NCBI GenBank assembly: GCA_965217115.1
Contig: OZ244239.1
Coordinates: 1,728,001-1,792,000 of the forward strand
Direction: 5' to 3'
DNA length: 64,000 nt
Source of the DNA: Bdellovibrionales bacterium
Lineage (GTDB): Bacteria > Bdellovibrionota > Bdellovibrionia > Bdellovibrionales > CAYMLA01
Shown: positions 1 through 64,000 of the stretch, piece after piece
Numbering within the stretch: position 1 is the first letter of the stretch
Layout of the letters: every line of letters starts with the position of its first letter
Program-made: the position numbers and the translations under genes
The notes under the pieces: generated by a model
What the model was told of the DNA's origin: nothing
Database searches by the model: none
What the model saw: only the letters and a program-made list of their open reading frames with translations

Positions 1-1
1 T

Positions 2-1324
2 GAATTTCAAATCAATGAAAAAATTCCCCACACAATGAATGTTCATGTAAAAAAATGGATAAAGTACTTTCAAGGACGGGGAAAAGATTTGATGGGTCGC
101 TACCTATCTCGTATGGGTCGCTACCAAGCTCTTATGGAAAATGTTTTGGAGGAACAGGGTGTTCCTCGTGATCTTATCTATGTTGCACTAATTGAATCGG
201 GTTTCAGTTCACATGCAGAAAGCCATGCCTCGGCAGTTGGCTATTGGCAATTTATCAAAGGGACTGGAAAACGTTATGGTTTACGCGTGGATCATTTAGT
301 GGATGAAAGACGTGATCCCGTATTAGCAACCGTGGCTGCTGCAAAATATTTAAAAGGCTTATATTATGTTTTTGACTCCTGGTATCTGGCAATGGCCTCC
401 TATAACACAGGTGAAAATAGAGTTAAAAGAGTTGTTATGCAGAGCTACACCCGTGATTTTTGGGAATTAGTGAAAAGAAAGAAGCTTCCCCGTGAGACGT
501 TAAATTATGTTCCCAAATTTTTAGCAGCTCGTGAAATTGCTAAAAATCCTAGAAAATATGGTTTTGTAAACGTCGGTAGAAAAAAGCCTATAGAGTTTTC
601 AACGCTTAAATTGTCCTATCCAGTGAATTTACGCTCTCTTTCTCGTCATATGAGAGTTTCTTATAGAAGCCTAAAAGCGCTTAACCCTCAATTCCGTACA
701 AAAATTGCACCGACAAGGAGAGGTAAATTATCTCTACGCATTCCGAAGGGGACAAAATCAATAGCTCAAAATGCAGCACAGAAAAGTCGTGTGTTAAGAA
801 GTCGTCAAATAGCAGGAGAGAGGGGTGGTGAATTTTATCGTGTGCGCTCAGGAGATCATCTTACTAGAATAGCTAAAAAACTTGGCGTAAGTGTGAGGCA
901 ATTAAGAGAATGGAATCAAATCTCTCGCGGCTCGATCATTAAAGTAGGACAGCGCCTGCGAGTGAGATCTTTGTCAAAATATAAGATAAAACGTAGAGAC
1001 AAAGAAAACACTCATCTTGTTACTCATCATCAGGTTATTGCGGGAGAAAGTCTCTATCGTATTGCTCGTAAATACGAAACGACAGTGTCTTCATTGAGAA
1101 AAATTAATGGTTTGAGTAAAACCACTCTGAGAATAGGAAAAAAACTTAGAGTTCGACCGGTAGAGAAGTCCGATATTAAGAGAAAAACATACATTATCAG
1201 GCGGGGAGACACGTTAATAGGGATCGCCAACAAATATGGAGTGTCAACAAGCTCTCTGATAAAAATGAATCGCCTTGTTAAAAGAGAGAGGATTTATCCT
1301 GGCTCTCAACTTTTAATTCCATAG
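2..1324 (+). CDS. mltD: MltD-like lytic murein transglycosylase with three LysM domains (probably 5'-truncated by the window edge)
   Basis: SLT motifs ALIESGF, AVGYWQF and ASYNTGE, plus three LysM repeats (YRVRSGDHL, HQVIAGESL, YIIRRGDTL). The frame is open from base 2 and no signal peptide is visible, so the true start is probably upstream of the window. Confidence 0.9.
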   Translation, partial: EFQINEKIPHTMNVHVKKWIKYFQGRGKDLMGRYLSRMGRYQALMENVLEEQGVPRDLIYVALIESGFSSHAESHASAVGYWQFIKGTGKRYGLRVDHLVDERRDPVLATVAAAKYLKGLYYVFDSWYLAMASYNTGENRVKRVVMQSYTRDFWELVKRKKLPRETLNYVPKFLAAREIAKNPRKYGFVNVGRKKPIEFSTLKLSYPVNLRSLSRHMRVSYRSLKALNPQFRTKIAPTRRGKLSLRIPKGTKSIAQNAAQKSRVLRSRQIAGERGGEFYRVRSGDHLTRIAKKLGVSVRQLREWNQISRGSIIKVGQRLRVRSLSKYKIKRRDKENTHLVTHHQVIAGESLYRIARKYETTVSSLRKINGLSKTTLRIGKKLRVRPVEKSDIKRKTYIIRRGDTLIGIANKYGVSTSSLIKMNRLVKRERIYPGSQLLIP

Positions 1325-1345
1325 ATTAAAATACGACTCATAGAG

Positions 1346-2770
1346 CTATTTTGCTTGTAGGAAGACAATCTGCCAAGAGTTCCCTCTGGCAACTCTTAGA
1401 AGATTAGCGCCCTTTGTTAGAGAGCGAACCACTTGCTGTGGAGTTTTTACAGTTTTGCGGTTAACTTCGACGATAATATCGCCCACTTGTAATCCAGATT
1501 CAGCGGCAGCAGAGTTGTGGAGAATACTGATAACAACAGAAGTGCCCACAAGCTTAGAATTAATATTCCAGTTTTGTGCCATTTTTTTGGTAAGATGAGC
1601 GACCTTGAACCCTAGCTGATAGGGGGCCTTTTTTCCATAATAGTCTTTGTCTCTTTTTATGTTCGTAGAAGAAAAAGAATTTGGGAGAGCATCGATTCTG
1701 ACAGCAACGCGTATTTTCTTTCCATTGCGGAAAATTTTTAAACTTATCGTTTTCCCCACGGTTATGTCGCTTATGTAACGAGAAATATCTCCAGTGTGAG
1801 CTACTACTTTTTTATTGAACCCCATGATAACATCGTAAACTTTTAACTTTGCCTTCGCTGCAGGGCTTTCAGGAACAACTTGCGTGATAACAACACCCTT
1901 TGTGCTATTCAGTCTTAAAATCTGCGCGGCGCGAGGAGTGAGATTCTTCATTTGAATACCGAGATAGCCTCTCTGTACCTTCCCGTTAGTCTCTAGTTCT
2001 TTAATGATGGTCTTGACGTTATCAATAGGAATGGCAAAACCAATACCTTGAGCTCTAGCATCAATGGCTGTATTAACGCCAATGACTTCGCCCTTAAGAT
2101 TTACAAGAGGACCACCTGAATTACCAGGATTGATGCTTGCGTCTGTTTGTAGAAACGGAAAACGATTGATTTCGTCTAAATAACGACCTTTAGCTGAAAT
2201 AATTCCCTTAGACATACTGTGACCGTGGCCATAGGGATTGCCGAAGGCAGCAACCCATTGGCCAACTTGTAAACTAGAACTACTGCCGAGAGGGATTATG
2301 GGGAGCTTCTTATTGGCATTGATTTTAATAAGAGCAATATCAGTTCTCTTGTCACGACCGATGACCTTGGCTTCGTAAAATGTTTTTTTGCTATTTAATA
2401 ATTGAACACGAATAACATCGGCATTTGCAATAACGTGATTATTAGTGATGATAAGACCGTCTTGGCGAATGATAAAACCCGTCCCCAAAGAATGGGAAGG
2501 GCGGGAGGTCCGAGGATTAATACCCCAAATCCCTTCTAGCATATCTGCTAAAGGGTCGTGAAAACGGGGGGAGTTTCGATAACGATGGTTCTTAGGTAAT
2601 CGAGACGTTGAAATATTGACGACAGCAGGGTTGGTGGACTTTGCCAATTCAACAAAAATATTTGCAGGTAAAGGAGAGCCAGGTGTTATTTTTGGAATTT
2701 GAGAAAAAGATGGGGAGGAAAGAAAAAAAAGGTGACAAGAAAATATTAAAATAAAAATCATTTTTGTCAT
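1346..2770 (-). CDS. degP: DegP/HtrA (Do-family) periplasmic serine protease with two PDZ domains
   Basis: Signal peptide; catalytic triad motifs TNNHV, TDIAL and INPGNSGG; two PDZ-like C-terminal segments. Confidence 0.93.
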   Translation of the reverse strand: MTKMIFILIFSCHLFFLSSPSFSQIPKITPGSPLPANIFVELAKSTNPAVVNISTSRLPKNHRYRNSPRFHDPLADMLEGIWGINPRTSRPSHSLGTGFIIRQDGLIITNNHVIANADVIRVQLLNSKKTFYEAKVIGRDKRTDIALIKINANKKLPIIPLGSSSSLQVGQWVAAFGNPYGHGHSMSKGIISAKGRYLDEINRFPFLQTDASINPGNSGGPLVNLKGEVIGVNTAIDARAQGIGFAIPIDNVKTIIKELETNGKVQRGYLGIQMKNLTPRAAQILRLNSTKGVVITQVVPESPAAKAKLKVYDVIMGFNKKVVAHTGDISRYISDITVGKTISLKIFRNGKKIRVAVRIDALPNSFSSTNIKRDKDYYGKKAPYQLGFKVAHLTKKMAQNWNINSKLVGTSVVISILHNSAAAESGLQVGDIIVEVNRKTVKTPQQVVRSLTKGANLLRVARGNSWQIVFLQAK

Positions 2771-2790
2771 GAACGTCTCTCCATAAAGAA

Positions 2791-3045
2791 TTATTTATTT
2801 ACAAACTTCATTTGTAGATCTTTAATCAATGAATCGAGAAAAGTTCTCTCTTCTTGAGTGAGGTTCCCTTCGGTCTTGTTCTTTAAAATCATAAGTAAGT
2901 CGATATTGAACTTAGCCATTTCAGGATTTATTTCTTCTGACCCCTTTGGTATGTTGGGGGAGAGTCCCATGGCCGTGATCGCACTAGACCCTATGGACAT
3001 TAATAAAGCAGATAAAGAGGCTTCTAGATTGTGTTCTTGATTCAT
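2791..3045 (-). CDS. DUF1844-family small protein
   Basis: AKFNIDLL..LKNKTEGNLT.EE..FL..L..DLQMKFV pattern typical of DUF1844; lies co-directionally between the htpX-like gene and degP. Confidence 0.8.
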   Translation of the reverse strand: MNQEHNLEASLSALLMSIGSSAITAMGLSPNIPKGSEEINPEMAKFNIDLLMILKNKTEGNLTQEERTFLDSLIKDLQMKFVNK

Positions 3046-3059
3046 AGTGTTCTCCGTTC

Positions 3060-3866
3060 TTATATCGGGAAGTAACCAACAATGGCTTTTACTCTTTTTG
3101 CCAAAGTTGGATGGAGCTGAAGATAGCTACTTATGGGTATTTTCGTCAAGGGATTGACGGGAAAACCCATTAACAAATCAGGCTCTAGGCTCAGTGGCTG
3201 GGTGGCAAAATAGGCTTCGAGATGGAGTAACCCCGTTGCAAGGGCTTTGGGATCACTGACCCACTGCTTTGCGAGGTGATCACTTTTCAGGTAACTGTTT
3301 TTGCCTAGAAAAACAAAAGAAACCCACTTGGAGAACACGTAGGATGGATAGAGATATGCGATGCGTTGGTTTTTTTTAGAAAATAAAAGCTGATTCAAGC
3401 CAGTGAATAAAGAAGAGATAGAGCAGCCAATCGAGATGCCAAGGGTGTCATGTCTTTTTATTTGCGCGAGGTGAAATGCGAGTATGGCTTCTATTTTCTT
3501 GTGATCGAACTGTTCAACGAGTCCTTGAGTGATGGCGATAGAGCCATGATGCCAACTTCGCCCAAAGGCAAATGAAGAGAGAGTGGGAGAGTGAATGATG
3601 TAAAGTCTAGGGAGAGGAAGTTCGGCCTTCTTACAGAGATCTGAGAGAAGCCCTCTTAAATTCCATGGGTCTTGTCCCTCGATGAGCTCTGCCTGGAGTT
3701 TGTTAACCATCTTTTTGTCAGAATAGAGGTAGAGATAAAGATTAAAAGCGACGGAGAAAAACCCTCCCCATAAAAGGCCTGATCGTCCAGCCAAGGTATG
3801 GGCAATAAACATAGTTATAAAGGATGAGAGTAGGAGAGTTATCCACACACGATAGGAAGTGTTCAT
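3060..3866 (-). CDS. HtpX/M48-like membrane protein with degenerate zinc-binding motif
   Basis: Two N-terminal TM helices, PRLYII, AFGR, IAITQGL, EAILAFHLAQIKRHD (HEXXH lost) and C-terminal HPTLAKRV. Confidence 0.8.
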   Translation of the reverse strand: MNTSYRVWITLLLSSFITMFIAHTLAGRSGLLWGGFFSVAFNLYLYLYSDKKMVNKLQAELIEGQDPWNLRGLLSDLCKKAELPLPRLYIIHSPTLSSFAFGRSWHHGSIAITQGLVEQFDHKKIEAILAFHLAQIKRHDTLGISIGCSISSLFTGLNQLLFSKKNQRIAYLYPSYVFSKWVSFVFLGKNSYLKSDHLAKQWVSDPKALATGLLHLEAYFATQPLSLEPDLLMGFPVNPLTKIPISSYLQLHPTLAKRVKAIVGYFPI

Positions 3867-4078
3867 TGTAAATCCTCTGTAAACGACTTAATGTCTATTC
3901 TAACCTGTTTTTGAATGGGTGAAGCAAGATAAAACGACGGGTTTCTTTGCATAAGTTTATTTATACAAAAAAGACGCATGGCATTGATTGAAAATAAACC
4001 AAGTGAAAAACGTTGATGAATTTGGGATAGAATTGAGACAATTGTGAGCGATTAAAAATCAGATCAGGAGAGGTTCAA

Positions 4079-5068
4079 ATGAATGTAGATATTATGGCAC
4101 TCAATGAAACCATAAAAGTAGAAAGCCGTTTTATTAGCGATATGATGAAAGAAGTTTCAAAGGTTATCGTCGGTCAAGAGGAAATGGTTGAGGGGATTTT
4201 GATGGGATTACTCACAGGAGGACATGTTCTTTTAGAGGGAGTCCCTGGGTTAGCTAAAACATTGACGATCTCTTCAGTGTGTCAAGCGATCTCTTTGGAT
4301 TTTAATCGCGTTCAGTTCACTCCAGATTTATTGCCCACCGACCTTATTGGAACCATGATATTTAATCCAAAAACAGGGGAATTCACACCCAAGAAAGGTC
4401 CCGTATTTACTAACTTGGTTTTAGCGGATGAAATCAATCGCGCTCCAGCAAAAGTTCAGAGTGCTCTCTTAGAAGCAATGGCCGAAAAACAAGTTACCAT
4501 TGGTGACAACACACACATTCTAGAAAAGCCCTTTTTGGTGTTGGCAACACAGAATCCACTGGAGCAAGATGGGACATACCCTTTGCCAGAGGCGCAGATG
4601 GATCGTTTTATGTTTAAAATTCTCGTTGATTATCCACATAAAGAGAACGAGATGGAGATATTAAATCGCATGTCCTCTAATGAAAGTCCTCAGGTAGAAG
4701 CCATCATCAGTAGGGAGCAATTATTGAGGGCTTCAGCCCATGTGGATTCTATCTATGTTGATGACAAGGTAAAAAACTATATTGTAGAAATTGTGATGAG
4801 TACACGAGAGCCAGAGGAATACGGTTTGAGCTCTATTGCAAATTTAATCTCAGTAGGCTGTTCTCCCCGCGCAACGATTAGTTTAGTAAGATCAGCCAAG
4901 GCTCACGCTTTTTTAAGAGGTCGAGGGTATGTGACGGCAGAAGATGTAAAAGCCGTGACTTATAATGTTCTTCGTCACCGTTTAATACTAACTTACGAAG
5001 CTGAGGCAGAAGAGATGAAAAGTGATGATGTGATTAAGCAAATTCTTAATCACATTGAGGTGACTTAG
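4079..5068 (+). CDS. moxR: MoxR-family AAA+ ATPase
   Basis: LLEGVPGLAKT, RVQFTPDLLP, LADEINRA, ATQNP and YPLPEAQMDRF motifs; SD AGGAG upstream. Confidence 0.95.
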   Translation: MNVDIMALNETIKVESRFISDMMKEVSKVIVGQEEMVEGILMGLLTGGHVLLEGVPGLAKTLTISSVCQAISLDFNRVQFTPDLLPTDLIGTMIFNPKTGEFTPKKGPVFTNLVLADEINRAPAKVQSALLEAMAEKQVTIGDNTHILEKPFLVLATQNPLEQDGTYPLPEAQMDRFMFKILVDYPHKENEMEILNRMSSNESPQVEAIISREQLLRASAHVDSIYVDDKVKNYIVEIVMSTREPEEYGLSSIANLISVGCSPRATISLVRSAKAHAFLRGRGYVTAEDVKAVTYNVLRHRLILTYEAEAEEMKSDDVIKQILNHIEVT

Positions 5069-5952
5069 TGGTTTCAACTCTTCCTCTAGAAATTCATAGG
5101 AAGATTAAACTTCTTGAATTAAACACTCGTCGCTTGGTGAATGATATCTTTTCAGGAGAATACAAATCGTCCTTTAAAGGGCAGGGGATGACTTTCTCTG
5201 AATTTCGTGAATACGTCCCTGGGGATGATGTTAGAAATATTTCTTGGACATTGACCGCCAAGGTGGGAAAGGCCCATGTAAAAATTTTTGAAGAAGAAAG
5301 AGAACAAACTCTTATGCTCGCTGTTGATATAAGTGGTTCTTCAAATTATGGAACAGGTGAGTATCTTAAAGGAGAGGTCATGGTGCATTTAGCGGCGCTC
5401 TTGGCCTTTTCTGCGATAAAAAACAATGACAAAGTAGGATTGCTTCTTTTTACCAATCAAGTGGAGCTTTTTGTGCCTCCTAAAAAAGGCAGAGGGCAAG
5501 TTCATCGTATTTTGCGCGATCTGTATTACTTTAAACCCAAAAGTAGAGGAACTTGCCTATCCATACCTTTGGATTACCTAAGTGGTGTCCTTAAGAAGAA
5601 CACCACTGTTTTTGTAATGAGTGATTTTATGGATAAGAATTGTCACCGTTCATTCCGCTTATTGGCTCGTAAACATGAAGTGATAGGAGTTGTTGTGGAG
5701 GACTCCTCTGAATATAAAATACCAGACATGGGTGTGGTGGATTTACATGATGGAGAGACAGGTGAGTTGCTCACTGTGGACACGTCATCTTCGTCATTTA
5801 GAAAGAGTTTTGAAGATCTATCAAAAAAGCGACGTTTGCAAAGAGATAGAGAGCTTAAGAAATCTCTTGTAGACTGCATTAATATTTTGGACGGCGAAGA
5901 CTTTGTTGATCCACTTATTGCTTATTTTAAGAAAAGACGAGCGAGAGGTTGA
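5068..5952 (+). CDS. DUF58 / VWA-like MoxR partner protein
   Basis: GEYKSSFKGQGMTFSEFREYVPGDDVRNI, VDISGS and SDF motifs; overlaps the moxR stop codon. Confidence 0.92.
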   Translation: MVSTLPLEIHRKIKLLELNTRRLVNDIFSGEYKSSFKGQGMTFSEFREYVPGDDVRNISWTLTAKVGKAHVKIFEEEREQTLMLAVDISGSSNYGTGEYLKGEVMVHLAALLAFSAIKNNDKVGLLLFTNQVELFVPPKKGRGQVHRILRDLYYFKPKSRGTCLSIPLDYLSGVLKKNTTVFVMSDFMDKNCHRSFRLLARKHEVIGVVVEDSSEYKIPDMGVVDLHDGETGELLTVDTSSSSFRKSFEDLSKKRRLQRDRELKKSLVDCINILDGEDFVDPLIAYFKKRRARG

Positions 5953-5960
5953 AGCTTTAA

Positions 5961-6890
5961 ATGGCAAAAAGTAAAGAGCTAGAAAAAAAACAAAAAAAAA
6001 CAACGGAGACACAGAAATCGGCTTTGATTTGGCAGTGTGATCTAGTTGCAAATTCTCAATCCACAGGTCAGATCACTGTTGGAAGCCCTATTCATATGCA
6101 CTGTGAGGGTACGAAAACTATTTTTAATTCTAATAAGCTAGAAATTTTGTTAAACAAAAAACAAAAATATGTTCTCCATCTTCTTAAGGTGGAGAACATA
6201 TCAGAAACTGAAATGGACCTGATTGTTACAAGTTATCAAGCAGGACAGCATCAGTTAAAAAACTTTCAATTATCTGATGGAAATGATTTTGTCGACAGTG
6301 GGCCTTTGCAGTTCAACGTGACTTCTGTTTTAAAAAAAGAAGCTAAGCCTTTTGGGCCTTTTGGACCCATTGGTCTAGAGAGGCCTACATGGTATTGGAC
6401 ATCAATTGGAGTGATTGTTGGATTGATCACCATTGTCGCACTATTGAAATTTCGGAAAAGTTGGCAGAGAAAAAAAATAATCAAAAGGTTAGAATCTCAC
6501 GGAACGGCGTTATCTGCCTATAATCAATTAAATAAGGAATTACGTTCTTTAGATAGAGAATTAACTCTTCAAAGGCAGAGAGTATCCGACACAGAGCAAC
6601 TAGAGAGAACCCACAGAGAGCACATAAGAGAATTGGAAAAAAGTTTTCGAATGTATTTGGTTAGAGAGCTAAAGGTTCCAGCGATGGAATGGTCAAACAA
6701 ACAAATTCTTGGGGAAATTAAAAGAACGGACAAAAAATTGTTTAAATCTCAGAATGCTTCAATTGAAAAATTATTATTGGAGTTCAAAAGATTAAATAAA
6801 ACAAATGAGGAATTCACTTTGTCTGATTGCCAACAGATGAGACGGCTTTGTCGTGATTGCTGTGATCTTCTTTATAAGGAGAGGAATTAA
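5961..6890 (+). CDS. Single-pass membrane protein of the bat cluster
   Basis: One TM helix after a Pro/Gly linker (FGPFGPIG), then a helical C-terminus; typical position between the DUF58 gene and batA. Confidence 0.7.
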   Translation: MAKSKELEKKQKKTTETQKSALIWQCDLVANSQSTGQITVGSPIHMHCEGTKTIFNSNKLEILLNKKQKYVLHLLKVENISETEMDLIVTSYQAGQHQLKNFQLSDGNDFVDSGPLQFNVTSVLKKEAKPFGPFGPIGLERPTWYWTSIGVIVGLITIVALLKFRKSWQRKKIIKRLESHGTALSAYNQLNKELRSLDRELTLQRQRVSDTEQLERTHREHIRELEKSFRMYLVRELKVPAMEWSNKQILGEIKRTDKKLFKSQNASIEKLLLEFKRLNKTNEEFTLSDCQQMRRLCRDCCDLLYKERN

Positions 6891-7897
6891 TGTCATTTAA
6901 AACATGGTATGCCTTTTTCCTAATAATGCCTCTATTATTTGTGGTGTTCTGGAGTTGGTGGGAAAGAAAGGCTAAACGACCTTCTATTCAATTTTCAAAA
7001 ATAGATCTTTTCAAAAAGATAGAGGCTTCTTGGCGCGTCCATTTGATGGGGTTACCGACTTTTTTAAAAATGACAGCTTTGATTTTGGCCATAGTTGCCT
7101 TGGCTCGACCGCAAAGGGCTGATGAGAGAGTGAAGAGAAATGTGGAAGGCATAGATATTGTGATTGCTTTGGATGTCTCTGACAGTATGTTGATTGAGGA
7201 TATGAAGCCATCGGCAAACCGTTTAGAATCGGCTAAGGAGACGATTCGTCAATTTATTGACAAGAGATTATCTGACCGTATTGGGTTGGTTGTTTTTTCA
7301 GGAGAGTCGTACACACGGGTTCCATTGACTCTGGATTACCAACTTTTACAGAAATCTCTAGAAGAAGTACAGATAACAAGAACGGTTAAAATGGGAACGG
7401 CCATTGGAGTGGCCTTGGCAAATGCTGTGGGGCGATTGAGGGAGTCAAAGGCTAAGAGTCGGGTGATTGTTTTTTTAACTGACGGTGAGAACAACAGCGG
7501 AACGATAGACCCTGAAACAGCACTAGAGATAGCTAAGGGATATGATATAAAAATTTACTCTATTGGTGTCGGTAGGGATGGAAACACACGTTTGCCGATA
7601 ATGACGAGAGATGTTTTTGGTAGAAAAGTAAAACGTTATCAACCTTTTTATAGTAAAGTGAATGAAGAGTTACTTGGAAAGATGGCCAAGGAGACAGGAG
7701 GAAAGTTCTACCGTGCGACATCATCTGGAGTCTTAAAGAGTGTATTTAATAATATTGATCGTTTAGAAAAGAGTAAAATAGATGAAAAACATTATGTCAA
7801 ATATGCAGAATTGTTCCCCAATTGGTTAAAGATGTCTCTATTACTTTATCTGTTAGCGTTTTTCCTAGGAAGAACATGGTTGAGGAGGATGCCTTGA
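6890..7897 (+). CDS. batA: BatA-like VWA domain membrane protein
   Basis: ALARPQ, MIDAS DVSDS, DRIGLVVF, GTAIG and LTDGENN motifs; C-terminal TM helix. Confidence 0.9.
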   Translation: MSFKTWYAFFLIMPLLFVVFWSWWERKAKRPSIQFSKIDLFKKIEASWRVHLMGLPTFLKMTALILAIVALARPQRADERVKRNVEGIDIVIALDVSDSMLIEDMKPSANRLESAKETIRQFIDKRLSDRIGLVVFSGESYTRVPLTLDYQLLQKSLEEVQITRTVKMGTAIGVALANAVGRLRESKAKSRVIVFLTDGENNSGTIDPETALEIAKGYDIKIYSIGVGRDGNTRLPIMTRDVFGRKVKRYQPFYSKVNEELLGKMAKETGGKFYRATSSGVLKSVFNNIDRLEKSKIDEKHYVKYAELFPNWLKMSLLLYLLAFFLGRTWLRRMP

Positions 7898-8961
7898 TAT
7901 TTAAATTTGCAGCTCCTGGATTTTTCTATCTTTTAATATTATTGCCACCGATTATTTTATTTTCTGTGTGGTTGCAGCGGTGTGCCCGAAAGAAAATTCA
8001 TGATCACCTCGGCAAAAGGCTTGCACCTTTTTTGGTGTCATCTGTTTCTAAAAGTAAGAGACACTGGAAACTTATTTTAGAGTGCTTGGTGATACTCTTT
8101 GGCCTTTTTTCTTTGGCGCGTCCTCAATCGGGTAAGGAAACTCAAGAGATAAAAAGCGAAGGGGTGGAGTTAATTTTAATGATTGATGTTTCCACCAGTA
8201 TGTTAGCAGAGGATGTGCGCCCGAGTCGGTTAAATTTTGCAAAAAAAGAGATGGAAAAGATTTTAGGATATTTAGATGGAGATAAAGTAGGAATTGTGGC
8301 CTTTGCAGGCTCGGCGGCATTGCTATCACCGATGACGGTGGATAAGTCAGCTCTATTAATGTATTTGGACTCCTTGAGTACGTCTTCGGTGGGGTCCCAG
8401 GGAACGGAGTTTAGTAGGGCTTTGCAGGAGGCAGGTGCGGCTTTTCTCAGAGGAGGAGTTCAGAGAGACGGAAAAAATCAAGTGACAAGGGTCATTGTCA
8501 TTGCTTCTGATGGTGAAGATAATGAAAAAGGAGCGATACAGGAGGCTGAGAAATTATCTAAAGAAGGAGTGCATATTTTTTCTTTGGCTTTTGGAACGGA
8601 AAAAGGTGCGCCGATTCCTTTGAGAGATGGCAACGGTTATTTAAGAGAGTACAAAAAAGACGAGAGTGGAAAAGTGATTCTGAGTCAGACAAAGGGAACT
8701 ATTTTAAAAGAATTGTCACGAATTGGGCATGGAAGTTTTTATCATGCGACCTTTGATAGCGAGGTAGCAGAAAATATTGTAGCGGATATACAGAAATTAC
8801 AAAAAACACAATTTGCTAGCGCAAGTATCGTTAATTATAATGAGTTGTACCAAATTTTCTTATTGATAGCGATATTATTAGGGATTTTAGAAATATTTTT
8901 GGGTGAGAAAAAATCAGGAAGAAGCTTGTGGAAGGGGCGTTTTGAGGTGACAGAGAAATGA
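7894..8961 (+). CDS. batB: BatB-like VWA domain membrane protein
   Basis: SLARPQ, DVSTSM, DKVGIVAFAG and SDGED motifs. The likely start is TTG at 7894, overlapping the batA TGA, with SD GAGGAGG at 7882-7888. Confidence 0.88.
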   Translation: MIFKFAAPGFFYLLILLPPIILFSVWLQRCARKKIHDHLGKRLAPFLVSSVSKSKRHWKLILECLVILFGLFSLARPQSGKETQEIKSEGVELILMIDVSTSMLAEDVRPSRLNFAKKEMEKILGYLDGDKVGIVAFAGSAALLSPMTVDKSALLMYLDSLSTSSVGSQGTEFSRALQEAGAAFLRGGVQRDGKNQVTRVIVIASDGEDNEKGAIQEAEKLSKEGVHIFSLAFGTEKGAPIPLRDGNGYLREYKKDESGKVILSQTKGTILKELSRIGHGSFYHATFDSEVAENIVADIQKLQKTQFASASIVNYNELYQIFLLIAILLGILEIFLGEKKSGRSLWKGRFEVTEK

Positions 8962-9746
8962 TTAAACACATATCTCCAATGAGAAGTTTGCCCATTGCTG
9001 TATCATTTTTACTGGTTATTTTTTCGGAGACTGCTATTTGTGCAGGAGATTATTTAAAAGAATTAAACGTGATTGAGAAGAATAATTCTGCCATAGAGGC
9101 TCTAAAGGAGAAGCAATTAGGGAGAGCATTTAATTCAGTGATCGAAGGTTTGGGAGAAGCTCCTAAGCAAATGGTATTATTATTTAATTTAGGGTTGATT
9201 TATGAGTTTCAGAAAAAACCTGATAAGGCATTGAAAGCTTATGAGCAGGTGCTTGTAGATAAGGCAGCACCTGCAGAGATTCGTTTTTTCAGTGCATTTA
9301 ATATAGCTCGTATTCATGGCGTAGGAAAAAACATTGCTAAAGCATTGAAATATTATCAGAAAGCTTTAGAATTTAAATCTGATTCTGTCGAAGTGAAAAC
9401 CAATATTGAGCTTCTGACAAAACAACAGAATGGCCAGGGAAAGGGGAACGAAGAGAAAAATAATAAGGGAAAGGATCAGGAAAAGGATCAGGAAAAGGAT
9501 CAAGGAAAGGATCAAGGAAAGGATCAGAAAAAGGATCAGGAAAAAGAGAATGATGGTCAGAAGGGTGATAAAAAGCCTGATTCAAATAAAACTAAGGACC
9601 GTAAGAAGCCATTTAAAAGCAAAGAATTGACTGAGGATGACGTGAGAAAGATTTTAGAAGAATTAAAGCAACAAGAAACAAAAATCCGCACGAAAATAAA
9701 TCAGGAGAAGGGCAAGAATGACTCCCCTAATATTAAAGACTGGTAA
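8958..9746 (+). CDS. batC: BatC-like TPR protein with low-complexity linker
   Basis: Signal or anchor segment, TPR motifs (FNLGLIY, YYQKALE), a K/D/Q-rich linker and the terminal KDW typical of this family. Confidence 0.82.
   Translation: MIKHISPMRSLPIAVSFLLVIFSETAICAGDYLKELNVIEKNNSAIEALKEKQLGRAFNSVIEGLGEAPKQMVLLFNLGLIYEFQKKPDKALKAYEQVLVDKAAPAEIRFFSAFNIARIHGVGKNIAKALKYYQKALEFKSDSVEVKTNIELLTKQQNGQGKGNEEKNNKGKDQEKDQEKDQGKDQGKDQKKDQEKENDGQKGDKKPDSNKTKDRKKPFKSKELTEDDVRKILEELKQQETKIRTKINQEKGKNDSPNIKDW
9471..9542 (+). repeat. Six 12-bp tandem repeats (AAGGATCARRRA; KDQE/KDQG/KDQK) in batC
   Basis: Read directly from the sequence. Confidence 0.9.
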
Positions 9747-11652
9747 AATATTATTAAATCTTGTTTTTTTCTTTAGCTTCTCTGTCCATGCACTGGCGAC
9801 TGAGGGCAGTATTGAAGTTCATGCAAAAGTAAATCGTAATAAAATGGGTCTGAATGATAAGCTCAACCTTTCGGTGGTTGTGGTGAGCGAAGAAAGTATG
9901 ATTGTTGAAGAGCCGAGGATACCTCAGCTTGTGGGCTTTGAACTACTCAATACTTGGACAAGTCAAAGCTCTCAAACACAAATTGAACAAGGCCCACAGG
10001 GAATGGAGGTTAAGACAACTAAAATAAAACAATTTGAATATATTTTATCTCCAAAAAAGAAAGGTATCTTGGTAATAAGCTCTTTTAGGGTAAATGTTCA
10101 GGGTAAGATATATAAAACAAAACCGATAAGGATTCAAGTTGCTAAGAGGTTTTCATCACCACCAGTGACAAAAAAAAATCGTGGTAGAGGTCTTGGAAGA
10201 GGCAGAAAAATAGACCCTTTTTCATCAGAACCATTTTCTGAAGTTGAAAAAATGTTCAATCAACTTCTGCAACGCCAAAGAGGAGGAGGCTTTTCAGGCA
10301 GCAAAGGGGAATTAAAAAAAGAAATTTTAGACCCTAAGGAAGTTTTCTTTATTCAGGCCGAGGTGGATAAAAAAGAAGTTTATGTGGGAGAACAGGTGAC
10401 GGTGAGTTGGTATATTTATACCCGTGGGGCTATTGAGTCTATTGATCGTTTGAAATTCCCTGTTTTGAAAAATTTTTGGAAAGAGGATATCGATGTGTCC
10501 CCGTCGTTGCGTTTTCATCAGTACCTAGTGAACGGGTTACCCTATCGTCGTGCTCTTTTAGGCTCTTACGCGTTATTTCCAATCAAAGCTGGTCAAGCAG
10601 TGATCGATTCTTACAGTGTTAGGTGTCGAGTTCGATTGAATACTCGTTTTGGTTTAGGTCGATCACGTCTCTACACGAAAAAGAGTAGGGTGTTAAGAAT
10701 TAAAGTTAAAAGCCTTCCTAAAGTAGGAAAACCTGATAGTTTTACAGGGGCTGTGGGTCACTTTCAGGTAAAGTCAGATGTAAATGCTCACCAGTTCCCA
10801 GTTAATCAACCGTTCTCTATAAAAATTCGTTTTGAGGGAGAGGGGAATGCAAAACTCATAGATATTCCAGCTATTAGATGGCCTGAGCACCTTGAGCTTT
10901 ATGATACCAAAAAAGAATCAAAATTTTTTAAAACAGGGAAGTCCTATAAAGAGTTTGAGGTGTTACTAATACCTCGCCGCGAAGGAAAAATTAAAATCCC
11001 CTCAATGAAGTTGGGGTTGTTTAATCCAAAATCGGGAAAATATGAAGAGAAATCAACAGATGAGATAGAGTTAGAAATAACTCATGGTCGCCAAGATGGA
11101 GTGATAGCTTCTAGTCGTAAATTACCAGAGTTTAAGAAGAAGATAGAAGAGAGAGAAGATTTGCCACTGATGATTCTCTCCGCAGAGAGAGACCCTATTT
11201 TGAGTGAAATGCAGGAGAAATGGATGTGGGTAGGTATTTATTTTTTAATTCTTTTATTCTTAATTTGGTACGGCAGTGTTCAGTTAGGTTGGGGAGATAA
11301 GAAAAAAAATCTACAGGAGCAGGTGAGTCAGAGGATAAAATTGATCTTTAATAAGATAGAGAAAGGTGATCACCGTTCTATTGGCAGTGAAATGACCAAT
11401 TTGGTGTACTTCGTTCTTGGAGAGATCAGTGGACAAGGTGGGGCTAATTTAGAGTTTAGCAAACTCATGGAAAAAGCACCGCCGAGTGTTCGTAAAGAGC
11501 TGAAAAAACCTTTGGGAAAGCTAATGAATTCCTTTGAAATTATAGGATTTGCTCCAGACTCTGTTATAGGAGACTTAAAAGAGAAAGAAGAGTTGAGGCT
11601 TTTAGTGAAAAAGATGGAAATCGTCTTACTAAAGGCGATTCAAAAAAACTAA
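9718..11652 (+). CDS. batD: BatD-family protein
   Basis: Signal peptide, repeated beta-sandwich segments (EVYVGEQV, FTGAVGHF, GEGN) and a C-terminal TM helix; last gene of the bat cluster. Confidence 0.85.
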   Translation: MTPLILKTGKILLNLVFFFSFSVHALATEGSIEVHAKVNRNKMGLNDKLNLSVVVVSEESMIVEEPRIPQLVGFELLNTWTSQSSQTQIEQGPQGMEVKTTKIKQFEYILSPKKKGILVISSFRVNVQGKIYKTKPIRIQVAKRFSSPPVTKKNRGRGLGRGRKIDPFSSEPFSEVEKMFNQLLQRQRGGGFSGSKGELKKEILDPKEVFFIQAEVDKKEVYVGEQVTVSWYIYTRGAIESIDRLKFPVLKNFWKEDIDVSPSLRFHQYLVNGLPYRRALLGSYALFPIKAGQAVIDSYSVRCRVRLNTRFGLGRSRLYTKKSRVLRIKVKSLPKVGKPDSFTGAVGHFQVKSDVNAHQFPVNQPFSIKIRFEGEGNAKLIDIPAIRWPEHLELYDTKKESKFFKTGKSYKEFEVLLIPRREGKIKIPSMKLGLFNPKSGKYEEKSTDEIELEITHGRQDGVIASSRKLPEFKKKIEEREDLPLMILSAERDPILSEMQEKWMWVGIYFLILLFLIWYGSVQLGWGDKKKNLQEQVSQRIKLIFNKIEKGDHRSIGSEMTNLVYFVLGEISGQGGANLEFSKLMEKAPPSVRKELKKPLGKLMNSFEIIGFAPDSVIGDLKEKEELRLLVKKMEIVLLKAIQKN

Positions 11653-11684
11653 CCCGCACAACATCGTCTTGATACTGGCGGGCC
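11642..11684 (-). terminator. Intrinsic terminator of the riboswitch-containing RNA
   Basis: Minus strand reads GGCCCGC-CAGTATC-AAGAC-GATGTTG-T-GCGGGTT followed by AG and seven T. Confidence 0.75.
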
Positions 11685-11685
11685 T

Positions 11686-11712
11686 TTAAGATGAAAGGTT
11701 TGAATTTTTCAT
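11686..11712 (-). CDS. Putative 8-aa micro-ORF (MKNSNLSS) downstream of the riboswitch
   Basis: AAGGAAGGAG SD 6 nt before the ATG; lies between the aptamer and the terminator. Confidence 0.35.
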   Translation of the reverse strand: MKNSNLSS

Positions 11713-11754
11713 TTAGATCTCCTTCCTTACGCGGCTTTTGCCAACGGTCCGTTT

Positions 11755-11845
11755 ACACCTCTGGCAGCTGGCTGGCATTATCAAAAGACTTAGCCCCTGT
11801 AGCTTTGCGTCCTGTCGTTTCCAACAGTTTGCCTTTGGCAAAGGA
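11755..11845 (-). ncRNA. c-di-GMP-I (GEMM-I) riboswitch aptamer
   Basis: Minus strand reads CCAAAGGCAAAC-TGTTG-GAAA-CGACA-GGACGCAAAGCTACAGGGGCTAAG...ATGCCAGCCAGCTGCC. This contains the GGCAAAC segment, a GAAA tetraloop on a paired P2, GACGCAAA, the CTAAG receptor region and the 3' GCC. Confidence 0.93.
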
Positions 11846-11915
11846 AATTGATCGTGAAAATGTTCTAGGTCCTCCTTGATTCTATAGGTAACACAGTGCT
11901 GACTGCATTTCTGAA

Positions 11916-11957
11916 TTATGGGGGGGATTCAGAGATTTGGCACAACACCGTTACCAT
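11916..11957 (-). CDS. Putative 13-aa micro-ORF (MVTVLCQISESPP) upstream of the riboswitch
   Basis: AAGGAGG SD 7 nt before the ATG at 11957. Confidence 0.3.
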   Translation of the reverse strand: MVTVLCQISESPP

Positions 11958-12112
11958 CAAACATCCTCCTTTCAACTGGTCTTTAGAATACTGCAACTCT
12001 TGAAAAACATCTAGAACTGTGGAGTAAAGGGTCTAATATTGAGACACTGAGTTTGATTTGGGCAAATGAGCCACTTTTCAGATGAGTCTTTGCTATTAAG
12101 TTCAGACATAAA

Positions 12113-12904
12113 TTAAGTAAAAGTTTTTTTGATCCTTTCAGCAATAACAGAAAAAGCCTTTCCTTCCTCTCCAGTGGGGTGGCTCTCAATGATGGGAATA
12201 CCAGCTTCGCTAGAAATACTGACAGACAGATTAAAGGGAATCTCACCTAATTTGGGGAGGCCTTTTTGTTCGAGATAGGAGTCGAGTTCTCCTTTGGGGA
12301 AAAGTTGCACTTTTTCTTTTGATTCAGGGGCAATAAGATAAGACATATTTTCAATCAAGCCAATGTGAGGAATTTTTACGGTGTCGAACATATCGATGAA
12401 TTTTTTGACATCTATAAGAGCTAAGTTTTGTGGAGTGCATACGGTAATAGCTCCAGAAACAGGAACTTTTTGAGCGATGGTGAGTTGAATATCGCCTGTT
12501 CCAGGGGGCATATCGATAAGGAGGTAATCTAACTCTCCCCATTCAACATCGCGAAGAAATTGGTGTACAGCCTTAAAGAGCATGGGGCCACGCCAGACAA
12601 CAGCATGATCCTCTTCAACAATGAATCCGATGCTCATGATTTTAAGACCAAGCCTAGAAATAGGAATCATCTTTTGATCTTCAGTGAACATAGGTTTTTG
12701 GTTGATAGCTCCAAAAATTCGTGGAATGCTTGGCCCGTGAATATCAGCATCTAAAATCCCAACCTTGGCTCCTTTTTTGGCAAGAGCCAGAGCGAGGTTA
12801 GAGGTGATGGTGCTTTTTCCCACGCCTCCTTTGCCTGATCCAATAGCAATGATGTGCTTAATACCGTCAATAGGAGACTGTTGGTCAAAAGGATTTGTCG
12901 TCAT
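12113..12904 (-). CDS. mrp: Mrp/ApbC Fe-S cluster carrier ATPase
   Basis: GKGGVGKST, DADIHGPS, VVWRGPM, DMPPGTGD and ENMS motifs. Confidence 0.95.
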   Translation of the reverse strand: MTTNPFDQQSPIDGIKHIIAIGSGKGGVGKSTITSNLALALAKKGAKVGILDADIHGPSIPRIFGAINQKPMFTEDQKMIPISRLGLKIMSIGFIVEEDHAVVWRGPMLFKAVHQFLRDVEWGELDYLLIDMPPGTGDIQLTIAQKVPVSGAITVCTPQNLALIDVKKFIDMFDTVKIPHIGLIENMSYLIAPESKEKVQLFPKGELDSYLEQKGLPKLGEIPFNLSVSISSEAGIPIIESHPTGEEGKAFSVIAERIKKTFT

Positions 12905-12954
12905 AAGTTTTCCGTTTTTGGGTGAGGGTTCATCGTGTTTTTGCCGTAAGATTT

Positions 12955-13013
12955 TTACTGTAGCTTTTTTACTATGGAATCTCTTACTGTGGAGTTTCTT
13001 ACTGTGGAATCAT
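12955..13013. repeat. Three 15-bp direct repeats (TTACTRTGGA...) plus one degenerate copy, in the mrp/tolC divergent intergenic region
   Basis: ttactgtagctttt / ttactatggaatctc / ttactgtggagtttc / ttactgtggaatcat. Confidence 0.75.
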
Positions 13014-13133
13014 ATTTAAATCAAAATTCTTCTAAAAATTCATATTTTAATGGCTTTATGTAAAAAATTCATATAGTAAATTGCATCGAATCAAGATAGT
13101 CTTTGCGAGTGATTTTTCTGATGGGAGGACTAA

Positions 13134-14558
13134 TTGAAGACACTAGGCATGTTATTCTTTTTTTGTTTGTTGTTTTGTGGAGAGTTTCAATCATTTTCTT
13201 TCGCAGTATCGACGAAGCCATCATCGAAGTCGTCATTAAGGAGTGTTTTTTTAAAAAAATATCTACAACATTATTTAGCTGAGGATGAATCTCTACAACA
13301 GGCAAAGATAGATCACAAAATTTCTTTAGAAAAGAGTAGAGGAGAAACTGCTTTTTGGAATTCTCAATTATATTCAGGTCCACAGGTAAGAGAATTAAGA
13401 ACAGAGTTGTCTCTGATGGAGAGTTTTGGAAAAAACTCTCTATGGAAAAATAGGCTTGAACAAAGAACGCCATGGGGAGGTGCCCTGTCTATTGAATACA
13501 ATCAACTTCTTGGCGATGATACGTTAAATTCAGCGACGACTAAATCACAGACAGCTTTTTCTTTTGAGAAGTCCCTTTATCGCAATGGATGGGGGCAAGA
13601 AGATAGCTTGAAAGTAACGGCAGCTAGAAAAAGAGTGCGTCGTTCAGCCTTTAGTGAACAGTCCAGTTATCAGATAAGTTGTCTTCAAGGAATCAAAAGT
13701 TATTTGGAATCTTATACATCTCAAGAGAAATTGCAGATTTCTTTGGAAGTAGAAAAAGCGGCACAAAAGGTGTTTAATAAATTAAAAAAAGCATACAAGA
13801 AAAAATTAATACGGAAAATAGATTGGCTAGGCGCTCAAGCAGATTATTTAAAAACTCAATCTCAAAGAAGAGACAGACAGAGGCTTCATAGATTAGAAAT
13901 GGTGAAATTTTCATCTAAAGCACAGATAAGTTCTGAAACATGGTTCTTGAAGAAGCCCCAAGATATTGAATTACAGAAAGGAATTAATTGGCAAGACGGA
14001 ATAGAGCTTAAGGGGTTAAATAACCTATTGGAGCAGAGAGAAGCTGAGAAAAAGAAAGCTGAATTGGATGGGCAAGGAGATCTGGGGTTTCAGGTTCAAC
14101 TCTCAAACACTCAAGGTTACAGTCTGGCAGCAGGGGATAATTTCCAACAAGCAAATTGGGTGGTTTCGTTGAATTTTTCATGGCCCCTGTACAATGGAGT
14201 TTTGAAGTCAAATAAGAGTCAAGCAGACTTAAGAGTTCTAAGAACTTTTAAAGAGATTAAAAAACAAAGAAAAAATAGCTCGATTGAGTGGAGAAGAGCC
14301 TTGATCTCTCTAGAAAATCAAAAAGAACAGGAGGGTTTTAATCGTCGGCAACAGATTATAGAAAAGAAACGAGTTCTTGAAGCAAGAAGACTTCTTATTA
14401 CAGGGAGAATCGAATTTGAAAACTACATCAGTTACCGAGATCAGAGATTTAGTAGTCGTCTGAAGTACTTAGATCTCTTGCAAGAGAAGATATTATTAAA
14501 GGCATCATTGTTAAGGTTAAGTGGATATCTAGGGCGTTTCTGTGAGGGACTTCTATGA
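13134..14558 (+). CDS. TolC-family outer membrane efflux protein
   Basis: Signal peptide, alternating helical and beta segments (VVSLNFSWPLYNG, GRIEFENY), and an overlap with an RND gene. The start may be ATG at 13149. Confidence 0.75.
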   Translation: MKTLGMLFFFCLLFCGEFQSFSFAVSTKPSSKSSLRSVFLKKYLQHYLAEDESLQQAKIDHKISLEKSRGETAFWNSQLYSGPQVRELRTELSLMESFGKNSLWKNRLEQRTPWGGALSIEYNQLLGDDTLNSATTKSQTAFSFEKSLYRNGWGQEDSLKVTAARKRVRRSAFSEQSSYQISCLQGIKSYLESYTSQEKLQISLEVEKAAQKVFNKLKKAYKKKLIRKIDWLGAQADYLKTQSQRRDRQRLHRLEMVKFSSKAQISSETWFLKKPQDIELQKGINWQDGIELKGLNNLLEQREAEKKKAELDGQGDLGFQVQLSNTQGYSLAAGDNFQQANWVVSLNFSWPLYNGVLKSNKSQADLRVLRTFKEIKKQRKNSSIEWRRALISLENQKEQEGFNRRQQIIEKKRVLEARRLLITGRIEFENYISYRDQRFSSRLKYLDLLQEKILLKASLLRLSGYLGRFCEGLL

Positions 14559-17500
14559 GGAGGTTAATAGATTATTTTGCTGGTCGTTCTTTTATTGTAA
14601 ACTTACTTGTTATTTTTGTATGTGTTGTAGGTTATTTGGCTATGACATCTATGAATAGAAGTCTAGTGCCATCTTGGGAACAGCGTCAAACTGTTGTGAA
14701 TGTGCTTTTACCGGGAGCTTCGTCTCAAGAGATGGAACGCCTAGTGACTTATCCCATTGAGATTGCATTAAAAGATTTGCCTGGAGTGGAAAAGATAACA
14801 TCTTCAAGTGGTGCAGGCTATTCCAGAATTCGGTTGTATTTTGAAGATAGCTATGAAGATTTAGATAAAGTGACAGAGAATGCTCGCGCCCGTGTGGAAG
14901 GGCTTCGCAATCGATTGCCAGAGTCAGTTCGTTCCATTACGGTAAAAAGAATTAAAAAAGAGACTGAAATTCTCATGTATATCTCTATTGAAGGAGCTGA
15001 CGATTTTAATTTTGAACACCGCAGGCGGATAAAAAAACTCTCTAAAAAAATCGAAAATATTAAAGGAATTTCTTTCGCCGCAGATCATATGCGAGAACAA
15101 GAGATTGTTATTCATCTGGACCCAGAGAAGCTTAATTTCTATGGTCTATCGACCAGTGATGTGCGTGGTAAGATCAGTCGCTATCGTGCTTATGCACCAA
15201 TAGGACAGATTACGCAGGATGAAGATGTCTACAACATTGAAGTATCAAATTCTGTGGCCTCGATCGAAGAGCTATCTAAAATCCCTATTAGTTCTAATCG
15301 CAGTGGTTACATTGTGCGATTACAAGATTTGGGAAAGGTGAATTACGATCTATCCCAGCGATCGTTCTTGATGAGAGTGAATGGGAAAAGAGCTGTTTTG
15401 ATGAGAGTAGAGAAGGGATCTTCTGCGGACACTATTGATCTTGGCAAAGAAGTCAAAGAAGTAGTAAATCGCTTCAATAAAAAATATTCCACGTTAAAAG
15501 CAGAGATTATGTTTGATCTACCATTTTTTTTAGAGAAACAGTTAGAGAGTTTAAAAGTAAATGGATTTTTAGGCCTCCTATTTGTTTTTGCGATGATGCT
15601 GTTGTTCTTTGATTGGAGAGCGGCGCTCATGACAATTATTGGTTTGCCAGTAGTTTATTTGGGAACTTTTATTGTTCTCGCTTATCTAGGTATACCTATT
15701 AATCTTATCTTTATTGTTGGGATGTTATTGATCTTAGGTATTTTGGTGGATGATGCGATCATTGTTTCTGAAAAATACATGGCAAATTTAGAAAGTGGTC
15801 TTGAGCCTAAGGAAGCTGCAGTCAAAGCGGCACAGGCTCTGATTATGCCAGTGACAGGAACAGTGTTGACTACGGTTGTGGCTTTTTCTCCATTGTTGTT
15901 AGTGAAAAGTAGTTTTTCAAATGTTTTTTTTGCGCTTCCTGTTGTGGTAATTGTGGCTCTTAGCTTGAGTTGGATTGAAGCTTTTTTTATTCTTCCCAAT
16001 CATTTGCAGCATATTGTGAAAAAAAATAAAAATAAGAAAATTGATGTGTTCAAAAAGCTCCGTCAAAAATATGAACAGATATTAAAGGTCTTTTTTAAAT
16101 ACAGATATATCACCTTACTGGCTAGCCTTGTTTTCATAGTCATTTCAGGCTATGTGGCTCTTAATAAGGTAGAACATCAATTTAATCTACAGATTGGTTT
16201 AGAGAGAGTCGATGTAACAGTTATTTTAAAAAGCAGTGGTTCTTTTGAAGAGACGGAAAAGAAGCTTAAGCCGCTGTCTGATTATTTAAACAAAATGGGA
16301 AGTCGACAAGTAGATGCGGTGCAAACAAAAATTGGTTCTATGTGGTATCAAGGAAAACAATTAAAAGGGGATCGTTATGCTCGTTTTTCTATTTACATAG
16401 ATAAGGAGGCTAAATACCCTGGAGAGGTCAAAAAAACTCTAGAAAAAAGAATTCAAAGTGGAGTGAAAAAGTTTAAAACAGATGACTTTGAAGAACTAAA
16501 TGTTCGGGGGCTCAGGGAAGGGGACGAGAAAAGAAAGCTTCAACTGGTTTCGATCAGTGTTCGTGGGGCTGAGGATATTGATTTCACCGATATAGAGAAA
16601 GTAATCATTGCCCATGCATTGAAGACAAAAGGTGTGAAAGAAGCGGCCATGAATGAAGAGATGTACGAAGTGTCTTGGAGGTTTCACCCTAATCACCAAG
16701 CTTTACAGCAGTATGGATTGACGCCAGCCACATTGGCCCATCAAATACGGGGGTTTTTCACTAAAAACTTTCTAAGTGAGATTCGTCTTCATGGAGAACC
16801 ATTAAATCTTTATACAAAAATTATAACGGAGGAAAATATTAAATTTGAAAACCTAAAGTCATTTCATGTGGTGAGTTCCAGAGGAGTTAAAGTTCCGTTG
16901 CCTTTTTTAGGGAAGTGGGTTTCGGGTCGGTCTTTAAAGGAAATTTTTCATAAAGATGGTTTACGGAATTTAACATTGGATTTCAAACTAGATCAGAAAG
17001 AAGGCAATGCGAGCTTAGTGATAGATAGATTGAAGAAAGCGCTCATTCCTGTGCAAAAGAAGTTTCCAACCTATGAGATTGAGGTGTCGGAAGCTGACAA
17101 TCAGGCGAAGGAAGGTAAGGCTTGGGGCTTAAAAATAGCGATAATTTGTCTGGGTGGAGTGTTGTTGATTCTGTCATTGGTATTGGGGTCTTTATCCCAA
17201 CCTTTCTTGGTGGGGCTGCCAATCCCTTTTGGATTGGCAGGGATTATATGGGCGCTGTATCTCCATGGACTTCCTTTGAGTGTTATGGCAATTGTAGGAG
17301 TTGTCGGAGTGATCGGCGTTGCAGTGAACGATTCCTTAATTATGGTCGATGGTATAAATAAGCTCTGTCAGGGGAGAGGAGTGAAGATGAGTCGAAGTTT
17401 GTTGATTGATGGAGCATCTCAGAGGTTGCGAGCTATTGTGTTAACAACGATGACGACTCTTGGCGGTGTTTTGCCTATGGCTTATTCGTGGGGAGGAGAG

Positions 17501-17668
17501 TCGGGATTTACTCAACCTCTGGCATTTTCTATTGGTTGGGGATTATTATTCTCCACGTTGATGACGTTGTTTGTGTTGCCACCTCTTTTGGAAATTAGGG
17601 AGGATATTCTCTCTTTAGGAAGAGGCTTGCTATTTAGAGGGAAAAACCAGAAATCCCACCAAAATTGA
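14555..17668 (+). CDS. RND (AcrB-family) transporter permease
   Basis: 1037 aa; PGASSQEMERLVT, GILVDDAIIV, TTVVAFSPL and RLRAIVLTT motifs; 12-TM pattern. Confidence 0.93.
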   Translation: MRRLIDYFAGRSFIVNLLVIFVCVVGYLAMTSMNRSLVPSWEQRQTVVNVLLPGASSQEMERLVTYPIEIALKDLPGVEKITSSSGAGYSRIRLYFEDSYEDLDKVTENARARVEGLRNRLPESVRSITVKRIKKETEILMYISIEGADDFNFEHRRRIKKLSKKIENIKGISFAADHMREQEIVIHLDPEKLNFYGLSTSDVRGKISRYRAYAPIGQITQDEDVYNIEVSNSVASIEELSKIPISSNRSGYIVRLQDLGKVNYDLSQRSFLMRVNGKRAVLMRVEKGSSADTIDLGKEVKEVVNRFNKKYSTLKAEIMFDLPFFLEKQLESLKVNGFLGLLFVFAMMLLFFDWRAALMTIIGLPVVYLGTFIVLAYLGIPINLIFIVGMLLILGILVDDAIIVSEKYMANLESGLEPKEAAVKAAQALIMPVTGTVLTTVVAFSPLLLVKSSFSNVFFALPVVVIVALSLSWIEAFFILPNHLQHIVKKNKNKKIDVFKKLRQKYEQILKVFFKYRYITLLASLVFIVISGYVALNKVEHQFNLQIGLERVDVTVILKSSGSFEETEKKLKPLSDYLNKMGSRQVDAVQTKIGSMWYQGKQLKGDRYARFSIYIDKEAKYPGEVKKTLEKRIQSGVKKFKTDDFEELNVRGLREGDEKRKLQLVSISVRGAEDIDFTDIEKVIIAHALKTKGVKEAAMNEEMYEVSWRFHPNHQALQQYGLTPATLAHQIRGFFTKNFLSEIRLHGEPLNLYTKIITEENIKFENLKSFHVVSSRGVKVPLPFLGKWVSGRSLKEIFHKDGLRNLTLDFKLDQKEGNASLVIDRLKKALIPVQKKFPTYEIEVSEADNQAKEGKAWGLKIAIICLGGVLLILSLVLGSLSQPFLVGLPIPFGLAGIIWALYLHGLPLSVMAIVGVVGVIGVAVNDSLIMVDGINKLCQGRGVKMSRSLLIDGASQRLRAIVLTTMTTLGGVLPMAYSWGGESGFTQPLAFSIGWGLLFSTLMTLFVLPPLLEIREDILSLGRGLLFRGKNQKSHQN

Positions 17669-17722
17669 ATTTACAAAACCTATGAAAGTCTTCTACATGT
17701 TTTCTTATAAGGCCTTTTATAG

Positions 17723-17741
17723 AATTTGATTGAATCAAATT
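17723..17741. promoter_or_regulatory. Perfect 19-bp palindrome, candidate operator
   Basis: AATTTGATT-G-AATCAAATT in the intergenic region about 150 bp upstream of the PD40/Kelch gene. Confidence 0.4.
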
Positions 17742-17893
17742 GAAAATATTATATATTTCTAGAATAGGTAGAGAAAATATGTAATTTCAAATATTATAAT
17801 CGAGCAATTGGTTGTAATACATTTTGTTGTCAATGAGTATTAGTGTTTGGAAAATTCATTATTTTTATAAGCATACACAGGAAAGGTTGGGAA

Positions 17894-19858
17894 ATGAAAG
17901 AAATTAAGTTATTTTTGCTAACGATTTTTTTGGGAACCCCTTTTACTTGGGCAAAGATGACTTATCTGAGTCAGGTGGAAGATAATCGAGTTGTTGTGCT
18001 AGCCAATGATGATGGTTCAGAGGGAAGAGTGGTTTCTCCTCAAGATAAGCATGCCTATCATCCAGAGATAAGTTCTGATGGCCGTTATTTGGCTTACTCA
18101 GTGGGAACGATTCTTCCAAACCGTAAAATTGATGTAGCAATTCATGTGAAAGATTTGCAAACAGGGGATATCGAAGTGTGGACTCCCTCGGGGAATCAGT
18201 ACATTCATGCAGAGTTTTCAGGTGATGGAGAATACTTGGCCTTTAGTATGCCAGTTGAGAGAGAAGGAAAAAAAATTCAGAATATTGCTTTGGTGAATTT
18301 AAAAGAAGAAAGAAAAAAAAGAGCTAAAAAAGTGAAGGCTATAGATGGGGTGAAACATAGGTTTTACTCTCCTGACCTTGAAATTATTCAAAGTAAATAC
18401 CATTCTTATTTTCCAGCCATAGCTTCTGATGGTGCATTTGTTATTTACCATAGAACCAAAGATGTATCGTCTAAATCAACTCCTAAAGAAGTGGTTTTAT
18501 ACGATCGTTGGTCAAAGGAGACGACATTATTAACAGCTCCTAATGGTCATGGGATGGTGCCCTCATTATCATCAGATAATCGTCATATAGCTTATACAGG
18601 AATTCTTAATGGAGTGTGGGACATTCATTTGATTGATCGTTGGACGAAAGAGATCACCCAAATCACTCATTCACCGGACAAGGAGTTCACTCCTGTTTTT
18701 GCTCCTGATGGATCTATTAGTTACTCTCACATTACCGAAAAAGAAGACCTTTTCGAAATTGATATTTATAAAATTAGCAAAGAGGATGTTTTTGGCCATA
18801 GAGGGAAGGTGATTCCTCGACCCCTCATTAATGAGGTGGGAGTTTTTGAGTATGTACCTTCTTTTTCAGGGGATCTTTCCATTGAATTAAGACAGTATAG
18901 TGATATTCCAAATCCGGCGCGTTCCTCTTTTGCAACGGTTAAGAAAGGTCAGAAAATTTATGTGATCGGGGGGCATCAGGGGAAAGAGCATACCTATCCG
19001 CCAGAATCTTTTTTAAAGAGGTTGGATATTTATGATATTACAACGGGAACATGGTCTCAAGCGGCTTCAATGAACTTTGCCAAGCATGGATTTCAGGCTG
19101 TGGTTCATGGTAGGTATATTTATACGTTTGGTGGATTTGCTTTTTCAGCTAATCATAAACCAGGCTGGAAATCTCTGGACGTAGTTGAGAGATATGATGT
19201 TGAAAAAAATAAATGGACAGTTTTAAAGACACGTCTGCCAAGAAGAAGATCATCGAATGTCTCTATTAAGATGAGAAACAAGGTCTACCTTTTAGGTGGC
19301 TGGAACAGCACGCCTAAGCATGAAGGGGATTTTAATGGAAAGTTTCATCAAGAAATCGATGTCTTTGATCTTAATAACGAGACAGTGGAAGTTTTAAAAG
19401 AAAAATTACCACAACCCTTGAGAAGAGCTTTAACTGGAGTGACCGTTGGCGATGAAATTATTTTATTAGGTGGAATTTCAGAAGGAGGAAGTCATTTTAA
19501 ATGGTTAGACCATGTGACTGCTTTTAATGTGAAGAATAATGTGTGGAAGGAGTATCCTAAATTACCATTTAAAACATTTGCCCCAGGAGCAGGAGTTGCT
19601 AATGGAAGGTTGTTTCTTCTTGGTGGAATGAACGAACAATTTGAGTATTTGAATACGATCTATAGTTTTGACCTTCAGAAAAAGAAGGAGTGGGTAAATA
19701 CAGGAAGATACTTAAAAGAGAATAAAGGCTTCCCACAAGTGATCAATCTAGATAAAGATTCATTGGGGATTCTTGGTGGGCACACATATATTTTTGAAGA
19801 TGATGGAAACGTGGTAGATACACCCGTATCAACTTTTGAATTACTTTTGGTCGAGTAA
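17894..19858 (+). CDS. Secreted protein with TolB-like (PD40) and Kelch beta-propellers
   Basis: Signal peptide from ATG 17894 (MKEIKLFLLTIFLGTPFTWA); PD40-type repeats (HPEISSDGRYLAY, PVFAPDG); Kelch repeats (IYVIGG, IYTFGG, VYLLGG, LFLLGG). Confidence 0.82.
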   Translation: MKEIKLFLLTIFLGTPFTWAKMTYLSQVEDNRVVVLANDDGSEGRVVSPQDKHAYHPEISSDGRYLAYSVGTILPNRKIDVAIHVKDLQTGDIEVWTPSGNQYIHAEFSGDGEYLAFSMPVEREGKKIQNIALVNLKEERKKRAKKVKAIDGVKHRFYSPDLEIIQSKYHSYFPAIASDGAFVIYHRTKDVSSKSTPKEVVLYDRWSKETTLLTAPNGHGMVPSLSSDNRHIAYTGILNGVWDIHLIDRWTKEITQITHSPDKEFTPVFAPDGSISYSHITEKEDLFEIDIYKISKEDVFGHRGKVIPRPLINEVGVFEYVPSFSGDLSIELRQYSDIPNPARSSFATVKKGQKIYVIGGHQGKEHTYPPESFLKRLDIYDITTGTWSQAASMNFAKHGFQAVVHGRYIYTFGGFAFSANHKPGWKSLDVVERYDVEKNKWTVLKTRLPRRRSSNVSIKMRNKVYLLGGWNSTPKHEGDFNGKFHQEIDVFDLNNETVEVLKEKLPQPLRRALTGVTVGDEIILLGGISEGGSHFKWLDHVTAFNVKNNVWKEYPKLPFKTFAPGAGVANGRLFLLGGMNEQFEYLNTIYSFDLQKKKEWVNTGRYLKENKGFPQVINLDKDSLGILGGHTYIFEDDGNVVDTPVSTFELLLVE

Positions 19859-19897
19859 TCTATCTTTTTAAGAAGAGATTCATTTGTTTGAAATTGT

Positions 19898-20461
19898 TTA
19901 TTTGTTGACACGTTCTAGGTATTCGCTAGAGCGTGTGTCTATTTTGAGGACATCACCCACTTTTATATGTAAAGGAACGTTAACAATGAGGCCTGTCTCT
20001 AATGTAGCTGGTTTAATTGCTCCAGTGACCGTGTTGCCTTTTACACCTGGATCTGTTTCTCTGACGGTGAGATTTACAGTATTAGGAATTTCTGTAGCAC
20101 AGGGTTTTTCGTCGAGGAAGAGAATTTTAACTTTCATGTTTTCGACAATAAAATTTTTGGAGGAACCAATTTCAGCATCCATTAAAATGATCTGATCGAA
20201 GGTTTCCGGGTGCATGAAATTATAACCAGAATCATCTTGATAGAGAAAGTTGTAATCTGAGTACATGACATCGGGCTGTTCAAACTTCTCTCCAGAACGG
20301 ATTGTTTTTTCTAGATTACTATTTTTAATGAGATGCCTTAGCTTGATACGGGAAAATTGGTTCCCTTTTCCTGGTTTGATATGTTCAAACTCGGTTATTT
20401 CATAGGGTTGTCCTTCAAAAATAAGTTTAAGACCTTTTTTAAAATCAGATGTGCTTATCAT
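19898..20461 (-). CDS. efp: Translation elongation factor P
   Basis: HIKPGKG loop, DPGVKGNT, KPATLETG and DTR..EYLER motifs. Confidence 0.97.
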   Translation of the reverse strand: MISTSDFKKGLKLIFEGQPYEITEFEHIKPGKGNQFSRIKLRHLIKNSNLEKTIRSGEKFEQPDVMYSDYNFLYQDDSGYNFMHPETFDQIILMDAEIGSSKNFIVENMKVKILFLDEKPCATEIPNTVNLTVRETDPGVKGNTVTGAIKPATLETGLIVNVPLHIKVGDVLKIDTRSSEYLERVNK

Positions 20462-20565
20462 AATACAGTCACCTTGGTTTGATTATCAGTAAAGGCAAGG
20501 CACGTATTGCAACAGTGATTGCGCGCCTGAGGTTTTAGACAGAATGAGTGATTAGCCTAAATTAA

Positions 20566-21345
20566 TTAAAAGAGATTGGCAACCACGGGAATGCGACGTG
20601 CTTGAATGCGATCAAGGAGAGATTGTAGGAGTTTAATTTTCTTTACCGCTAATGTCGTGGGTATTTTAGTAGGTGCAGTTTCTTCTGTGAGCTGAGAGGT
20701 TTTGTTGCTTAGCAGCTGTGAGCGGCGTTGAATTTCTGGATGATTTTTGATTTTTAAGGGACTGTTGCTAATGATTTCATGGACTTTGTCCAGGCGATTT
20801 TGAACGATATAGGCATCTATGAGAGAGAGAGTTTTCTCTAAGCCTTGTGTTGTGAGGGGGGTGTCCTTGTTTTCAGAGGATTCAATGGGGAAAATAAATT
20901 CAAAATCAAAGAGATCGGGATTGTATTCATTGGCTGTGAGGCTTTCGAGTTTTTTTACGACACGAGCAGCTTTGGGGTCAGTAGGGTTTAAGAGTAGGTT
21001 TATCTTATAGGCTTTAAGGGCTTTTTTTGGTTTTTTTAGGCGCAGAGCCAGTTCTCCCAGAAGAGCGTGTGCGAGAATATTATCGGGAGCTAAATCTGTA
21101 GCCATTTCTATGTGTTGCAGGGCTTCGTCGTAATGCCCCTGATCTATCAGTATTCGCCCTAGACAGAGATATCCCCCTGGAAATTGAGGATGCTGATGGA
21201 TGCCTTTATGGCAAAGACGCATAGCTTCATCAAAATGCTGTATTTTTCGATAGGCCTCAGCTAAAGGGGCGAAAACCTTGGATTTAGGGTCTTTTTCGTA
21301 GAGGGCTTTGTAGTTCTCGATAGACTTTCTTTTTTGGGTGTCCAT
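20566..21345 (-). CDS. TPR-repeat protein
   Basis: DPKSKVFAPLAEAYRK N-terminus followed by tandem TPR helices. Confidence 0.8.
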   Translation of the reverse strand: MDTQKRKSIENYKALYEKDPKSKVFAPLAEAYRKIQHFDEAMRLCHKGIHQHPQFPGGYLCLGRILIDQGHYDEALQHIEMATDLAPDNILAHALLGELALRLKKPKKALKAYKINLLLNPTDPKAARVVKKLESLTANEYNPDLFDFEFIFPIESSENKDTPLTTQGLEKTLSLIDAYIVQNRLDKVHEIISNSPLKIKNHPEIQRRSQLLSNKTSQLTEETAPTKIPTTLAVKKIKLLQSLLDRIQARRIPVVANLF

Positions 21346-21457
21346 AGGGTTAAGTGTTCCATGACTGTATTATGAGTTCAAGCTATACTCTACTGGTGTG
21401 TGACATTGATTTATTCAAAAGGGTTTTGATGTTTGTTTTGGGGCCAATAAATAGTAT

Positions 21458-21988
21458 GTGGGGTGGAATTTGACTTCTATTTTGGGAATAGACCCTGGTT
21501 CACAAGTATTAGGTTATGGTTTAATCACTGAAAAAAATGGTGAATTCAGAAGTTTAGACCATGGAGTGATTAAGCAAACGGCGAAGAGTCCTTTCTCTGA
21601 ACGCCTATTGGTGATTGGTCAGAGATTGGGGCAAATTATGGATCAGCATTGTCCAGAGGTTTTGGCAATTGAAGATATTTTCCTTGGGAAAAATGTGCAA
21701 AGTGCTTTTAAATTAGGTCATGTTCGAGGTGTTATTCTATATGAAGCTCAGAAAAGAGGAATGGAAATTTTTGAATGGTCTCCACGTTCGGTTAAGAAAG
21801 GAATTACAGGAAAAGGAAACGCAACTAAAGAGCAGGTGGAGTTACTTGTGAAGCGATTCTTGAATTTAGAAAAAATTAACCTTACTATAAATTCGAGCGA
21901 CGCTTCTGATGCTTTGGCCGTGGCTCTTTATCAAGCCCGTCGGTTAGAGATAGATCGACGTTTAAAGAAAGTGGGAGTTCCCTTGTGA
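21458..21988 (+). CDS. ruvC: Holliday junction resolvase RuvC
   Basis: ILGIDPG, LAIEDIF, G.GNATKEQV and DASDALAVA motifs. Confidence 0.96.
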   Translation: MGWNLTSILGIDPGSQVLGYGLITEKNGEFRSLDHGVIKQTAKSPFSERLLVIGQRLGQIMDQHCPEVLAIEDIFLGKNVQSAFKLGHVRGVILYEAQKRGMEIFEWSPRSVKKGITGKGNATKEQVELLVKRFLNLEKINLTINSSDASDALAVALYQARRLEIDRRLKKVGVPL

Positions 21989-22560
21989 TAGGCTTTTTAA
22001 AAGGAAGGGTTATTGATGTTGATGTTGATTCTCTTATGCTCGATGTGAATGGAGTTGGTTATGAAATTTTTTGCTCAAAAAATGTATTGAGAAGCAAGGT
22101 TTTAGGAGGTGAAGAGAGCTTTTTTATTTACACCCATGTTCGAGAAGAGACACTATCTCTCTTTGGTTTTATGGATATTATGGAAAAGAGGTTGTTTTTA
22201 TCATTACTTAAAGTCAACGGGGTTGGCGCAAAGATGGCGATGGCTATTTTGTCAGGCACAACTCTTAAAGAACTTTCACGAATGATAGAGAGCAATGATG
22301 TGAAGGGGTTGACTCGTTTACCGAAGGTGGGAAAGAAGAAGGCGGAGCAAATTATTCTCTCACTTAAAGGAAAGCTTGTTATTGAGGGAGAAGATAACCA
22401 AGGGCAGACTCTAAATAGAGATGTGGCGTCGGCTTTGGTTAATTTGGGCTTTAAGTCTTCTGACGTTGAAGAGGCCGTAAAGAGTTTAGATTTAAACTTG
22501 TCTGTGGAAGAGAGTGTTAAACAAGGATTATCAATCTTAAAAGGGCATAGAAGCCGTTAA
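21985..22560 (+). CDS. ruvA: Holliday junction branch migration protein RuvA
   Basis: DVNGVGYE, HhH motifs VNGVGAKMA and LPKVGKKKA, and ALVNLGF. Confidence 0.96.
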   Translation: MIGFLKGRVIDVDVDSLMLDVNGVGYEIFCSKNVLRSKVLGGEESFFIYTHVREETLSLFGFMDIMEKRLFLSLLKVNGVGAKMAMAILSGTTLKELSRMIESNDVKGLTRLPKVGKKKAEQIILSLKGKLVIEGEDNQGQTLNRDVASALVNLGFKSSDVEEAVKSLDLNLSVEESVKQGLSILKGHRSR

Positions 22561-22575
22561 AAGGGAATTGTATTT

Positions 22576-23562
22576 GTGGAAAGAATATCAGATAGCCATG
22601 AATTTTCAGGGGAAGGTCGGATTGAAAATATTTTGCGCCCTAAAAATTTCGATGAGTTTCCAGGTCAAACTTCGGTAAAACAAAAGTTAAAAGTCTTTGT
22701 TCAGGCGGCGAAAAAAAGAGAAGAGCCCCTTGATCACAGTTTATTTTTTGGTCCTCCAGGTTTGGGTAAAACGACTTTGGCCTGTATTATTTCTGAAGAG
22801 ATGGGAGTGGAATGTCAAACAACCTCAGGCCCTGCTTTGGATAAAAAGGGTGATTTGGCGGCTATTTTGGTGGGGCTTCAGCCAAACTCGGTGCTTTTTA
22901 TTGATGAAATTCATCGCCTTAATAGAACTGTTGAGGAATATTTATACAGTGCAATGGAAGATTACTTTATTGATATCATAACGGGTGAAGGGCTTGGAGC
23001 ACAGACGATGAAGTTCCGCTTATCACCGTTCACTTTGGTGGGAGCGACAACTCGCCCAGGATTATTAAATGCTCCTTTTCGTGATCGTTTTGGTATTCAA
23101 GAAAGATTGAATTTCTATGAGCGTGACGATTTGATAAAAATATTACTACGCTCGGCTAAACTTTTAGAAGTGAATATTGATGAGATAGGTGCTAAGGAGA
23201 TCGCAGGTCGTTCCCGTGGGACGCCTCGTATAGCGAACCGACTGTTAAAGAGGGTGAGAGACTATGCTCAGGTGGAAGGTTCAGGGGAGATTGATCAGAA
23301 GATTGCTAATTATGCTTTAGATAAATTAGGGGTGGATCGTATTGGTTTGGACGAGATGGATCGTCGTATTCTTTCGACGATTCATGAAAAATTTTCTGGT
23401 GGCCCTGTTGGTATTGAAACATTAAGTGCCTCATTAAGCGAAGAGCGTGATTCTTTAGAGGAGGTTTATGAACCTTACCTTCTTCAAGAGGGTCTTTTGC
23501 AAAAGACCCCCCGTGGTCGAATGTTGACAGATACAGCTAAAAAACATCTTGAGAATGTGTAG
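22576..23562 (+). CDS. ruvB: Holliday junction DNA helicase RuvB
   Basis: [33 protein letters not shown] and TPRGR motifs. Confidence 0.98.
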
Positions 23563-23596
23563 AGATTCTGTAGCGACCTGTCCATAAAAAGCGTGT

Positions 23597-24733
23597 TTAC
23601 CTTTTAGAGAGCAAGTGGATGTGACTTGAGCCCTCTTGTTGAATGCCTTTATTGAGTTTAATTTTCTCCCCATCTTTCTGGCCTTGGGTATAGGATTGGT
23701 TGTCAAATTGACTGGGATGGTTTGAGGTTCGATTGTGCATGCGAGGATAACGTGAGGACATGAAGTCTCTAATATTTTTTTCATCTTGTTTGATAAGGCT
23801 TTTGATTTTTGAAGAAGGGGAGTTTAAAGAGTGATCTTGAGAGGATAAGTCAGGGGCTCTGCTGAGTGTCTGCTCAAGGTTTTTTCTAAAGCCTTTAATG
23901 ACACCCATATAGTAGGATCGTCGGTTGCTGAAGTTGTCTTTGTTTTTAACCCATAACTGCGTGAGTTGTTGGTTGAGAAAGTAATAAACATATTCAGCAA
24001 TGAGAACGTTCTCCTGTCTTCCCATGAGTTCAATGGTTTTATGGATTTGATTTGTTTGCGGATCGTAAAGATCACTGAAGATGGCTTGCACGAAATAGTA
24101 TTCACTCAATAAACCGACGATTTGGCTCTGATGAAATTCGATACGTTTTTTTTTGTGATTGATAATCAAGTAAACACAATCATCGGAGGGTTCGGAATCG
24201 GAGAGTTTGTCGACGTTATATTTTAAAATAAGTTGTTGGGCTTTGGCAGCAGCACGATAGGCCTCGTGTTCATTGGTGGATTGTGCAAGAGAGAGAAGTT
24301 TTTTTATTTTTCTCAATGGAGAATTCCGATTGTCGAATTCATTCTGCCGTCTCTGCCATTGTTCTTTCCATAAAGGAATGGGTTGATCTAGATCGATGGA
24401 GGCACTGTTAAATGGAGGACAAATTCCAATGCTTTTACAAGCTTTTTGAAAAGAGGCTCTATGCCCATCGTCTGTTCGATACAGTTCACTGCAAATTTGA
24501 TGGGCCATTTCATGTTTGAAAATCTGCAGAACAACATCCCAAGGATAGTTGAGGATGAGGGTCTTTGATATTTCGATCTTTCTCTCATAGGGAGACCACC
24601 GTCCCCAGTGGCTCTTATTATCTGTGATTTCAATAACAGCAGGTCGCAGTTTGAGGCGATATTGAAAACAGATGTACTCATGTTCTCTTAACAGCTGCTG
24701 ACACCATTTTTTTATGTCCACCGTTTTCCCCAC
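23597..24733 (-). CDS. SprT-like metallopeptidase with DUF2786-like domain
   Basis: WGRW, HEMAH and H...F motifs of SprT; KIKKLLSLAQSTNEHEA..A..KAQQLI.KY of DUF2786. Confidence 0.8.
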   Translation of the reverse strand: MGKTVDIKKWCQQLLREHEYICFQYRLKLRPAVIEITDNKSHWGRWSPYERKIEISKTLILNYPWDVVLQIFKHEMAHQICSELYRTDDGHRASFQKACKSIGICPPFNSASIDLDQPIPLWKEQWQRRQNEFDNRNSPLRKIKKLLSLAQSTNEHEAYRAAAKAQQLILKYNVDKLSDSEPSDDCVYLIINHKKKRIEFHQSQIVGLLSEYYFVQAIFSDLYDPQTNQIHKTIELMGRQENVLIAEYVYYFLNQQLTQLWVKNKDNFSNRRSYYMGVIKGFRKNLEQTLSRAPDLSSQDHSLNSPSSKIKSLIKQDEKNIRDFMSSRYPRMHNRTSNHPSQFDNQSYTQGQKDGEKIKLNKGIQQEGSSHIHLLSKR

Positions 24734-24826
24734 CGCATTCTCGCCCCCAGAAAAAACATTTAACTAAACCTTATACATTTTTTTCACCTGAAAAGCTATA
24801 AAGAACAGACCCCCCCCCCACAAACA

Positions 24827-25091
24827 CCCCCTTCCCCTTCCCCTTCTCCTCTTCCTTTCCCTTTTCCTTTCCCTTTCCCTTTTCCTTCTCCTTTTCCTTT
24901 TCCTTTTCCTTTTCCTTCTCCTTCTCCTTTTCCTTTTCCTTCTCCCTTCTCCCTTCTTCTTCTCCCTTCTCCCTTCTCCCTTCTCCCTTCTTCTTCCCCT
25001 TTTTCTTCCCCTTTCCCCCTTTTTCCCCCTTTTCCCCCTTTCCTCCCTTTTTCCCCTTTCCTCCCTTTTTTCCCTTTTTTCCCTCCCTCCC
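24827..25091 (+). repeat. 265-nt pure pyrimidine low-complexity tract
   Basis: Only C and T between 24827 and 25091; the core is a TCCTTT/TCCTTC hexamer repeat. Confidence 0.9.
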
Positions 25092-25127
25092 GCCCCCCCC
25101 CGCTGTCCCCCCTCCCATTGCAGCTTT

Positions 25128-25257
25128 CAGTGAGCCGTGATTCCAAGGGGGTTGTCTCCAAGTGAGTTCGGCTTGGTGCGCTGCTCACTTCAGTGAGCGG
25201 CGCCGCCAAACGCATGTCTGAACATGGAGACAACCCCCTTGGAATCACGGCTCACTG
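25128..25257. repeat. 130-bp palindromic element with perfect 33-bp terminal inverted repeats and an internal hairpin (MITE/REP-like)
   Basis: CAGTGAGCCGTGATTCCAAGGGGGTTGTCTCCA at 25128-25160 is the exact reverse complement of 25225-25257; the inner hairpin is GCGCTGCTCACT-TC-AGTGAGCGGCGC. Confidence 0.85.
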
Positions 25258-25379
25258 CCGGAAGCCAAATTTTTGGGAAGTAATACAAAATGAAATTTTA
25301 CAGTAGCTAACTCCCCACGAAAAGGCTACTTTGAGGGGCTTCCCAGAGAAGTGACTTAAGAACTAGAGATGGATAAGCT

Positions 25380-26291
25380 ATGTATTTACAAAGAACACTC
25401 AATCAGCGTGCCAAAGTAGAAGGGATTGGTTTGCATTCAGGGCAACCCTGCTCGTTGACCTTTTGTCCTGCGCCGACAAATACAGGGATTTATTTTGTGC
25501 GTACAGATATTGAAGGGAGGCCTCTTCTTGAGGCAAAAGTGTCAAATGTGCAGGCGACTTCTCGGGCGACCACTTTAGGTGGTAAAGATTTTTCGATTCA
25601 TACTGTGGAGCATTGTTTATCAGCTCTGGCAGCTTTTCGAATAGATAATCTTCTTATAGAGCTTGATGGTCCAGAGATCCCCATTGATGATGGGAGTTCT
25701 CAAGTTTTTTTACAGGCTATCTTAGAAGCTGGCGTTGTTGAGCAAGATCAGCCGCGTAAATATGCCTACATAACTCAACCTATTTTCTATGGTAATGAAG
25801 AAAAGCACGCCTATGTTATGCCTTATAATGGCTTGCGTTTGACTTGCACAATTGACTTTCCCCATAAGAAGGTTGGTCGGCAAAAAATTGATTTAGATAT
25901 TAATGAGAGAACTTATCAAGATGAGTTAGCTTCTGCACGAACATTTGGTTTTATGAAAGATCTAGAGCCTTTACAAGCAGCGGGTTTGGCTAAAGGAGTG
26001 AGTTTAAATAATACTATTGGTCTTACTGAAGATGGTATTATGAATGAAGATGGTTTGCGTTTTAATAATGAATTTGTTCGCCATAAGGCTTTGGATGCGT
26101 TGGGGGATATTGTGACCTTAGGATTTCCAATCATGGGTCATTTTGTTTGTTACAAGGCGGGGCATGATTTGTTAAACAGCCTTGTGAAGAAGATTCTTGT
26201 CTCACAGGACTCCTATCAACATGTGGAATTAGGTGCCTATGCTCCTGAAGATTTTTTTGACCGCAGTCAGTATCAGTGGGATTATAAATAG
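25380..26291 (+). CDS. lpxC: UDP-3-O-acyl-N-acetylglucosamine deacetylase
   Basis: GIGLHSG, TVEH, ARTFGF, RHKALD and KAGH motifs. Confidence 0.97.
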   Translation: MYLQRTLNQRAKVEGIGLHSGQPCSLTFCPAPTNTGIYFVRTDIEGRPLLEAKVSNVQATSRATTLGGKDFSIHTVEHCLSALAAFRIDNLLIELDGPEIPIDDGSSQVFLQAILEAGVVEQDQPRKYAYITQPIFYGNEEKHAYVMPYNGLRLTCTIDFPHKKVGRQKIDLDINERTYQDELASARTFGFMKDLEPLQAAGLAKGVSLNNTIGLTEDGIMNEDGLRFNNEFVRHKALDALGDIVTLGFPIMGHFVCYKAGHDLLNSLVKKILVSQDSYQHVELGAYAPEDFFDRSQYQWDYK

Positions 26292-26417
26292 CTGGAATCA
26301 CTACATTTTAATGGATTTAAAAATATCGATCTGTGCAAGGTTGCATTGACCTTTAGGGTCTCGTGAGTTAAACACTGACGACAATAAAATAGCTCTAGAA
26401 GATGGGGATTTTTTGCA

Positions 26418-27533
26418 ATGATCATTGGTGTGCCTAAAGAGATTAAAATTAGTGAGAATAGGGTTGGTTTAACTGAGGCAGGAGTGCGTCAGTTGGTGCG
26501 TGAAGGACATAGTCTTTTAGTTGAAAAAGATGCTGGTGTTGGCATTGGTTTGTCCAATAATGATTATGAGAAAATGGGTGCGCAGATTATTGATTCCAAA
26601 ATGAGCGTTTATCGCAAGGCTGAAATGATCGTAAAGGTTAAAGAACCTTTGCCTGATGAGTATGATTTGATGCAAGAAAATCAAATTTTATACACGTATC
26701 TGCATTTGGCGGCGGAGCCAAAGCTCACCAAAGTGTTGTGTGAGCGCAAAGTTAAGGCTGTGGCCTATGAAACTATTGAGGCAGCAGATGGGTCGTTGCC
26801 TTTGCTTATTCCTATGAGTGAAGTGGCAGGGCGTATGGCGACACAGATAGGAGCCTTTTATCTACAAAAAGACAAGGGTGGTAAGGGTGTATTGTTGGGC
26901 GGAGTGACAGGGGTGACTCCAGCTAAGGTGACGATCATTGGTGGCGGAGTGGTTGGCACTAATGCAGCTAAAATGGCCGTTGGATTAGGTGCTGAGGTGA
27001 CTGTTTTGGATGTGAATCACGCGAGGTTACGTTATTTGGATGATGTTTTTGGAGGAAGGCTAAGAACCCTCCATTCTAATTATACAAACATTGAAACTTC
27101 AGTGAAAAATTCTGATCTCGTTATTGGAGCTGTTCTCTTGGCAGGGTGTAAGGCTCCAGTGCTTGTGACTAAAGAGATGATTAAGCAAATGGAAAGAGGT
27201 TCCGTGGTTGTTGATGTGGCAGTGGACCAAGGTGGTTGCATAGAGACTTGTCGTCCAACAAGTCACACGGAGCCGACGTATAATATTGATGATGTGATTC
27301 ATTACTGCGTGCCTAATATGCCTGGTGTCGTGGCGAGGACGTCAACATACGCATTGACCAATTGCACATTTAGATATGCTTCAATCATTGCAGAGATGGG
27401 TTTGGAAGAGGCTCTAGCTAAGGACTCTTATTTGCTAAAGGGCTTAAATACCTACGGTGGCCATGTCACCTATGGGCCTGTCGCAAAGGCCCTGGATATG
27501 AAGTACACCCCCTATTCCTGCACTGACAGCTGA
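26418..27533 (+). CDS. ald: Alanine dehydrogenase
   Basis: [30 protein letters not shown] and HYCVPNMPG motifs. Confidence 0.97.
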
Positions 27534-27900
27534 CGACGGACTTAATAAAAGCCATTGTAGATCACTTTAAACACCTCTGGCCCTTGAGAGGTTATTCAGC
27601 CCTATCAATCTCAAACATCAAGTCTCAGCAGGTCAAAAAACCAACCCTGTTGAGTTGATAATGTATTTTTTCTAAAAAAAATATAGATTTTTTTAGGCCT
27701 GTATCTAACCTATTATATTAAGGTTTTTAGCTAAAACAGACAAATTATTAATCTATTAGAGAATAAAAGGAAGAAACACATAGACAGATTGCTGCGCCGC
27801 GTAGTACGTTGTGCCGAAACAGAGAAACAGTGCTGAGCCTTAGATTTTTTTAGATCAGCTTAAATTAAAAATGTTTCCCAAAAAATAGGAGAGTATTAGA

Positions 27901-28170
27901 ATGGAAAAAACAGTGAAAAGAACAGTGATGATGTTGGTGTTGGGTTTGAGCTTAAGCGCAAATGCGACGTATAATGGTGGTGGTATATGCTCTGGATCAG
28001 ATTGCAATCTGACTCCTACAGAGTCAGCGGTGATCATAGATGATGCCCAGAATTTTTTAAATGGCGGTGATGCTTCAGAAGTATTTGCCCTTAGTTTTGC
28101 TGGCGCTTTGCTGGAAGACACCTCTCTAACTGCTGAAGAGTATGCCCAACAAATTCTTGAAGGTGAGTAG
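27901..28170 (+). CDS. Small secreted protein, copy 1 (DUF2388-like)
   Basis: SD AGGAG; signal peptide ending ANA; CSGSDC; C-terminal DDAQNFL...EEYAQQIL resembles the DUF2388 DDA..FVA....LAQAIL pattern as I recall it. Confidence 0.8.
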   Translation: MEKTVKRTVMMLVLGLSLSANATYNGGGICSGSDCNLTPTESAVIIDDAQNFLNGGDASEVFALSFAGALLEDTSLTAEEYAQQILEGE

Positions 28171-28193
28171 TTAAGTAGGTTTTTTTTGTGACA

Positions 28194-28227
28194 GGCCTGC
28201 TCCAGAAGATTTTTTTTGGAGTGGGCC
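28194..28227 (+). terminator. Stem-loop after copy 1 (repeated at 28785-28817 and 29362-29399); leaky terminator or stability element
   Basis: GGCCTGCTCCA/TGGAGTGGGCC stem; copy 3 shows a compensatory change (GACC/GGTT); only a weak U-tract follows. Confidence 0.6.
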
Positions 28228-28486
28228 CTCGTTATTTGAGTTAATGATGTATTTTTTTCTAAGAGAAACCATCTGCTTTAAATTATATAACATACTGATT
28301 ATACTATCTTTTTTAGATAAAGCAGACAAGTTATTAATCTATAGAAGAGAGAAGGAAGAAATACATAGACAATTTGCTGCACCGCGTAGTACGTTGCGCT
28401 GAAAACAGAGAAACAGTGCTGAGCCTTAGATTTTTTCAGATCAGCTTAAATTAAAAATGTTTCCCAAAAAATAGGAGAGTATTAGA

Positions 28487-28762
28487 ATGGAAAAAACAGT
28501 GAAAAGAACAGTGATGATGCTGGTGTTGGGTTTGAGCTTAAGCGCAAATGCGACGTATACGTATAATGGTGGTGGTATATGCTCTGGATCAGATTGCAAT
28601 CTGACTCCTACAGAGTCAGCGGTGATCATAGATGATGCCCAGAATTTTTTAAATGGCGGTGATGCTTCAGAAGTATTTGCCCTTAGTTTTGCTGGCGCTT
28701 TGCTGGAAGACACTGCTCTAACTGCTGAAGAGTATGCCCAACAAATTCTTGAAGGTGAGTAG
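28487..28762 (+). CDS. Small secreted protein, copy 2 (DUF2388-like)
   Basis: As copy 1, with a TY duplication after the predicted cleavage site. Confidence 0.8.
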   Translation: MEKTVKRTVMMLVLGLSLSANATYTYNGGGICSGSDCNLTPTESAVIIDDAQNFLNGGDASEVFALSFAGALLEDTALTAEEYAQQILEGE

Positions 28763-29077
28763 TTAAGTAGTTTTTTTTGTGACAGGCCTGCTCCAGAAGA
28801 TTTTTTTGGAGTGGGCCCTCGTTATTTGAGTTAATGATGTATTTTTTTCTAAGAGAAACCATCTGCTTTAAATTATGTAACATACTGATTATACTGTCTT
28901 TTTTAGAGAGAGCAGACAAATTACTAATCTATAGAAGAGAGTAGGGGAAAATCACATAGACAATTTAACGCACTGCATGATATACTGCGCTGAAAACAGA
29001 GAAACAGTGCTGAGCCTTAGATTTTTTCAGATCAGCTTAAATTAAAAATGTTTCCTAAAAAATAGGAGAGTATTAGA

Positions 29078-29341
29078 ATGGAAAAAACAGTGAAAAGAAC
29101 AGTGATGATGTTGGTGTTGGGTTTGAGCTTAAACGCAAATGCGGAGTATGCTATGATGTGCTCTGGATCAGATTGCAATCTGACTCCTACAGAGTCAGCG
29201 GTGATCATAGGTGATGCCCAGAATTTTTTAAATGGCGGTGATGCTTCAGAAGTATTTGCCCTTAGTTTTGCTGGCGCTTTGCTGGAAGACACTGCTCTAA
29301 CTGCTGAAGAGTATGCCCAACAAATTCTTGAAGGTGAATAG
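29078..29341 (+). CDS. Small secreted protein, copy 3 (DUF2388-like)
   Basis: As copy 1, but the mature N-terminus is EYAMM instead of TYNGGGI. Confidence 0.8.
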   Translation: MEKTVKRTVMMLVLGLSLNANAEYAMMCSGSDCNLTPTESAVIIGDAQNFLNGGDASEVFALSFAGALLEDTALTAEEYAQQILEGE

Positions 29342-29442
29342 TAAGTAGATTTTTTTTGTGACAGACCTGCTCCAGAAGATTTTTTTGGAGTGGGTTCTGG
29401 TTACTTAATTAAGGTGAATAAATTTAACTTTATGAGGGAAGA

Positions 29443-31392
29443 ATGTTTTGTTTTCTGTGTGTTTTTTTATTCTCTTTTGTCTTTGGCGTTGAATTATATG
29501 GGGCTCCCCATATTGCTCCCAAGAGTATTTTGATAGAGAATAGTTCTCTTAATCAAATGGAAAAATCGAAATTGATTGAATCGATCGTCAAGAAACTTCC
29601 AGGAAATATAAAGTTAAAGGAAAACACAGAAATAAAGATAAGTTTTAAAAATCTTTCTCAGCAAGAAATACAGAAGAACTATTGCCAGCAGGAGAAGGGA
29701 GTTAAACTGGCTAGATTGGCTCTTTATGATGACAGTCATATAGTGGTGGATGAGCAGTTTATTCAAGTTATTCAAGATAAGGTGAGAGGAAATAACTTAG
29801 AGAGGAAAGGTGAATGTTTTTATAAAACAAAGTATGAGCTTTTAGTTGGAACATTATTGCATGAGATTGGACATGTTTTCGACTATAATAGTGAGTTGCC
29901 CTATTATTACGGCAGAGAAAGAGAGGATATATATCGAGAGGACATCTATGGAGATGATGATACAGGTGTGGATGATATGGAAGAGAGGGGATTCAAGCGG
30001 CATTCTGAAATCGATGAATTTAAAACGTGGGCTATTTATGGTCCCAGAAGTCTTTTCTTTGGCACCCAAAACTTAACTTTTATGAACAGCCCTAATCGTC
30101 ATGAGTTTAGTAATTCTAAGGAGCGATTTGCGATTCAATTTGAGTTTTTTTCTATAGATAAAAGCTATGCTTGTCGCAGACCTAATATGTATCGCTATTT
30201 CACTGAGGTATTAAAGTTATCCCCTCGATATCAGGTTAAGTGCCAAATAAATACAAAAATTAAGTCAACGTCATTTAGAAAAAAAATAAATTTGAGCAAT
30301 GTCTTTGATGTTCAGCTCTTTGTAAGTGTGCCCCATGAAGAGAGCACGCCTTGGGGACACTCGTCTATTAAGATTTTAAGATGTAAGAGAATCATTGAAG
30401 AAGACGAAGCCTGTCCAGAGAAGTTCGTTGAAGAGCTTTTTCTGGATTACAGTATGGATGGTGTTCAAGATATAGGTGAAGGCAATGTTATTAATGCTCT
30501 ATTAGGAAGATTCAATTTGAGTTCTAAAATAAGGGAGAAGAATGAATATATGCAGCAGTTCTTAAGTCAGGAGGGACGAGAGTTCTTTTTGTTGCCTCTA
30601 AAGCTAAACAAAGATCAGAGAGATGTGCTTGTTGATCAAATCCTAGAGAATCACTGGGGTTTGTGGTCGGCCTATGTCTTGCATGGTAACAATTGCACCC
30701 ATGTTATAGCGAATATGATTAAAATGGCTAAGCGTGATTACAATTGGGAAGTTGAAAAAGTATTAACTCCAATAAAATTGGTGACAGAAATAATTGCGAG
30801 AGGTTATGTCAACCGAGAGATTAAAGAATTTGATCTACAGCGAATAAAAGATCTGGGTCTTTACTTAAAGAGTGATGATGGGTATGTAGCTAAAGGGTGG
30901 AGGGTTTTAAAGAATTTTCTCAAGCTTCATAGTGAGATAACCTTGGAAGAATTTAAAGCAGAAAATTCATCTGCGGAAAGAATGGAAGCCTATAGTGAGG
31001 TCGCCCTTTTGAATGAGAACAAGAGAAAGTTGATATATGCATCAGCAATGGTGTTAGAGAAATATTTTCTAACATCTGCCAAAAAGAATTTTACAGGAGT
31101 CGTTGATTTAAAAATTGAGGGTTGGCAAGAGTTACTTGCAGAATATCAGAAAGCCCATATAAATCTTTTGCCTTGGAATATTGTGCGAAGAAAATCCTAT
31201 GGAATCCCTTTGATAGAAGATGTTTATCCTGAGGAGATCTTGCTTAAAAGAGTTGAACGGCTCTTAGAGTCATCTCAAAGTTTGTGGGGAGCCGTTGATG
31301 AAAAAAACAAACGTCCAGAGTTTGATGAAATTAGAGAAAACATTGAGAATCTTTCAATGAAGCTTCTTTATCAAAGAAAATTAATTAATTAG
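29443..31392 (+). CDS. Secreted protein with HEXXH metallopeptidase-like region and DUF4105 (Lnb N-terminal-like) domain
   Basis: Hydrophobic N-terminus; LLHEIGHVFD; SPNRHE...ERFA..FEFF..D.SYACRRP.MYRYF; PWGHSSI and Y.LHGNNCT, the His/Cys motifs typical of DUF4105. Confidence 0.75.
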   Translation: MFCFLCVFLFSFVFGVELYGAPHIAPKSILIENSSLNQMEKSKLIESIVKKLPGNIKLKENTEIKISFKNLSQQEIQKNYCQQEKGVKLARLALYDDSHIVVDEQFIQVIQDKVRGNNLERKGECFYKTKYELLVGTLLHEIGHVFDYNSELPYYYGREREDIYREDIYGDDDTGVDDMEERGFKRHSEIDEFKTWAIYGPRSLFFGTQNLTFMNSPNRHEFSNSKERFAIQFEFFSIDKSYACRRPNMYRYFTEVLKLSPRYQVKCQINTKIKSTSFRKKINLSNVFDVQLFVSVPHEESTPWGHSSIKILRCKRIIEEDEACPEKFVEELFLDYSMDGVQDIGEGNVINALLGRFNLSSKIREKNEYMQQFLSQEGREFFLLPLKLNKDQRDVLVDQILENHWGLWSAYVLHGNNCTHVIANMIKMAKRDYNWEVEKVLTPIKLVTEIIARGYVNREIKEFDLQRIKDLGLYLKSDDGYVAKGWRVLKNFLKLHSEITLEEFKAENSSAERMEAYSEVALLNENKRKLIYASAMVLEKYFLTSAKKNFTGVVDLKIEGWQELLAEYQKAHINLLPWNIVRRKSYGIPLIEDVYPEEILLKRVERLLESSQSLWGAVDEKNKRPEFDEIRENIENLSMKLLYQRKLIN

Positions 31393-31401
31393 AAAGAACA
31401 C

Positions 31402-31455
31402 ATTAAAAAATTAACTTTAATCCTATTTACTCTATTTGGAAGTGCTGCTTTTGCT
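31402..31455 (+). pseudogene. Remnant signal-peptide coding fragment of a lost secreted-protein gene
   Basis: ATT AAA AAA TTA... translates to (I)KKLTLILFTLFGSAAFA, then the frame runs antisense into the comEC MBL gene. Confidence 0.4.
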
Positions 31456-32274
31456 TCAGAAAGTCAACTTGTAGTCAGTCGTAGTATTCATAATTTGCAC
31501 AGGAATGTGGAGATGACCCCAGTCTTGTGTTTTTAAGAGATTAATCGATCGGTTTTTTAAAAGTTTCGTTACTTTTTTGTGTGGATGCCTGTACTTTCGA
31601 TATCTCGAACTGGCAATGGATGTTTGCAATCGATTTAATTTTTTTAGTAGCTCAGATGAAGTGCTTGTATAGCTGCCGTGATGGCCAAGAAGCAGAAATT
31701 TTATGGATGAAGGGGATGGGATTTGATAGAGCCAGCGTCGTTCTTGCTCTTTTGGTGAATCGCCCGAAACCAGTATTTGATTTGCTATAATGAAGACATG
31801 ACTGAAAGTGTTTTGAGAAGGATCTTTTTTGTTAGTTTTAATTGAGAAATGGACTTTTTTTACGGGATGACTCTTTAATACCGAATGACATGAAGGGATT
31901 TTTTTTAGCCAGGCCTTCTTTTTGTAGGAAGCAAAACCTCTTGGTTGAGTGACAATACAGAGATGGTTGAAATTTTTCAAAGCTGTTCTTGTAAAATTAA
32001 TATGATCCCAATCCCAGTGGGTAAAATGGACAAGATTTTTCTTATTTTGGCATTCCCTCTTTACTGATGACCAGTCAAAGGAAAAGAATTCACCGCCCAT
32101 ATCAATGTGATAACAAGCATCATGAAGAGAGAGGGTTGTCCATAAGCCTTGGCCAACGTTCCATATAATAAACTGGGGAAGAGAGAGATGGGATAGATTT
32201 GATGAAAAAATGAAGATCCATAGAAATGGTAAAATAGAAGATGTAGGGTGAAGAGTAGCTACAGTTTTTTTCAT
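31456..32274 (-). CDS. ComEC/Rec2-type metallo-beta-lactamase domain protein (separate polypeptide)
   Basis: WNVGQG, THWDWDH, VSGD, GHHGS and YRHPH motifs. The likely start is ATG at 32274, overlapping the upstream TGA (ATGA). Confidence 0.85.
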   Translation of the reverse strand: MKKTVATLHPTSSILPFLWIFIFSSNLSHLSLPQFIIWNVGQGLWTTLSLHDACYHIDMGGEFFSFDWSSVKRECQNKKNLVHFTHWDWDHINFTRTALKNFNHLCIVTQPRGFASYKKKAWLKKIPSCHSVLKSHPVKKVHFSIKTNKKDPSQNTFSHVFIIANQILVSGDSPKEQERRWLYQIPSPSSIKFLLLGHHGSYTSTSSELLKKLNRLQTSIASSRYRKYRHPHKKVTKLLKNRSINLLKTQDWGHLHIPVQIMNTTTDYKLTF

Positions 32275-33149
32275 AGATACCTTCTCTTTTGTAGACAAAG
32301 TGATAAGAGATAAAGACTTAGCGGATAGATAAGAAACCAATCTGTGGGGAGTGCAACGGGAGATAAAGGGGTGGGGATGTGTCGAGAGAATTCAATGATG
32401 TGTGTTTGTGACCAATGGAATACAGGGGCAACGTAATCGGGGAGAAGAAGGTACACGAAAGATAGAGGAAAGAGGACGTGACTTAAAAGGGGAGCAATAA
32501 AACAATTAGTGAAGATGGTGAGTGGATGGGGAAGTCCTAAAGGAAGCAGAGGGAGTGTCATGGTTAAAAACATAAGACTCTGTTTCTTAAAGGAAGATAA
32601 TCGCGGTAAGTATTGACGAAAAGCCGCAAGGCTTAGAGCCGCACTCCAGCTTAGGGTTAGGGAGAGTGAAGAGAGCCACAGGGGTTGTAAAGTGAGAGCA
32701 AATAATCCAGATAAGAGAGAGAGTTTTGTTGGTGACCAGTTCATTTTGTAAAAATCATTCTGGGAGCGCAATAAAATAGCCAGCCATGAGCGAACGGCAG
32801 GTGGGTGAGCGCCCGATATTAAGACGTAAATAAGTAAAGCGCCTAGAATGAGATTGCTCTGTCTGTTTGTCTTTTTAAGCGAGGCGATGAAGCTCTCTAA
32901 AACAAGGAGATGAGCCCCAGAGATAACAACTAAGTGAATAAGCCCCGTTGATTTCAGGGCATTTTTTAGTGGAATGTCGTGCAACTTAGAACCACAAATC
33001 AAGCTCTTAGGTAGATCGGAATAGAGAGAGTTTGGAATTAAAGAGAGACAGATAGAATTAAGGAAATCTATTTGACCTGCTAATAAGTTCAGCAGAGGGC
33101 TTTGCAGGATGACGCCGATGAGGGCAGCTATAAAGACAAAAATGGCCAT
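32271..33149 (-). CDS. comEC: ComEC competence (membrane channel) domain protein
   Basis: TGLIHLVVISGAHL, PPAVRS, LSW.A motifs and multiple TM helices. The likely start is ATG at 33149; the ORF track extends it to 33293. Confidence 0.85.
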   Translation of the reverse strand: MAIFVFIAALIGVILQSPLLNLLAGQIDFLNSICLSLIPNSLYSDLPKSLICGSKLHDIPLKNALKSTGLIHLVVISGAHLLVLESFIASLKKTNRQSNLILGALLIYVLISGAHPPAVRSWLAILLRSQNDFYKMNWSPTKLSLLSGLFALTLQPLWLSSLSLTLSWSAALSLAAFRQYLPRLSSFKKQSLMFLTMTLPLLPLGLPHPLTIFTNCFIAPLLSHVLFPLSFVYLLLPDYVAPVFHWSQTHIIEFSRHIPTPLSPVALPTDWFLIYPLSLYLLSLCLQKRRYL

Positions 33150-33261
33150 GTATGTTGGTAAGCATTTTTGATACCTAGATATAGTAAAATGAAGGCAAAC
33201 AGTTTTTTTAAGTTGTGAGTCAGGGCAGTTTAAGAACTTTGTTAGAAAATAGTTAAAATCT

Positions 33262-33505
33262 TGTGAATAATCTATTTTCATAAGTAAAAACAATATCTTA
33301 CGTGAGCATAATAAACAGGCAAAGGGCTGAAAGAGGCCTCCAGAGGCGGGTCTAAGGTCTAGTTTATGGAGTAATTCACAGGCATTGTGAATAACTATCC
33401 ACGGGGTGTGAAGGAAGAAACAAGCACCGTGTCATTGTGTTATTTTGGAATTATGTCCGTATCGCGCAGTCTAAGGTCGTGAAGGGGGCGAGGTGGATAT
33501 CCACA
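33262..33505. promoter_or_regulatory. Cluster of DnaA-box-like nonamers
   Basis: TGTGAATAA at 33262 and 33386 (reverse complement TTATTCACA); near-matches TAATTCACA at 33372, CTATCCACG at 33395 and ATATCCACA at 33497. Confidence 0.5.
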
Positions 33506-33565
33506 AAATGAATAAATTGAGTTAGTATTAAGGTTGTCGTGACAGCTTGAGTAACAGCAGGAGAA

Positions 33566-35173
33566 GTGATGGTGAAAGTTTTAGTTTTAGGTATCGTTGT
33601 TTTTCTGCCATTTTTTTATCAGATTGACCTTTATGCACAAAATACATTTGATGGACCGGAGTTTGATTACGAAAATCAAGTTTATCATGTGTATAAAGAA
33701 TTTGGTAGTCGACTGATAGCTGATGGGGAATGGGAAGGCCTAGCCCAGGATCGGAATGTTGAAAGTTACAGTATACAAACCAATGACACTCTTTGGGGTA
33801 TTAGTAAAATTTACTTTGGCAGTGGTTATTATTGGGCTAAAATTTGGGCCTTAAATGGTGAAATTACGAATCCCCATGAAATTGTCCCCAATAAGGAACT
33901 TCGTTTCTATCCAGGGACGTTAGATCAAGAGCCTCATCTTGAATTAGCTAATAAATTAGATCAAGAGCCTCATCTTGAATTAGCTAATAAAAAAGAGAAG
34001 CTCTCTCCGAAGGAGTTGAGAGAATTAATTCCTCCACCAAAGAAAAAAATAACTCCTGTGTTACGGCTTTTACCTCCAAGTTTGCCTTCATCTTTGGTGC
34101 GCAGAAGAATTGGTCAGGCAGATGTTCAGCTATCAATTTCTTTGATAGCGACTCCTGAGAGGCCAGCATTGTCTTATCAGTTGACGGATTATATATCAGA
34201 GAGCACTCAAGGAAGTCTGGGGAAAATCATAGAAACGGAGTTAGGTGGAAAAACGGCGAGACCAGGACAGTATGTTTATATAAAAACAGAAAAAGCTCAA
34301 ATAGGTAAAGAGTATTTGGTGTTGTCTAAAGTCGCTGAACTTTCAGGTTCTAACATGATTGAAGTCCAGGGCAGGGTTCGCCTTTTAGAAGAGGCTAATA
34401 GAGAGGGCGATATTTATCGTGCTTTGGTAACCTATTCTGTGAGTCCTATTTTTGTGGGAAGCTATATAGCTGAAGGAGAAATCCAGGTTTATACGATGCA
34501 ACTTGATGGTTCATTGGTCTCTTCGTCTCAAGGAAAAATTCTCGGTGGTCGCTATGATAATAATAGAAAAATATTTGGGCGAGGTGGAATTGTTTTTATT
34601 GATTTAGGGGCTAAGAGCGGAATTGAGACGGGGACATTGTTACCTATTATTCTTAATCAGAAATCTCGCAACAGCGAGAGTCGAGTTGATCGTGTTATAA
34701 AACGCATAGGGTTATTGAAAGTTTTGAGATTAGGAGAACGTCACTCTACAGCAGTGATTCTTCAGTCGTCAGAGGATATTCGCACAGGGGATCTTGTTGG
34801 TGGGTTTGAGCAGAAGAAGAATCAAGTGGAGGGTGGAAAAACTATTAAGACTGAACAAGATGAGTTATTACTGGATAGCTTGGATGAAGTAGATAGCCAG
34901 AAAAGCGTTTCTGATCAAGAAGAACAGGACGATTTTGGCAGTGATCACATCGAAGAAAAAAAAGAAGAGGTCAAAGAAGAGATTAAAGAAGAGATTAAAG
35001 AAGAATTCAAAGAAGAGATTAAAGAAGAATTCAAAGAAGAGATTAAAGAAGAATTCAAAGAAGAGGATGAAGAAGCCACTGAGGATGATTTTGAAGATAC
35101 CAATGAAGATGATCTTGAAGATGCCAATGAAGATGATCTTGAAGATGCCAATGAAGATGATCTTTTTGAATAA
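33566..35173 (+). CDS. Secreted LysM protein (TsaP-like) with acidic repeat tail
   Basis: Signal peptide; YSIQTNDTLWGIS..Y.GSGYYWAKIW.LN..ITNPH.I LysM motif; directly upstream of dprA, a common arrangement. Confidence 0.85.
   Translation: MMVKVLVLGIVVFLPFFYQIDLYAQNTFDGPEFDYENQVYHVYKEFGSRLIADGEWEGLAQDRNVESYSIQTNDTLWGISKIYFGSGYYWAKIWALNGEITNPHEIVPNKELRFYPGTLDQEPHLELANKLDQEPHLELANKKEKLSPKELRELIPPPKKKITPVLRLLPPSLPSSLVRRRIGQADVQLSISLIATPERPALSYQLTDYISESTQGSLGKIIETELGGKTARPGQYVYIKTEKAQIGKEYLVLSKVAELSGSNMIEVQGRVRLLEEANREGDIYRALVTYSVSPIFVGSYIAEGEIQVYTMQLDGSLVSSSQGKILGGRYDNNRKIFGRGGIVFIDLGAKSGIETGTLLPIILNQKSRNSESRVDRVIKRIGLLKVLRLGERHSTAVILQSSEDIRTGDLVGGFEQKKNQVEGGKTIKTEQDELLLDSLDEVDSQKSVSDQEEQDDFGSDHIEEKKEEVKEEIKEEIKEEFKEEIKEEFKEEIKEEFKEEDEEATEDDFEDTNEDDLEDANEDDLEDANEDDLFE
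33920..33991 (+). repeat. Perfect 36-bp tandem duplication (LDQEPHLELANK x2)
   Basis: TTAGATCAAGAGCCTCATCTTGAATTAGCTAATAAA occurs twice in tandem. Confidence 0.95.
34961..35164 (+). repeat. Nine 12-bp (KEEI/KEEF) and four 24-bp (EDANEDDL-like) coding tandem repeats
   Basis: Read directly: 12-mers at 34961-35068 and 24-mers at 35069-35164. Confidence 0.92.
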
Positions 35174-35259
35174 TGGCACGGACAGGCTAACGTTTTTTCC
35201 ATTTAAAAAGGACTTGTTGTTTACTTAGGTGTGGTGACTTTCTTGCTTGTAGTGGCAGC

Positions 35260-36132
35260 ATGTACAAAAAAGAGATATTATCTATTTTCTGTCGTTTGAA
35301 CTATATTTCTTGTGAGAAATTTTATATTTTATCTGAATTAGTTGATCGTGGTATCTGCCATACTCATCTTCATAAATGGGTTGAAGATAAAAAACTAGTT
35401 CTTCTTCTTAAAGAGGAAGCTTGCACTTGGGATTTGTGTGAGAAAATTTTGTTCCAGATAATAGAGACACAAGCTAAAATAGCTTTTCCCGGCTCTAATG
35501 ATTATCCGGAGAGTTTTTTAGATTTAGATGACCCCCCTGTTTTTTTAACGTACTTAGGCGAACCAATTTGGATAACAAAACGGGGATTGTCTGTTGTAGG
35601 AAGTCGTAGAGCGAGCGATATTTCTCTTGAGTGGATGGAGAAAAGTTTAGGCTCTTTTTTAGAAAGCACTGATTGCATGGTTGTAAGTGGAGGGGCCATG
35701 GGGATAGATCAAAAATCCCATGGAGTGGCGATCAAACACGGCAGATCAACTGTGGCCTTGCTTCCGTCGGGAATGGGTGAGTTGTATCCTAAGGAGCTAG
35801 AAGACTGGGTAGAGCCCATCATTAAGAGTGGAGGAGCTCTGATGAGTGAGTATTTTCCCCATGTTGGCGTTCGCCGGTTTCATTTCCATGAGAGGAACCG
35901 CATGATTGCAGCCCTGGGAAAGGGACTATTAGTTGTGGAGGGGAGCTTGCGGAGTGGGACAATGATTTCTGCTCGTTATGCTATAGATTTAGGTAGAGGA
36001 GTGGGAGTTGTTCCTGGTCACCCCGGTTGGAGTAATTTTGGAGGTAATCTCAAATTAATAGAGCAGGGAGCTAATTTAGTAAGAGATCGGCTGGATTTGA
36101 AAGTCTGGTTTGGAACGTCGCCGTGCCTTTAA
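35260..36132 (+). CDS. dprA: DNA processing protein DprA
   Basis: DPPVFL..G, VVGSR, VVSGGAMGID, F..RNRMIA, VVE...RSGT and VPG motifs. Confidence 0.93.
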   Translation: MYKKEILSIFCRLNYISCEKFYILSELVDRGICHTHLHKWVEDKKLVLLLKEEACTWDLCEKILFQIIETQAKIAFPGSNDYPESFLDLDDPPVFLTYLGEPIWITKRGLSVVGSRRASDISLEWMEKSLGSFLESTDCMVVSGGAMGIDQKSHGVAIKHGRSTVALLPSGMGELYPKELEDWVEPIIKSGGALMSEYFPHVGVRRFHFHERNRMIAALGKGLLVVEGSLRSGTMISARYAIDLGRGVGVVPGHPGWSNFGGNLKLIEQGANLVRDRLDLKVWFGTSPCL

Positions 36133-36134
36133 AA

Positions 36135-36180
36135 CCACTAGATGTAGTGCAATATTAAACTGAAACACTATATCTATCGA
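36135..36180. promoter_or_regulatory. Two NrdR-box-like sites 30 bp apart
   Basis: CCACTAGATGTAGTGC and ACACTATATCTATCGA compared with the consensus acaCwAtATaTwGtgt. Confidence 0.55.
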
Positions 36181-36305
36181 ATTAGCTATTTATACAAAAA
36201 AACTTTTTGATCTTATTAGATTGATAGCTCTACAATTAAGTCTAGGGAGGGGCGATGTAGTCATGGATGACTCTAGCAGAAGGAAACTGCAGCATCGTCT
36301 CATTT

Positions 36306-37388
36306 TTATTCTTTTATAGATCTAATAGCGTAAATACCAAAAAACAGATTCGGCAGCCATAGGGCTATTGGAATTGGCAAGAGCCCGTTTCGTCCCATAT
36401 TTTCAAATAGAATATATAGAATCCAGTATGTGATGATAATACCAGTGGCTATAGTCATCCCTTCTGATTTTCCAGTACGACGATTGTTTTTCATTCCCAA
36501 TCCTACCCCGAGCAAAGCAAAAATAATACAGGCAAATGAGAGGGCCCAACGTTTGTAAATTTCTATTTCGAAGATGATCTTTTTTTTAAGATGGATTTGA
36601 GAGGATTGGAGTCCATCTTTTAAATCTTGATATGTTAATGATGAAGGAGTTTTCTTTTTGTAAAATGTTTTTTCTGGCTTAGATAGCTGAATGTCGTATG
36701 TATCAAAGTGGATTTTAGTATGGTTTGTTTTTTGTCTATGTATATCTCCATTTTTTAGACGCAAAAGAATGCTCTGAGAATTTTCTGGTTTTTTTATGAT
36801 GAGGCCTTCTTGAGCAACAATAGTTATGGGTGTGTTCTCCCTTTCATCATAAATAAAAACTTCTCTTAGTTGGTTTTCCTTGGAGTTAACTTTATTGGCA
36901 TAAACAACGAGGTCAAAAAAACCTTCTGAAAACGTACCTTCACGAATAGAAATCGTTACTTTTGAGTTGCTAACTTTCTCGATCAAAACCTCAAATTGTC
37001 TGTTTCCCCATGGAGCGATATTGAATGCTGTATAGGCGCTGAGAAAAAAGGCGAGGAGAGATAAAATGATGGCCGGGCTTGCTAATTGATAGGAGCTAAG
37101 GCCAAGAGCTTTGAAGGCAATAACCTCAGAGTTATTACTCATTCGACTATATGTGAGTAATACGGCTAAGAGTAAGCTCATGGGTAATATTGTGGGAATG
37201 AAGCTGATCGAGAGGTAGGAGATGATCTCTAAGACAGTTAATACTTTGGCTCCGTGAACGAGTGCAAGCTCTGTTAGTTGTAACGCTTGGAACATGAGAA
37301 GAATAAGAGTAAATGCAGAGACACCGAGAAGAAGACCAGGGAGAATACTTAAAAATATATAACGAAAAGCTAAGTGATTGCGAAAAAT
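36306..37388 (-). CDS. lptF: LPS export permease LptF (probable ATT start)
   Basis: P..LL.AVL.TY.RMS.NSE..A.KA.G.S, EG.F, L.LKNG.IH and F.TY motifs. The frame extends 31 codons upstream of ATG 37295 through a TM helix to ATT at 37388. LptF versus LptG is judged on motif resemblance. Confidence 0.85.
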   Translation of the reverse strand: MFRNHLAFRYIFLSILPGLLLGVSAFTLILLMFQALQLTELALVHGAKVLTVLEIISYLSISFIPTILPMSLLLAVLLTYSRMSNNSEVIAFKALGLSSYQLASPAIILSLLAFFLSAYTAFNIAPWGNRQFEVLIEKVSNSKVTISIREGTFSEGFFDLVVYANKVNSKENQLREVFIYDERENTPITIVAQEGLIIKKPENSQSILLRLKNGDIHRQKTNHTKIHFDTYDIQLSKPEKTFYKKKTPSSLTYQDLKDGLQSSQIHLKKKIIFEIEIYKRWALSFACIIFALLGVGLGMKNNRRTGKSEGMTIATGIIITYWILYILFENMGRNGLLPIPIALWLPNLFFGIYAIRSIKE

Positions 37389-37417
37389 ATGCCTGTCCTT
37401 TTTTGACTCTCAAGTTG

Positions 37418-38326
37418 TTAAACGGGACTCATTTGGCAGACTTGTTCAGGACTACCAACGGCTTTACGAACCCTTAGTGCCATTTTAAGGAGATTTTCAA
37501 AATTCTCCAAGGCCAGTTGTGAGGCAGCATCGCATTTTGCAGTTATGGGGTCTGGGTGGGTTTCTATAAAGAGGCTATCACAACCTGCGGCAACTGCCCC
37601 AAGGACTAGATGGGGAATAAATCTAGGTTCTCCACCTGCGGGGTCAGCGCTGGATATTCCATAGCGACGAATAACATGGGTGGCATCCACACAAACGGGA
37701 GCGCCAACTTGTTGCATGATAGGGATAGATCTCATATCTGCTAGAAGCATATTGTAACCAAAGCAGGTGCCTCTCTCGCAGAGAAGAACATTACTGTTTC
37801 CTGTCGATTGAATTTTACTAAAAACTCCTGCCATGCCTTCAGGAGCGAGAAATTGTCCTTTTTTAACATTTATAGGTTTACCTGTTCTTCCTGCTTCCTG
37901 AACGAAGGAGGTTTGTTGGCAGAGATAGGCGGGAATTTGTAGAACATCGACAAATTCTGCTGTTTTTTTAATATCCTCGTGGCGGTGGATATCAGTGAGT
38001 ACGGGAATTTTAAACTCTTCACGAACCTCTTTTAAAATTTGCAACCCTTCGTCGGAGAGAGGGCCTTTCCAATTTTTTTCTGTGCCCCGATTGTCTTTTT
38101 CGTAGGAGCTTTTAAAAATAAGGGGAACACCTAGTCTTTGACTGATATCAGCTAATTGTCGGGCTGTTTTCATAATAAGTTCTTTACTATCAATAACGCA
38201 GGGGCCAGCAATAACAGCAAGGTCTTTGTTTGAGCCAATCTCTATAGTTGAGGTGGGTGTTTCCACTGTAAAAAGACGTTGAGGAAGTTTTATTTTTTCA
38301 ATTCGTGTTTGTTTCATTTTTTTCAC
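37418..38326 (-). CDS. kdsA: KDO 8-phosphate synthase
   Basis: IAGPCVI, FKSSYEKDNR, QIPAYLCQQT, NVKKGQF, CERG..FGY and DATH motifs. Confidence 0.93.
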   Translation of the reverse strand: MKKMKQTRIEKIKLPQRLFTVETPTSTIEIGSNKDLAVIAGPCVIDSKELIMKTARQLADISQRLGVPLIFKSSYEKDNRGTEKNWKGPLSDEGLQILKEVREEFKIPVLTDIHRHEDIKKTAEFVDVLQIPAYLCQQTSFVQEAGRTGKPINVKKGQFLAPEGMAGVFSKIQSTGNSNVLLCERGTCFGYNMLLADMRSIPIMQQVGAPVCVDATHVIRRYGISSADPAGGEPRFIPHLVLGAVAAGCDSLFIETHPDPITAKCDAASQLALENFENLLKMALRVRKAVGSPEQVCQMSPV

Positions 38327-38589
38327 CTAAGTTTGTTTTTTGTAAAAGTTCCATAAAACTCATCGGAATACATGGACATAAGTACCACTTTTTATCTAAA
38401 ACCGTCAATCTGTCCATGTTCTGAACTTAGACAAATGATCCGTTAGGGTGATTATTTTGAGGGGTAGGAAGGGTTGTGAGCCCCTTATAGAAAAAAGACA
38501 AAGGTTAGGCCTTGCCAGATCTTTTTTTGAGCCTATACTGTGCTTGCCTTGTCGAGAAATCAGGGCTTAATTTTTTTAAAGAGGTGACT

Positions 38590-38910
38590 ATGGGAATTAT
38601 TCAAGCAACAGATGCTAATTTTGATGCAGAGGTCTTAAAATCGGAAAAACCTGTTTTGGTGGATTTTTGGGCTGAGTGGTGTGGTCCCTGTCGTGCAATG
38701 AATCCTAAACTGGAAGAGATTGCTCAGGAGCATGGAGATAAGGTAAAAATTGTTAAAATTAATATTGATGAGAATCCAGATGCTCCTGCGAAGTATGGTG
38801 TGAGGTCAATTCCTACCTTGATTATGTTTAAGGCAGGAGACAGAGTTGATGATGTGTTGGGAAATCAACCCAAAGAGACTCTTGTTGAGATGATAACTAA
38901 ACATTCTTAA
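38590..38910 (+). CDS. trxA: Thioredoxin
   Basis: VDFWAEWCGPC motif; ATG at 38590 preceded by GAGGT. Confidence 0.97.
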   Translation: MGIIQATDANFDAEVLKSEKPVLVDFWAEWCGPCRAMNPKLEEIAQEHGDKVKIVKINIDENPDAPAKYGVRSIPTLIMFKAGDRVDDVLGNQPKETLVEMITKHS

Positions 38911-38974
38911 TGAGTTATTATCTAAGCATTTTGATTGCTTAAGCCATCCTAAGACGATTTTATGGGTCTGATTT

Positions 38975-40105
38975 TTATTGTGAAAATATATTGCGACGAT
39001 AGGCCACTCCAGAGACAATGCCCAAGCTCAGCATAGTTGCAATCATACTAGAGCCTCCGTAGGAAACCAGAGGCAATGGTATACCAACAATGGGCATCAA
39101 CCCTGTAACCATGCCAATATTGACAATGGTGTGCCAGAAGATAAAAATTATGAGACCAGTTGCAAGAAGTGTAGCAAATCGATCTCTAGATTGAGAAGCG
39201 ATACGAATGCCAGAGAGAAAGAGTATGAGGAATAAACCCACGGTGGTAAAACTTCCGACAAACCCATGCTCCTCACTGAGAACACTGAAAATAAAATCGG
39301 TGTGTCTTTCAGGGAGAAACTCTAATTGAGATTGAGTCCCTTTACGGAACCCCTTTCCTAGAGCTTTTCCACTACCCACAGCAATTTTGGATTGAATACT
39401 ATTGTAGCCTGTTCCTCGCGGATCTCTTCCTGGATCAATAAACGTAAGGACACGACTTTTTTGATATTCTTTGAGGCCAAAGTTCCAAGCTATTGGTAAA
39501 CCAACGATGGTGACAGCTAGAGCAGCAATAAGAATACGTTTTTGCACTCTAACAAATAGAAGCATCGAGATAGAAATGGCTGCCAACATAAGAGCTGTTC
39601 CTAGATCTGGTTGCTTGACCGTGAGGATGAAGGGAATAAGAGTTAAAATCGCGGGGAGAAAAAGTTGTTTTAATTTTAGTTCTTCGTGAGACTGAATTTT
39701 GGCAAGAACGGTACTCAAGACAAGAACAAGTGCGATTTTCATTGTTTCAGATGGTTGATAACGAAAAAAACCAAGATCGAGCCATCTCTGTGCACCGTAA
39801 AATTTTTGCCCAATGAACATAACTGCGATTAAGGCGGTAATATTTAAAATATAAAATATGTAGGAGAGTTGTTTCCAAATGCGAAAATTAATAAAAGTAG
39901 CTACTATGAAGATACCCCAACCTGCAGTGATCCAGATAATTTGTAGCAAAAACAATCTACTTAAGCCAGAGGTATGAGCACCGTGTGTAGCGCTGTAGAG
40001 GTTAATGAGGCCGATAAGATTAAGAGCAAAAATAATAATAACTAGATTGAGATCAATGCGGCTAAAGAAAGAATTTTTATTGACTTGTATGTAGCGTTTT
40101 TTCAT
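38975..40105 (-). CDS. rodA: Rod shape-determining SEDS protein RodA
   Basis: GAQRW, QPSE, QPDLGT, FLPERHTDFIF and LPLVSYGGS motifs. Confidence 0.97.
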   Translation of the reverse strand: MKKRYIQVNKNSFFSRIDLNLVIIIFALNLIGLINLYSATHGAHTSGLSRLFLLQIIWITAGWGIFIVATFINFRIWKQLSYIFYILNITALIAVMFIGQKFYGAQRWLDLGFFRYQPSETMKIALVLVLSTVLAKIQSHEELKLKQLFLPAILTLIPFILTVKQPDLGTALMLAAISISMLLFVRVQKRILIAALAVTIVGLPIAWNFGLKEYQKSRVLTFIDPGRDPRGTGYNSIQSKIAVGSGKALGKGFRKGTQSQLEFLPERHTDFIFSVLSEEHGFVGSFTTVGLFLILFLSGIRIASQSRDRFATLLATGLIIFIFWHTIVNIGMVTGLMPIVGIPLPLVSYGGSSMIATMLSLGIVSGVAYRRNIFSQ

Positions 40106-42064
40106 TTAAGCAGAGTCCTTTAGTTCTTTTTGTTTTTTACGAATTTTTTGTTTGATCCAACTAGGGTGATATTTTTTTATATAGGCTTTGATAACATCTC
40201 GAACGATGGGAGCAGCTCCAGAGGATCCGTGGCAGGAGTGTTCAGCTAGAACTGCGACAGTGATAACTGGATTCTCTGCAGGAGCAAAGCCGACAAACCA
40301 ACCATGATGACGTTCTTTAATAGGGCGATCTTCGCATTTACTGTATATTTGACTTGCTGACCAGGAGCGAACTTGGCTAGTTCCTGTTTTTCCAGCGATT
40401 TCAACGCCAGGGATTTTCCACCATTTGGCAGTTCCTCGTTTTCCGTTGGCTGTAAGCCAGAGGCCATGTTTGACTGCTGCAAAATTTTTCTTGGAAATAG
40501 AGAGGCCTTCTTGTTGTGGAATACTGATGTCTTTTAAGAGCAGAGGTTTGATCTCTTTGATAATTTTATTATCATAGGAACGCAGCTCTTTAATAATGAA
40601 AGGTTTGTAGATCTTTCCCATTAAACCAATGGCGTTATAGGCGATAGCCATTTGTAGGGGAGTTGTTAAGACAAAGCCTTGCCCGATGGCTGTGGTTAAA
40701 TTTTCTCCCAGTTGCCATGCTTCTCCTGTTTTACTCAATTTCCATGCTGAATCAGGCATAAGCCCAGGTACTTCGCCTTCTATTTCTATCCCTGTTTTTC
40801 TACCAATATGAAATAGGTCGATATAACTCTTCATTTTATCTATACCGAGAAGAATGCCCATTTTATAAAAAAAGACATTGCAAGACTGTTCTATGGCTTG
40901 GCTGAGATTCATGGTTCCGTGTCCATTGCGTTTCCAGTCATGATAGATACGTCGGCCATATTTTAAATGACCGTTACAATAAATTGTTGTCTGATCTGTA
41001 ATCATTTTCTCTTGTAGAGCAGCCAAGGCAATAAGTGGCTTAAATGTAGATCCAGGAGAATTGTGATCTTGTATAACTTTATTGCGCAATGGCTTAAAAG
41101 GGTCGTTGATAAGATTCGACCACACATCATTTGAAATACCAGAAACAAAAGAATTTGGGTTAAACGAAGGTGTGCTCAACCAAGCAAGAACTTCGCCGTT
41201 GTTTTTAATAGCAACAAGACTACCAATACGTTTATTTTTGACAAATGAATTGTAGGCAGTTGTTTGTATGTCTTTATCAATGGTTAATACTAAATTAGTT
41301 CCAGGTTTTGACTCTTGTCCTGTGAAATGCTTATCAAAGACATTTTCGGAGTAAACCTTAGCTTCTCTGCCTCTAGCATCGACTTGCTGATACCTACGTC
41401 CATCGAATCCTTTTAAATTAGCTTCAAGAGATTCTTCAATACCGCTTTGTCCAACAATATCTCCTTGTTTAAATTTGATCTTACCCTTGTACTTACGATT
41501 TAAAAGGGGAATTTGTTTTTTCGAAATTTCTCCAACATAACCAAAAAGTTGAGAGCCATTTTCATTGAGTGTGTATTTTCTTAAAATAACTTCGCTAATC
41601 TCTAAGCCTGGATTATCTAAACGAATGCGTTTAAGTAGAAAAATTTCACGTCGTGAGAGGTTTTCTTTAATTTTAGCAGGAAAAAAAGGTCCGTTTAAGC
41701 GGCGACTCTTTTTAATTAAAGAAACGATTTTAGAAGCAGGAATATTAATAATTTTGCTGACATATTTGGCTGTTTTTTGAATATTTTCTGTGTATTGCGG
41801 AGATATTGTGATTTCAAAGGCTGGGATATTTTCAACTAACACATTTTGGTTACGATCGAGGATAAGCCCTCGGGGGGCTGGGAGTTTTGTTGCTTTAATT
41901 CTATTTTTAACAGAGAGTTCTCTAAGTTCATTGCCCATGATGATTTGTAGATACCAGAGTCGAAATAAAAAAATACATCCAGTAATAGCTATAATGCTAT
42001 AAAGAATCTTAAATCGATTTCTGTATTCTTTTGTTTCAGTTGAATTATATAAATAGTCTTTCAT
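40106..42064 (-). CDS. mrdA: Penicillin-binding protein 2
   Basis: APRGLILDRN, PGSTFK, SCN and KTGT motifs; likely start is ATG at 42064. Confidence 0.96.
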   Translation of the reverse strand: MKDYLYNSTETKEYRNRFKILYSIIAITGCIFLFRLWYLQIIMGNELRELSVKNRIKATKLPAPRGLILDRNQNVLVENIPAFEITISPQYTENIQKTAKYVSKIINIPASKIVSLIKKSRRLNGPFFPAKIKENLSRREIFLLKRIRLDNPGLEISEVILRKYTLNENGSQLFGYVGEISKKQIPLLNRKYKGKIKFKQGDIVGQSGIEESLEANLKGFDGRRYQQVDARGREAKVYSENVFDKHFTGQESKPGTNLVLTIDKDIQTTAYNSFVKNKRIGSLVAIKNNGEVLAWLSTPSFNPNSFVSGISNDVWSNLINDPFKPLRNKVIQDHNSPGSTFKPLIALAALQEKMITDQTTIYCNGHLKYGRRIYHDWKRNGHGTMNLSQAIEQSCNVFFYKMGILLGIDKMKSYIDLFHIGRKTGIEIEGEVPGLMPDSAWKLSKTGEAWQLGENLTTAIGQGFVLTTPLQMAIAYNAIGLMGKIYKPFIIKELRSYDNKIIKEIKPLLLKDISIPQQEGLSISKKNFAAVKHGLWLTANGKRGTAKWWKIPGVEIAGKTGTSQVRSWSASQIYSKCEDRPIKERHHGWFVGFAPAENPVITVAVLAEHSCHGSSGAAPIVRDVIKAYIKKYHPSWIKQKIRKKQKELKDSA

Positions 42065-42074
42065 GTTTTTTTCA

Positions 42075-42608
42075 CTAGCCCCGTTGGTAGTTCTTCGTTT
42101 CTTTTTTGGTGATACGATCAAGCCAACGTAACACATAATAAATTGGTAAGGCGATAAGTGGAGTAAGAAGAATTTGCGTAAATCGTTCTAAAAGAACAAG
42201 ATTCTCTAAAAAAGGCCCGCCCTCTATAAAAACAGAAAGAAGAAGTTGTAATATTTGATAAACTAAACAGCTGAGAGCAGTTGTGACTAAGAAATATTGA
42301 ATTCCTGGAATAAAGAAACGTTCTTTGATAACTTTAATGACTGCCCAAACACCTAAAATAAGGGTGAATAAAACCCCAATGGGGGAGGAGGTGAGTGTAG
42401 AAAGGGAGAAGGTAAGAACGTAAATCAGAAAAATGCCTTCAAAGTCTTCTCTGTAGAGGCTTATGTAGATGATAATAGGAAACCAAAAAAGAGGTGATGG
42501 GAAGTAGTTAAAGATAGAAAACCATGAGGCTGTTTGCAGAGATGTCATATTTAGGAAGAAAATAATAATTGCTCCGATACGAATAATAATGAGGCGATTA
42601 CTCTTCAT
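42075..42608 (-). CDS. mreD: MreD-like membrane protein
   Basis: Highly hydrophobic 177-aa protein located between mreC and mrdA. Confidence 0.75.
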   Translation of the reverse strand: MKSNRLIIIRIGAIIIFFLNMTSLQTASWFSIFNYFPSPLFWFPIIIYISLYREDFEGIFLIYVLTFSLSTLTSSPIGVLFTLILGVWAVIKVIKERFFIPGIQYFLVTTALSCLVYQILQLLLSVFIEGGPFLENLVLLERFTQILLTPLIALPIYYVLRWLDRITKKETKNYQRG

Positions 42609-43503
42609 TTTTTAGAGCTTCTTTTTTTTTGATTTCTTCTAATTGATTGATTTTTTGTATGACAAAAACTTCTTCAAGTTTATTTGATTGTATGATGGGT
42701 TCTAATTGAGCAGTAAAGGAAGTGCCAAAATTAGTTGTGTAGACTCTTTTTACAGTTCCTATGGGAATCCCTTTTGGAAATACCTTATTAAGACCACTTG
42801 TGACAATGATGTCATCTTTGGCGACATCGCTTGCCCTTTCTATGTGTTGAAGTTGGCAGGAGTTTTTAGAAACGCCCTCAACAAATCCCTGAACTCTTGT
42901 GCGTTGGACAATACCATCAATCACAGAGTAGCGATCGGTGAGGAGAAGGACTTGTGACGTATTAAGACCGACACGAAAAATATAGCCGACGACACCATTG
43001 ACACCGATGACGGCTTGATTCTTTTTAATATTATTGATTGAGCCCTTGTCTATGGAGATGGTTGAGTGATCACTAATTAGATCTCGGGCAATGACTTTAG
43101 ATGAAAGTAGTTCCATCGGTGATTTTGATTTAAAGCCTAAGAGGATGTTAAGACGTTGGATTTCCTGTTGAGCCTCTTTTAGAATAGTTAATCTTGTTTT
43201 AAGTTCAGTGTTTTCAGTGCTGAGCTCTCGATTGCTTTGCTTTATGTCAATGAGATTCACATAGAGAGACGTTGTTTTTTGGATACCTTGGCTAAAGGCA
43301 AAGTAACTGTTTTGTACGAAACCAGTGATGATAAAGAGGGGCTTAAGGTACCAATGAGATTGATTAGAGGAGGGAGTGATATTGATTGTGAGCAAGGGAA
43401 TTCCGACGATAACTAGGCCAATGATTAGTTTTTTTAGATCCAGTTGAATGAAGTTCAAGACCTTTTTCCTTACAAGAGTTATGTTCTTTTGAAAACCTAA
43501 CAA
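42598..43503 (-). CDS. mreC: Rod shape-determining protein MreC
   Basis: TM helix, coiled coil, IDKG, GVVG and VTSGL..VFPKGIPIG motifs; the true start may be slightly downstream. Confidence 0.94.
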   Translation of the reverse strand: MLGFQKNITLVRKKVLNFIQLDLKKLIIGLVIVGIPLLTINITPSSNQSHWYLKPLFIITGFVQNSYFAFSQGIQKTTSLYVNLIDIKQSNRELSTENTELKTRLTILKEAQQEIQRLNILLGFKSKSPMELLSSKVIARDLISDHSTISIDKGSINNIKKNQAVIGVNGVVGYIFRVGLNTSQVLLLTDRYSVIDGIVQRTRVQGFVEGVSKNSCQLQHIERASDVAKDDIIVTSGLNKVFPKGIPIGTVKRVYTTNFGTSFTAQLEPIIQSNKLEEVFVIQKINQLEEIKKKEALKNEE

Positions 43504-43587
43504 ATTCAGAATGTTATTCCAAGAATTCTCCTTGAAAAATATATTAAAAATGTATCAAATAGGGAGCTGTTAAATTTTAATATAGGG

Positions 43588-45093
43588 ATGGGTGCATCGA
43601 TGATCGATAAAATCAGAGATTTGGGATACAAAAAGGTCATTGGAGCTATTTTACTAGGGCTTATCTGCTTAGTTTTTGTATTTATAGGTGCGCCGACTCA
43701 GCAATTAGGTATTGGCGGAGGAGCTGCAGCGACGGTGAATAACAAAATGATATCTATTGGTGAGTATCGACAGGAGTTACAGAGATTAGAAGAGAGGTAT
43801 TCGTCTATTTTTGGAGGAGAGCTAGGAACGTCGCGTCAGTTCCTACGTTCTGCGGCGTTGGAAAATCTGATTTCCCGTCAAGTTGCAGCGCAAGGTGTCG
43901 AAGAACAGGGACTTATGGCAACTGACTTGGAGGTGCAGAGCATGATTGTGGATGAAATTCCCGCCTTTAAAGAGGATGGGCGTTTTCGCAAGTCGCTTTA
44001 TGAGCGTTATTTGCAGTCGAGACGTATCTCTCCAGGTAAATTTGAGGATATTTTACGATTTGAGTCATTGAATTTACGGACAAGGCGATTATTTGAGTTG
44101 GTGGGAACTCCGACCAAAGGAGAATTGAATAGAGAGATCACTTTGAAACAGCAAAAAGTGAATTTGAACTTTATCAAACTTGATAAGTCTATTTTGAAGA
44201 ATAAAATAAAAATATCCTCTTCTGATGTGCAGAAAAATTTAAAAAAACCTTCTTTCAAAAAAAAGGTGGAGAGTTATTACGGAAATAATAAATCAGAATT
44301 TGAACAAAAAGAAGAGGTGAGGGCGAAACATATTTTAATCAAAGCTCAGAAGGGTGATAGTCAGGCTGAAAAATCGGCATTGATTAAGATTAAAGAAATT
44401 CAAAGCAAGTTAAAGAAAGAAGATTTTTCAAAATTGGCTAAGCAGTACAGTGAAGACGTTGGTTCTAAAGGCAAAGGTGGAGATTTGGGTTTTTTTACTC
44501 GTGGCCGCATGGTGCCTGAGTTTGAGAAAGTGGCTTTTTCTTTGGAGAAAGGTTCAGTTAGCTCTGCTATTCAGACGAGTTACGGCTATCATTTGATAAA
44601 AGTGGTAGCGAGAAAAAAAGCTAAAACAGATAGTTTAAAATCTAAGGAAAAAGATATTGCGCGTAGGCTCCTTCAGACGATGAAGGTCGATGGAGTTTTG
44701 TCAGATCTTAAGAAATCTGTTGAGCGAGGAAACGGGGAAAAAGTGAATTTATTTGCGAAGAAGTGGAAACTAAAATGGGAAGAAACTGGAGAATTTGACA
44801 GAGGTGCTGCGAGTATTCCTAAAGTGGGAGAGGATGTGTTGGCCTTAGCCGGAGTCTTTCAGCTTTCTAAGGGGCAAATGTGGAAATCTGTGAGTGTTCA
44901 AGGTGGGGCTCATTATGTTTTGAAGATCAGAAGTAAAGTGAAAGATAAACTCGTCGGAGAGCCTAAGGGTCGGAAAAAGTTGAAAGAGCAATTAGCTCGC
45001 TCGGCTTCTAATGAGATATTCAATGAGTGGTTAACTTTAACGAAAAAAAGTTTTTTCATTGAAAGAAATTCGAGGCTGTTGTCTCGCCAGTAG
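43588..45093 (+). CDS. ppiD: PpiD/SurA-like parvulin peptidyl-prolyl isomerase
   Basis: N-terminal anchor, SurA-N region, HILI, FSKLAKQYSED, GGDLG, MVPEFE and GYHLI motifs. Confidence 0.88.
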   Translation: MGASMIDKIRDLGYKKVIGAILLGLICLVFVFIGAPTQQLGIGGGAAATVNNKMISIGEYRQELQRLEERYSSIFGGELGTSRQFLRSAALENLISRQVAAQGVEEQGLMATDLEVQSMIVDEIPAFKEDGRFRKSLYERYLQSRRISPGKFEDILRFESLNLRTRRLFELVGTPTKGELNREITLKQQKVNLNFIKLDKSILKNKIKISSSDVQKNLKKPSFKKKVESYYGNNKSEFEQKEEVRAKHILIKAQKGDSQAEKSALIKIKEIQSKLKKEDFSKLAKQYSEDVGSKGKGGDLGFFTRGRMVPEFEKVAFSLEKGSVSSAIQTSYGYHLIKVVARKKAKTDSLKSKEKDIARRLLQTMKVDGVLSDLKKSVERGNGEKVNLFAKKWKLKWEETGEFDRGAASIPKVGEDVLALAGVFQLSKGQMWKSVSVQGGAHYVLKIRSKVKDKLVGEPKGRKKLKEQLARSASNEIFNEWLTLTKKSFFIERNSRLLSRQ

Positions 45094-45267
45094 AGAGATA
45101 TTAAATGTTAAAAAAAACTAACTCGCCGTGTTGTCTAACTCAGTAACTTCTTGAATTTAGTTAAATTTTAGCGAAACGAACAGTTTTTGTTGGGGCGGAG
45201 AATATTGACTTAGTGAGAGGGGCGAGTTACCTAAAATTCGAGCGCTCTTAACGAAAGGTTATTCTCC

Positions 45268-46620
45268 ATGAATACACGCCGTCTAAAAGACCTTCAAACA
45301 TTAGTTTCTCTATGTAAACGCCGAGGCTTCGTGTTTCAAAGCAGTGAGATTTACGGGGGCTTAGGTTCCTGCTGGGATTATGGTCCTCTGGGCTCATTAA
45401 TGAAAATGAATGTAAAAATGGCATGGTGGAAGGCCATGACTAGGCGAGCAGATGTCGTGGGGATTGACGCAGCTATCTTAATGGCGCCAAAGGTTTGGGA
45501 GGCGTCTGGGCATGTGGATGGTTTTAGTGATCCATTGGTGGATTGTAAAGAATGTCATCATCGTTTTCGTGCTGATAATACAGAATCTTATCTGCAAGAT
45601 AAATCATGCCCCAGTTGTGACTCTAAAAATTTAACATCACCACGTGATTTTAACTTAATGTTTAAGACGAACATGGGTCCATTGGAAGATGAATCTTCCC
45701 TCGTTTATTTGCGCCCAGAAACAGCTCAGGGAATTTTTGTTAATTTTGAGAATGTGCAGACAACGACGCGCCATAAGTTGCCTTTTGGTATTGCACAGAT
45801 CGGTAAATCTTTTCGTAATGAAATTACACCAGGAAATTTTATTTTCCGCACCCGTGAATTTGAACAAATGGAAATGCAGTACTTTGTTAAGCCAGGTGAT
45901 GATGATGAGTCCTTTAATGAGTGGAAAAAAACGCGTTGGGATTTTTACAAAAGCTTAGGTATTAGTGAAGAGAATTTACAGTTTTCTCCCCATGGTCCTA
46001 ATGAATTGGCCCATTATGCGAAGGCGGCAGAGGATGTTGAGTACAAGTTTCCCATGGGATGGTCGGAGCTTGAGGGCGTGCATAACCGCAGTGATTTTGA
46101 TTTGAAACAGCATCAAGAGTTTAGCGGCAAGAGTTTAGAGTATTTCGACGAGGGAACAAAAGAGAAATTTACCCCCTATGTGATAGAGACGGCTGTTGGT
46201 TGTGATCGGTTGTTTTTGGCATTGCTTTGTGATGCCTATCGCGAAGAGGTTACTGAGATCACTGAAGGAAAGAAGTCAGGGCAGGAAGATGTGCGTATTG
46301 TTCTTGGACTGCACCCTAAGATAGCTCCTTACAAGGTAGCGGTTCTGCCTTTGAGTAAAAAATCTCCACTTCAAGATGTGGCCTACGGCTTGCGGAATGA
46401 TCTGTCCCAGGATATGGAAATTATTTACGATGAGGCGGGGAGTATCGGTAAACGCTATCGTCGTCAGGATGAAATAGGAACACCTTTTTGTGTGACGGTT
46501 GATTTTGAAACTTCAACCGACCAATGCGTGACGATACGTCATCGGGATACGATGGAGCAAGACCGTGTGCCGATAGAAGGCTTGAGCAAGAGTATTAGCA
46601 ATCTCTTAATAGATTTCTGA
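45268..46620 (+). CDS. glyQS: Glycine--tRNA ligase, homodimeric type
   Basis: [35 protein letters not shown] and [14 protein letters not shown] motifs. Confidence 0.97.
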
Positions 46621-46644
46621 AAATAAAGACAAGGAGGCGGTAAA

Positions 46645-49317
46645 ATGAGTCGAACGCTTGAGACAGAAGTAAAATCAGAGAAATTTGTTTACTTTTTTTC
46701 TGCTGAGCGTACGGATGGCCATGCTGAGATGAAGAATATCTTGGGGGGAAAGGGCGCCAATTTGGCAGAGATGTCTTCTCTAGGAGTGTCTGTACCGCCA
46801 GGATTTACAATCTCTACAGAAATTTGTGGTGAATTTTATAAGAATGGGGAAGCTCTTCCTGAATGGATAAAAAAAGAAGTATTGCTTCATTTATCCAAAG
46901 TTGAGAAAATTTTGGATAAAAAATTTGGCGACAAGAGGAATCCTTTATTGGTGAGTGTTCGTTCAGGGGCAAGAGTCAGTATGCCGGGCATGATGGATAC
47001 GATTTTAAATTTGGGACTTAATGATGAGACGGTAGAGGGGCTAGAGGAGAAATCAGGAAATGCTCGTTTTGCTTGGGATTCTTACCGACGTTTTATTCAA
47101 ATGTATTCTAATGTAGTTATGGGAATGAATGGGAGTCTTTTTGAGGTTATATTAGAGGATTATAAAGATGAAAAAAAATTGAAGAATGATTCGGATTTAT
47201 CGGCTGAAGATTTTAAATTCCTTGTGGAAAAATTCAAACGGCAAGTGAAGGAGTTTACGGGAAAGGGTTTTCCTGAAAATCCTGAGGACCAATTATGGGG
47301 GGCGATAACAGCGGTGTTTAAAAGCTGGAACACAGCTCGTGCAATCACCTATCGTAGAATTAATAATATATCTAGTGAATGGGGTACGGCTGTTAATATT
47401 CAGTCTATGGTTTTTGGTAATATGGGTGATGACAGTGCAACGGGAGTGGCCTTTACGCGTAACCCATCGACGGGTGAGAAGAGGTTTTTTGGTGAGTTTT
47501 TAGTGAATGCCCAAGGGGAGGATGTTGTCGCGGGAATTCGTACGCCTAAGCCAGTGAGCCGGGAGGATTCCCAAGGGGACGGGTCTTCTCTTGAGGAATT
47601 AATGCCAGAGGCTTACGCTCAATTAGTAAAAGTTTATGAAAAGTTAGAAAAGCATTATCGTGATATGCAGGATATTGAGTTTACAATTGAGAGGGGTCAT
47701 CTTTGGATGTTGCAAACTCGTACAGGAAAAAGAACCGCTCGAGCGGCGTTGCGCATTGCCTGTGACATGATTGATGAAAAGTTAATTGATGAGAAGGAGG
47801 CTTTGCTAAGGATAGAACCTGAATCTTTAGATCAATTGCTCCATCGAACTTTAGACTCAAAGGCAGCGAAGACTGTTTTAGCTAAAGGTCTTCCAGCAAG
47901 TCCAGGGGCGGCATGTGGTGAAGTGGTTTTCACGCCTGAAGAAGCAGTGATATTAAAAGAAAAAGGTTTGAATGTGATTCTTGTGAGAGTCGAGACATCT
48001 CCTGAAGATATTGAAGGCATGGTGGCTTGCCAGGGAATTTTAACCACTCGCGGAGGGATGACATCCCATGCAGCTGTTGTAGCAAGAGGTATGGGTAAAT
48101 GTTGCATTGCTGGTTGTGCCAGTGTGGAGGTGGATGAGCGTCGGGCAGAGATGAGAGTGAGTGGTTATGTGATTCGGCGTGGTGATAAAATTACTTTAGA
48201 TGGTTCTACGGGGGAGGTTTTCCTTGGTGAAGTGAAAACGGTGGAGCCGAGTTTAGATAACTATTTTACCAGAGTGATGAAGATGGCCGATGGAGTCCGT
48301 CGCTTGAAAGTACGTACAAACGCAGACACTCCAGAGGATGCTAAAACAGCACGTCGCTTTGGGGCTGAGGGTATTGGGCTTTGTCGAACAGAACATATGT
48401 TTTTTGGAGTGGATCGGATTGATTGTGTACGGTTGATGATTTTAGCTCAAAACACTGAAGAGAGAGAAGAGGCTTTGAAAAAACTTTTACCTATGCAGAG
48501 GGAGGACTTCATTGGTTTATTCAGAGTGATGGAGGGATTGCCTGTGACTATTCGGTTGTTGGATCCTCCGTTGCATGAATTTATTCCTCATACAGATGAA
48601 GACGTTGAGGCTTTGGCAAAACGTCTTGGGTTATCGGCGGAGAGTTTAAAGGTGAGAGCTAAAGGGCTTGAGGAATCTAATCCTATGTTAGGTCACCGTG
48701 GATGTCGTTTAGCAATGACGTACCCTGAGATTTATTCGATGCAGGTGAGGGCAATTGCTGAGGCTGTAGCGATCTTGACTAAAGAAGGGCATAAATTAGA
48801 GCCTGAGATAATGATTCCACTTGTTGCTGTGGAGAGAGAGTTAAGGACTCTGCGTGAACTTACGGTGAAAGAGGTGGAAACAGTTATGGTCGAGCAGGGT
48901 GTGAAGTTTGAGTATCAAGTGGGTACGATGATCGAACTTCCTCGGGCGGCTTTAACGGCAGATAAAGTGGCTGAGTTTGCTGATTTCTTTAGCTTTGGAA
49001 CAAACGATTTGACGCAGACCACCATGGGGTTGTCGAGGGATGATGCGGGTAAGTTTCTAGGGACTTACGTGGAAGAGGGGATCCTTCTACGGGACCCTTT
49101 TGTCTCTATTGATCAAAGCGGTGTAGGTAAATTAGTTGAAATGGGAACGAAATTAGGTCGTAATATAAAGACTCGACTAAAGTGTGGAGTCTGTGGGGAG
49201 CATGGTGGAGACCCTGACAGTGTGGAGTTTTTTCACCGAGTGGGGTTAGATTATGTGAGCTGTTCACCTTATCGGGTGCCAATAGCTCGCTTAGCCGCTG
49301 CCAGAGCAGCATTGTAA
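46645..49317 (+). CDS. ppdK: Pyruvate, phosphate dikinase
   Basis: GGKGANLAEM, SMPGMMDT, GGMTSHAAVVARG, SFGTNDL and CGEHGG motifs. Confidence 0.98.
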   Translation: MSRTLETEVKSEKFVYFFSAERTDGHAEMKNILGGKGANLAEMSSLGVSVPPGFTISTEICGEFYKNGEALPEWIKKEVLLHLSKVEKILDKKFGDKRNPLLVSVRSGARVSMPGMMDTILNLGLNDETVEGLEEKSGNARFAWDSYRRFIQMYSNVVMGMNGSLFEVILEDYKDEKKLKNDSDLSAEDFKFLVEKFKRQVKEFTGKGFPENPEDQLWGAITAVFKSWNTARAITYRRINNISSEWGTAVNIQSMVFGNMGDDSATGVAFTRNPSTGEKRFFGEFLVNAQGEDVVAGIRTPKPVSREDSQGDGSSLEELMPEAYAQLVKVYEKLEKHYRDMQDIEFTIERGHLWMLQTRTGKRTARAALRIACDMIDEKLIDEKEALLRIEPESLDQLLHRTLDSKAAKTVLAKGLPASPGAACGEVVFTPEEAVILKEKGLNVILVRVETSPEDIEGMVACQGILTTRGGMTSHAAVVARGMGKCCIAGCASVEVDERRAEMRVSGYVIRRGDKITLDGSTGEVFLGEVKTVEPSLDNYFTRVMKMADGVRRLKVRTNADTPEDAKTARRFGAEGIGLCRTEHMFFGVDRIDCVRLMILAQNTEEREEALKKLLPMQREDFIGLFRVMEGLPVTIRLLDPPLHEFIPHTDEDVEALAKRLGLSAESLKVRAKGLEESNPMLGHRGCRLAMTYPEIYSMQVRAIAEAVAILTKEGHKLEPEIMIPLVAVERELRTLRELTVKEVETVMVEQGVKFEYQVGTMIELPRAALTADKVAEFADFFSFGTNDLTQTTMGLSRDDAGKFLGTYVEEGILLRDPFVSIDQSGVGKLVEMGTKLGRNIKTRLKCGVCGEHGGDPDSVEFFHRVGLDYVSCSPYRVPIARLAAARAAL

Positions 49318-49341
49318 TTTGCTAACTTTAAGGGGACAGCT

Positions 49342-52300
49342 TTGAGAATCAAAAAATTAGATATCGCTGGATTCAAATCATTTAAAGATCGAACAGTTAT
49401 TCAATTTGATAAAGGAATTACGGGAATCGTTGGTCCTAACGGTTGTGGTAAATCCAATATCGTTGATGCTTTAATGTGGGTGATGGGTGAAATGTCAGCC
49501 AAGCATTTACGCGGTAACAACATGAGTGATGTTATATTTGGTGGTTCTGAAGACTACACTTCTTCTGGAATGGCAGAGGTTTCTTTGACGTTACAGAATG
49601 ACGAAGGGGCTTTTCCTGTAAAGTACGCGAAGCATAGTGAAATTATGGTGACCCGCCGTTTGCACCGCTCAGGTGAGTCGGAGTATTTAATTAACAAAGA
49701 GTCTGTGCGGTTGAGAGATGTTCAAGAAATTTTTATGGATACGGGTGCAGGTTCTAAAGGGTTTAGTATTATTGAACAGGGTAAGATCGGTGAGATCATT
49801 ACGGCTAAACCTCTAGATCGCCGTAGTCTCATTGAAGAGGCGGCAGGGATCACGAAGTTTAAGGCGAGAAAAAAAGAATCCCAGAGAAAGCTCGCTTCTA
49901 CGGATCAGAATTTAGTGCGTCTACAAGATATCATTGGTGAATTAAAGAGACAGCTGGACAGTTTACACCGTCAGGCCAAGCGAGCCGAACGCTATCGTAG
50001 CTTGAAGCAGGAAATTGAGAAGATCGATTTATGGGTCTCTTCCCGCCAATATTTACAATTGAAAATTTCGGTAGAAGAGGCTCAAGTGTCTTTTGATGAA
50101 GCTCAAGGTCAGGATGTGAAGGGTGAAGTTGAATTAAGAGAAATGGAAGTGCGCCTGTTATCGATAAAGACGGATATAGCTGATTTTGAGAACAGTGTTA
50201 CAGAAAAGCAGGAAGCCTATTATAACGTGAAGGAACAGGTTGTTTTAAAAGAAAAGGCTTTGCAGGAATTGAAATTTGAGATTGAGTCCACTCGTCGTAG
50301 TGAGGAGCAAACAGAAACTTTGCGTGGAGAACAGGGAGCGCGTCATCAGTTATTGACTCGTGATAAGAGTGAATTGTCTGAAAAGGTTGCAGTGTTAAAA
50401 ACTGAAGCAGAGGATCTTAAAGGAAAGTTTTCAGAAAAAAATAAAACCTACCAGGACTGTTATGGCCGCATTGCTGAGATTGATGATGAACTGACGGAAA
50501 AGCGTCGAGGGATTTTGGGGCTTGCACAAAAGGAAGCCCATTTAGAAGCTAAAATCCATTCTATGGATGAACAATTGACGGAATCTCGCGATCGACGTGA
50601 AGAGAAAAAAAATCTTTTTCAAGAACTACAAGCAAAAGAGAAAGATTTTGAAAAACGTTATAAAAAACTAACCAGTGACTTAGAGAAACAGAAACAATTG
50701 CATCTAGATATGACTAAGGATGTGGAATCTTATGAAGCCAATCGGCAGTTATTGACAGAGAAGTTAAATGGAAAGAGAGCAGAGGTTGATGGCTTTAAAG
50801 ACCAGTTGAATGAAGTAACGTCGTTGCTTTATGGTTTAGAGAACCTTCAGTCAAATTTTGAGGGTTTTGATGAGGGCGTAAAGAGCGTTATGTTCTGGCA
50901 AAAAGAGCGAGTTCAACGCTTGTCAGCGGGTGGTTCTGTCTCTGTGGAAGAGCAGTACAACCTTGTCTCAGAGGTTGTTGAAGTTCCTGGTGAGTATGAA
51001 ATTGCAATGGAGGCGGCGTTAGGGACTCGTTTGCAAACACTCCTGAGTGAAAGTGATACGGCTTCTTTAGAGGCGGTGGATTTTTTAAAGAATCAAGAGT
51101 CTGGGCGTTCTAGTTTTATTAATAGTGATAACGAGAGAGGATTTGCTAATTTGGAAAATGTTCCAAATGGAAAGGCTGTTATTGCTATTTTAAAAGATGT
51201 GATAAAGGTTCCTGAGAAATTTTCTAAAACTGTGAGTGGTCTTCTCGACGGCGTGGCAGTTGTTGACTCTGTTAAGTCATCTTTAGAACTTCGTGACCAG
51301 TACAGAGGGTGGAGTTTTGTGACGATGGATGGAGATACTTTATCTGCGGATGGAGTTCTTACTGGAGGGGCTAAAGGCAGTGCTGAATCGGGGGTCCTTA
51401 AAAGAAAAAGAGAAATCAAGGAACTCTCCCAGAAAAAAGAGGAATGGGCTGGTAAGTTTAATTTAGCAAAATTGGCCATGGTCAAGTTAGAGAACCAGTT
51501 AAAGCAGGTGGTGAAAGACTGGGAGGAGTTTAATAAGCGTAGCGTGGATCAGGAGATCCGGGTGGTTGAGTTAAAAAAAGACGTGGAGCGTGGACAGACA
51601 GAGTTTAATCAATCTCGTTCGGCGACACAGAGCCACCAAACAGAGCTAAATCATTTGTTTGAGGCGCTTGAAGAGAGTGAGAAAAACCATTTAGAATTCA
51701 AAGAGAGTTTAAAAGAAACTTTGCAGGAGAAAGAAACTTTAGAACAGTGTGTGGAACGCCTTCAAGAGGAGTACACAACCTCTAAGTTAAGTGTTGAGTG
51801 TTTGCAGAATGAGGTGACAGAGTTTAAAGTTCATTCAGTTTCTAAGAATCAGGAGCTGGAGGGCATCGAGAAGCAGCTGAGTATGGTAAGCCATTCTTTA
51901 GATGATCTTGAGAACCACCTTTCTCGTATGAATGATGAGTCTTTGCGCAATAATGAATCTTTGTCATCTCACCAATTGTCTTTACAGCAGGGGCAGTTGA
52001 ACCTTGAGAGGTTGATTGGTCAAGTGGAAGAAAATCGTATTTCTTTGGCTCATGCGAAAGATCAGTATGAGGAGAATGCGACGGGTCTTCGCGGGCTAGA
52101 GGCGAAAGTGAATGGGATGTTAAAAGAGCGTAGTTCCTATCAAGCGATAATGAATGAATCTCATTTGAAGTTAGAACAGGCAAAGATGAGAGAGAGTCAT
52201 TTAGTTGAACATGTGAAAGAGAAGTACATGGTTGATCTACCGGTGATTGCCCATGAGTGTGCTCAGAGAGAAGAAGATGGAGACGAAGCGGCAGTTAGAT

Positions 52301-52953
52301 TGGAGGAGTTGAAATTAAAAATTTCCAAAATTGGCGAGGTGAATCTTTCAGCCATTGATGAGTATGAAGAAACCCAGAAACGTTATGACTTCTTGTCGGA
52401 GCAATACCAGGACTTGATTGATGCTAAGGAGCAATTGCGTAAGGTGATTGAGCGTATTAATCGTATTTGTTCAAAGAGATTTAAGGAGACGTTTGTGGCG
52501 GTGGACCGTCGATTTCAGACTGTGTTCCCAGTCCTTTTCGGCGGTGGAGAGGCTAAGCTGGTCTTGATTGAAGATTCTGAAAAAGATGAAATGGGAATTG
52601 ATATTGTAGCTAAACCTCCAGGTAAGAAGTTGCAGAGTATTTCGTTGATGTCGGGTGGAGAGAAAGCGTTGACGGCGGTGGCTTTAATTTTTTCAATTTT
52701 CTTAGTGAAACCTTCGCCTTATTGCCTGTTAGATGAGGTGGACGCTCCTTTGGATGACGCCAATGTGGCGAGATTTAACGATTTAGTGATGGAGATGTCT
52801 AAGCGCAGTCAAATCATTGTGGTGACTCATAATAAATACACGATGGAAGTGGTGCGCAAACTCTATGGTGTGACAATGCAGGAGCGAGGGGTTTCTAAAA
52901 TGGTGTCAGTCGCTTTAAATGAGGTAAGCTCTTTTGTTGGTCTTGAGGCATAA
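49342..52953 (+). CDS. smc: Chromosome segregation protein SMC
   Basis: GFKSF, GPNGCGKSN, coiled coils with a hinge, SGGEKA and LDEVDAPLD motifs. Confidence 0.98.
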   Translation: MRIKKLDIAGFKSFKDRTVIQFDKGITGIVGPNGCGKSNIVDALMWVMGEMSAKHLRGNNMSDVIFGGSEDYTSSGMAEVSLTLQNDEGAFPVKYAKHSEIMVTRRLHRSGESEYLINKESVRLRDVQEIFMDTGAGSKGFSIIEQGKIGEIITAKPLDRRSLIEEAAGITKFKARKKESQRKLASTDQNLVRLQDIIGELKRQLDSLHRQAKRAERYRSLKQEIEKIDLWVSSRQYLQLKISVEEAQVSFDEAQGQDVKGEVELREMEVRLLSIKTDIADFENSVTEKQEAYYNVKEQVVLKEKALQELKFEIESTRRSEEQTETLRGEQGARHQLLTRDKSELSEKVAVLKTEAEDLKGKFSEKNKTYQDCYGRIAEIDDELTEKRRGILGLAQKEAHLEAKIHSMDEQLTESRDRREEKKNLFQELQAKEKDFEKRYKKLTSDLEKQKQLHLDMTKDVESYEANRQLLTEKLNGKRAEVDGFKDQLNEVTSLLYGLENLQSNFEGFDEGVKSVMFWQKERVQRLSAGGSVSVEEQYNLVSEVVEVPGEYEIAMEAALGTRLQTLLSESDTASLEAVDFLKNQESGRSSFINSDNERGFANLENVPNGKAVIAILKDVIKVPEKFSKTVSGLLDGVAVVDSVKSSLELRDQYRGWSFVTMDGDTLSADGVLTGGAKGSAESGVLKRKREIKELSQKKEEWAGKFNLAKLAMVKLENQLKQVVKDWEEFNKRSVDQEIRVVELKKDVERGQTEFNQSRSATQSHQTELNHLFEALEESEKNHLEFKESLKETLQEKETLEQCVERLQEEYTTSKLSVECLQNEVTEFKVHSVSKNQELEGIEKQLSMVSHSLDDLENHLSRMNDESLRNNESLSSHQLSLQQGQLNLERLIGQVEENRISLAHAKDQYEENATGLRGLEAKVNGMLKERSSYQAIMNESHLKLEQAKMRESHLVEHVKEKYMVDLPVIAHECAQREEDGDEAAVRLEELKLKISKIGEVNLSAIDEYEETQKRYDFLSEQYQDLIDAKEQLRKVIERINRICSKRFKETFVAVDRRFQTVFPVLFGGGEAKLVLIEDSEKDEMGIDIVAKPPGKKLQSISLMSGGEKALTAVALIFSIFLVKPSPYCLLDEVDAPLDDANVARFNDLVMEMSKRSQIIVVTHNKYTMEVVRKLYGVTMQERGVSKMVSVALNEVSSFVGLEA

Positions 52954-52955
52954 AA

Positions 52956-53591
52956 ATGGAAATTTACAAATGCTCTACTGAGTCTGGTAAGAATTGGTAT
53001 ATTGAAGGTTGGGAGTTATTAAAGAAGGACCCGTTTAAGAGTGTTTGGGTGGGTCTTTCACTAGTATTGCTACCTCTTGTACTTACGTTCTTTCCTCTTG
53101 TGGGTAAGTTTTTGGCTCCATTGGCCACGTCTTTTCTTACTTTGGGATTTTATGTTTATGCAAAAAATCTAGAACAAAATACCGAAGGAGCCTTTAAGGA
53201 CCTGTTTGTTGCTTTTTCTGATGGTATCTTGTTGCGCCGTTTGGTTCCTTACTTATTAGCTTCTGTTGCGGTCTCTTTTATCGTGAACTTCGTCTCGTCA
53301 TCGGGATTGGCACTCTCTAGTTTTTGGGGAACGGCTGTTTATCTATTTTGGGTGGCGGGGACGTTATACAGTTTACCGTTAATTTATGAAGGGTTCGAGT
53401 TCAGTGAGTCTGTTAAGTGCAGTTTGAAAGCAACCCATAAAAATTGGATATCTTTTTTATTGATGGCGACAATTGGCTTAGTTGTTTTAATTTTGTGCTT
53501 AATCCCATTAGGGTTGGGGTTGGTGATCTTTATTCCGTTGAGTCACTTTGTTTGGTATCGTTCTTTTAAAGAAATTTTTCCTAACTTTTAG
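52956..53591 (+). CDS. Integral membrane protein (BPSS1780-like)
   Basis: W..EGW.L.KK.P start, several TM helices and IPLGLGL..IP near the C-terminus. Confidence 0.65.
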   Translation: MEIYKCSTESGKNWYIEGWELLKKDPFKSVWVGLSLVLLPLVLTFFPLVGKFLAPLATSFLTLGFYVYAKNLEQNTEGAFKDLFVAFSDGILLRRLVPYLLASVAVSFIVNFVSSSGLALSSFWGTAVYLFWVAGTLYSLPLIYEGFEFSESVKCSLKATHKNWISFLLMATIGLVVLILCLIPLGLGLVIFIPLSHFVWYRSFKEIFPNF

Positions 53592-53602
53592 CTGAAGCCA
53601 TA

Positions 53603-54973
53603 TCAGCACTCGGTGATATTAACGGCGAGACCTCCTTCGGAAGTTTCTTTATATTTAGTTTTCATATCCTCTCCAGTTTCAGCCATGGTTTTTATAGCTG
53701 AGTCGAGAGAAACGTGATGGAGTCCATTGCCTTTGAGGGCGATACGAGCGGCATTGATGGCCTTGACGGCTCCCATGGCATTGCGTTCGATACAGGGAAT
53801 TTGCACAAGGCCACCTACGGGATCACAGGTGAGGCCTAGATTGTGTTCTATTCCAATTTCGGCAGCTTCTTCAACCTGTGAAGGGGTTCCTCCAAGGGCT
53901 TCGACGAGTCCTGCCGCTGCCATAGAGCAGGCAACGCCGACTTCTCCCTGACAGCCAACTTCAGCTCCTGAGAAGGAGGCATTTTTTTTATAAAGAGTGG
54001 CTATAGCCCCTGATGTCAGCAGAAATTTTTTTGCACCATCCAGAGAGCCGTTGCGAAACTGTGTGTAATAGCGAAGGACAGCAGGTATAATTCCAGAGGC
54101 TCCATTGGTAGGAGCTGTGACAACCTTTGAACCGGCGGCATTTTCTTCATTCACGGCGATGGCATACAGATTAACCCAATCTAAAATTTCTAAGGGATCG
54201 TTAGCATTTTTATCAAAAGAGAGTTTTTTGTAAAGAGCGGGGGCACGGCGGTTGATTTTCATAGGTCCAGGTAAAGTGCCTTCTTGTGTGAGACCTTTAT
54301 TGATACAGTCGTTCATGGCTTTTAATATTTTTTCTAACTGTAGATTGATCTCTTCTAAAGAAAGATGTTCGTTTTCATTTTCAAGGACCACTTGGCTAAT
54401 GCTTTTTCCAGTGAGTGAGCAGATTTTTAGAAGCTCTCTGCCGCTATTGAAGTTATGAGCAGAGGGAGTCTTTTTGTCTTCGTCTGAAATTTGAGTCTTT
54501 CGATGGGAGGTATCCTCAGAGAGAACAAATCCTCCGCCTGTAGAGTAGTAGGTCGCTTCTTTAATGATTTTTCCAAATTTGTAGGCGTAAAACATCATGC
54601 CATTGGAATGGAGGGGGAGAAGCCTTTGGCGATTAAAAGTAATATCTTCTTTTATGTTGAATGAAATGCTTGATTGACTATTAAAGAGTTGGATTTTCTG
54701 TGTTTCTTTAACCCTGTCTAACTCTTGGTACATACTATCAGGGTTGATATCTTCTGGAGTCTGTCCTTGTAATCCCCAGACGATAGCTTTGTCTGTTCCA
54801 TGCCCGAGGCCAGTGAAGGCCAGAGAGCCGTGAAGAGAGACTTTGATCTGAGTGACTTCAGATATTTCGGGAAGGCTTTCCAAAAATAGCTTGGCGGCCT
54901 TCATAGGACCAATGGTGTGGGAGCTGGAAGGGCCAATGCTTATTTTAAAAATATCAAAGATACTCAGAGCCAT
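53603..54973 (-). CDS. sdaA: L-serine ammonia-lyase (Fe-S, single chain)
   Basis: [34 protein letters not shown] and YKETS.GGL motifs. Confidence 0.97.
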
Positions 54974-55154
54974 GCTTCACTCCATGGTTAATATTTGAAA
55001 TTCAAATGTATGTTTACCTTTAGAACTATTTATTTGTTAAGGCAAGATTTTAGGCATTGATTCTGTGATAATTGGAGATGTACCCCTATCATTGCAATGA
55101 AGATAGGAATTCAGAAACATGTACAAGGCTGTTTTTAACAGAAGATTTTTCCTT

Positions 55155-56828
55155 CTAGAACTCTTTGTACCAAGTGGGCCAGTGTAGACACTGATTGCCT
55201 TGTGATGCTTGAAGGCCTTTAAGATAGAGACTTCTACCAATGAGGCAAGTGTCTGTGATCCACAACCAAGTGATGGGGAGTTCCTTGCGAAGCTCTTGAA
55301 GAAGCCGTGGGTAGAGTTGGGCCTCGCGTGATTTTTTTGATAGTGCTTTAGTGATCTGATTTATTTTAGGAGAATTGAGCCCCCAGTGATTGAGGGAACC
55401 ATTTTGGTGCCAGTTGACAAAGGGTTGTAGGGGAAAAGCAATGGCCTTTGCGATGAGAACTGCTGCGAATTTTTTTTCTTTAATCAATTTTTCTAAAGTG
55501 TTCCATTCTATATATTTAATGTTCATTTTAATACCAGACTTTCTAAGTTTTTGCTGATAGGCTTCGAGCCATTCGGTGTGGAAATTCATAGGAGCATAGA
55601 TCTGAAATTGAAATGGTGTGAGTTGTTGGGTGCTTATTTTGTCCAAAATGCCATCTCGGTTACGATCCAACCAGCCTTCTTGGGAGAGAATTTTTCTGGC
55701 TTCTGTGATATTGGACTCTCTTCTATTGATTTGACTCCTCGTTTTTTTGAACGCGCCATTGTTTTTTTTCTTAGAATGTATTCCCGTCTGATATGAAAAA
55801 TTATGTGGAAAATCAGATGCCCATGGGCTATTGGTGGGAGAGTCTGTGAGCGAATGAAGTTTCTCGTGTGTTGGAGTGAGAAGGCTCAAGGCATGGCGAA
55901 TTTTTCGGGATTTAAGTAAAGGGTGCTTGAGATTCCAACCGATAAACGTAAGGTTTTGGGGAATGGGAGTTTGTATTTTTTCTACAATAAGATGGGGAGG
56001 AGTAGAATTGGAGAGGTTTTGGAATTCAGCAGGAGAGAGTTCAGCGATGTCTATGTCACCACGTTTTAGAGAGATTATTTTTGTCACGGGGTTAAAAATA
56101 AACTTATAACGAACAATTGAAAACTGATAGAGGGCGAGGTCTTTTTCTTTAAAGCCCCACCACTGAGGGTTACGTTCAAACTCGATGTATTGATTTTTTA
56201 ACCATTTTTTAAAGCGATAGGGGCCTGACCCAATAATATCGGTATCGTTGAGCTTGAGATCTCGATTAAAGTCTTTTGGCCTTTGCAGAAAGTAACTAAA
56301 ACGATGCTGTGGCAAAATAGGAAAGAAGAGTTTGTATAAATTTGTATCAATTGGAGGTTGAGAGAAAGAAATCAGAAGTTTTCTTTGAGATAGAACAGAG
56401 ATACTCTCAATACCTTGGGTTTTAATTTTTAGATAAGGGGCATCAATTTGTGGGTGAGTGATAATTCTGTAGCTAAAGGCAACATCATTTGCAGTGAGGG
56501 ATTTTCCGTCGTGAAATTTTAAATTTTGTTTTAAAGTCACTGTGATTTGCCGATCATTTTTCTTCCAGATTTTTTCACAAATACGACAAATAGCAGCGCC
56601 TGATTTTGGGTCTTGGATGAAAAAATCCTCAAAAACACCTGGTCGAAAAAAAGGAGAGGTGATGGGGTTTAGAGAGGTTTGGGGAAAGGTTAGAACTCGG
56701 TTAAGAGTGTTCTTAGGTGTTCTGTGGTTAAGGTTTTTAGCGTAAAGTGGTATGATATTAAAAATCATGATGAAAGATAAAAGAATAGAAAACATATAAT
56801 TAGATACAAGAAAACACACATTCTTCAT
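55155..56828 (-). CDS. Peptide ABC transporter substrate-binding protein (family 5)
   Basis: KFHDG..LTA.DV.FS, IGSGPY, ERNP.WW, IGWN and R.IR.AL motifs; no permease gene adjacent. Confidence 0.85.
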   Translation of the reverse strand: MKNVCFLVSNYMFSILLSFIMIFNIIPLYAKNLNHRTPKNTLNRVLTFPQTSLNPITSPFFRPGVFEDFFIQDPKSGAAICRICEKIWKKNDRQITVTLKQNLKFHDGKSLTANDVAFSYRIITHPQIDAPYLKIKTQGIESISVLSQRKLLISFSQPPIDTNLYKLFFPILPQHRFSYFLQRPKDFNRDLKLNDTDIIGSGPYRFKKWLKNQYIEFERNPQWWGFKEKDLALYQFSIVRYKFIFNPVTKIISLKRGDIDIAELSPAEFQNLSNSTPPHLIVEKIQTPIPQNLTFIGWNLKHPLLKSRKIRHALSLLTPTHEKLHSLTDSPTNSPWASDFPHNFSYQTGIHSKKKNNGAFKKTRSQINRRESNITEARKILSQEGWLDRNRDGILDKISTQQLTPFQFQIYAPMNFHTEWLEAYQQKLRKSGIKMNIKYIEWNTLEKLIKEKKFAAVLIAKAIAFPLQPFVNWHQNGSLNHWGLNSPKINQITKALSKKSREAQLYPRLLQELRKELPITWLWITDTCLIGRSLYLKGLQASQGNQCLHWPTWYKEF

Positions 56829-57006
56829 TATTCTAAGGATTATCCCAGAATTTGAATGTTTCGGCCACTTAAATTTTTGAAAACGATTTAATCGTGTTTT
56901 AAAAGAAACTCTTTACAGAATGCTTGCTTCATGGGAAGTGTCCATGGAAGTATTGTGCGGAAATTCTGTGTAAGTGAGTTTTTATTAGAACAACCCTTGA
57001 GGTATT

Positions 57007-58116
57007 ATGAAAGTTTCTAAGAATATTTTAGATTTGGTGCCTTATAGGCCAGGAAAACCTATTGAGGAGGCTAAGAGGGAATATGGTTTAGATAGAGCTT
57101 ATAAATTGGCAAGTAATGAGAACCCATTGGGAGTGAGTCCAAGAGTGGTGAAAGCCTTGGAGTCTTCCTTGGATAAAATTCATTTGTATCCAGATGCTTC
57201 TTGTTACGAATTGACCCATAAAATGGCGGAACATTATGGGATGGAGACTGAATGGCTGTGCTTTGGTAACGGTTCTAATGAGCTTATTGATCTTTTAATT
57301 CGTATTTACTGTGAACCAGGAGATAGAATCCTGACATCGCAAGCGGCTTTTATTGCCTATAGAATTTGTGCGCAAGCAGCCCGAGTTGAAACAGAAGAAA
57401 CGTCTTTAAAAGAAGACTTGTCCATTGATATTCAAGCGATAGTTAATAATTACAAAGAGGCAAAGAAGAAGCCGAAAATAATTTTTTTGCCCAATCCAAA
57501 CAACCCTACAGGTACCTGTGTTGGACGTAGAGAAGTGGAAATGCTTTTAAATGAGCTGGGAAATCAAGAAAATCTTCTAATTGTTTTTGATGAGGCTTAT
57601 AATGAATTTGTAAGAATGAAAGACTATTCTGATACCCTTAAGTATGTGCGCAAATACAATAATGTTATTGTATTACGCACGATGAGTAAGGTTTATGGTT
57701 TGGCAGGCTTAAGAGTAGGGAGTTTGATTGCAAGACCAGAGGTCATTGATTTGGTGAATCGCGTGCGTAATCCTTTTAATGTGAATTATTTAGCACAAGT
57801 TTCGGCAGTGGCAGCTTTAGGGGATAAGGATTTTTTACAGAGATCTAAGGAATTAGTGTGGTCAGGGTTAGATTATTTTTATAAAGAATTGAAGCTTTTA
57901 GGTTTGCCCTATGTGGAGTCTCAGGCAAATTTTGTTCTTTTTGATACTTTGCAAAACGCAGAAAAGGTGGCAGAAAAATTATTTCAGAAAGGTATTTTGC
58001 TACGTCCAGTGGGAGTTTATGGCTTTCCCAGACATTTACGAATGAGTGTGGGATTGCCTGAGGAGAATAAGGCTGCTATGACGGAGTTAAGAGCTGTGTT
58101 AAAAAAGGACTTATAG
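57007..58116 (+). CDS. hisC: Histidinol-phosphate aminotransferase
   Basis: KLASNENP, GNGSNELI, PNNPTG, DEAY and RTMSKVYGLAGLRVG motifs. Confidence 0.95.
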   Translation: MKVSKNILDLVPYRPGKPIEEAKREYGLDRAYKLASNENPLGVSPRVVKALESSLDKIHLYPDASCYELTHKMAEHYGMETEWLCFGNGSNELIDLLIRIYCEPGDRILTSQAAFIAYRICAQAARVETEETSLKEDLSIDIQAIVNNYKEAKKKPKIIFLPNPNNPTGTCVGRREVEMLLNELGNQENLLIVFDEAYNEFVRMKDYSDTLKYVRKYNNVIVLRTMSKVYGLAGLRVGSLIARPEVIDLVNRVRNPFNVNYLAQVSAVAALGDKDFLQRSKELVWSGLDYFYKELKLLGLPYVESQANFVLFDTLQNAEKVAEKLFQKGILLRPVGVYGFPRHLRMSVGLPEENKAAMTELRAVLKKDL

Positions 58117-58119
58117 ATC

Positions 58120-58785
58120 GTGAATAAAAATTTTGTTGTGACAATTGATGGCCCTGCAGCTTCAGGAAAAACCTCTGTGAGTCGTGATTTGGCGAAGATA
58201 TTGGGGTGGAGCTGGGTTTCAACCGGAGCTTTTTATCGTGGGCTGGCCTATGTGGCCGACCAAGAAAAAACGGATATAAGCAATGAGTTGGCCCTTGTGG
58301 AGTTGATTAGGTCCAAATTATGGTCAGTTCAACTGAGTCAGGAGAGGACCGATGTTATCTATCGAGGCCAGAATGTGACCGAAGATATCCATTTGGAAAG
58401 GGTGGGGAATGTGGCCAGTCGAATTAGCTCCTTTCCCCTTTTGCGTGGGGAGCTTCTCAAGCCTCAGAGGGATTGTGCTCAATCGGTTTCAGGGTTGATT
58501 GCTGAGGGGAGGGATTGCGGCACGGTGGTTTTTCCAGAGGCCTTGGCCAAGTTCTATCTGACGGCGAAAAGTGAGGATCGGGCGGCGAGAAGGGCTCGGG
58601 AAGAATCAAAGTCTCTGGATGACACGATTCGAGAGCAGCAAAAACGTGATGAGCAGGACAGCAGCAGAAAATTGGCTCCATTGGTGGTTCCCTTGGGTAG
58701 CGAAGTGGTGGATACGAGTCAATTGAGTTTGGATGAAGTGGTGACTCTTGTGGAGGTATCAGTGCGGAGAAAGCTCAATATTTGA
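58120..58785 (+). CDS. cmk: Cytidylate kinase
   Basis: IDGPAASGKT, TGAFYR and EGRD.GTVVFP motifs. Confidence 0.96.
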   Translation: MNKNFVVTIDGPAASGKTSVSRDLAKILGWSWVSTGAFYRGLAYVADQEKTDISNELALVELIRSKLWSVQLSQERTDVIYRGQNVTEDIHLERVGNVASRISSFPLLRGELLKPQRDCAQSVSGLIAEGRDCGTVVFPEALAKFYLTAKSEDRAARRAREESKSLDDTIREQQKRDEQDSSRKLAPLVVPLGSEVVDTSQLSLDEVVTLVEVSVRRKLNI

Positions 58786-58858
58786 TGATGAGGTCTGCTT
58801 TGTGAAGAGCCGAATTTAAATAAAGCGTCCATAAAACCCCAATAAAACAGCATTTTCT

Positions 58859-58888
58859 TTGACATATAAGCCTTGTTTTTTATACAAA
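58859..58888 (+). promoter_or_regulatory. Candidate sigma70 promoter of rpsA
   Basis: Perfect TTGACA followed 16-18 nt later by TATACA/TACAAA. Confidence 0.5.
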
Positions 58889-59026
58889 TGGTGTCTTATT
58901 TCTGACACAGGATAATCTTGTGGTTTGTAATGGTGCAGGCCTTAACCGTCTTGATGTTAATAGGGATAAGATTGTAGAGGAGCTCTTTGTTGTTACTCGC
59001 ACATGGAGATTCTTGGGAGGTTATAT

Positions 59027-60853
59027 TTGACACAGAAAGTGAGTAAAGCGAAAGAAAAGGCACTCAATGTTTTAGCTATGCTGGATGCGGAGGATGCCAA
59101 TGTTGATTGTAATCCAGGAGCTATGGTTAAAACGAAGGACTCTGAATTTAGTTCTATGTTTGAAGACTCTCTTCAAGATAACGATCATAAAGTAGGCGAT
59201 GTTGTTGAGGGAACAGTTGTTGAAGTTCAGACTGACTACGTTCTAGTAGATATTAACTACAAGTCGGAAGGTTTAATTCGTCTTAGTGAATTTCGCTTAA
59301 CTGAAGAAAAAAAATTAAATCCAGGGGATAAGGTCGAGGTCTATATTGATCGTATCGAAACTGATAATGGTATGGTGGGTCTGTCTAAAGAAAAAGCAGA
59401 TATGCTCAGAGCGTGGAATGATATTTCCAAAGCTGCTGAGAACGAAGAAATAATTGAAGGTGTTATAATCTCTAAGGTAAAAGGCGGTTTGAGTGTTGAT
59501 ATAGGAGTGAAAGCCTTTTTACCAGGGAGTCAAATTGACTTGCGACCTGTGCGTAATATGGATGGATACTTAGGTAAGACTTATAAATTTAAGGTGATTA
59601 AATTTAATAAGCAGAGAGGTAATATTGTCCTCTCCCGTCGAGCTATTTTAGAGCAAGAGAGAGAGAGCTTACGTTCCCAGACTCTTGATCAAATGCAGGA
59701 AGGGGCTGTGGTTAAAGGGATAGTGAAGAATATCACTGATTATGGTGCTTTTATTGACCTTGGCGGTATGGACGGATTACTTCATATCACTGATATGAGT
59801 TGGGGCCGAGTGAAGCACCCTTCTGAAATACTAAAAGTGGCAGATGAGGTTGATGTAAAAGTTCTTAAATTTGATAATGAAAAACAGCGTGTCAGCCTTG
59901 GTCTGAAGCAATTGCATGATGACCCTTGGGAATCAGTTCGTGAGCAGTTCCCTCTTGAAACAAAATTAAGTGGAAAGGTTGTTAGTTTGGCCGACTACGG
60001 TGCTTTTGTTGAATTAGGCAAAGGAATTGAAGGATTGATTCACGTGAGTGAAATGAGTTGGACTAAGCGGGTGAAACATCCTTCGGAATTGGTGACTATT
60101 GGCGATGACATTAATGTGGTTGTTCTAGATGTGGATATGGGAAATCGCCGTATCAGTTTAGGAATAAAACAGCTTGAGGAGAACCCTTGGGTTCAACTGA
60201 AGGAATCCTATACTCCAGGAACAATTATTGAGAGCAATGTGAAATCGGTGACTGATTTTGGTGTGTTCATTGAAATTGATGATGATATTGATGGTTTGAT
60301 TCATATCTCTGATTTTTCTTGGACGAAACGTGTGAGCCATCCGTCAGAAGTCTATACAAAAGGAGATAAGATACGTGGTGTGGTTCTCGGTGTAGACGTT
60401 GAGAGTGAGCGCTTTAGCTTAGGTATTAAGCAACTAGAAGTTGACCCATGGTCGAAAGCTGAAGAGACATTTGCTCTGGGGACTCAGCATGATGTGAAGG
60501 TGACTAAGACGGCAGATTTTGGTGTGTTTGTTGAGCTTGATAAAGACATTGAAGGTCTAATACACATCAGTGAACTGAGTATAGAAAAGGTTGCTAAGGC
60601 TGAGGATATCGTCAAAGAAGGTGACACAATTAAAGCTGAAGTGATTATGATAGATAAAGAAGCTCGTAAGATAGGTTTGAGTTCTAAGCTTGTGATTCTT
60701 CGTGAAAATAGAGAGGACGTAGAGGACTATGTAAAAAAGGCAACTTCGACCTCTAAAGCGACGATGGGAGATGTGTTTGGAGATGCACTTAAAGCGTTTG
60801 AAAAAACTGATGATTTGTCTCAAGATTCTCCTCTAGAGGAAGAAGAAGAGTAG
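59027..60853 (+). CDS. rpsA: 30S ribosomal protein S1
   Basis: Six S1 repeats (AFLPGSQID, DYGAF.D, GL.H.S.MSW). The likely start is TTG at 59027 after GGGAGG; the ORF track starts at 59003. Confidence 0.97.
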   Translation: MTQKVSKAKEKALNVLAMLDAEDANVDCNPGAMVKTKDSEFSSMFEDSLQDNDHKVGDVVEGTVVEVQTDYVLVDINYKSEGLIRLSEFRLTEEKKLNPGDKVEVYIDRIETDNGMVGLSKEKADMLRAWNDISKAAENEEIIEGVIISKVKGGLSVDIGVKAFLPGSQIDLRPVRNMDGYLGKTYKFKVIKFNKQRGNIVLSRRAILEQERESLRSQTLDQMQEGAVVKGIVKNITDYGAFIDLGGMDGLLHITDMSWGRVKHPSEILKVADEVDVKVLKFDNEKQRVSLGLKQLHDDPWESVREQFPLETKLSGKVVSLADYGAFVELGKGIEGLIHVSEMSWTKRVKHPSELVTIGDDINVVVLDVDMGNRRISLGIKQLEENPWVQLKESYTPGTIIESNVKSVTDFGVFIEIDDDIDGLIHISDFSWTKRVSHPSEVYTKGDKIRGVVLGVDVESERFSLGIKQLEVDPWSKAEETFALGTQHDVKVTKTADFGVFVELDKDIEGLIHISELSIEKVAKAEDIVKEGDTIKAEVIMIDKEARKIGLSSKLVILRENREDVEDYVKKATSTSKATMGDVFGDALKAFEKTDDLSQDSPLEEEEE

Positions 60854-60901
60854 GTTAAAGAGGATGTAAAAAAAGTCACTCTTTAAAACAGGGGAGCATA
60901 T

Positions 60902-60937
60902 AAGAGAGGAGCTGCCGTACTAGCTCCTCTTTTTATA
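60902..60937 (+). terminator. Intrinsic terminator after rpsA
   Basis: AGAGGAGCT-gccgtact-AGCTCCTCT followed by TTTTATATTT. Confidence 0.85.
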
Positions 60938-60992
60938 TTTACAGCAGTGTTAAATATTATCAATGGTAAAATCTAAAGCGTTTAGCTGAGAT

Positions 60993-61544
60993 GTGTGTAT
61001 GAAAAAAGAAATGGATAAAAATGAGAGTGAAGATCATATACAAATCAATGGTGAAGTTTGGCCTTTGGAAAGAGATATTATGTCTCGTCCAGAAAGGCTC
61101 AAGTATGTACGCAAAATTATTAAACCGAAAGGCTGTGTTTTCTGCAAAGTTATAAAGGAAAGAAAAAGAGAGCATTATTTACTCCATAGTTCGACCCATA
61201 GCTTTGTTGTTTTAAATCGTTATCCCTACAATAATGGACATGTGTTAGTTCTTCCGCAGAGGCATGTAGGTGATATGTGGGACTTGTCTGATGAAGAGTA
61301 TATTGATCTGAGCTTATTGGTGCGTCACTCAGTGAGTGTTTTAAAAAAAGTTTATGGATGTGAAGGGCTGAATGTGGGCTTAAATCACGGGAAAGTGGCT
61401 GGAGCTGGTATTCCTGATCATCTTCATTACCATGTGATTCCGCGTTGGGCAGGGGACACTAATTTTTTTCCGCTGATTTCCCAGACGAAAGTCGTCGTAG
61501 AAACTTTAGATCAAACCTATGAGCTGTTACAATCTCATTTTTAG
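60993..61544 (+). CDS. HIT-family nucleotide hydrolase/phosphorylase
   Basis: CVFC, LNRYPYNNGH, NVGLN.G..AGAG and HLHYHVIPRW motifs. Confidence 0.92.
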   Translation: MCMKKEMDKNESEDHIQINGEVWPLERDIMSRPERLKYVRKIIKPKGCVFCKVIKERKREHYLLHSSTHSFVVLNRYPYNNGHVLVLPQRHVGDMWDLSDEEYIDLSLLVRHSVSVLKKVYGCEGLNVGLNHGKVAGAGIPDHLHYHVIPRWAGDTNFFPLISQTKVVVETLDQTYELLQSHF

Positions 61545-61566
61545 GGAACATTATTAGGAGACGTTA

Positions 61567-62337
61567 ATGAACAACAGCAGTGGTACCCATCAGATTGTGA
61601 TTCCATCGGTCACTCCCATGGTTAAAAAACTAATTATTGTGACTGTCTTGATTTGGATGATCTTACAAATGATTGTGGATCGCCTTTTGGATTTTCCAAT
61701 TATTATGAATTTAGGGTTGATTCCAGGGAAGGTGATTTACGATTTTTTTCTGTGGCAGCCATTTACATATATTTTTCTTCATTCAAATCAAATGAGTCAT
61801 ATAATTTTTAATATGCTTCTTTTGTGGATGCTAGGTGGAGAGTTAGAGCAGCGTTGGGGAGGGAAATTATTTCTTAGTTATTACCTCTTTTCAGGTATTG
61901 GTGCTGGAATTATTTATACAATCATTGTCTCGGTGTATGCATCTTTGACGGGGGACCATAAAGGATTGATTATTCCTGTGATTGGAGCTTCAGGTTCGGT
62001 GTTTGGACTTATGCTGGCCTATGGAATTTTGTTTGGCGAGAGGGTTATATATTTTATGATGATTTTCCCGATGAAGGCTAAATATTTCGTCATGCTACTG
62101 GGATTGATAGAACTGGTGACGTTAGTTAATATGGGAGTGGCTGGTGGAGAGGTGGCTAATTTAGCGCATTTAGGAGGTTTGATCTCAGGATTTCTTTTTT
62201 TATTTTTTTGGACTCGTCGCAAGCAGAGAGCTTGGCGTCAAGGGCATAGGGTCAGGCATAAATCTAAAAAAAGTGATCTTCGCCTGGTTGATGACAAAGA
62301 GACTGGGAATAAAGATGACCCTAAATATTGGAATTAA
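61567..62337 (+). CDS. Rhomboid-family intramembrane serine protease
   Basis: WQPFTY.FLH, HI.FNM, GASG and AHLGG motifs. Confidence 0.93.
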   Translation: MNNSSGTHQIVIPSVTPMVKKLIIVTVLIWMILQMIVDRLLDFPIIMNLGLIPGKVIYDFFLWQPFTYIFLHSNQMSHIIFNMLLLWMLGGELEQRWGGKLFLSYYLFSGIGAGIIYTIIVSVYASLTGDHKGLIIPVIGASGSVFGLMLAYGILFGERVIYFMMIFPMKAKYFVMLLGLIELVTLVNMGVAGGEVANLAHLGGLISGFLFLFFWTRRKQRAWRQGHRVRHKSKKSDLRLVDDKETGNKDDPKYWN

Positions 62338-62361
62338 TTTCCTTATCTCTCCGTGTTTTTT

Positions 62362-62484
62362 CTACTGAGCGAATAACTTGATGAGTTTGATTAAGTCACT
62401 GTTGGTGACAAGCTCTTCAACAGAGACAGTGCCATACCAATCACGAAACTCTCTTTGAAGTTGTGCGAGTAAATTGTTTTTCAT
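62362..62484 (-). CDS. Putative 40-aa small protein
   Basis: ATG at 62484 with AAGGTG 7 nt upstream; translates to MKNNLLAQLQREFRDWYGTVSVEELVTNSDLIKLIKLFAQ; fits in the intergenic space. Confidence 0.5.
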   Translation of the reverse strand: MKNNLLAQLQREFRDWYGTVSVEELVTNSDLIKLIKLFAQ

Positions 62485-62692
62485 CTTGAGACACCTTGGC
62501 GTTAAAAGTCTTTTTAATTTCTTAAGAGACGTCACTTTGTCTTCACGACAAGGGGATATTTCAATGGATGTGGCAAAACACAGAAAAACAGTTAAGCTAT
62601 TGAACTTAAAGGGAAAACTTTAAAAAATCAATTTTGACAATATTTTGAGTGAATAGTTTTTCTATCAAGAGGTTGTTGGTGAAAGTCATTAA

Positions 62693-63526
62693 TTATTCTT
62701 TCACATCTGAATGGCATGACATCATAATTTTTAAAAATTCCTTTTGGTATTCAGTAAAAATGTCCTTGAAAAAAGTAGCATCTACAGGGCCAAATAGAGG
62801 AATAGAAACCTCATCAGAATAAACATATTTTTGGAATGCTTCCACAATATTATAATCATTTGATTTAAGAGGGAGCCCCTGATCGACCTCCCTTTTATTA
62901 AAATCATAAATAACTTTAGCCCAAGGGCTAAGAGATTCAATTTTTTTACTTATACACTTACAATATAATTTTTTTTCATCTTGGAGAAGTCCAAGGTCAT
63001 TAAAAAATTTAATGTTTTCAAAGTAAATTTTTTTGCAACTTTCTGGAAAGGAATTTCGATCTTTATTAGTAAAGTAGTCTTGGTAGTAAAGAATACAGGC
63101 AATAAAAAATACTAATCCAAGACATCCAATTAAGGCATCTCTAACTCTTATTGTCTCCACATTGTCAAAAATATCAATGTCATCATTATCCCAGCTAATA
63201 CAAAAGCCTACAAAAAAAGCAGGAATGAAATTAATGACCAATGGTATTGTTTGAAATGCCAAATTTGTAAAAAACAAACTTCCCATAACGAAAAAAATAC
63301 CAATGCCAACACCAAGTATAAGACTATGAAAGAATCTATAGAAAAAAAACTTTGGTTCTTTAAATAGACATCTTACTTTTCTAGGAATGTTGCGTATCAA
63401 AAGGTAACAAGCATAAATCAATGCTAAAAGAATCAATACACTAATTATTATATCCCCTAAACGATCTAAGGACTCAGCGAAATTAGTGGAGAAAATTTTA
63501 TCTATTAATATCGCTACATAATACAT
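62693..63526 (-). CDS. Hypothetical membrane protein (about four TM helices, Cys-containing C-terminal domain)
   Basis: 277-aa ORF in very AT-rich DNA; no family recognised. Confidence 0.6.
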   Translation of the reverse strand: MYYVAILIDKIFSTNFAESLDRLGDIIISVLILLALIYACYLLIRNIPRKVRCLFKEPKFFFYRFFHSLILGVGIGIFFVMGSLFFTNLAFQTIPLVINFIPAFFVGFCISWDNDDIDIFDNVETIRVRDALIGCLGLVFFIACILYYQDYFTNKDRNSFPESCKKIYFENIKFFNDLGLLQDEKKLYCKCISKKIESLSPWAKVIYDFNKREVDQGLPLKSNDYNIVEAFQKYVYSDEVSIPLFGPVDATFFKDIFTEYQKEFLKIMMSCHSDVKE

Positions 63527-64000
63527 TTAACGAAAACCAGCCTTTCCCATTTACTCTAATTGTTTGGTAAAATATCTTTATTAAGTTTTAATTCGTACTT
63601 AATGACTTTAGATAGACAAATATTTAAGAAACAATCTATCCAAAGTAGTTTCCAAGACTCTTTAGGCTCGAATTCTCCTTTAGCTAGTCTCTTTAATTTA
63701 TGTATCACGAACACTCCCCGCTATTCTCAACTCTGCAATCCTAGAATTTTTATTCCCATGAATAACATGTCTATAAATATTTATCGTCATACGTTAATAA
63801 CATATTCAGAGCTACTGATTAGAACTAGTACTTTGACTAGCTAATTTTTTCCTTATTTTATCTAGGGAAACAGGAAAAAAAGCTAAGTGTCAGTTACGCC
63901 GCTTCTCAAGTTTTACGTGGCTCAGCTATTTGGAGAGAGGTTAATTTTAGCTGTTGCTTAAATTAGGCACAGGACTCATTTTTAAAGTCTATATGAAACT

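Follow-up and report, generated by a model that had tools for sequence, protein, structure and literature searches.

The c-di-GMP-I (GEMM-I) riboswitches form the Rfam family RF01051, and Vc2 of Vibrio cholerae is an example of the classical kind. The aptamer analysed here, found in a 64,000-nt stretch of a Bdellovibrionales genome (the window), shares their fold (P1, P2 with a GAAA tetraloop, P3) and their ligand-contact bases and scores far above the family cut-off. It differs from them in having no gene in cis, its expression platform facing instead an eight-codon frame and a terminator. The closest described system is merRNA ("massively expressed riboswitch RNA"), known from Bdellovibrio bacteriovorus HD100 (Karunker et al. 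2013, PMC3627812), where it is transcribed very strongly and specifically in the attack phase. Both loci combine a stand-alone c-di-GMP-I aptamer with a terminator of its own, no downstream gene and one copy per genome. In the merRNA paper, conservation outside Bdellovibrio and a conserved ORF downstream of the riboswitch are both reported as absent (PMC3627812); the order-wide comparison presented below extends both points. Across the literature searched, merRNA figures only as a predicted riboswitch or as the source of a strong promoter.

Leader-peptide attenuators offer a further parallel, and those with proline codons or Pro-stop ends include mgtL/mgtP of Salmonella and tnaC of E. coli. 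They share with the window a short ORF led by a Shine-Dalgarno (SD) sequence, whose Pro-rich last codons lie in alternative hairpins ahead of a terminator. The leaders of mgtA and mgtCBR join such an ORF with a ligand-sensing RNA. The window departs from these systems in that its ligand is a second messenger, stalling is only presumed and no structural genes lie beyond the terminator on the minus strand, such genes being present only in one related family, f2.

A single c-di-GMP-I aptamer

A search of the whole 2.17-Mb genome with RF01051 returned a single match, at 11843-11760 (-), spanning model positions 1-87 of 87 (71.5 bits, cut-off 35, E 4e-14). This bears out the first-pass annotation, which had read a GEMM-I aptamer on the minus strand facing the convergent batD gene and had proposed such a covariance-model search. 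Including its 6-bp P1 (3' strand CAGAGG, 11763-11758), the aptamer occupies 11758-11843 (-). It contains AAAGGCAAAC (G at 11833/11832), CGCAAAGC, UGCCA and GGCAAAC, and the cmscan alignment shows P2 and P3 paired, a single pair being non-standard. When one copy per genus was aligned for 39 genera, the bases G35, C59, C61, A62-A64, G96-C98 and C104-C105 of the window row were invariant, and the columns equivalent to G20, A47 and C92 of Vc2 were invariant or at least 90% conserved. The G at the G20 equivalent agrees with the earlier reading of these bases as being of the c-di-GMP type. For P1, 97.0% of 234 cells are paired, and in 6 of them both partners have changed; sliding the partner by 1-3 columns gave 29.1-68.4% pairing, and none of 500 shuffles reached 97.0%. 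From these comparisons of sequence we regard the aptamer as confirmed to be of genuine c-di-GMP-I type. Since its ligand-contact positions are invariant across the order, it is predicted to bind c-di-GMP, and very probably does so. The genome also carries genes for synthesis and reading of c-di-GMP, with 2 GGDEF and 5 PilZ matches.

An Rfam cmscan of the whole window gave one match above its gathering score, RF03167, at 11842-11759 (-) (61.4 bits, cut-off 59, E 4.7e-12), which is the top Rfam match after clan competition. We rejected this label of GGC variant: at the site of the G in the variant consensus the window carries A (CGCAAAGC versus CGCGAAgC), and A stands there in 39 of 39 genus representatives. 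Given this A at the variant-defining position and an RF01051 score 10 bits higher, the aptamer is not to be filed under RF03167, and annotators should be aware that the Rfam clan ranking mislabels merRNA-type aptamers as GGC variants. Matches to snoR24 and IMES-1 (E 0.16 and 0.17), far under their cut-offs, were dismissed as chance.

Genomic setting and boundaries of the RNA

The immediate upstream neighbour on the same strand is a gene for a 263-aa mrp/apbC-type P-loop ATPase (12113-12904 (-); Pfam PF10609, ParA/NUBPL, E 4.1e-95), which is the synteny anchor of the merRNA locus. On the other side lies the convergent batD (9718-11652 (+), 644 aa; PF13584 BatD, E 4.6e-34), the final gene of a bat cluster in which VWA/BatA-like and TPR proteins are encoded upstream. 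Its stop codon (11650-11652) falls inside the terminator region, between hairpin and U-run. No conventional same-strand gene was found on the minus strand from 8000 to 11642, which holds solely ORFs of at most 85 aa within the bat genes. The intrinsic terminator (11642-11684 (-)) is composed of a 14-bp hairpin at 11684-11651, with apical sequence AUCAAGACGAU, followed by UUAG and U7 (11648-11642). Folding of 11690-11640 (-) gave the hairpin -17.1 kcal/mol (z -3.61), which none of 200 shuffles matched; a simple terminator scan did not pick it up, as the stem is bulged. From the last base of the aptamer it is 74 nt to the start of the stem and 111 nt to the U-run. The first-pass annotation, which had placed a terminator about 70 nt downstream and had described a self-terminated RNA that lacks a conventional gene, was right on these counts. 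Its wider claim that there is nothing for the aptamer to control stands for conventional genes and fails for the two SD-led micro-ORFs and the anti-SD/SD helix described below.

A weak candidate promoter read from the sequence (11985-12013 (-)) has a -35 box TAGATG (12013-12008), a 17-nt spacer and a -10 box TATTCT (11990-11985). A start near 11978 is possible from this site and would be compatible with the start at 11975 given in the first-pass annotation. The window's TATTCT...GTTGAAA resembles the TATCCT...GTTGAAA immediately 5' of the published merRNA 5' end in genome G066. The sole site from a promoter tool scan here is a rival candidate, GTGCCA-17-CATAAT (11943-11915 (-)), lying within micro-ORF1; if used, it would exclude ORF1 from the RNA. 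The predicted product would be a self-contained RNA of roughly 270-340 nt, transcribed from the minus strand downstream of mrp, with no conventional gene under its control. For 11600-12120 no RNA run was listed, and the four data sets that contain this DNA are contigs of a single study.

Distribution and orthology to merRNA

Within the order, the aptamer occurs in 101 of 151 genomes, 99 of them with exactly one copy and two with two; the first set of relatives had one match each in 33 of 61. A terminator-like hairpin followed by a T-run lies 61-162 nt past the aptamer in 90 of 92 related copies. An mrp homologue precedes the aptamer in the same orientation in 50 of 90 loci, the window included, and in 8 of 9 families; it is convergent in 2 loci and was not found within the flank examined in 38. 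For the Bdellovibrio family (f10) this arrangement, which the window shares, holds in 15 of 31 loci. The aptamer of G066 (1,073,868-1,073,951 (-)) is located inside the merRNA interval stated in PMC3627812 (1,073,741-1,074,185), whose 3' end falls 4 nt past the terminator T-run and whose 5' end falls 234 nt upstream of the aptamer. Aptamer and terminator are spaced by 115 nt in G066 and by 111 nt in the window. merRNA and the window also have in common an SD-led 5' micro-ORF, a CU tract ahead of P1, an SD-like box on the 3' side of the aptamer and the apical terminator motif AUCA..GA.GAU, seen in the window and in f10. The window differs in belonging to another family with a small genome and in its shorter predicted RNA (about 335 nt versus 445 nt), and its similarity to merRNA outside the aptamer is marginal. 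An nhmmer profile built from 27 f10 tails found its best match within 128 kb of searched sequence at 11739-11636 (-), colinear with model positions 15-125 but at an E of 0.23, whereas a profile of the 5' part of f10 merRNA gave no match at the window locus.

The window element is very likely an orthologue of merRNA, residing in another family of the order to which B. bacteriovorus belongs. The first-pass annotation had proposed a homologue or analogue, and it is the former that single copy number, mrp-upstream synteny and the 111 versus 115 nt spacing favour. Of the two comparisons with merRNA that it suggested, synteny came out positive, while sequence outside the aptamer yielded its best tail match here at the marginal value given above.

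A metagenome search pattern found no loci in its f1-specific version and 26, mostly f10-like, in its relaxed version; no close relative of the window locus was among those 26. The contig pattern scan proved too unspecific, with one Bdellovibrionota record among the 80 loci listed. We also considered and rejected a CsrA sponge of the CsrB/RsmZ type: GGA occurs 292 times in the 39 representatives versus 256.6 expected, which is no enrichment, the median z being 0.6 with z >2 in 3 of 39. The csrA gene is present once in the genome.

Micro-ORFs and a long-range anti-SD/SD helix

Micro-ORF1 (11916-11957 (-)), of 13 codons and a stop, encodes MVTVLCQISESPP and terminates in Pro-Pro-stop. It is led by the SD AAGGAGG (11965-11971 (-)), one of 11 such sites on both strands of the window and one of only two in an AAGGAGG-N4-9-ATG context. 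Relatives have a conserved peptide at the same position, reading (K/R)(D/E)(R/W)xLDPPP(K/E)-stop at its end in families f3, f4, f5 and f12 and M(K/R)xRI(H/F/Y)DHxD(E/K)xPK-stop in 28 of 31 f10 loci; an SD-led ORF ending xPK-stop or ELK-stop is likewise present in 28 of the 31. Over 31 distinct D-P-P-(P/F/A)-(K/E)-stop blocks, mean column entropy is 1.11, 0.99 and 1.60 for codon positions 1, 2 and 3, and the three Pro codons are fixed at positions 1-2 and free at the third (1.8-1.9 bits). Synonymous changes are seen in the codons for Leu (CTN/TTG) and Arg (CGN/AGR), and each of the three stop codons occurs. Judged by these codon patterns, ORF1 of the relatives is clearly a protein-constrained peptide in five families (f3, f4, f5, f12 and f10). 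From position, SD and Pro-Pro end only, we infer that the window ORF1 is homologous to it; it ends SPP-stop, where the Bdellovibrio family has DEPPK-stop or DDELK-stop. No SD-led ORF1 was found in G001, the window's one family-mate. As in leader-peptide attenuators, the ORF is embedded in a long hairpin (11887-11955 (-)), predicted in both the unconstrained and the aptamer-enforced folds; its apical stem is UCUGAAU/AUUCAGA, and the loop contains the Pro and stop codons.

A second AAGGAGG, Box 1 (11871-11877 (-)), is followed by no canonical start codon and is complementary to the CU tract. AAGGAGG or TAGGAGG stands at this place in most rows of the alignment of f10, f1 and metagenome loci, and in other families too. 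The CU-rich anti-SD tract itself, UUUCCUUUG (11839-11847 (-); alignment consensus ATCCTTCCTTTG), enters the pair counts of two helices. The six bases at its 3' end, CCUUUG (11844-11839), make up the 5' strand of P1, and the tract also pairs with SD2, AAGGAAGGAG (11719-11728 (-)), the 3' strand of a long-range helix P0 (RNAduplex -11.9 kcal/mol), which is extended by pairing of GAUC (11719-11716) with GAUC (11854-11851). P0 is part of the window's unconstrained minimum free energy fold (-101.9 kcal/mol). P0 cells are paired in 66.2% versus 45.6-56.2% when slid, a value that one of 500 shuffles reached, and 30-35 of 36 genus representatives have its five core pairs. The helix amounts to two conserved complementary motifs with little true covariation and poor outer pairs. 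RNAduplex z-scores of P0 against shuffled CU tracts are weak (median -1.2) because any CU-rich string pairs with the purine box, which makes the aligned pair counts the better test. According to these counts P0 and P1 share two C residues, and P0 could stack on a shortened P1 rather than compete with it.

SD2 is still paired in the aptamer-enforced fold (-87.4 kcal/mol), where its GGAAGG has as local alternative partner CCUUUC within ORF2 (11692-11697 (-)), the counterpart of the f10 motif UUUCAUUCC. An analogous local helix appears in the tail folds of G066, of a genome of genus g11 and of G001. We tentatively propose, from this folding, a local helix between SD2 and the UUUCAUUCC motif; covariation is lacking there because the 3' motif is invariant.

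Micro-ORF2 (11686-11712 (-)), eight codons and a stop encoding MKNSNLSS, begins with an ATG 6 nt past the GGAG of SD2. Its stop comes one base ahead of the first G-U pair of the terminator hairpin and three ahead of CCCGCC, and this distance of 1-3 nt from the terminator stem is a second attenuator-like trait. The f10-type relatives have in its place an ORF ending (D)WFHSP-stop, with the stop -2 to +2 nt from the stem; the in-frame ATG is kept in 41 of 43 motif-bearing tails despite spacers of 7-22 codons, and the stops are TAG in 24, TAA in 12 and TGA in 7. Conservation between MKNSNLSS and the f10-type peptides (DWFHSP-stop in the Bdellovibrio family) was not found. The UUCAUU(U)CC motif is read in different frames in f4 and f10, and no synonymous changes were seen in its F-H-S-P codons, which argues that part of the conservation of the ORF2 region acts on the RNA. 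Most loci of f12 and f5 keep SD2 without an SD-led ORF2 comparable to those of f1, f2, f4 and f10; their ORFs after SD2 mostly start with TTG or GTG and encode peptides unconserved between genera. ORF2 translation therefore cannot be a universal output.

Alternative explanations

The role proposed for merRNA in PMC3627812 is that of a ligand store, and the first-pass annotation saw in the window RNA a putative second-messenger sponge or trans-acting RNA. In its pure form this proposal has the RNA soak up c-di-GMP and release it on degradation, the SD boxes and micro-ORFs being structural or incidental and no output arising in cis. One copy per genome, the absent downstream gene, the strong terminator, the invariant binding-site bases and the unconserved ORF2 peptide of the window all fit. 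A sponge, however, needs only an aptamer and stabilising ends, and the protein-constrained ORF1 of five families, the conserved anti-SD/SD pair sharing bases with P1 and the stop held at the terminator base by all three stop codons are left unexplained; we therefore consider a pure store rather unlikely. Descent from a classical cis-riboswitch that lost its gene, or whose gene moved elsewhere, has to be weighed as well, the first-pass annotation having held that a full gene downstream in relatives would make the window copy a deletion relic. Such a gene was found, in family f2 only: f2 has a sigma-70-like promoter just 5' of the aptamer, no ORF1 and a conserved same-strand gene right after the terminator, which in 9 of 11 loci of genus g3 encodes a Cys-rich secreted protein with no Pfam family. 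With this gene confined to f2, the window copy is not thereby a relic. A single query found no homologue of the f2 protein in the window's genome, and the unit is kept in eight other families that have no conserved gene downstream of it. Moreover, a relic would decay, yet the binding-site bases are invariant, the terminator is retained nearly throughout and one copy persists in a genome of this small size, so that we give this descent hardly any credence.

Two further readings would tie the RNA to its neighbours. It could be a 3'-UTR element of mrp, arising from the mrp transcript through read-through or processing and acting on mrp expression, as the widespread mrp synteny might suggest; the terminator scan indeed found no terminator-like site between the mrp stop (12113) and 11990. 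What makes this very improbable is that mrp is convergent or was not found in the examined flank at 40 loci (2 and 38, respectively), that f2 has its own promoter adjoining the aptamer, that merRNA in G066 has its published 5' end within the gap that follows mrp, and that P_merRNA is in use as a strong independent promoter. Control of the convergent bat operon by read-through, with the terminator as expression platform and the ligand deciding on antisense transcription into batD, draws on the convergent arrangement, on the position of the hairpin over the batD stop codon and on a precedent, mentioned in PMC3627812, of a riboswitch acting through antisense RNA. In the first set, the flanks of the other 29 loci yielded no BatD homologue, and the ORFs downstream of related loci vary in strand and identity; since the downstream neighbour differs between relatives, the conserved unit ends at the terminator, and regulation of bat seems very unlikely.

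A model of ribosome access at the terminator

We lean, somewhat, towards a merRNA orthologue whose aptamer, besides binding c-di-GMP, would gate ribosome access beside its own terminator: two SD-led micro-ORFs and an anti-SD/SD helix sharing two bases with P1 make such an output in cis likely. The parts would follow one another as ORF1 in its hairpin, an SD-like box, the anti-SD tract with P1, the aptamer, SD2 with ORF2, and the terminator. As P1 and P0 share two C residues, a ligand-stabilised P1 would alter the sequestration of SD2 and of the ORF2 AUG. A ribosome on ORF2 would stop 1-3 nt from the stem and cover its 5' arm, so that, on geometric grounds, translation of ORF2 would exclude the terminator or 3'-protective hairpin. 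The output would be 3'-end formation or stability of the RNA itself, with any read-through going antisense into batD. Such translation-coupled control of the RNA's own 3' end, with a switch of either sign, is a possibility that we hold with some doubt. Translation and termination are slow at Pro-Pro-stop and polyproline ends, and ORF1 may thereby provide a second input that depends on the ribosome. As an RNA produced in its own right, it would necessarily buffer some c-di-GMP.

The merRNA-type unit is kept far beyond the genus Bdellovibrio, and it is the sole c-di-GMP riboswitch of a reduced genome. The question of merRNA function dates from 2013, and the comparison gives it experimental handles in the protein-constrained polyproline micro-ORF, the anti-SD/SD helix sharing P1 bases and the stop codon at the foot of the terminator. 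More speculatively, and with quite low confidence, merRNA-family RNAs might be ribosome-engaging sensors and not passive sponges, in which a conserved polyproline or Pro-stop arrest micro-ORF before the aptamer, together with another on its 3' side, would integrate the capacity for translation (EF-P, proline, ribosome availability) with the c-di-GMP level and set the life-time or 3' end of an abundant RNA that binds c-di-GMP. If this is true, a ribosome-engaging merRNA would time the release of its ligand at the predator's switch from the non-growing to the growing state.

The aptamer and its surroundings

A stand-alone c-di-GMP-I riboswitch RNA lies on the minus strand of the window, with a predicted extent of about 11978-11642, and had been claimed as such by the first-pass annotation. 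A cmscan of the 64 kb returned a single Rfam family above its gathering score: RF03167 (c-di-GMP-I-GGC), which scores 61.4 bits at 11842-11759 (-) where 59 are required. Searching the organism's own genome (1 contig, 2,170,531 bp) with RF01051 (c-di-GMP-I) gave exactly one match, at window positions 11843-11760 (-), and its 71.5 bits, far above the threshold of 35, bear out the claimed minus-strand aptamer. The cmscan alignment places an A within CGCAAAGC where the GGC-variant consensus has a G, and all 39 genus representatives share this A. We take the "GGC" of the family name to mean this position, and assume the Vc2 numbering G20/A47/C92 for the ligand-contact positions. The variant label was rejected because of this A; judged by its bases, the aptamer is of the ordinary c-di-GMP type and the Rfam clan ranking is misleading. 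The aptamer is canonical and under purifying selection, and as a riboswitch the RNA is ordinary.

The terminator (11690-11640, -) consists of a 14-bp hairpin and, behind it, UUAG and U7; the hairpin has a folding energy of -17.1 kcal/mol and a z score of -3.61, and 0 of 200 shuffles did as well. Converging on the RNA, batD (9718-11652, +; Pfam BatD, E 4.6e-34) has its stop codon between the hairpin and the U-run, and minus-strand ORFs between 8000 and 11642 do not exceed 85 aa, so the earlier description of a terminator and a convergent batD without a conventional gene was correct. batD belongs to a bat (Bacteroides aerotolerance-type) cluster (7822-11652, +) with overlapping stop and start codons, which includes genes for a VWA/BatA-like protein (7822-8961, +) and a TPR protein (8958-9746, +). 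Upstream of the riboswitch and on its strand lies an mrp/NUBPL-type ATPase gene (12113-12904, -; Pfam E 4.1e-95), and a 33-codon ATG frame without an obvious SD lies 4 nt past its stop codon (12010-12108, -). The stretch 13134-17668 (+) encodes a 474-aa outer-membrane efflux protein (OEP) and, after it, a 1037-aa AcrB-type RND transporter, both divergent from a 134-aa minus-strand ORF (13069-13473) with no Pfam match.

Orthology with merRNA

c-di-GMP-I matches were found in 33 of 61 same-order genomes, the window's own included, one apiece, and in 101 of the 151 genomes of an even sample (99 single, 2 double). Among the families of the order (f1 to f13, the window belonging to f1), they occur in 31/31 genomes searched of f10, 24/26 of f2, 23/31 of f12, 13/31 of f5, 4/4 of f4, 2/7 of f3, 1/3 of f8, 1/2 of f13 and, besides the window's genome, 1/1 of f1; the genomes searched of f6 (0/1), f7 (0/5), f9 (0/7) and f11 (0/1) gave none. 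merRNA, the abundant Bdellovibrio bacteriovorus RNA containing a stand-alone c-di-GMP riboswitch, was published at 1,073,741-1,074,185 (-) of strain HD100 (PMC3627812). The aptamer of the f10 genome G066 (single contig, 3,782,950 bp) lies at 1,073,868-1,073,951 (-), inside this interval, the published 5' end falling 234 nt upstream of the aptamer and the published 3' end 4 nt past the terminator T-run. Consequently, f10 contains Bdellovibrio and the f10 loci are merRNA loci.

Across a comparison set of 92 aptamer copies from 90 genomes, a hairpin and T-run follow 90 copies at a distance of 61-162 nt (111 nt in the window, 115 nt in G066). An mrp/NUBPL-type homologue precedes the aptamer on its strand in 50/90 loci, representing 8/9 families; it is convergent in 2/90 and absent from the fetched flank in 38/90, this flank being only 750 nt for 60 loci. 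No BatD homologue was seen in the flanks of the remaining 29 first-set loci, and what lies downstream outside f2 differs from locus to locus in strand and identity. A profile built from 27 f10 tails (aptamer end to terminator) found its best window match at 11739-11636 (-), colinear and weak (E 0.23), while a profile of the f10 5' parts found none in the window. On this comparison, the window holds a positional orthologue of merRNA, with its own terminator and no conventional gene; of the homolog or analog proposed earlier, homology is upheld by the single aptamer per genome, the upstream mrp and the similar terminator spacing. Conservation outside Bdellovibrio was reported as not found in PMC3627812; contrary to that report, sequence comparison shows the unit in nine of the order's families. 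Literature searches on merRNA and Bdellovibrio riboswitches, supplements aside, turned up no account of micro-ORFs or order-wide conservation, and later papers treat merRNA as a predicted riboswitch or as the source of a promoter.

Possible alternative helices around the aptamer

In the 39 genus representatives, a CU tract of consensus ATCCTTCCTTTG ends as the 5' strand of P1, a 6-bp helix (CCUUUG/CARAGG) paired in 97.0% of its 234 alignment cells against 29.1-68.4% in slid controls, some cells changing on both sides. About 25-35 nt past the aptamer, a GGRAGGA box forms a second helix, P0, with the CU tract (66.2% of cells paired against 45.6-56.2% in slid controls, a pairing reached by 1/500 shuffles); five core pairs form in 30-35 of 36 sequences and the outer pairs are poor. 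Two C residues are common to both helices: P1 and the anti-SD/SD helix P0 use common bases by this alignment, although P0 could instead stack on a shortened P1. In the window, P0 pairs UUUCCUU with AAGGAAG and GAUC with GAUC within the unconstrained MFE structure (-101.9 kcal/mol). When the aptamer is enforced, the folding model loses 14.5 kcal/mol and SD2, the second SD of the RNA (AAGGAAGGAG, 11728-11719, -), takes a local partner, CCUUUC (11697-11692). Box 1 (11877-11871, -), another AAGGAGG, has no canonical start codon behind it and is complementary to the CU tract that also partners SD2; the riboswitch RNA contains 2 of the 11 AAGGAGG sites on both strands of the window. By eye, merRNA nt 176-230 of G066 (locus L151) has AUAACUC directly before an AAGGAGG box, complementary both to GGGUUAU, a loop sequence of the next hairpin, and to GAGUUAU in the terminator 5' arm.

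Micro-ORFs on both sides of the aptamer

The unit carries two micro-ORFs, read from sequence. ORF1, 5' of the aptamer, has 13 codons (MVTVLCQISESPP, ATG at 11957 to TAA at 11918-11916, -) and an SD, AAGGAGG (11971-11965, -), 7 nt before its ATG; AAGGAGG-N4-9-ATG occurs at just one other site in the window. At this position relatives carry SD-led frames of 10-30 codons, and a strict D-P-P-(P/F/A)-(K/E)-stop block is present in 32/118 loci (f12 13/20, f5 10/13, f4 4/4, f3 2/2, metagenome 3/26) and absent from the f1, f2, f8, f10 and f13 loci among them. Mean column entropy over 31 distinct blocks is 1.11, 0.99 and 1.60 bits at codon positions 1, 2 and 3; Pro codons vary at position 3 only, Leu and Arg codons show synonymous changes, and TAG, TAA and TGA are all present as stops. 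On such codon patterns, ORF1 of relatives is under protein-level selection for ...P(K/R)(D/E)(R/W)xLDPPP(K/E). In f10, M(K/R)xRI(H/F/Y)DHxD(E/K)xPK-stop is found in 28/31 loci, and the G066-type ORF1 (MRTHEHHDDELK), a frame within the merRNA interval published in PMC3627812, has lost the prolines. No ORF1 is present in f2, which has a sigma-70-like promoter directly before the aptamer, and G001, the window's family-mate, has no SD-led ORF1. The window's ORF1 resembles those of relatives only in place, SD and Pro-Pro end; both folds of the RNA put it inside a long hairpin (11955-11887, -) whose apical loop contains the Pro codons and stop.

ORF2 follows SD2 with 8 codons (MKNSNLSS, ATG at 11712 to TAA at 11688-11686, -), its TAA being a single base ahead of the terminator hairpin's first G-U pair and three ahead of CCCGCC. 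Among 55 distinct f10-type tails, metagenome loci included, 43 have ...TTTCATTCCCCT then a stop (TAG 24, TAA 12, TGA 7), 41 of these 43 keep the in-frame ATG (7 to 22 codons), and the stop and the start of the terminator stem are -2 to +2 nt apart. The SD-led frames of f2 and f4 extend into the hairpin. Three f10 loci of genus g31 (L156, L157, L159) have CGC for the ORF2 stop, the frame continuing into the hairpin (MEGLFITKDWFHSPRL...). Several features speak against reading ORF2 purely as a peptide: synonymous changes are lacking in the F-H-S-P codons of f10-type ORF2; f4 has the motif UUCAUU(U)CC in another frame; the window's version is 4 nt shorter and likewise in a different frame; and most f12/f5 loci keep the SD box but lack an SD-led ORF2 like those of f1, f2, f4 and f10. 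Single-sequence folds can pair this motif with the SD2 region, without covariation support. On balance, ribosomes probably read ORF2 in f1, f2, f4 and f10, but RNA-level constraint accounts for part of its conservation.

Gene-linked copies and possible function

Directly after the terminator, many f2 loci carry an ORF on the same strand whose start resembles a signal peptide, so the unit there may work as a classical leader. In genus g3 of f2, 9/11 loci (L003, L006, L011, L022, L190, L206-L209) encode a secreted, Cys-rich protein, about 130-200 aa long, behind the terminator, with no Pfam family and, as a single query, no match in the window's genome; two g3 loci have it joined in frame to the micro-ORF across the T-run. 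G100 and G120, of f2 genus g53, are the only two-copy genomes among the 151 searched: their tandem same-strand aptamers (L189, L210) lie about 850-1060 nt apart, each with an SD-led Pro-rich micro-ORF and terminator, one then followed by a 242-aa signal-peptide protein. Relatives with a downstream gene, which the first-pass annotation held would point to a deletion relic, thus exist in f2; the window copy is nevertheless not a decaying relic, since its binding-site bases are invariant and it is the sole c-di-GMP riboswitch of a genome encoding 2 GGDEF and 5 PilZ domains.

The published store model for merRNA (PMC3627812) is compatible with all observed features, but leaves the extra conserved ones unexplained. 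A CsrA-sponge reading was tested and unsupported. We propose that ligand-stabilised P1 would alter the sequestration of SD2 and its AUG. A ribosome finishing ORF2 would cover the terminator 5' arm, so that translation and the terminator/3' hairpin would exclude each other; the output could be read-through (antisense to batD in the window) or the RNA's own stability. Both elongation and termination are slow at Pro-Pro-stop and polyproline ends, which need EF-P, and ORF1 with such an end may provide a ribosome-dependent input. The value of the window locus lies in the handles that family comparison offers on merRNA.

What the first reader, a model, noticed from the sequence alone, without database searches (positions are those of the whole stretch)
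27650..31392. Array of variable-tip secreted peptides next to a dual-active-site secreted enzyme: candidate peptide processing or display system
Seen in sequence: three tandem genes encode 87-91-aa proteins. Each has a nearly identical signal peptide ending ANA, a short variable segment, a conserved CSGSDC and a nearly invariant acidic C-terminus. A co-oriented 649-aa secreted protein starts 101 bp after the third copy. It carries HEIGH plus a downstream E-x-F-A motif (zincin-like) and, separately, WGH...NNC. Established knowledge: GH...NC is the His/Cys signature of DUF4105, the domain found in the lipoprotein N-acyltransferase Lnb. From recall, not a search: Pseudomonas has tandem DUF2388 genes next to a DUF4105 protein with the same YACRRP..YRYF motif, function unknown. 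Inference: the small proteins are substrates or partners of the enzyme. The constant C-terminus could act as a recognition (follower) segment, and the variable N-terminus as a core that is cleaved or acylated after export. Alternatively they are inhibitors or specificity subunits of the enzyme.
Basis: partly seen in the sequence, partly recalled or inferred. Interest (0 to 1): 0.85.

Follow-up and report, generated by a model that had tools for sequence, protein, structure and literature searches.

The report
Two-headed secreted enzyme with partner proteins
Three near-identical copies of a small exported protein sit beside an exported enzyme that joins a zinc protease to a fatty-acid-transferring cysteine enzyme; this unstudied gene pair recurs across predatory bacteria and pseudomonads and may be an undescribed way of cutting and lipid-tagging envelope proteins.

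Summary
A ~590-bp unit is triplicated (87-91-aa exported proteins), 101 bp before a 649-aa DUF7844 (zincin) + Lnb_N (permuted NlpC/P60) protein. Both catalytic sets are nearly invariant in 80 aligned family members, and both folds are supported. The small proteins fail the DUF2388 model and link to it only through an intermediate family.

The pairing is conserved. An independent locus (L251) has one 35%-identical small gene directly before a 44%-identical enzyme. 76 of 80 enzyme loci carry a DUF2388-like gene. All 16 genomes over the Pfam DUF2388 cut-off encode the enzyme (base rate 82 of 301). Some genomes scatter up to 15 small genes with variable heads.

Best reading (0.5): the small proteins are dedicated substrates, recognised by the constant three-helix domain, then cut and/or acylated. 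Inhibitor/immunity and accessory-subunit readings stay open; no chemistry is shown. The local 'variable-tip array' is weak: copies 1 and 2 differ at the tip by one slippage, and the genome has other tandem arrays. I found no paper on the pair. The scan had not noted it, only a parallel DUF3015/Lnb pairing.

The parts
27901..28170 (+). Small exported protein, copy 1 (89 aa): signal peptide 1-22, short head with a Cys pair, three-helix acidic domain; divergent DUF2388-like
28487..28762 (+). Small exported protein, copy 2 (91 aa); differs from copy 1 by a 2-residue slippage at the tip and one residue in the domain; model has helices 43-55, 62-74, 80-90
29078..29341 (+). Small exported protein, copy 3 (87 aa); distinct tip
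27650..29406 (+). Three tandem units of about 590 bp (upstream region, gene, hairpin); the ~95 nt before the start codon and the coding part are much more alike than the far-upstream DNA
28194..28227 (+). Hairpin after copy 1 (terminator- or stabiliser-like; inferred)
   Evidence: z -4.5 and -5.1
28785..28817 (+). Hairpin after copy 2
   Evidence: z -5.0
29364..29396 (+). Hairpin between copy 3 and the enzyme gene; pairing kept despite base changes on both arms
   Evidence: z -3.2 and -5.3
29443..31392 (+). 649-aa DUF7844-Lnb_N protein with an N-terminal hydrophobic export signal and no further membrane helix in a hydropathy scan
29524..30234 (+). Zincin-like domain (residues ~28-264); HExxH at 29860-29874, distal Glu227 at 30121-30123
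   Evidence: Pfam DUF7844; Z 10.2 to the lethal-factor catalytic fold, 9.0 and 8.9 to PPEP-2/-3; conservation
30274..30789 (+). Permuted NlpC/P60 (Lnb_N) domain; His306 at 30358-30360, Cys418 at 30694-30696
   Evidence: Pfam Lnb_N; Z 10.2 to TseH, 8.4 and 8.3 to YiiX-type enzymes; 80 of 80 conserved
30880..31389 (+). C-terminal all-helical region, no family assigned
26418..27533 (+). Flank: alanine dehydrogenase (not part of the system; synteny marker)
31456..33293 (-). Flank: ComEC membrane part (32271-33293) and the gene after it (31456-32340; no Pfam hit, ComEC hydrolase-like by recalled motif); synteny markers

Best explanation
A two-gene periplasmic maturation module. Shown: both products carry export signals; the large protein joins a zincin domain and a permuted NlpC/P60 His/Cys domain, both conserved; the small family has a variable, Ser/Thr/Ala/Gly-rich head and a constant three-helix C-terminal domain; the two genes travel together. 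Inferred: after Sec export and signal removal, the constant domain docks on the enzyme as a recognition tag. The zincin cuts in or next to the head, and/or the Lnb_N domain moves a fatty acyl chain from phospholipid through Cys418 onto the head (free N-terminal amine or a hydroxyl). The product would be a lipid-anchored or released envelope peptide made without a lipobox cysteine. The three copies here are a recent tandem amplification of a one-copy module, mainly raising dosage, with one diverged tip.
For: (1) Catalytic conservation in alignment A7 (80 rows): HExxH 79 of 80 at each of three positions, Glu227 79 of 80, His306 80 of 80, Cys418 80 of 80 (52 rows came from a scan whose pattern included the Glu). 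(2) Folds. (3) Independent locus L251: one small gene (P0010, 35% identical) 41 bp before a 636-aa DUF7844-Lnb_N protein 44% identical to the window enzyme, among different neighbours. Sources label P0010 Bacteriovoracaceae/Halobacteriovoraceae. The other close pair, P0005 and P0006, share the same longest-contig length (adjacency not seen). (4) Non-circular linkage with the Pfam DUF2388 model: 21 of 22 genomes with a match, and 16 of 16 over the cut-off, encode DUF7844, against 82 of 301 overall; 23 of 33 matches lie next to it (hand count). (5) 76 of 80 enzyme loci hold a small-family gene; 3 of the 4 misses are cut by contig ends. (6) Linkage survives all four gene arrangements (21 upstream, 21 downstream, 11 divergent, 5 convergent), so it is more than inherited gene order. 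(7) One enzyme, many small genes: 1 enzyme with 5, 2, 2, 5 and 1 DUF2388 matches in five Pseudomonadaceae genomes; 13 and 15 small genes in two Bdellovibrionota genomes, mostly far from an enzyme, with unrelated heads. Heads are 23-75 residues, about 50% Ser/Thr/Ala/Gly, 14% mean identity against 25% for the domain. (8) The genome has two lnt genes and one Lnb_N, so general lipoprotein N-acylation is already covered. (9) Lnb and LnsA are N-acyltransferases of this fold, and LnsA works without a membrane anchor (10.1101/2024.05.31.596883; PMC13559823).
Against: No activity, product mass or phenotype was tested. The family has no invariant acceptor residue or cleavage motif (best upstream offsets about 50% Ser/Thr; first mature residue varies). 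The window's heads are very short and lack the hydrophobic helix of many relatives. The link to DUF2388 is only transitive (direct hhalign 1% and 13%, HMM 1-2 bits). The window clade departs from the family at several otherwise near-invariant enzyme positions, including one beside the zinc site, so its chemistry may differ. 60 of 113 Bdellovibrionota enzyme loci had no detected small gene within 3 kb; some of these have longer Ser/Thr/Ala-rich exported neighbours whose tails do not match the domain. Scattered paralogs and arrays are also typical of orphan immunity genes (recalled). Genomes are kin, not independent samples.
Confidence: 0.5

Rival explanations
1. The enzyme is an exported lytic or remodelling enzyme (lipid or protein targets, in prey or competitors) and the small proteins are its periplasmic inhibitors or immunity proteins; extra copies widen protection.
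For: DUF4105 is the sister clade of the phospholipid-attacking T6SS toxin Tox-Act1, and TseH is the best fold match (PMC12994826, section 11). Every genome with the small family has the enzyme (46 of 46; partly circular). Orphan arrays exist. Self-protection proteins for exported predatory enzymes are known in Bdellovibrio (recalled).
Against: No secretion-system, Rhs or PAAR family among 60 proteins scanned from 14 loci; no PADLOC hit (0 of 5). The enzyme is a single, conserved gene in non-predatory Pseudomonadaceae. The small gene often lies upstream or on the other strand (37 of 58). The paper places DUF4105 in lipid-metabolism, not conflict, contexts. Variable heads on a constant domain are not needed to block a conserved enzyme.
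Confidence: 0.2
2. The small proteins are non-catalytic subunits or specificity adaptors that hold the enzyme at the membrane or present another substrate, as LnsB does for LnsA; they are not modified themselves.
For: The enzyme has no membrane helix beyond its signal. LnsA needs a non-catalytic partner (PMC13559823, passages). Some heads contain a hydrophobic helix (9 of 68 with a 17-residue mean hydropathy of 1.59 or more). Enzyme and small protein have diverged together in the window clade.
Against: The window's heads are short and polar (0.44), so they cannot be anchors. A hairpin between small gene and enzyme and up to 15 copies per genome suggest excess over enzyme, which fits substrates better.
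Confidence: 0.18
3. The two families act in the same envelope process and are co-regulated but never touch; the triplication is a neutral by-product of a duplication-prone genome.
For: Other recent tandem arrays of secreted genes in this genome. L251 has one copy. Copies 1 and 2 are nearly identical. This explains the copy number well.
Against: Adjacency in four arrangements, in two phyla, among changing neighbours, and joint divergence of both partners are hard to get without a direct link.
Confidence: 0.08

Closest known systems
Lnb, lipoprotein N-acyltransferase of Bacteroides (Pfam Lnb_N, ex-DUF4105; 10.1101/2024.05.31.596883)
   Same: Lnb_N domain above cut-off; His then Cys in permuted order; exported catalytic domain
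   Different: No five-helix membrane domain; extra zincin and helical domains; no match to the NCBIfam Lnb model; host has two lnt genes; partner proteins have no lipobox
LnsA/LnsB of Staphylococcus (PMC13559823)
   Same: Permuted NlpC/P60 acyltransferase with a cleaved signal peptide and a dedicated partner gene product
   Different: LnsB is a polytopic membrane protein and the substrates are lipoproteins; here the partner is a small exported three-helix protein and the enzyme is fused to a zinc peptidase
Tox-Act1 / TseH T6SS effectors with immunity proteins (PMC12994826)
   Same: Same fold (TseH Z 10.2); adjacent small gene
   Different: Own export signal; no T6SS context; conserved single-copy gene; partner is not a two-helix membrane protein like Imm-Act1
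Zincins of the lethal-factor/PPEP/MtfA fold
   Same: HExxH plus distal Glu; Z 10.2, 9.0, 8.9, 7.9; weak Peptidase_M90 hits in relatives
   Different: 13-16% identity, fold-level only; fused to an NlpC/P60 domain; none of the toxin's delivery domains; substrate unknown
DUF2388 / TIGR02448 with DUF7844-Lnb_N in Pseudomonadaceae and Bdellovibrio (function undescribed)
   Same: Same gene pair, same enzyme architecture, tandem copies, and in three Bdellovibrio genomes the same comEC (one also ald) neighbourhood
   Different: Window enzyme only 17-22% identical on a long branch; small protein below detection by the Pfam model; cassette inverted relative to its flanks
Follower-guided RiPP maturation and C-terminal sorting-signal systems (cyanobactin PatG, one-enzyme/many-precursor ProcM, exosortase, T9SS PorU; all recalled, not tested by a call)
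   Same: Variable cargo plus constant recognition part; one enzyme, many scattered substrate genes
   Different: Different enzyme families; periplasmic after Sec export; no transporter or further tailoring genes seen; modification not shown

Membership tests
Pfam Lnb_N (PF13387) | Score above the gathering cut-off | tested here: met
   35.1 bits against 22.2; 38.5 bits
Permuted NlpC/P60 | His before Cys, papain-like permuted fold | tested here: met
   His306 and Cys418 in 80 of 80; residues 285-481 align to TseH, Z 10.2, rmsd 3.9, 150 aligned
Lnb (equivalog) | Five C-terminal membrane helices; NCBIfam Lnb model | tested here: not met
   Hydropathy scan finds only the N-terminal segment; no Lnb model hit at E up to 1
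Lnb (equivalog) | N-acylates diacylated lipoproteins | not testable with these tools
   Needs an assay; two lnt genes in the genome make it unnecessary
Pfam DUF7844 (PF25226) | Score above the gathering cut-off | tested here: met
   59.4 bits against 27
Zincin metallopeptidase | HExxH with a distal third ligand in a zincin fold | tested here: met
   79 of 80 at each position; Z 10.2, rmsd 4.3, 161 aligned; ligand geometry not inspected
Zincin metallopeptidase | Zinc-dependent proteolysis | not testable with these tools
   No assay; one near-invariant position by the site is replaced in the window clade
DUF2388 / TIGR02448 | Score above the model cut-off | tested here: not met
   No hit; own DUF2388 HMM gives 1-2 bits
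DUF2388-like superfamily | Remote homology of the C-terminal domain | tested here: inconclusive
   hhalign on domains only: window clade to bridge family 91%, bridge to DUF2388 93%, direct 1%, reversed controls under 1%; 58% to the pooled profile; the bridge family was first found with the window profile, so part of this is selection
DUF2388-like superfamily | Signal peptide, ~100 aa, next to DUF7844-Lnb_N | tested here: met
T6SS effector-immunity pair | Secretion-system genes or fusions nearby; effector without its own export signal | tested here: not met
Bacterial lipoprotein (small proteins) | Lipobox with Cys at +1 | tested here: not met
   Signal ends in an Ala-X-Ala site, first Cys 6-10 residues later; no Cys as first mature residue in 68 aligned rows
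RiPP with follower peptide | Enzyme-dependent modification and release of a core | not testable with these tools
   Only the architecture fits

The most novel reading that the evidence does not exclude
An Lgt-independent, follower-guided maturation pathway in the periplasm. One bifunctional enzyme recognises the three-helix DUF2388-like tag, cuts it off with the zincin, and through its Cys acyl-enzyme either lipidates or ligates (for example cyclises) the freed head. Predators and pseudomonads would so make libraries of lipopeptides or surface peptides, up to 15 or more per genome, from scattered genes.
Probability: 0.3. Interest if true: 0.9.

Novelty: new variant of a known kind. Interest (0 to 1): 0.68.

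Why it matters
It ties three domains of unknown function (DUF2388, DUF7844, the non-Bacteroides branch of DUF4105) into one testable module that is conserved in Pseudomonadaceae and Bdellovibrionota. Fusing a zinc peptidase to an Lnb-type acyltransferase mirrors the cut-then-acylate order of lipoprotein maturation (Lsp then Lnt) in one chain, but the partners have no lipobox. If the partners are substrates, this is a new route to lipid-tagged or processed envelope peptides, testable by one mass-spectrometry experiment in a laboratory Pseudomonas putida strain. It would also correct a common automatic name for DUF2388 clusters ('Holliday junction resolvasome helicase subunit'). The triplication in this window is the least important part.

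Tried and rejected
Complex prediction of the mature enzyme with mature copy 2 and zinc: no verdict (scores 0.18 and 0.11, mark 0.32, controls not run); not evidence either way.

No RNA holder listed for the stretch; no evidence on expression.

Small-protein model: no fold match above Z 3.5. ESM Atlas gave no usable hit for it. No solved-structure relative by sequence for either family. Foldseek gave nothing at E up to 0.001.

Word-based homolog searches found only the three copies and one enzyme relative. A search for long proteins carrying the small domain found none among 7999 scored candidates, weak evidence. A metagenome scan with P0005 found nothing, so P0005/P0006 adjacency is unverified.

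Homology of DUF3015 to DUF2388: rejected, hhalign 3% or less. Tails of further enzyme neighbours, 9 sets tested: L008 82%, L246 63%, L003 47%; six sets at about 1% or less, including the 300-370-aa proteins. So 'long cargo with the same tag' is not supported.

Mirror-tree correlation (rho 0.80 over 62 pairs) is set aside because shared ancestry explains it. A donor for the tip of copy 3 elsewhere in the genome: none. Upstream regions do not fold better than shuffles; sigma-70 matches are uninformative.

Assembly artefact: disfavoured. General lipoprotein N-acyltransferase: disfavoured.

Literature: one search was swamped by an unrelated term. Searches used recalled locus tags that I could not verify; the PP0153 row in PMC6296734 is not used as evidence. 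My notebook figure of 24 of 33 was recounted as 23 of 33.
Full report
Observation. The three small ORFs, the 101-bp gap and the motifs in the 649-aa protein are as described. The repeats are whole units of about 590 bp. Between copies, the signal has 1-2 substitutions in 66 nt, the constant part 2-4 in 180 nt, the 95 nt before the start 3-7, and the far-upstream DNA 17-56 in about 160 nt. Copies 1 and 2 differ at the tip only by a 6-nt slippage; copy 3 has a different tip. The near-identity of the coding parts against the far-upstream DNA suggests recent duplication with homogenisation (inference). A strong hairpin follows each small gene and occurs nowhere else in the genome. Contigs from one sample support real multi-copy DNA. 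The genome (2.17 Mb, 39.6% G+C) has no other paralog of either gene. Its relatives fall among Bdellovibrionota by shared loci and tree labels.

The enzyme. Pfam assigns DUF7844 and Lnb_N. The model (mean pLDDT 81) has three parts. Residues 28-259 align with zincins of the lethal-factor/PPEP fold (Z 10.2, 9.0, 8.9; 13-16% identity). Residues 285-481 align with the permuted NlpC/P60 enzymes TseH and YiiX (Z 10.2, 8.4, 8.3). The rest is helical. In 80 aligned rows, HExxH and Glu227 are kept in 79 and His306 and Cys418 in 80, so both sites are under selection. There is no membrane helix after the N-terminal segment, no match to the Lnb equivalog, and the genome has two lnt genes. The window enzyme is 17-22% identical to most of the family and sits with P0005 on a long branch of unsure position (quick tree of 52 rows). 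That clade replaces several otherwise near-invariant residues.

The small proteins. They do not match DUF2388. A search of 1.84 billion representatives gave 7 hits: the protein itself, two true relatives (P0006, P0010) and four unrelated long proteins. Their profile found a family of small exported proteins in one other genus. On C-terminal domains alone, hhalign links the window clade to this family (91%) and the family to DUF2388 (93%); the direct link is 1% and reversed controls are under 1%. A model built from the bridge family alone ranks the three window proteins first to third of 6754 genome ORFs in its first three rounds, at weak E-values of 0.07-0.24; in the fourth round other ORFs intermix. 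The bridge was found with the window profile, so I call the proteins DUF2388-like, not members. The model shows three helices at 43-90 and a flexible head. Across 68 rows the heads run 23-75 residues, are about half Ser/Thr/Ala/Gly, and 19 carry two or more Cys; none starts with Cys.

Linkage. The cleanest test is L251: a single small gene of the window's clade lies 41 bp before a DUF7844-Lnb_N gene 44% identical to the window's, between miaB-like and CPBP genes instead of ald and comEC. With the Pfam DUF2388 model on 301 genomes of the phylum, 21 of 22 genomes with a match and 16 of 16 over the cut-off encode DUF7844, against 82 of 301 overall; 23 of 33 matches are adjacent (hand count). Of the best 80 of 344 enzyme loci in GTDB (Bdellovibrio and Pseudomonadaceae), 72 carry a small gene by a DUF2388-type model, 48 of them two or three copies, and 76 by the wider model. 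With the wider model, after dropping 18 rows weaker than 1e-5 and the window's own, 46 of 46 genomes have the enzyme, 53 of 113 enzyme loci have a small gene within 3 kb, and 58 of 117 small genes are near an enzyme, in all four arrangements. This model was built partly from such neighbours, so it is partly circular, and kin are not independent. In three Bdellovibrio genomes the pair lies beside comEC genes, in one also beside ald, as here but inverted. No other gene family recurs across the distant loci in a scan of 60 proteins from 14 loci; shared neighbours reflect local synteny only.

Mechanism. One conserved enzyme with 1-5 small genes in Pseudomonadaceae and up to 15 in some Bdellovibrionota, mostly scattered and with unrelated heads, is the pattern of a processing enzyme with many tagged substrates. 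Lnb and LnsA, the characterised relatives, transfer an acyl chain to an N-terminal amine through the Cys (10.1101/2024.05.31.596883; PMC13559823). A fused peptidase suggests cut-then-acylate. I put this at 0.5. An immunity or inhibitor role (0.2) draws on the kinship with Tox-Act1 and TseH (PMC12994826) but lacks conflict context. An accessory-subunit role (0.18) draws on LnsB. No step of the chemistry is shown, and no conserved acceptor residue was found.

The array itself. L251 has one copy, two of three tips are nearly identical, and the genome has other recent arrays of secreted genes. I read the triplication as dosage amplification with one diverged copy, not a dedicated display device.

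Literature. DUF2388: 3 papers, each only a table row (passages seen). DUF4105: 7 records, 4 listed, three read as passages, plus section 11 of PMC12994826 and a search of its 9 text supplements with no DUF2388, DUF3015 or DUF7844. TIGR02448, PF09498, DUF7844, PF13387, PF25226: 0 papers. PMC13559823 seen as passages; PMC6296734 as one passage; as a listing only. Subscription journals and bioRxiv supplements were not searched. Statements on ProcM, PatG, PorU, exosortase and Bdellovibrio self-protection are recalled. Earlier scan notes had no entry with DUF2388 or DUF7844 and none by sequence; one describes a parallel DUF3015/Lnb-barrel pairing, which I also saw.

Verdict. A real, conserved, undescribed two-gene module; the window holds a divergent, recently triplicated member. 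New variant of a known kind, with about a 0.3 chance of being a new maturation pathway. Interest 0.68.

Noticed in passing
L012:514-2800; L197-L226: A second Lnb_N clade (DUF7843-Lnb_N-DUF7840) sits beside small exported DUF3015 proteins; 26 of 30 DUF3015 loci have a long neighbour with His or Cys motifs by a crude pattern. Same logic, no detectable homology to DUF2388.
   Followed up: partly
G000:C1:1815405-1821356 (outside the window): Another recent tandem array of secreted-protein genes that share one signal peptide.
   Followed up: no
L227-L234 (G314); L155, L186, L192 (G084): 13-15 stand-alone DUF2388-like genes per genome; many heads are Gly/Ala/Thr-rich hydrophobic helices, some with Cys pairs, reminiscent of bacteriocin-like peptides (resemblance recalled).
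   Followed up: partly
L239, L242, L243, L248, L249: At some enzyme loci the neighbour is a 300-420-aa exported Ser/Thr/Ala-rich helical-repeat protein in place of a small gene; tails do not match the DUF2388-like domain.
   Followed up: partly
tree: Pseudomonadaceae enzymes form one branch inside Bdellovibrionota sequences in a quick, midpoint-rooted tree; a transfer is possible but no clade test was run.
   Followed up: no
ESM Atlas clusters: DUF2388 clusters carry the automatic name 'Holliday junction resolvasome, helicase subunit', which does not fit small proteins with signal peptides.
   Followed up: no
L251:7222-7860: A CPBP/Rce1-like membrane protein gene converges on the enzyme gene; LnsB belongs to this family, but the neighbour was seen at this one locus only.
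   Followed up: no
window 24771-25250: Low-complexity, strand-biased repeat stretch between the SprT-like gene and lpxC.
   Followed up: no
window 23597-24733 (-): SprT-like + DUF2786 + DUF7168 protein after ruvCAB.
   Followed up: no
window 33566-35173 (+): LysM protein with a long acidic repeat tail, before dprA.
   Followed up: no
G000:C1:874720-875946 and 2109407-2110663: Two lnt genes over the TIGR00546 cut-off in a 2.17-Mb genome.
   Followed up: no
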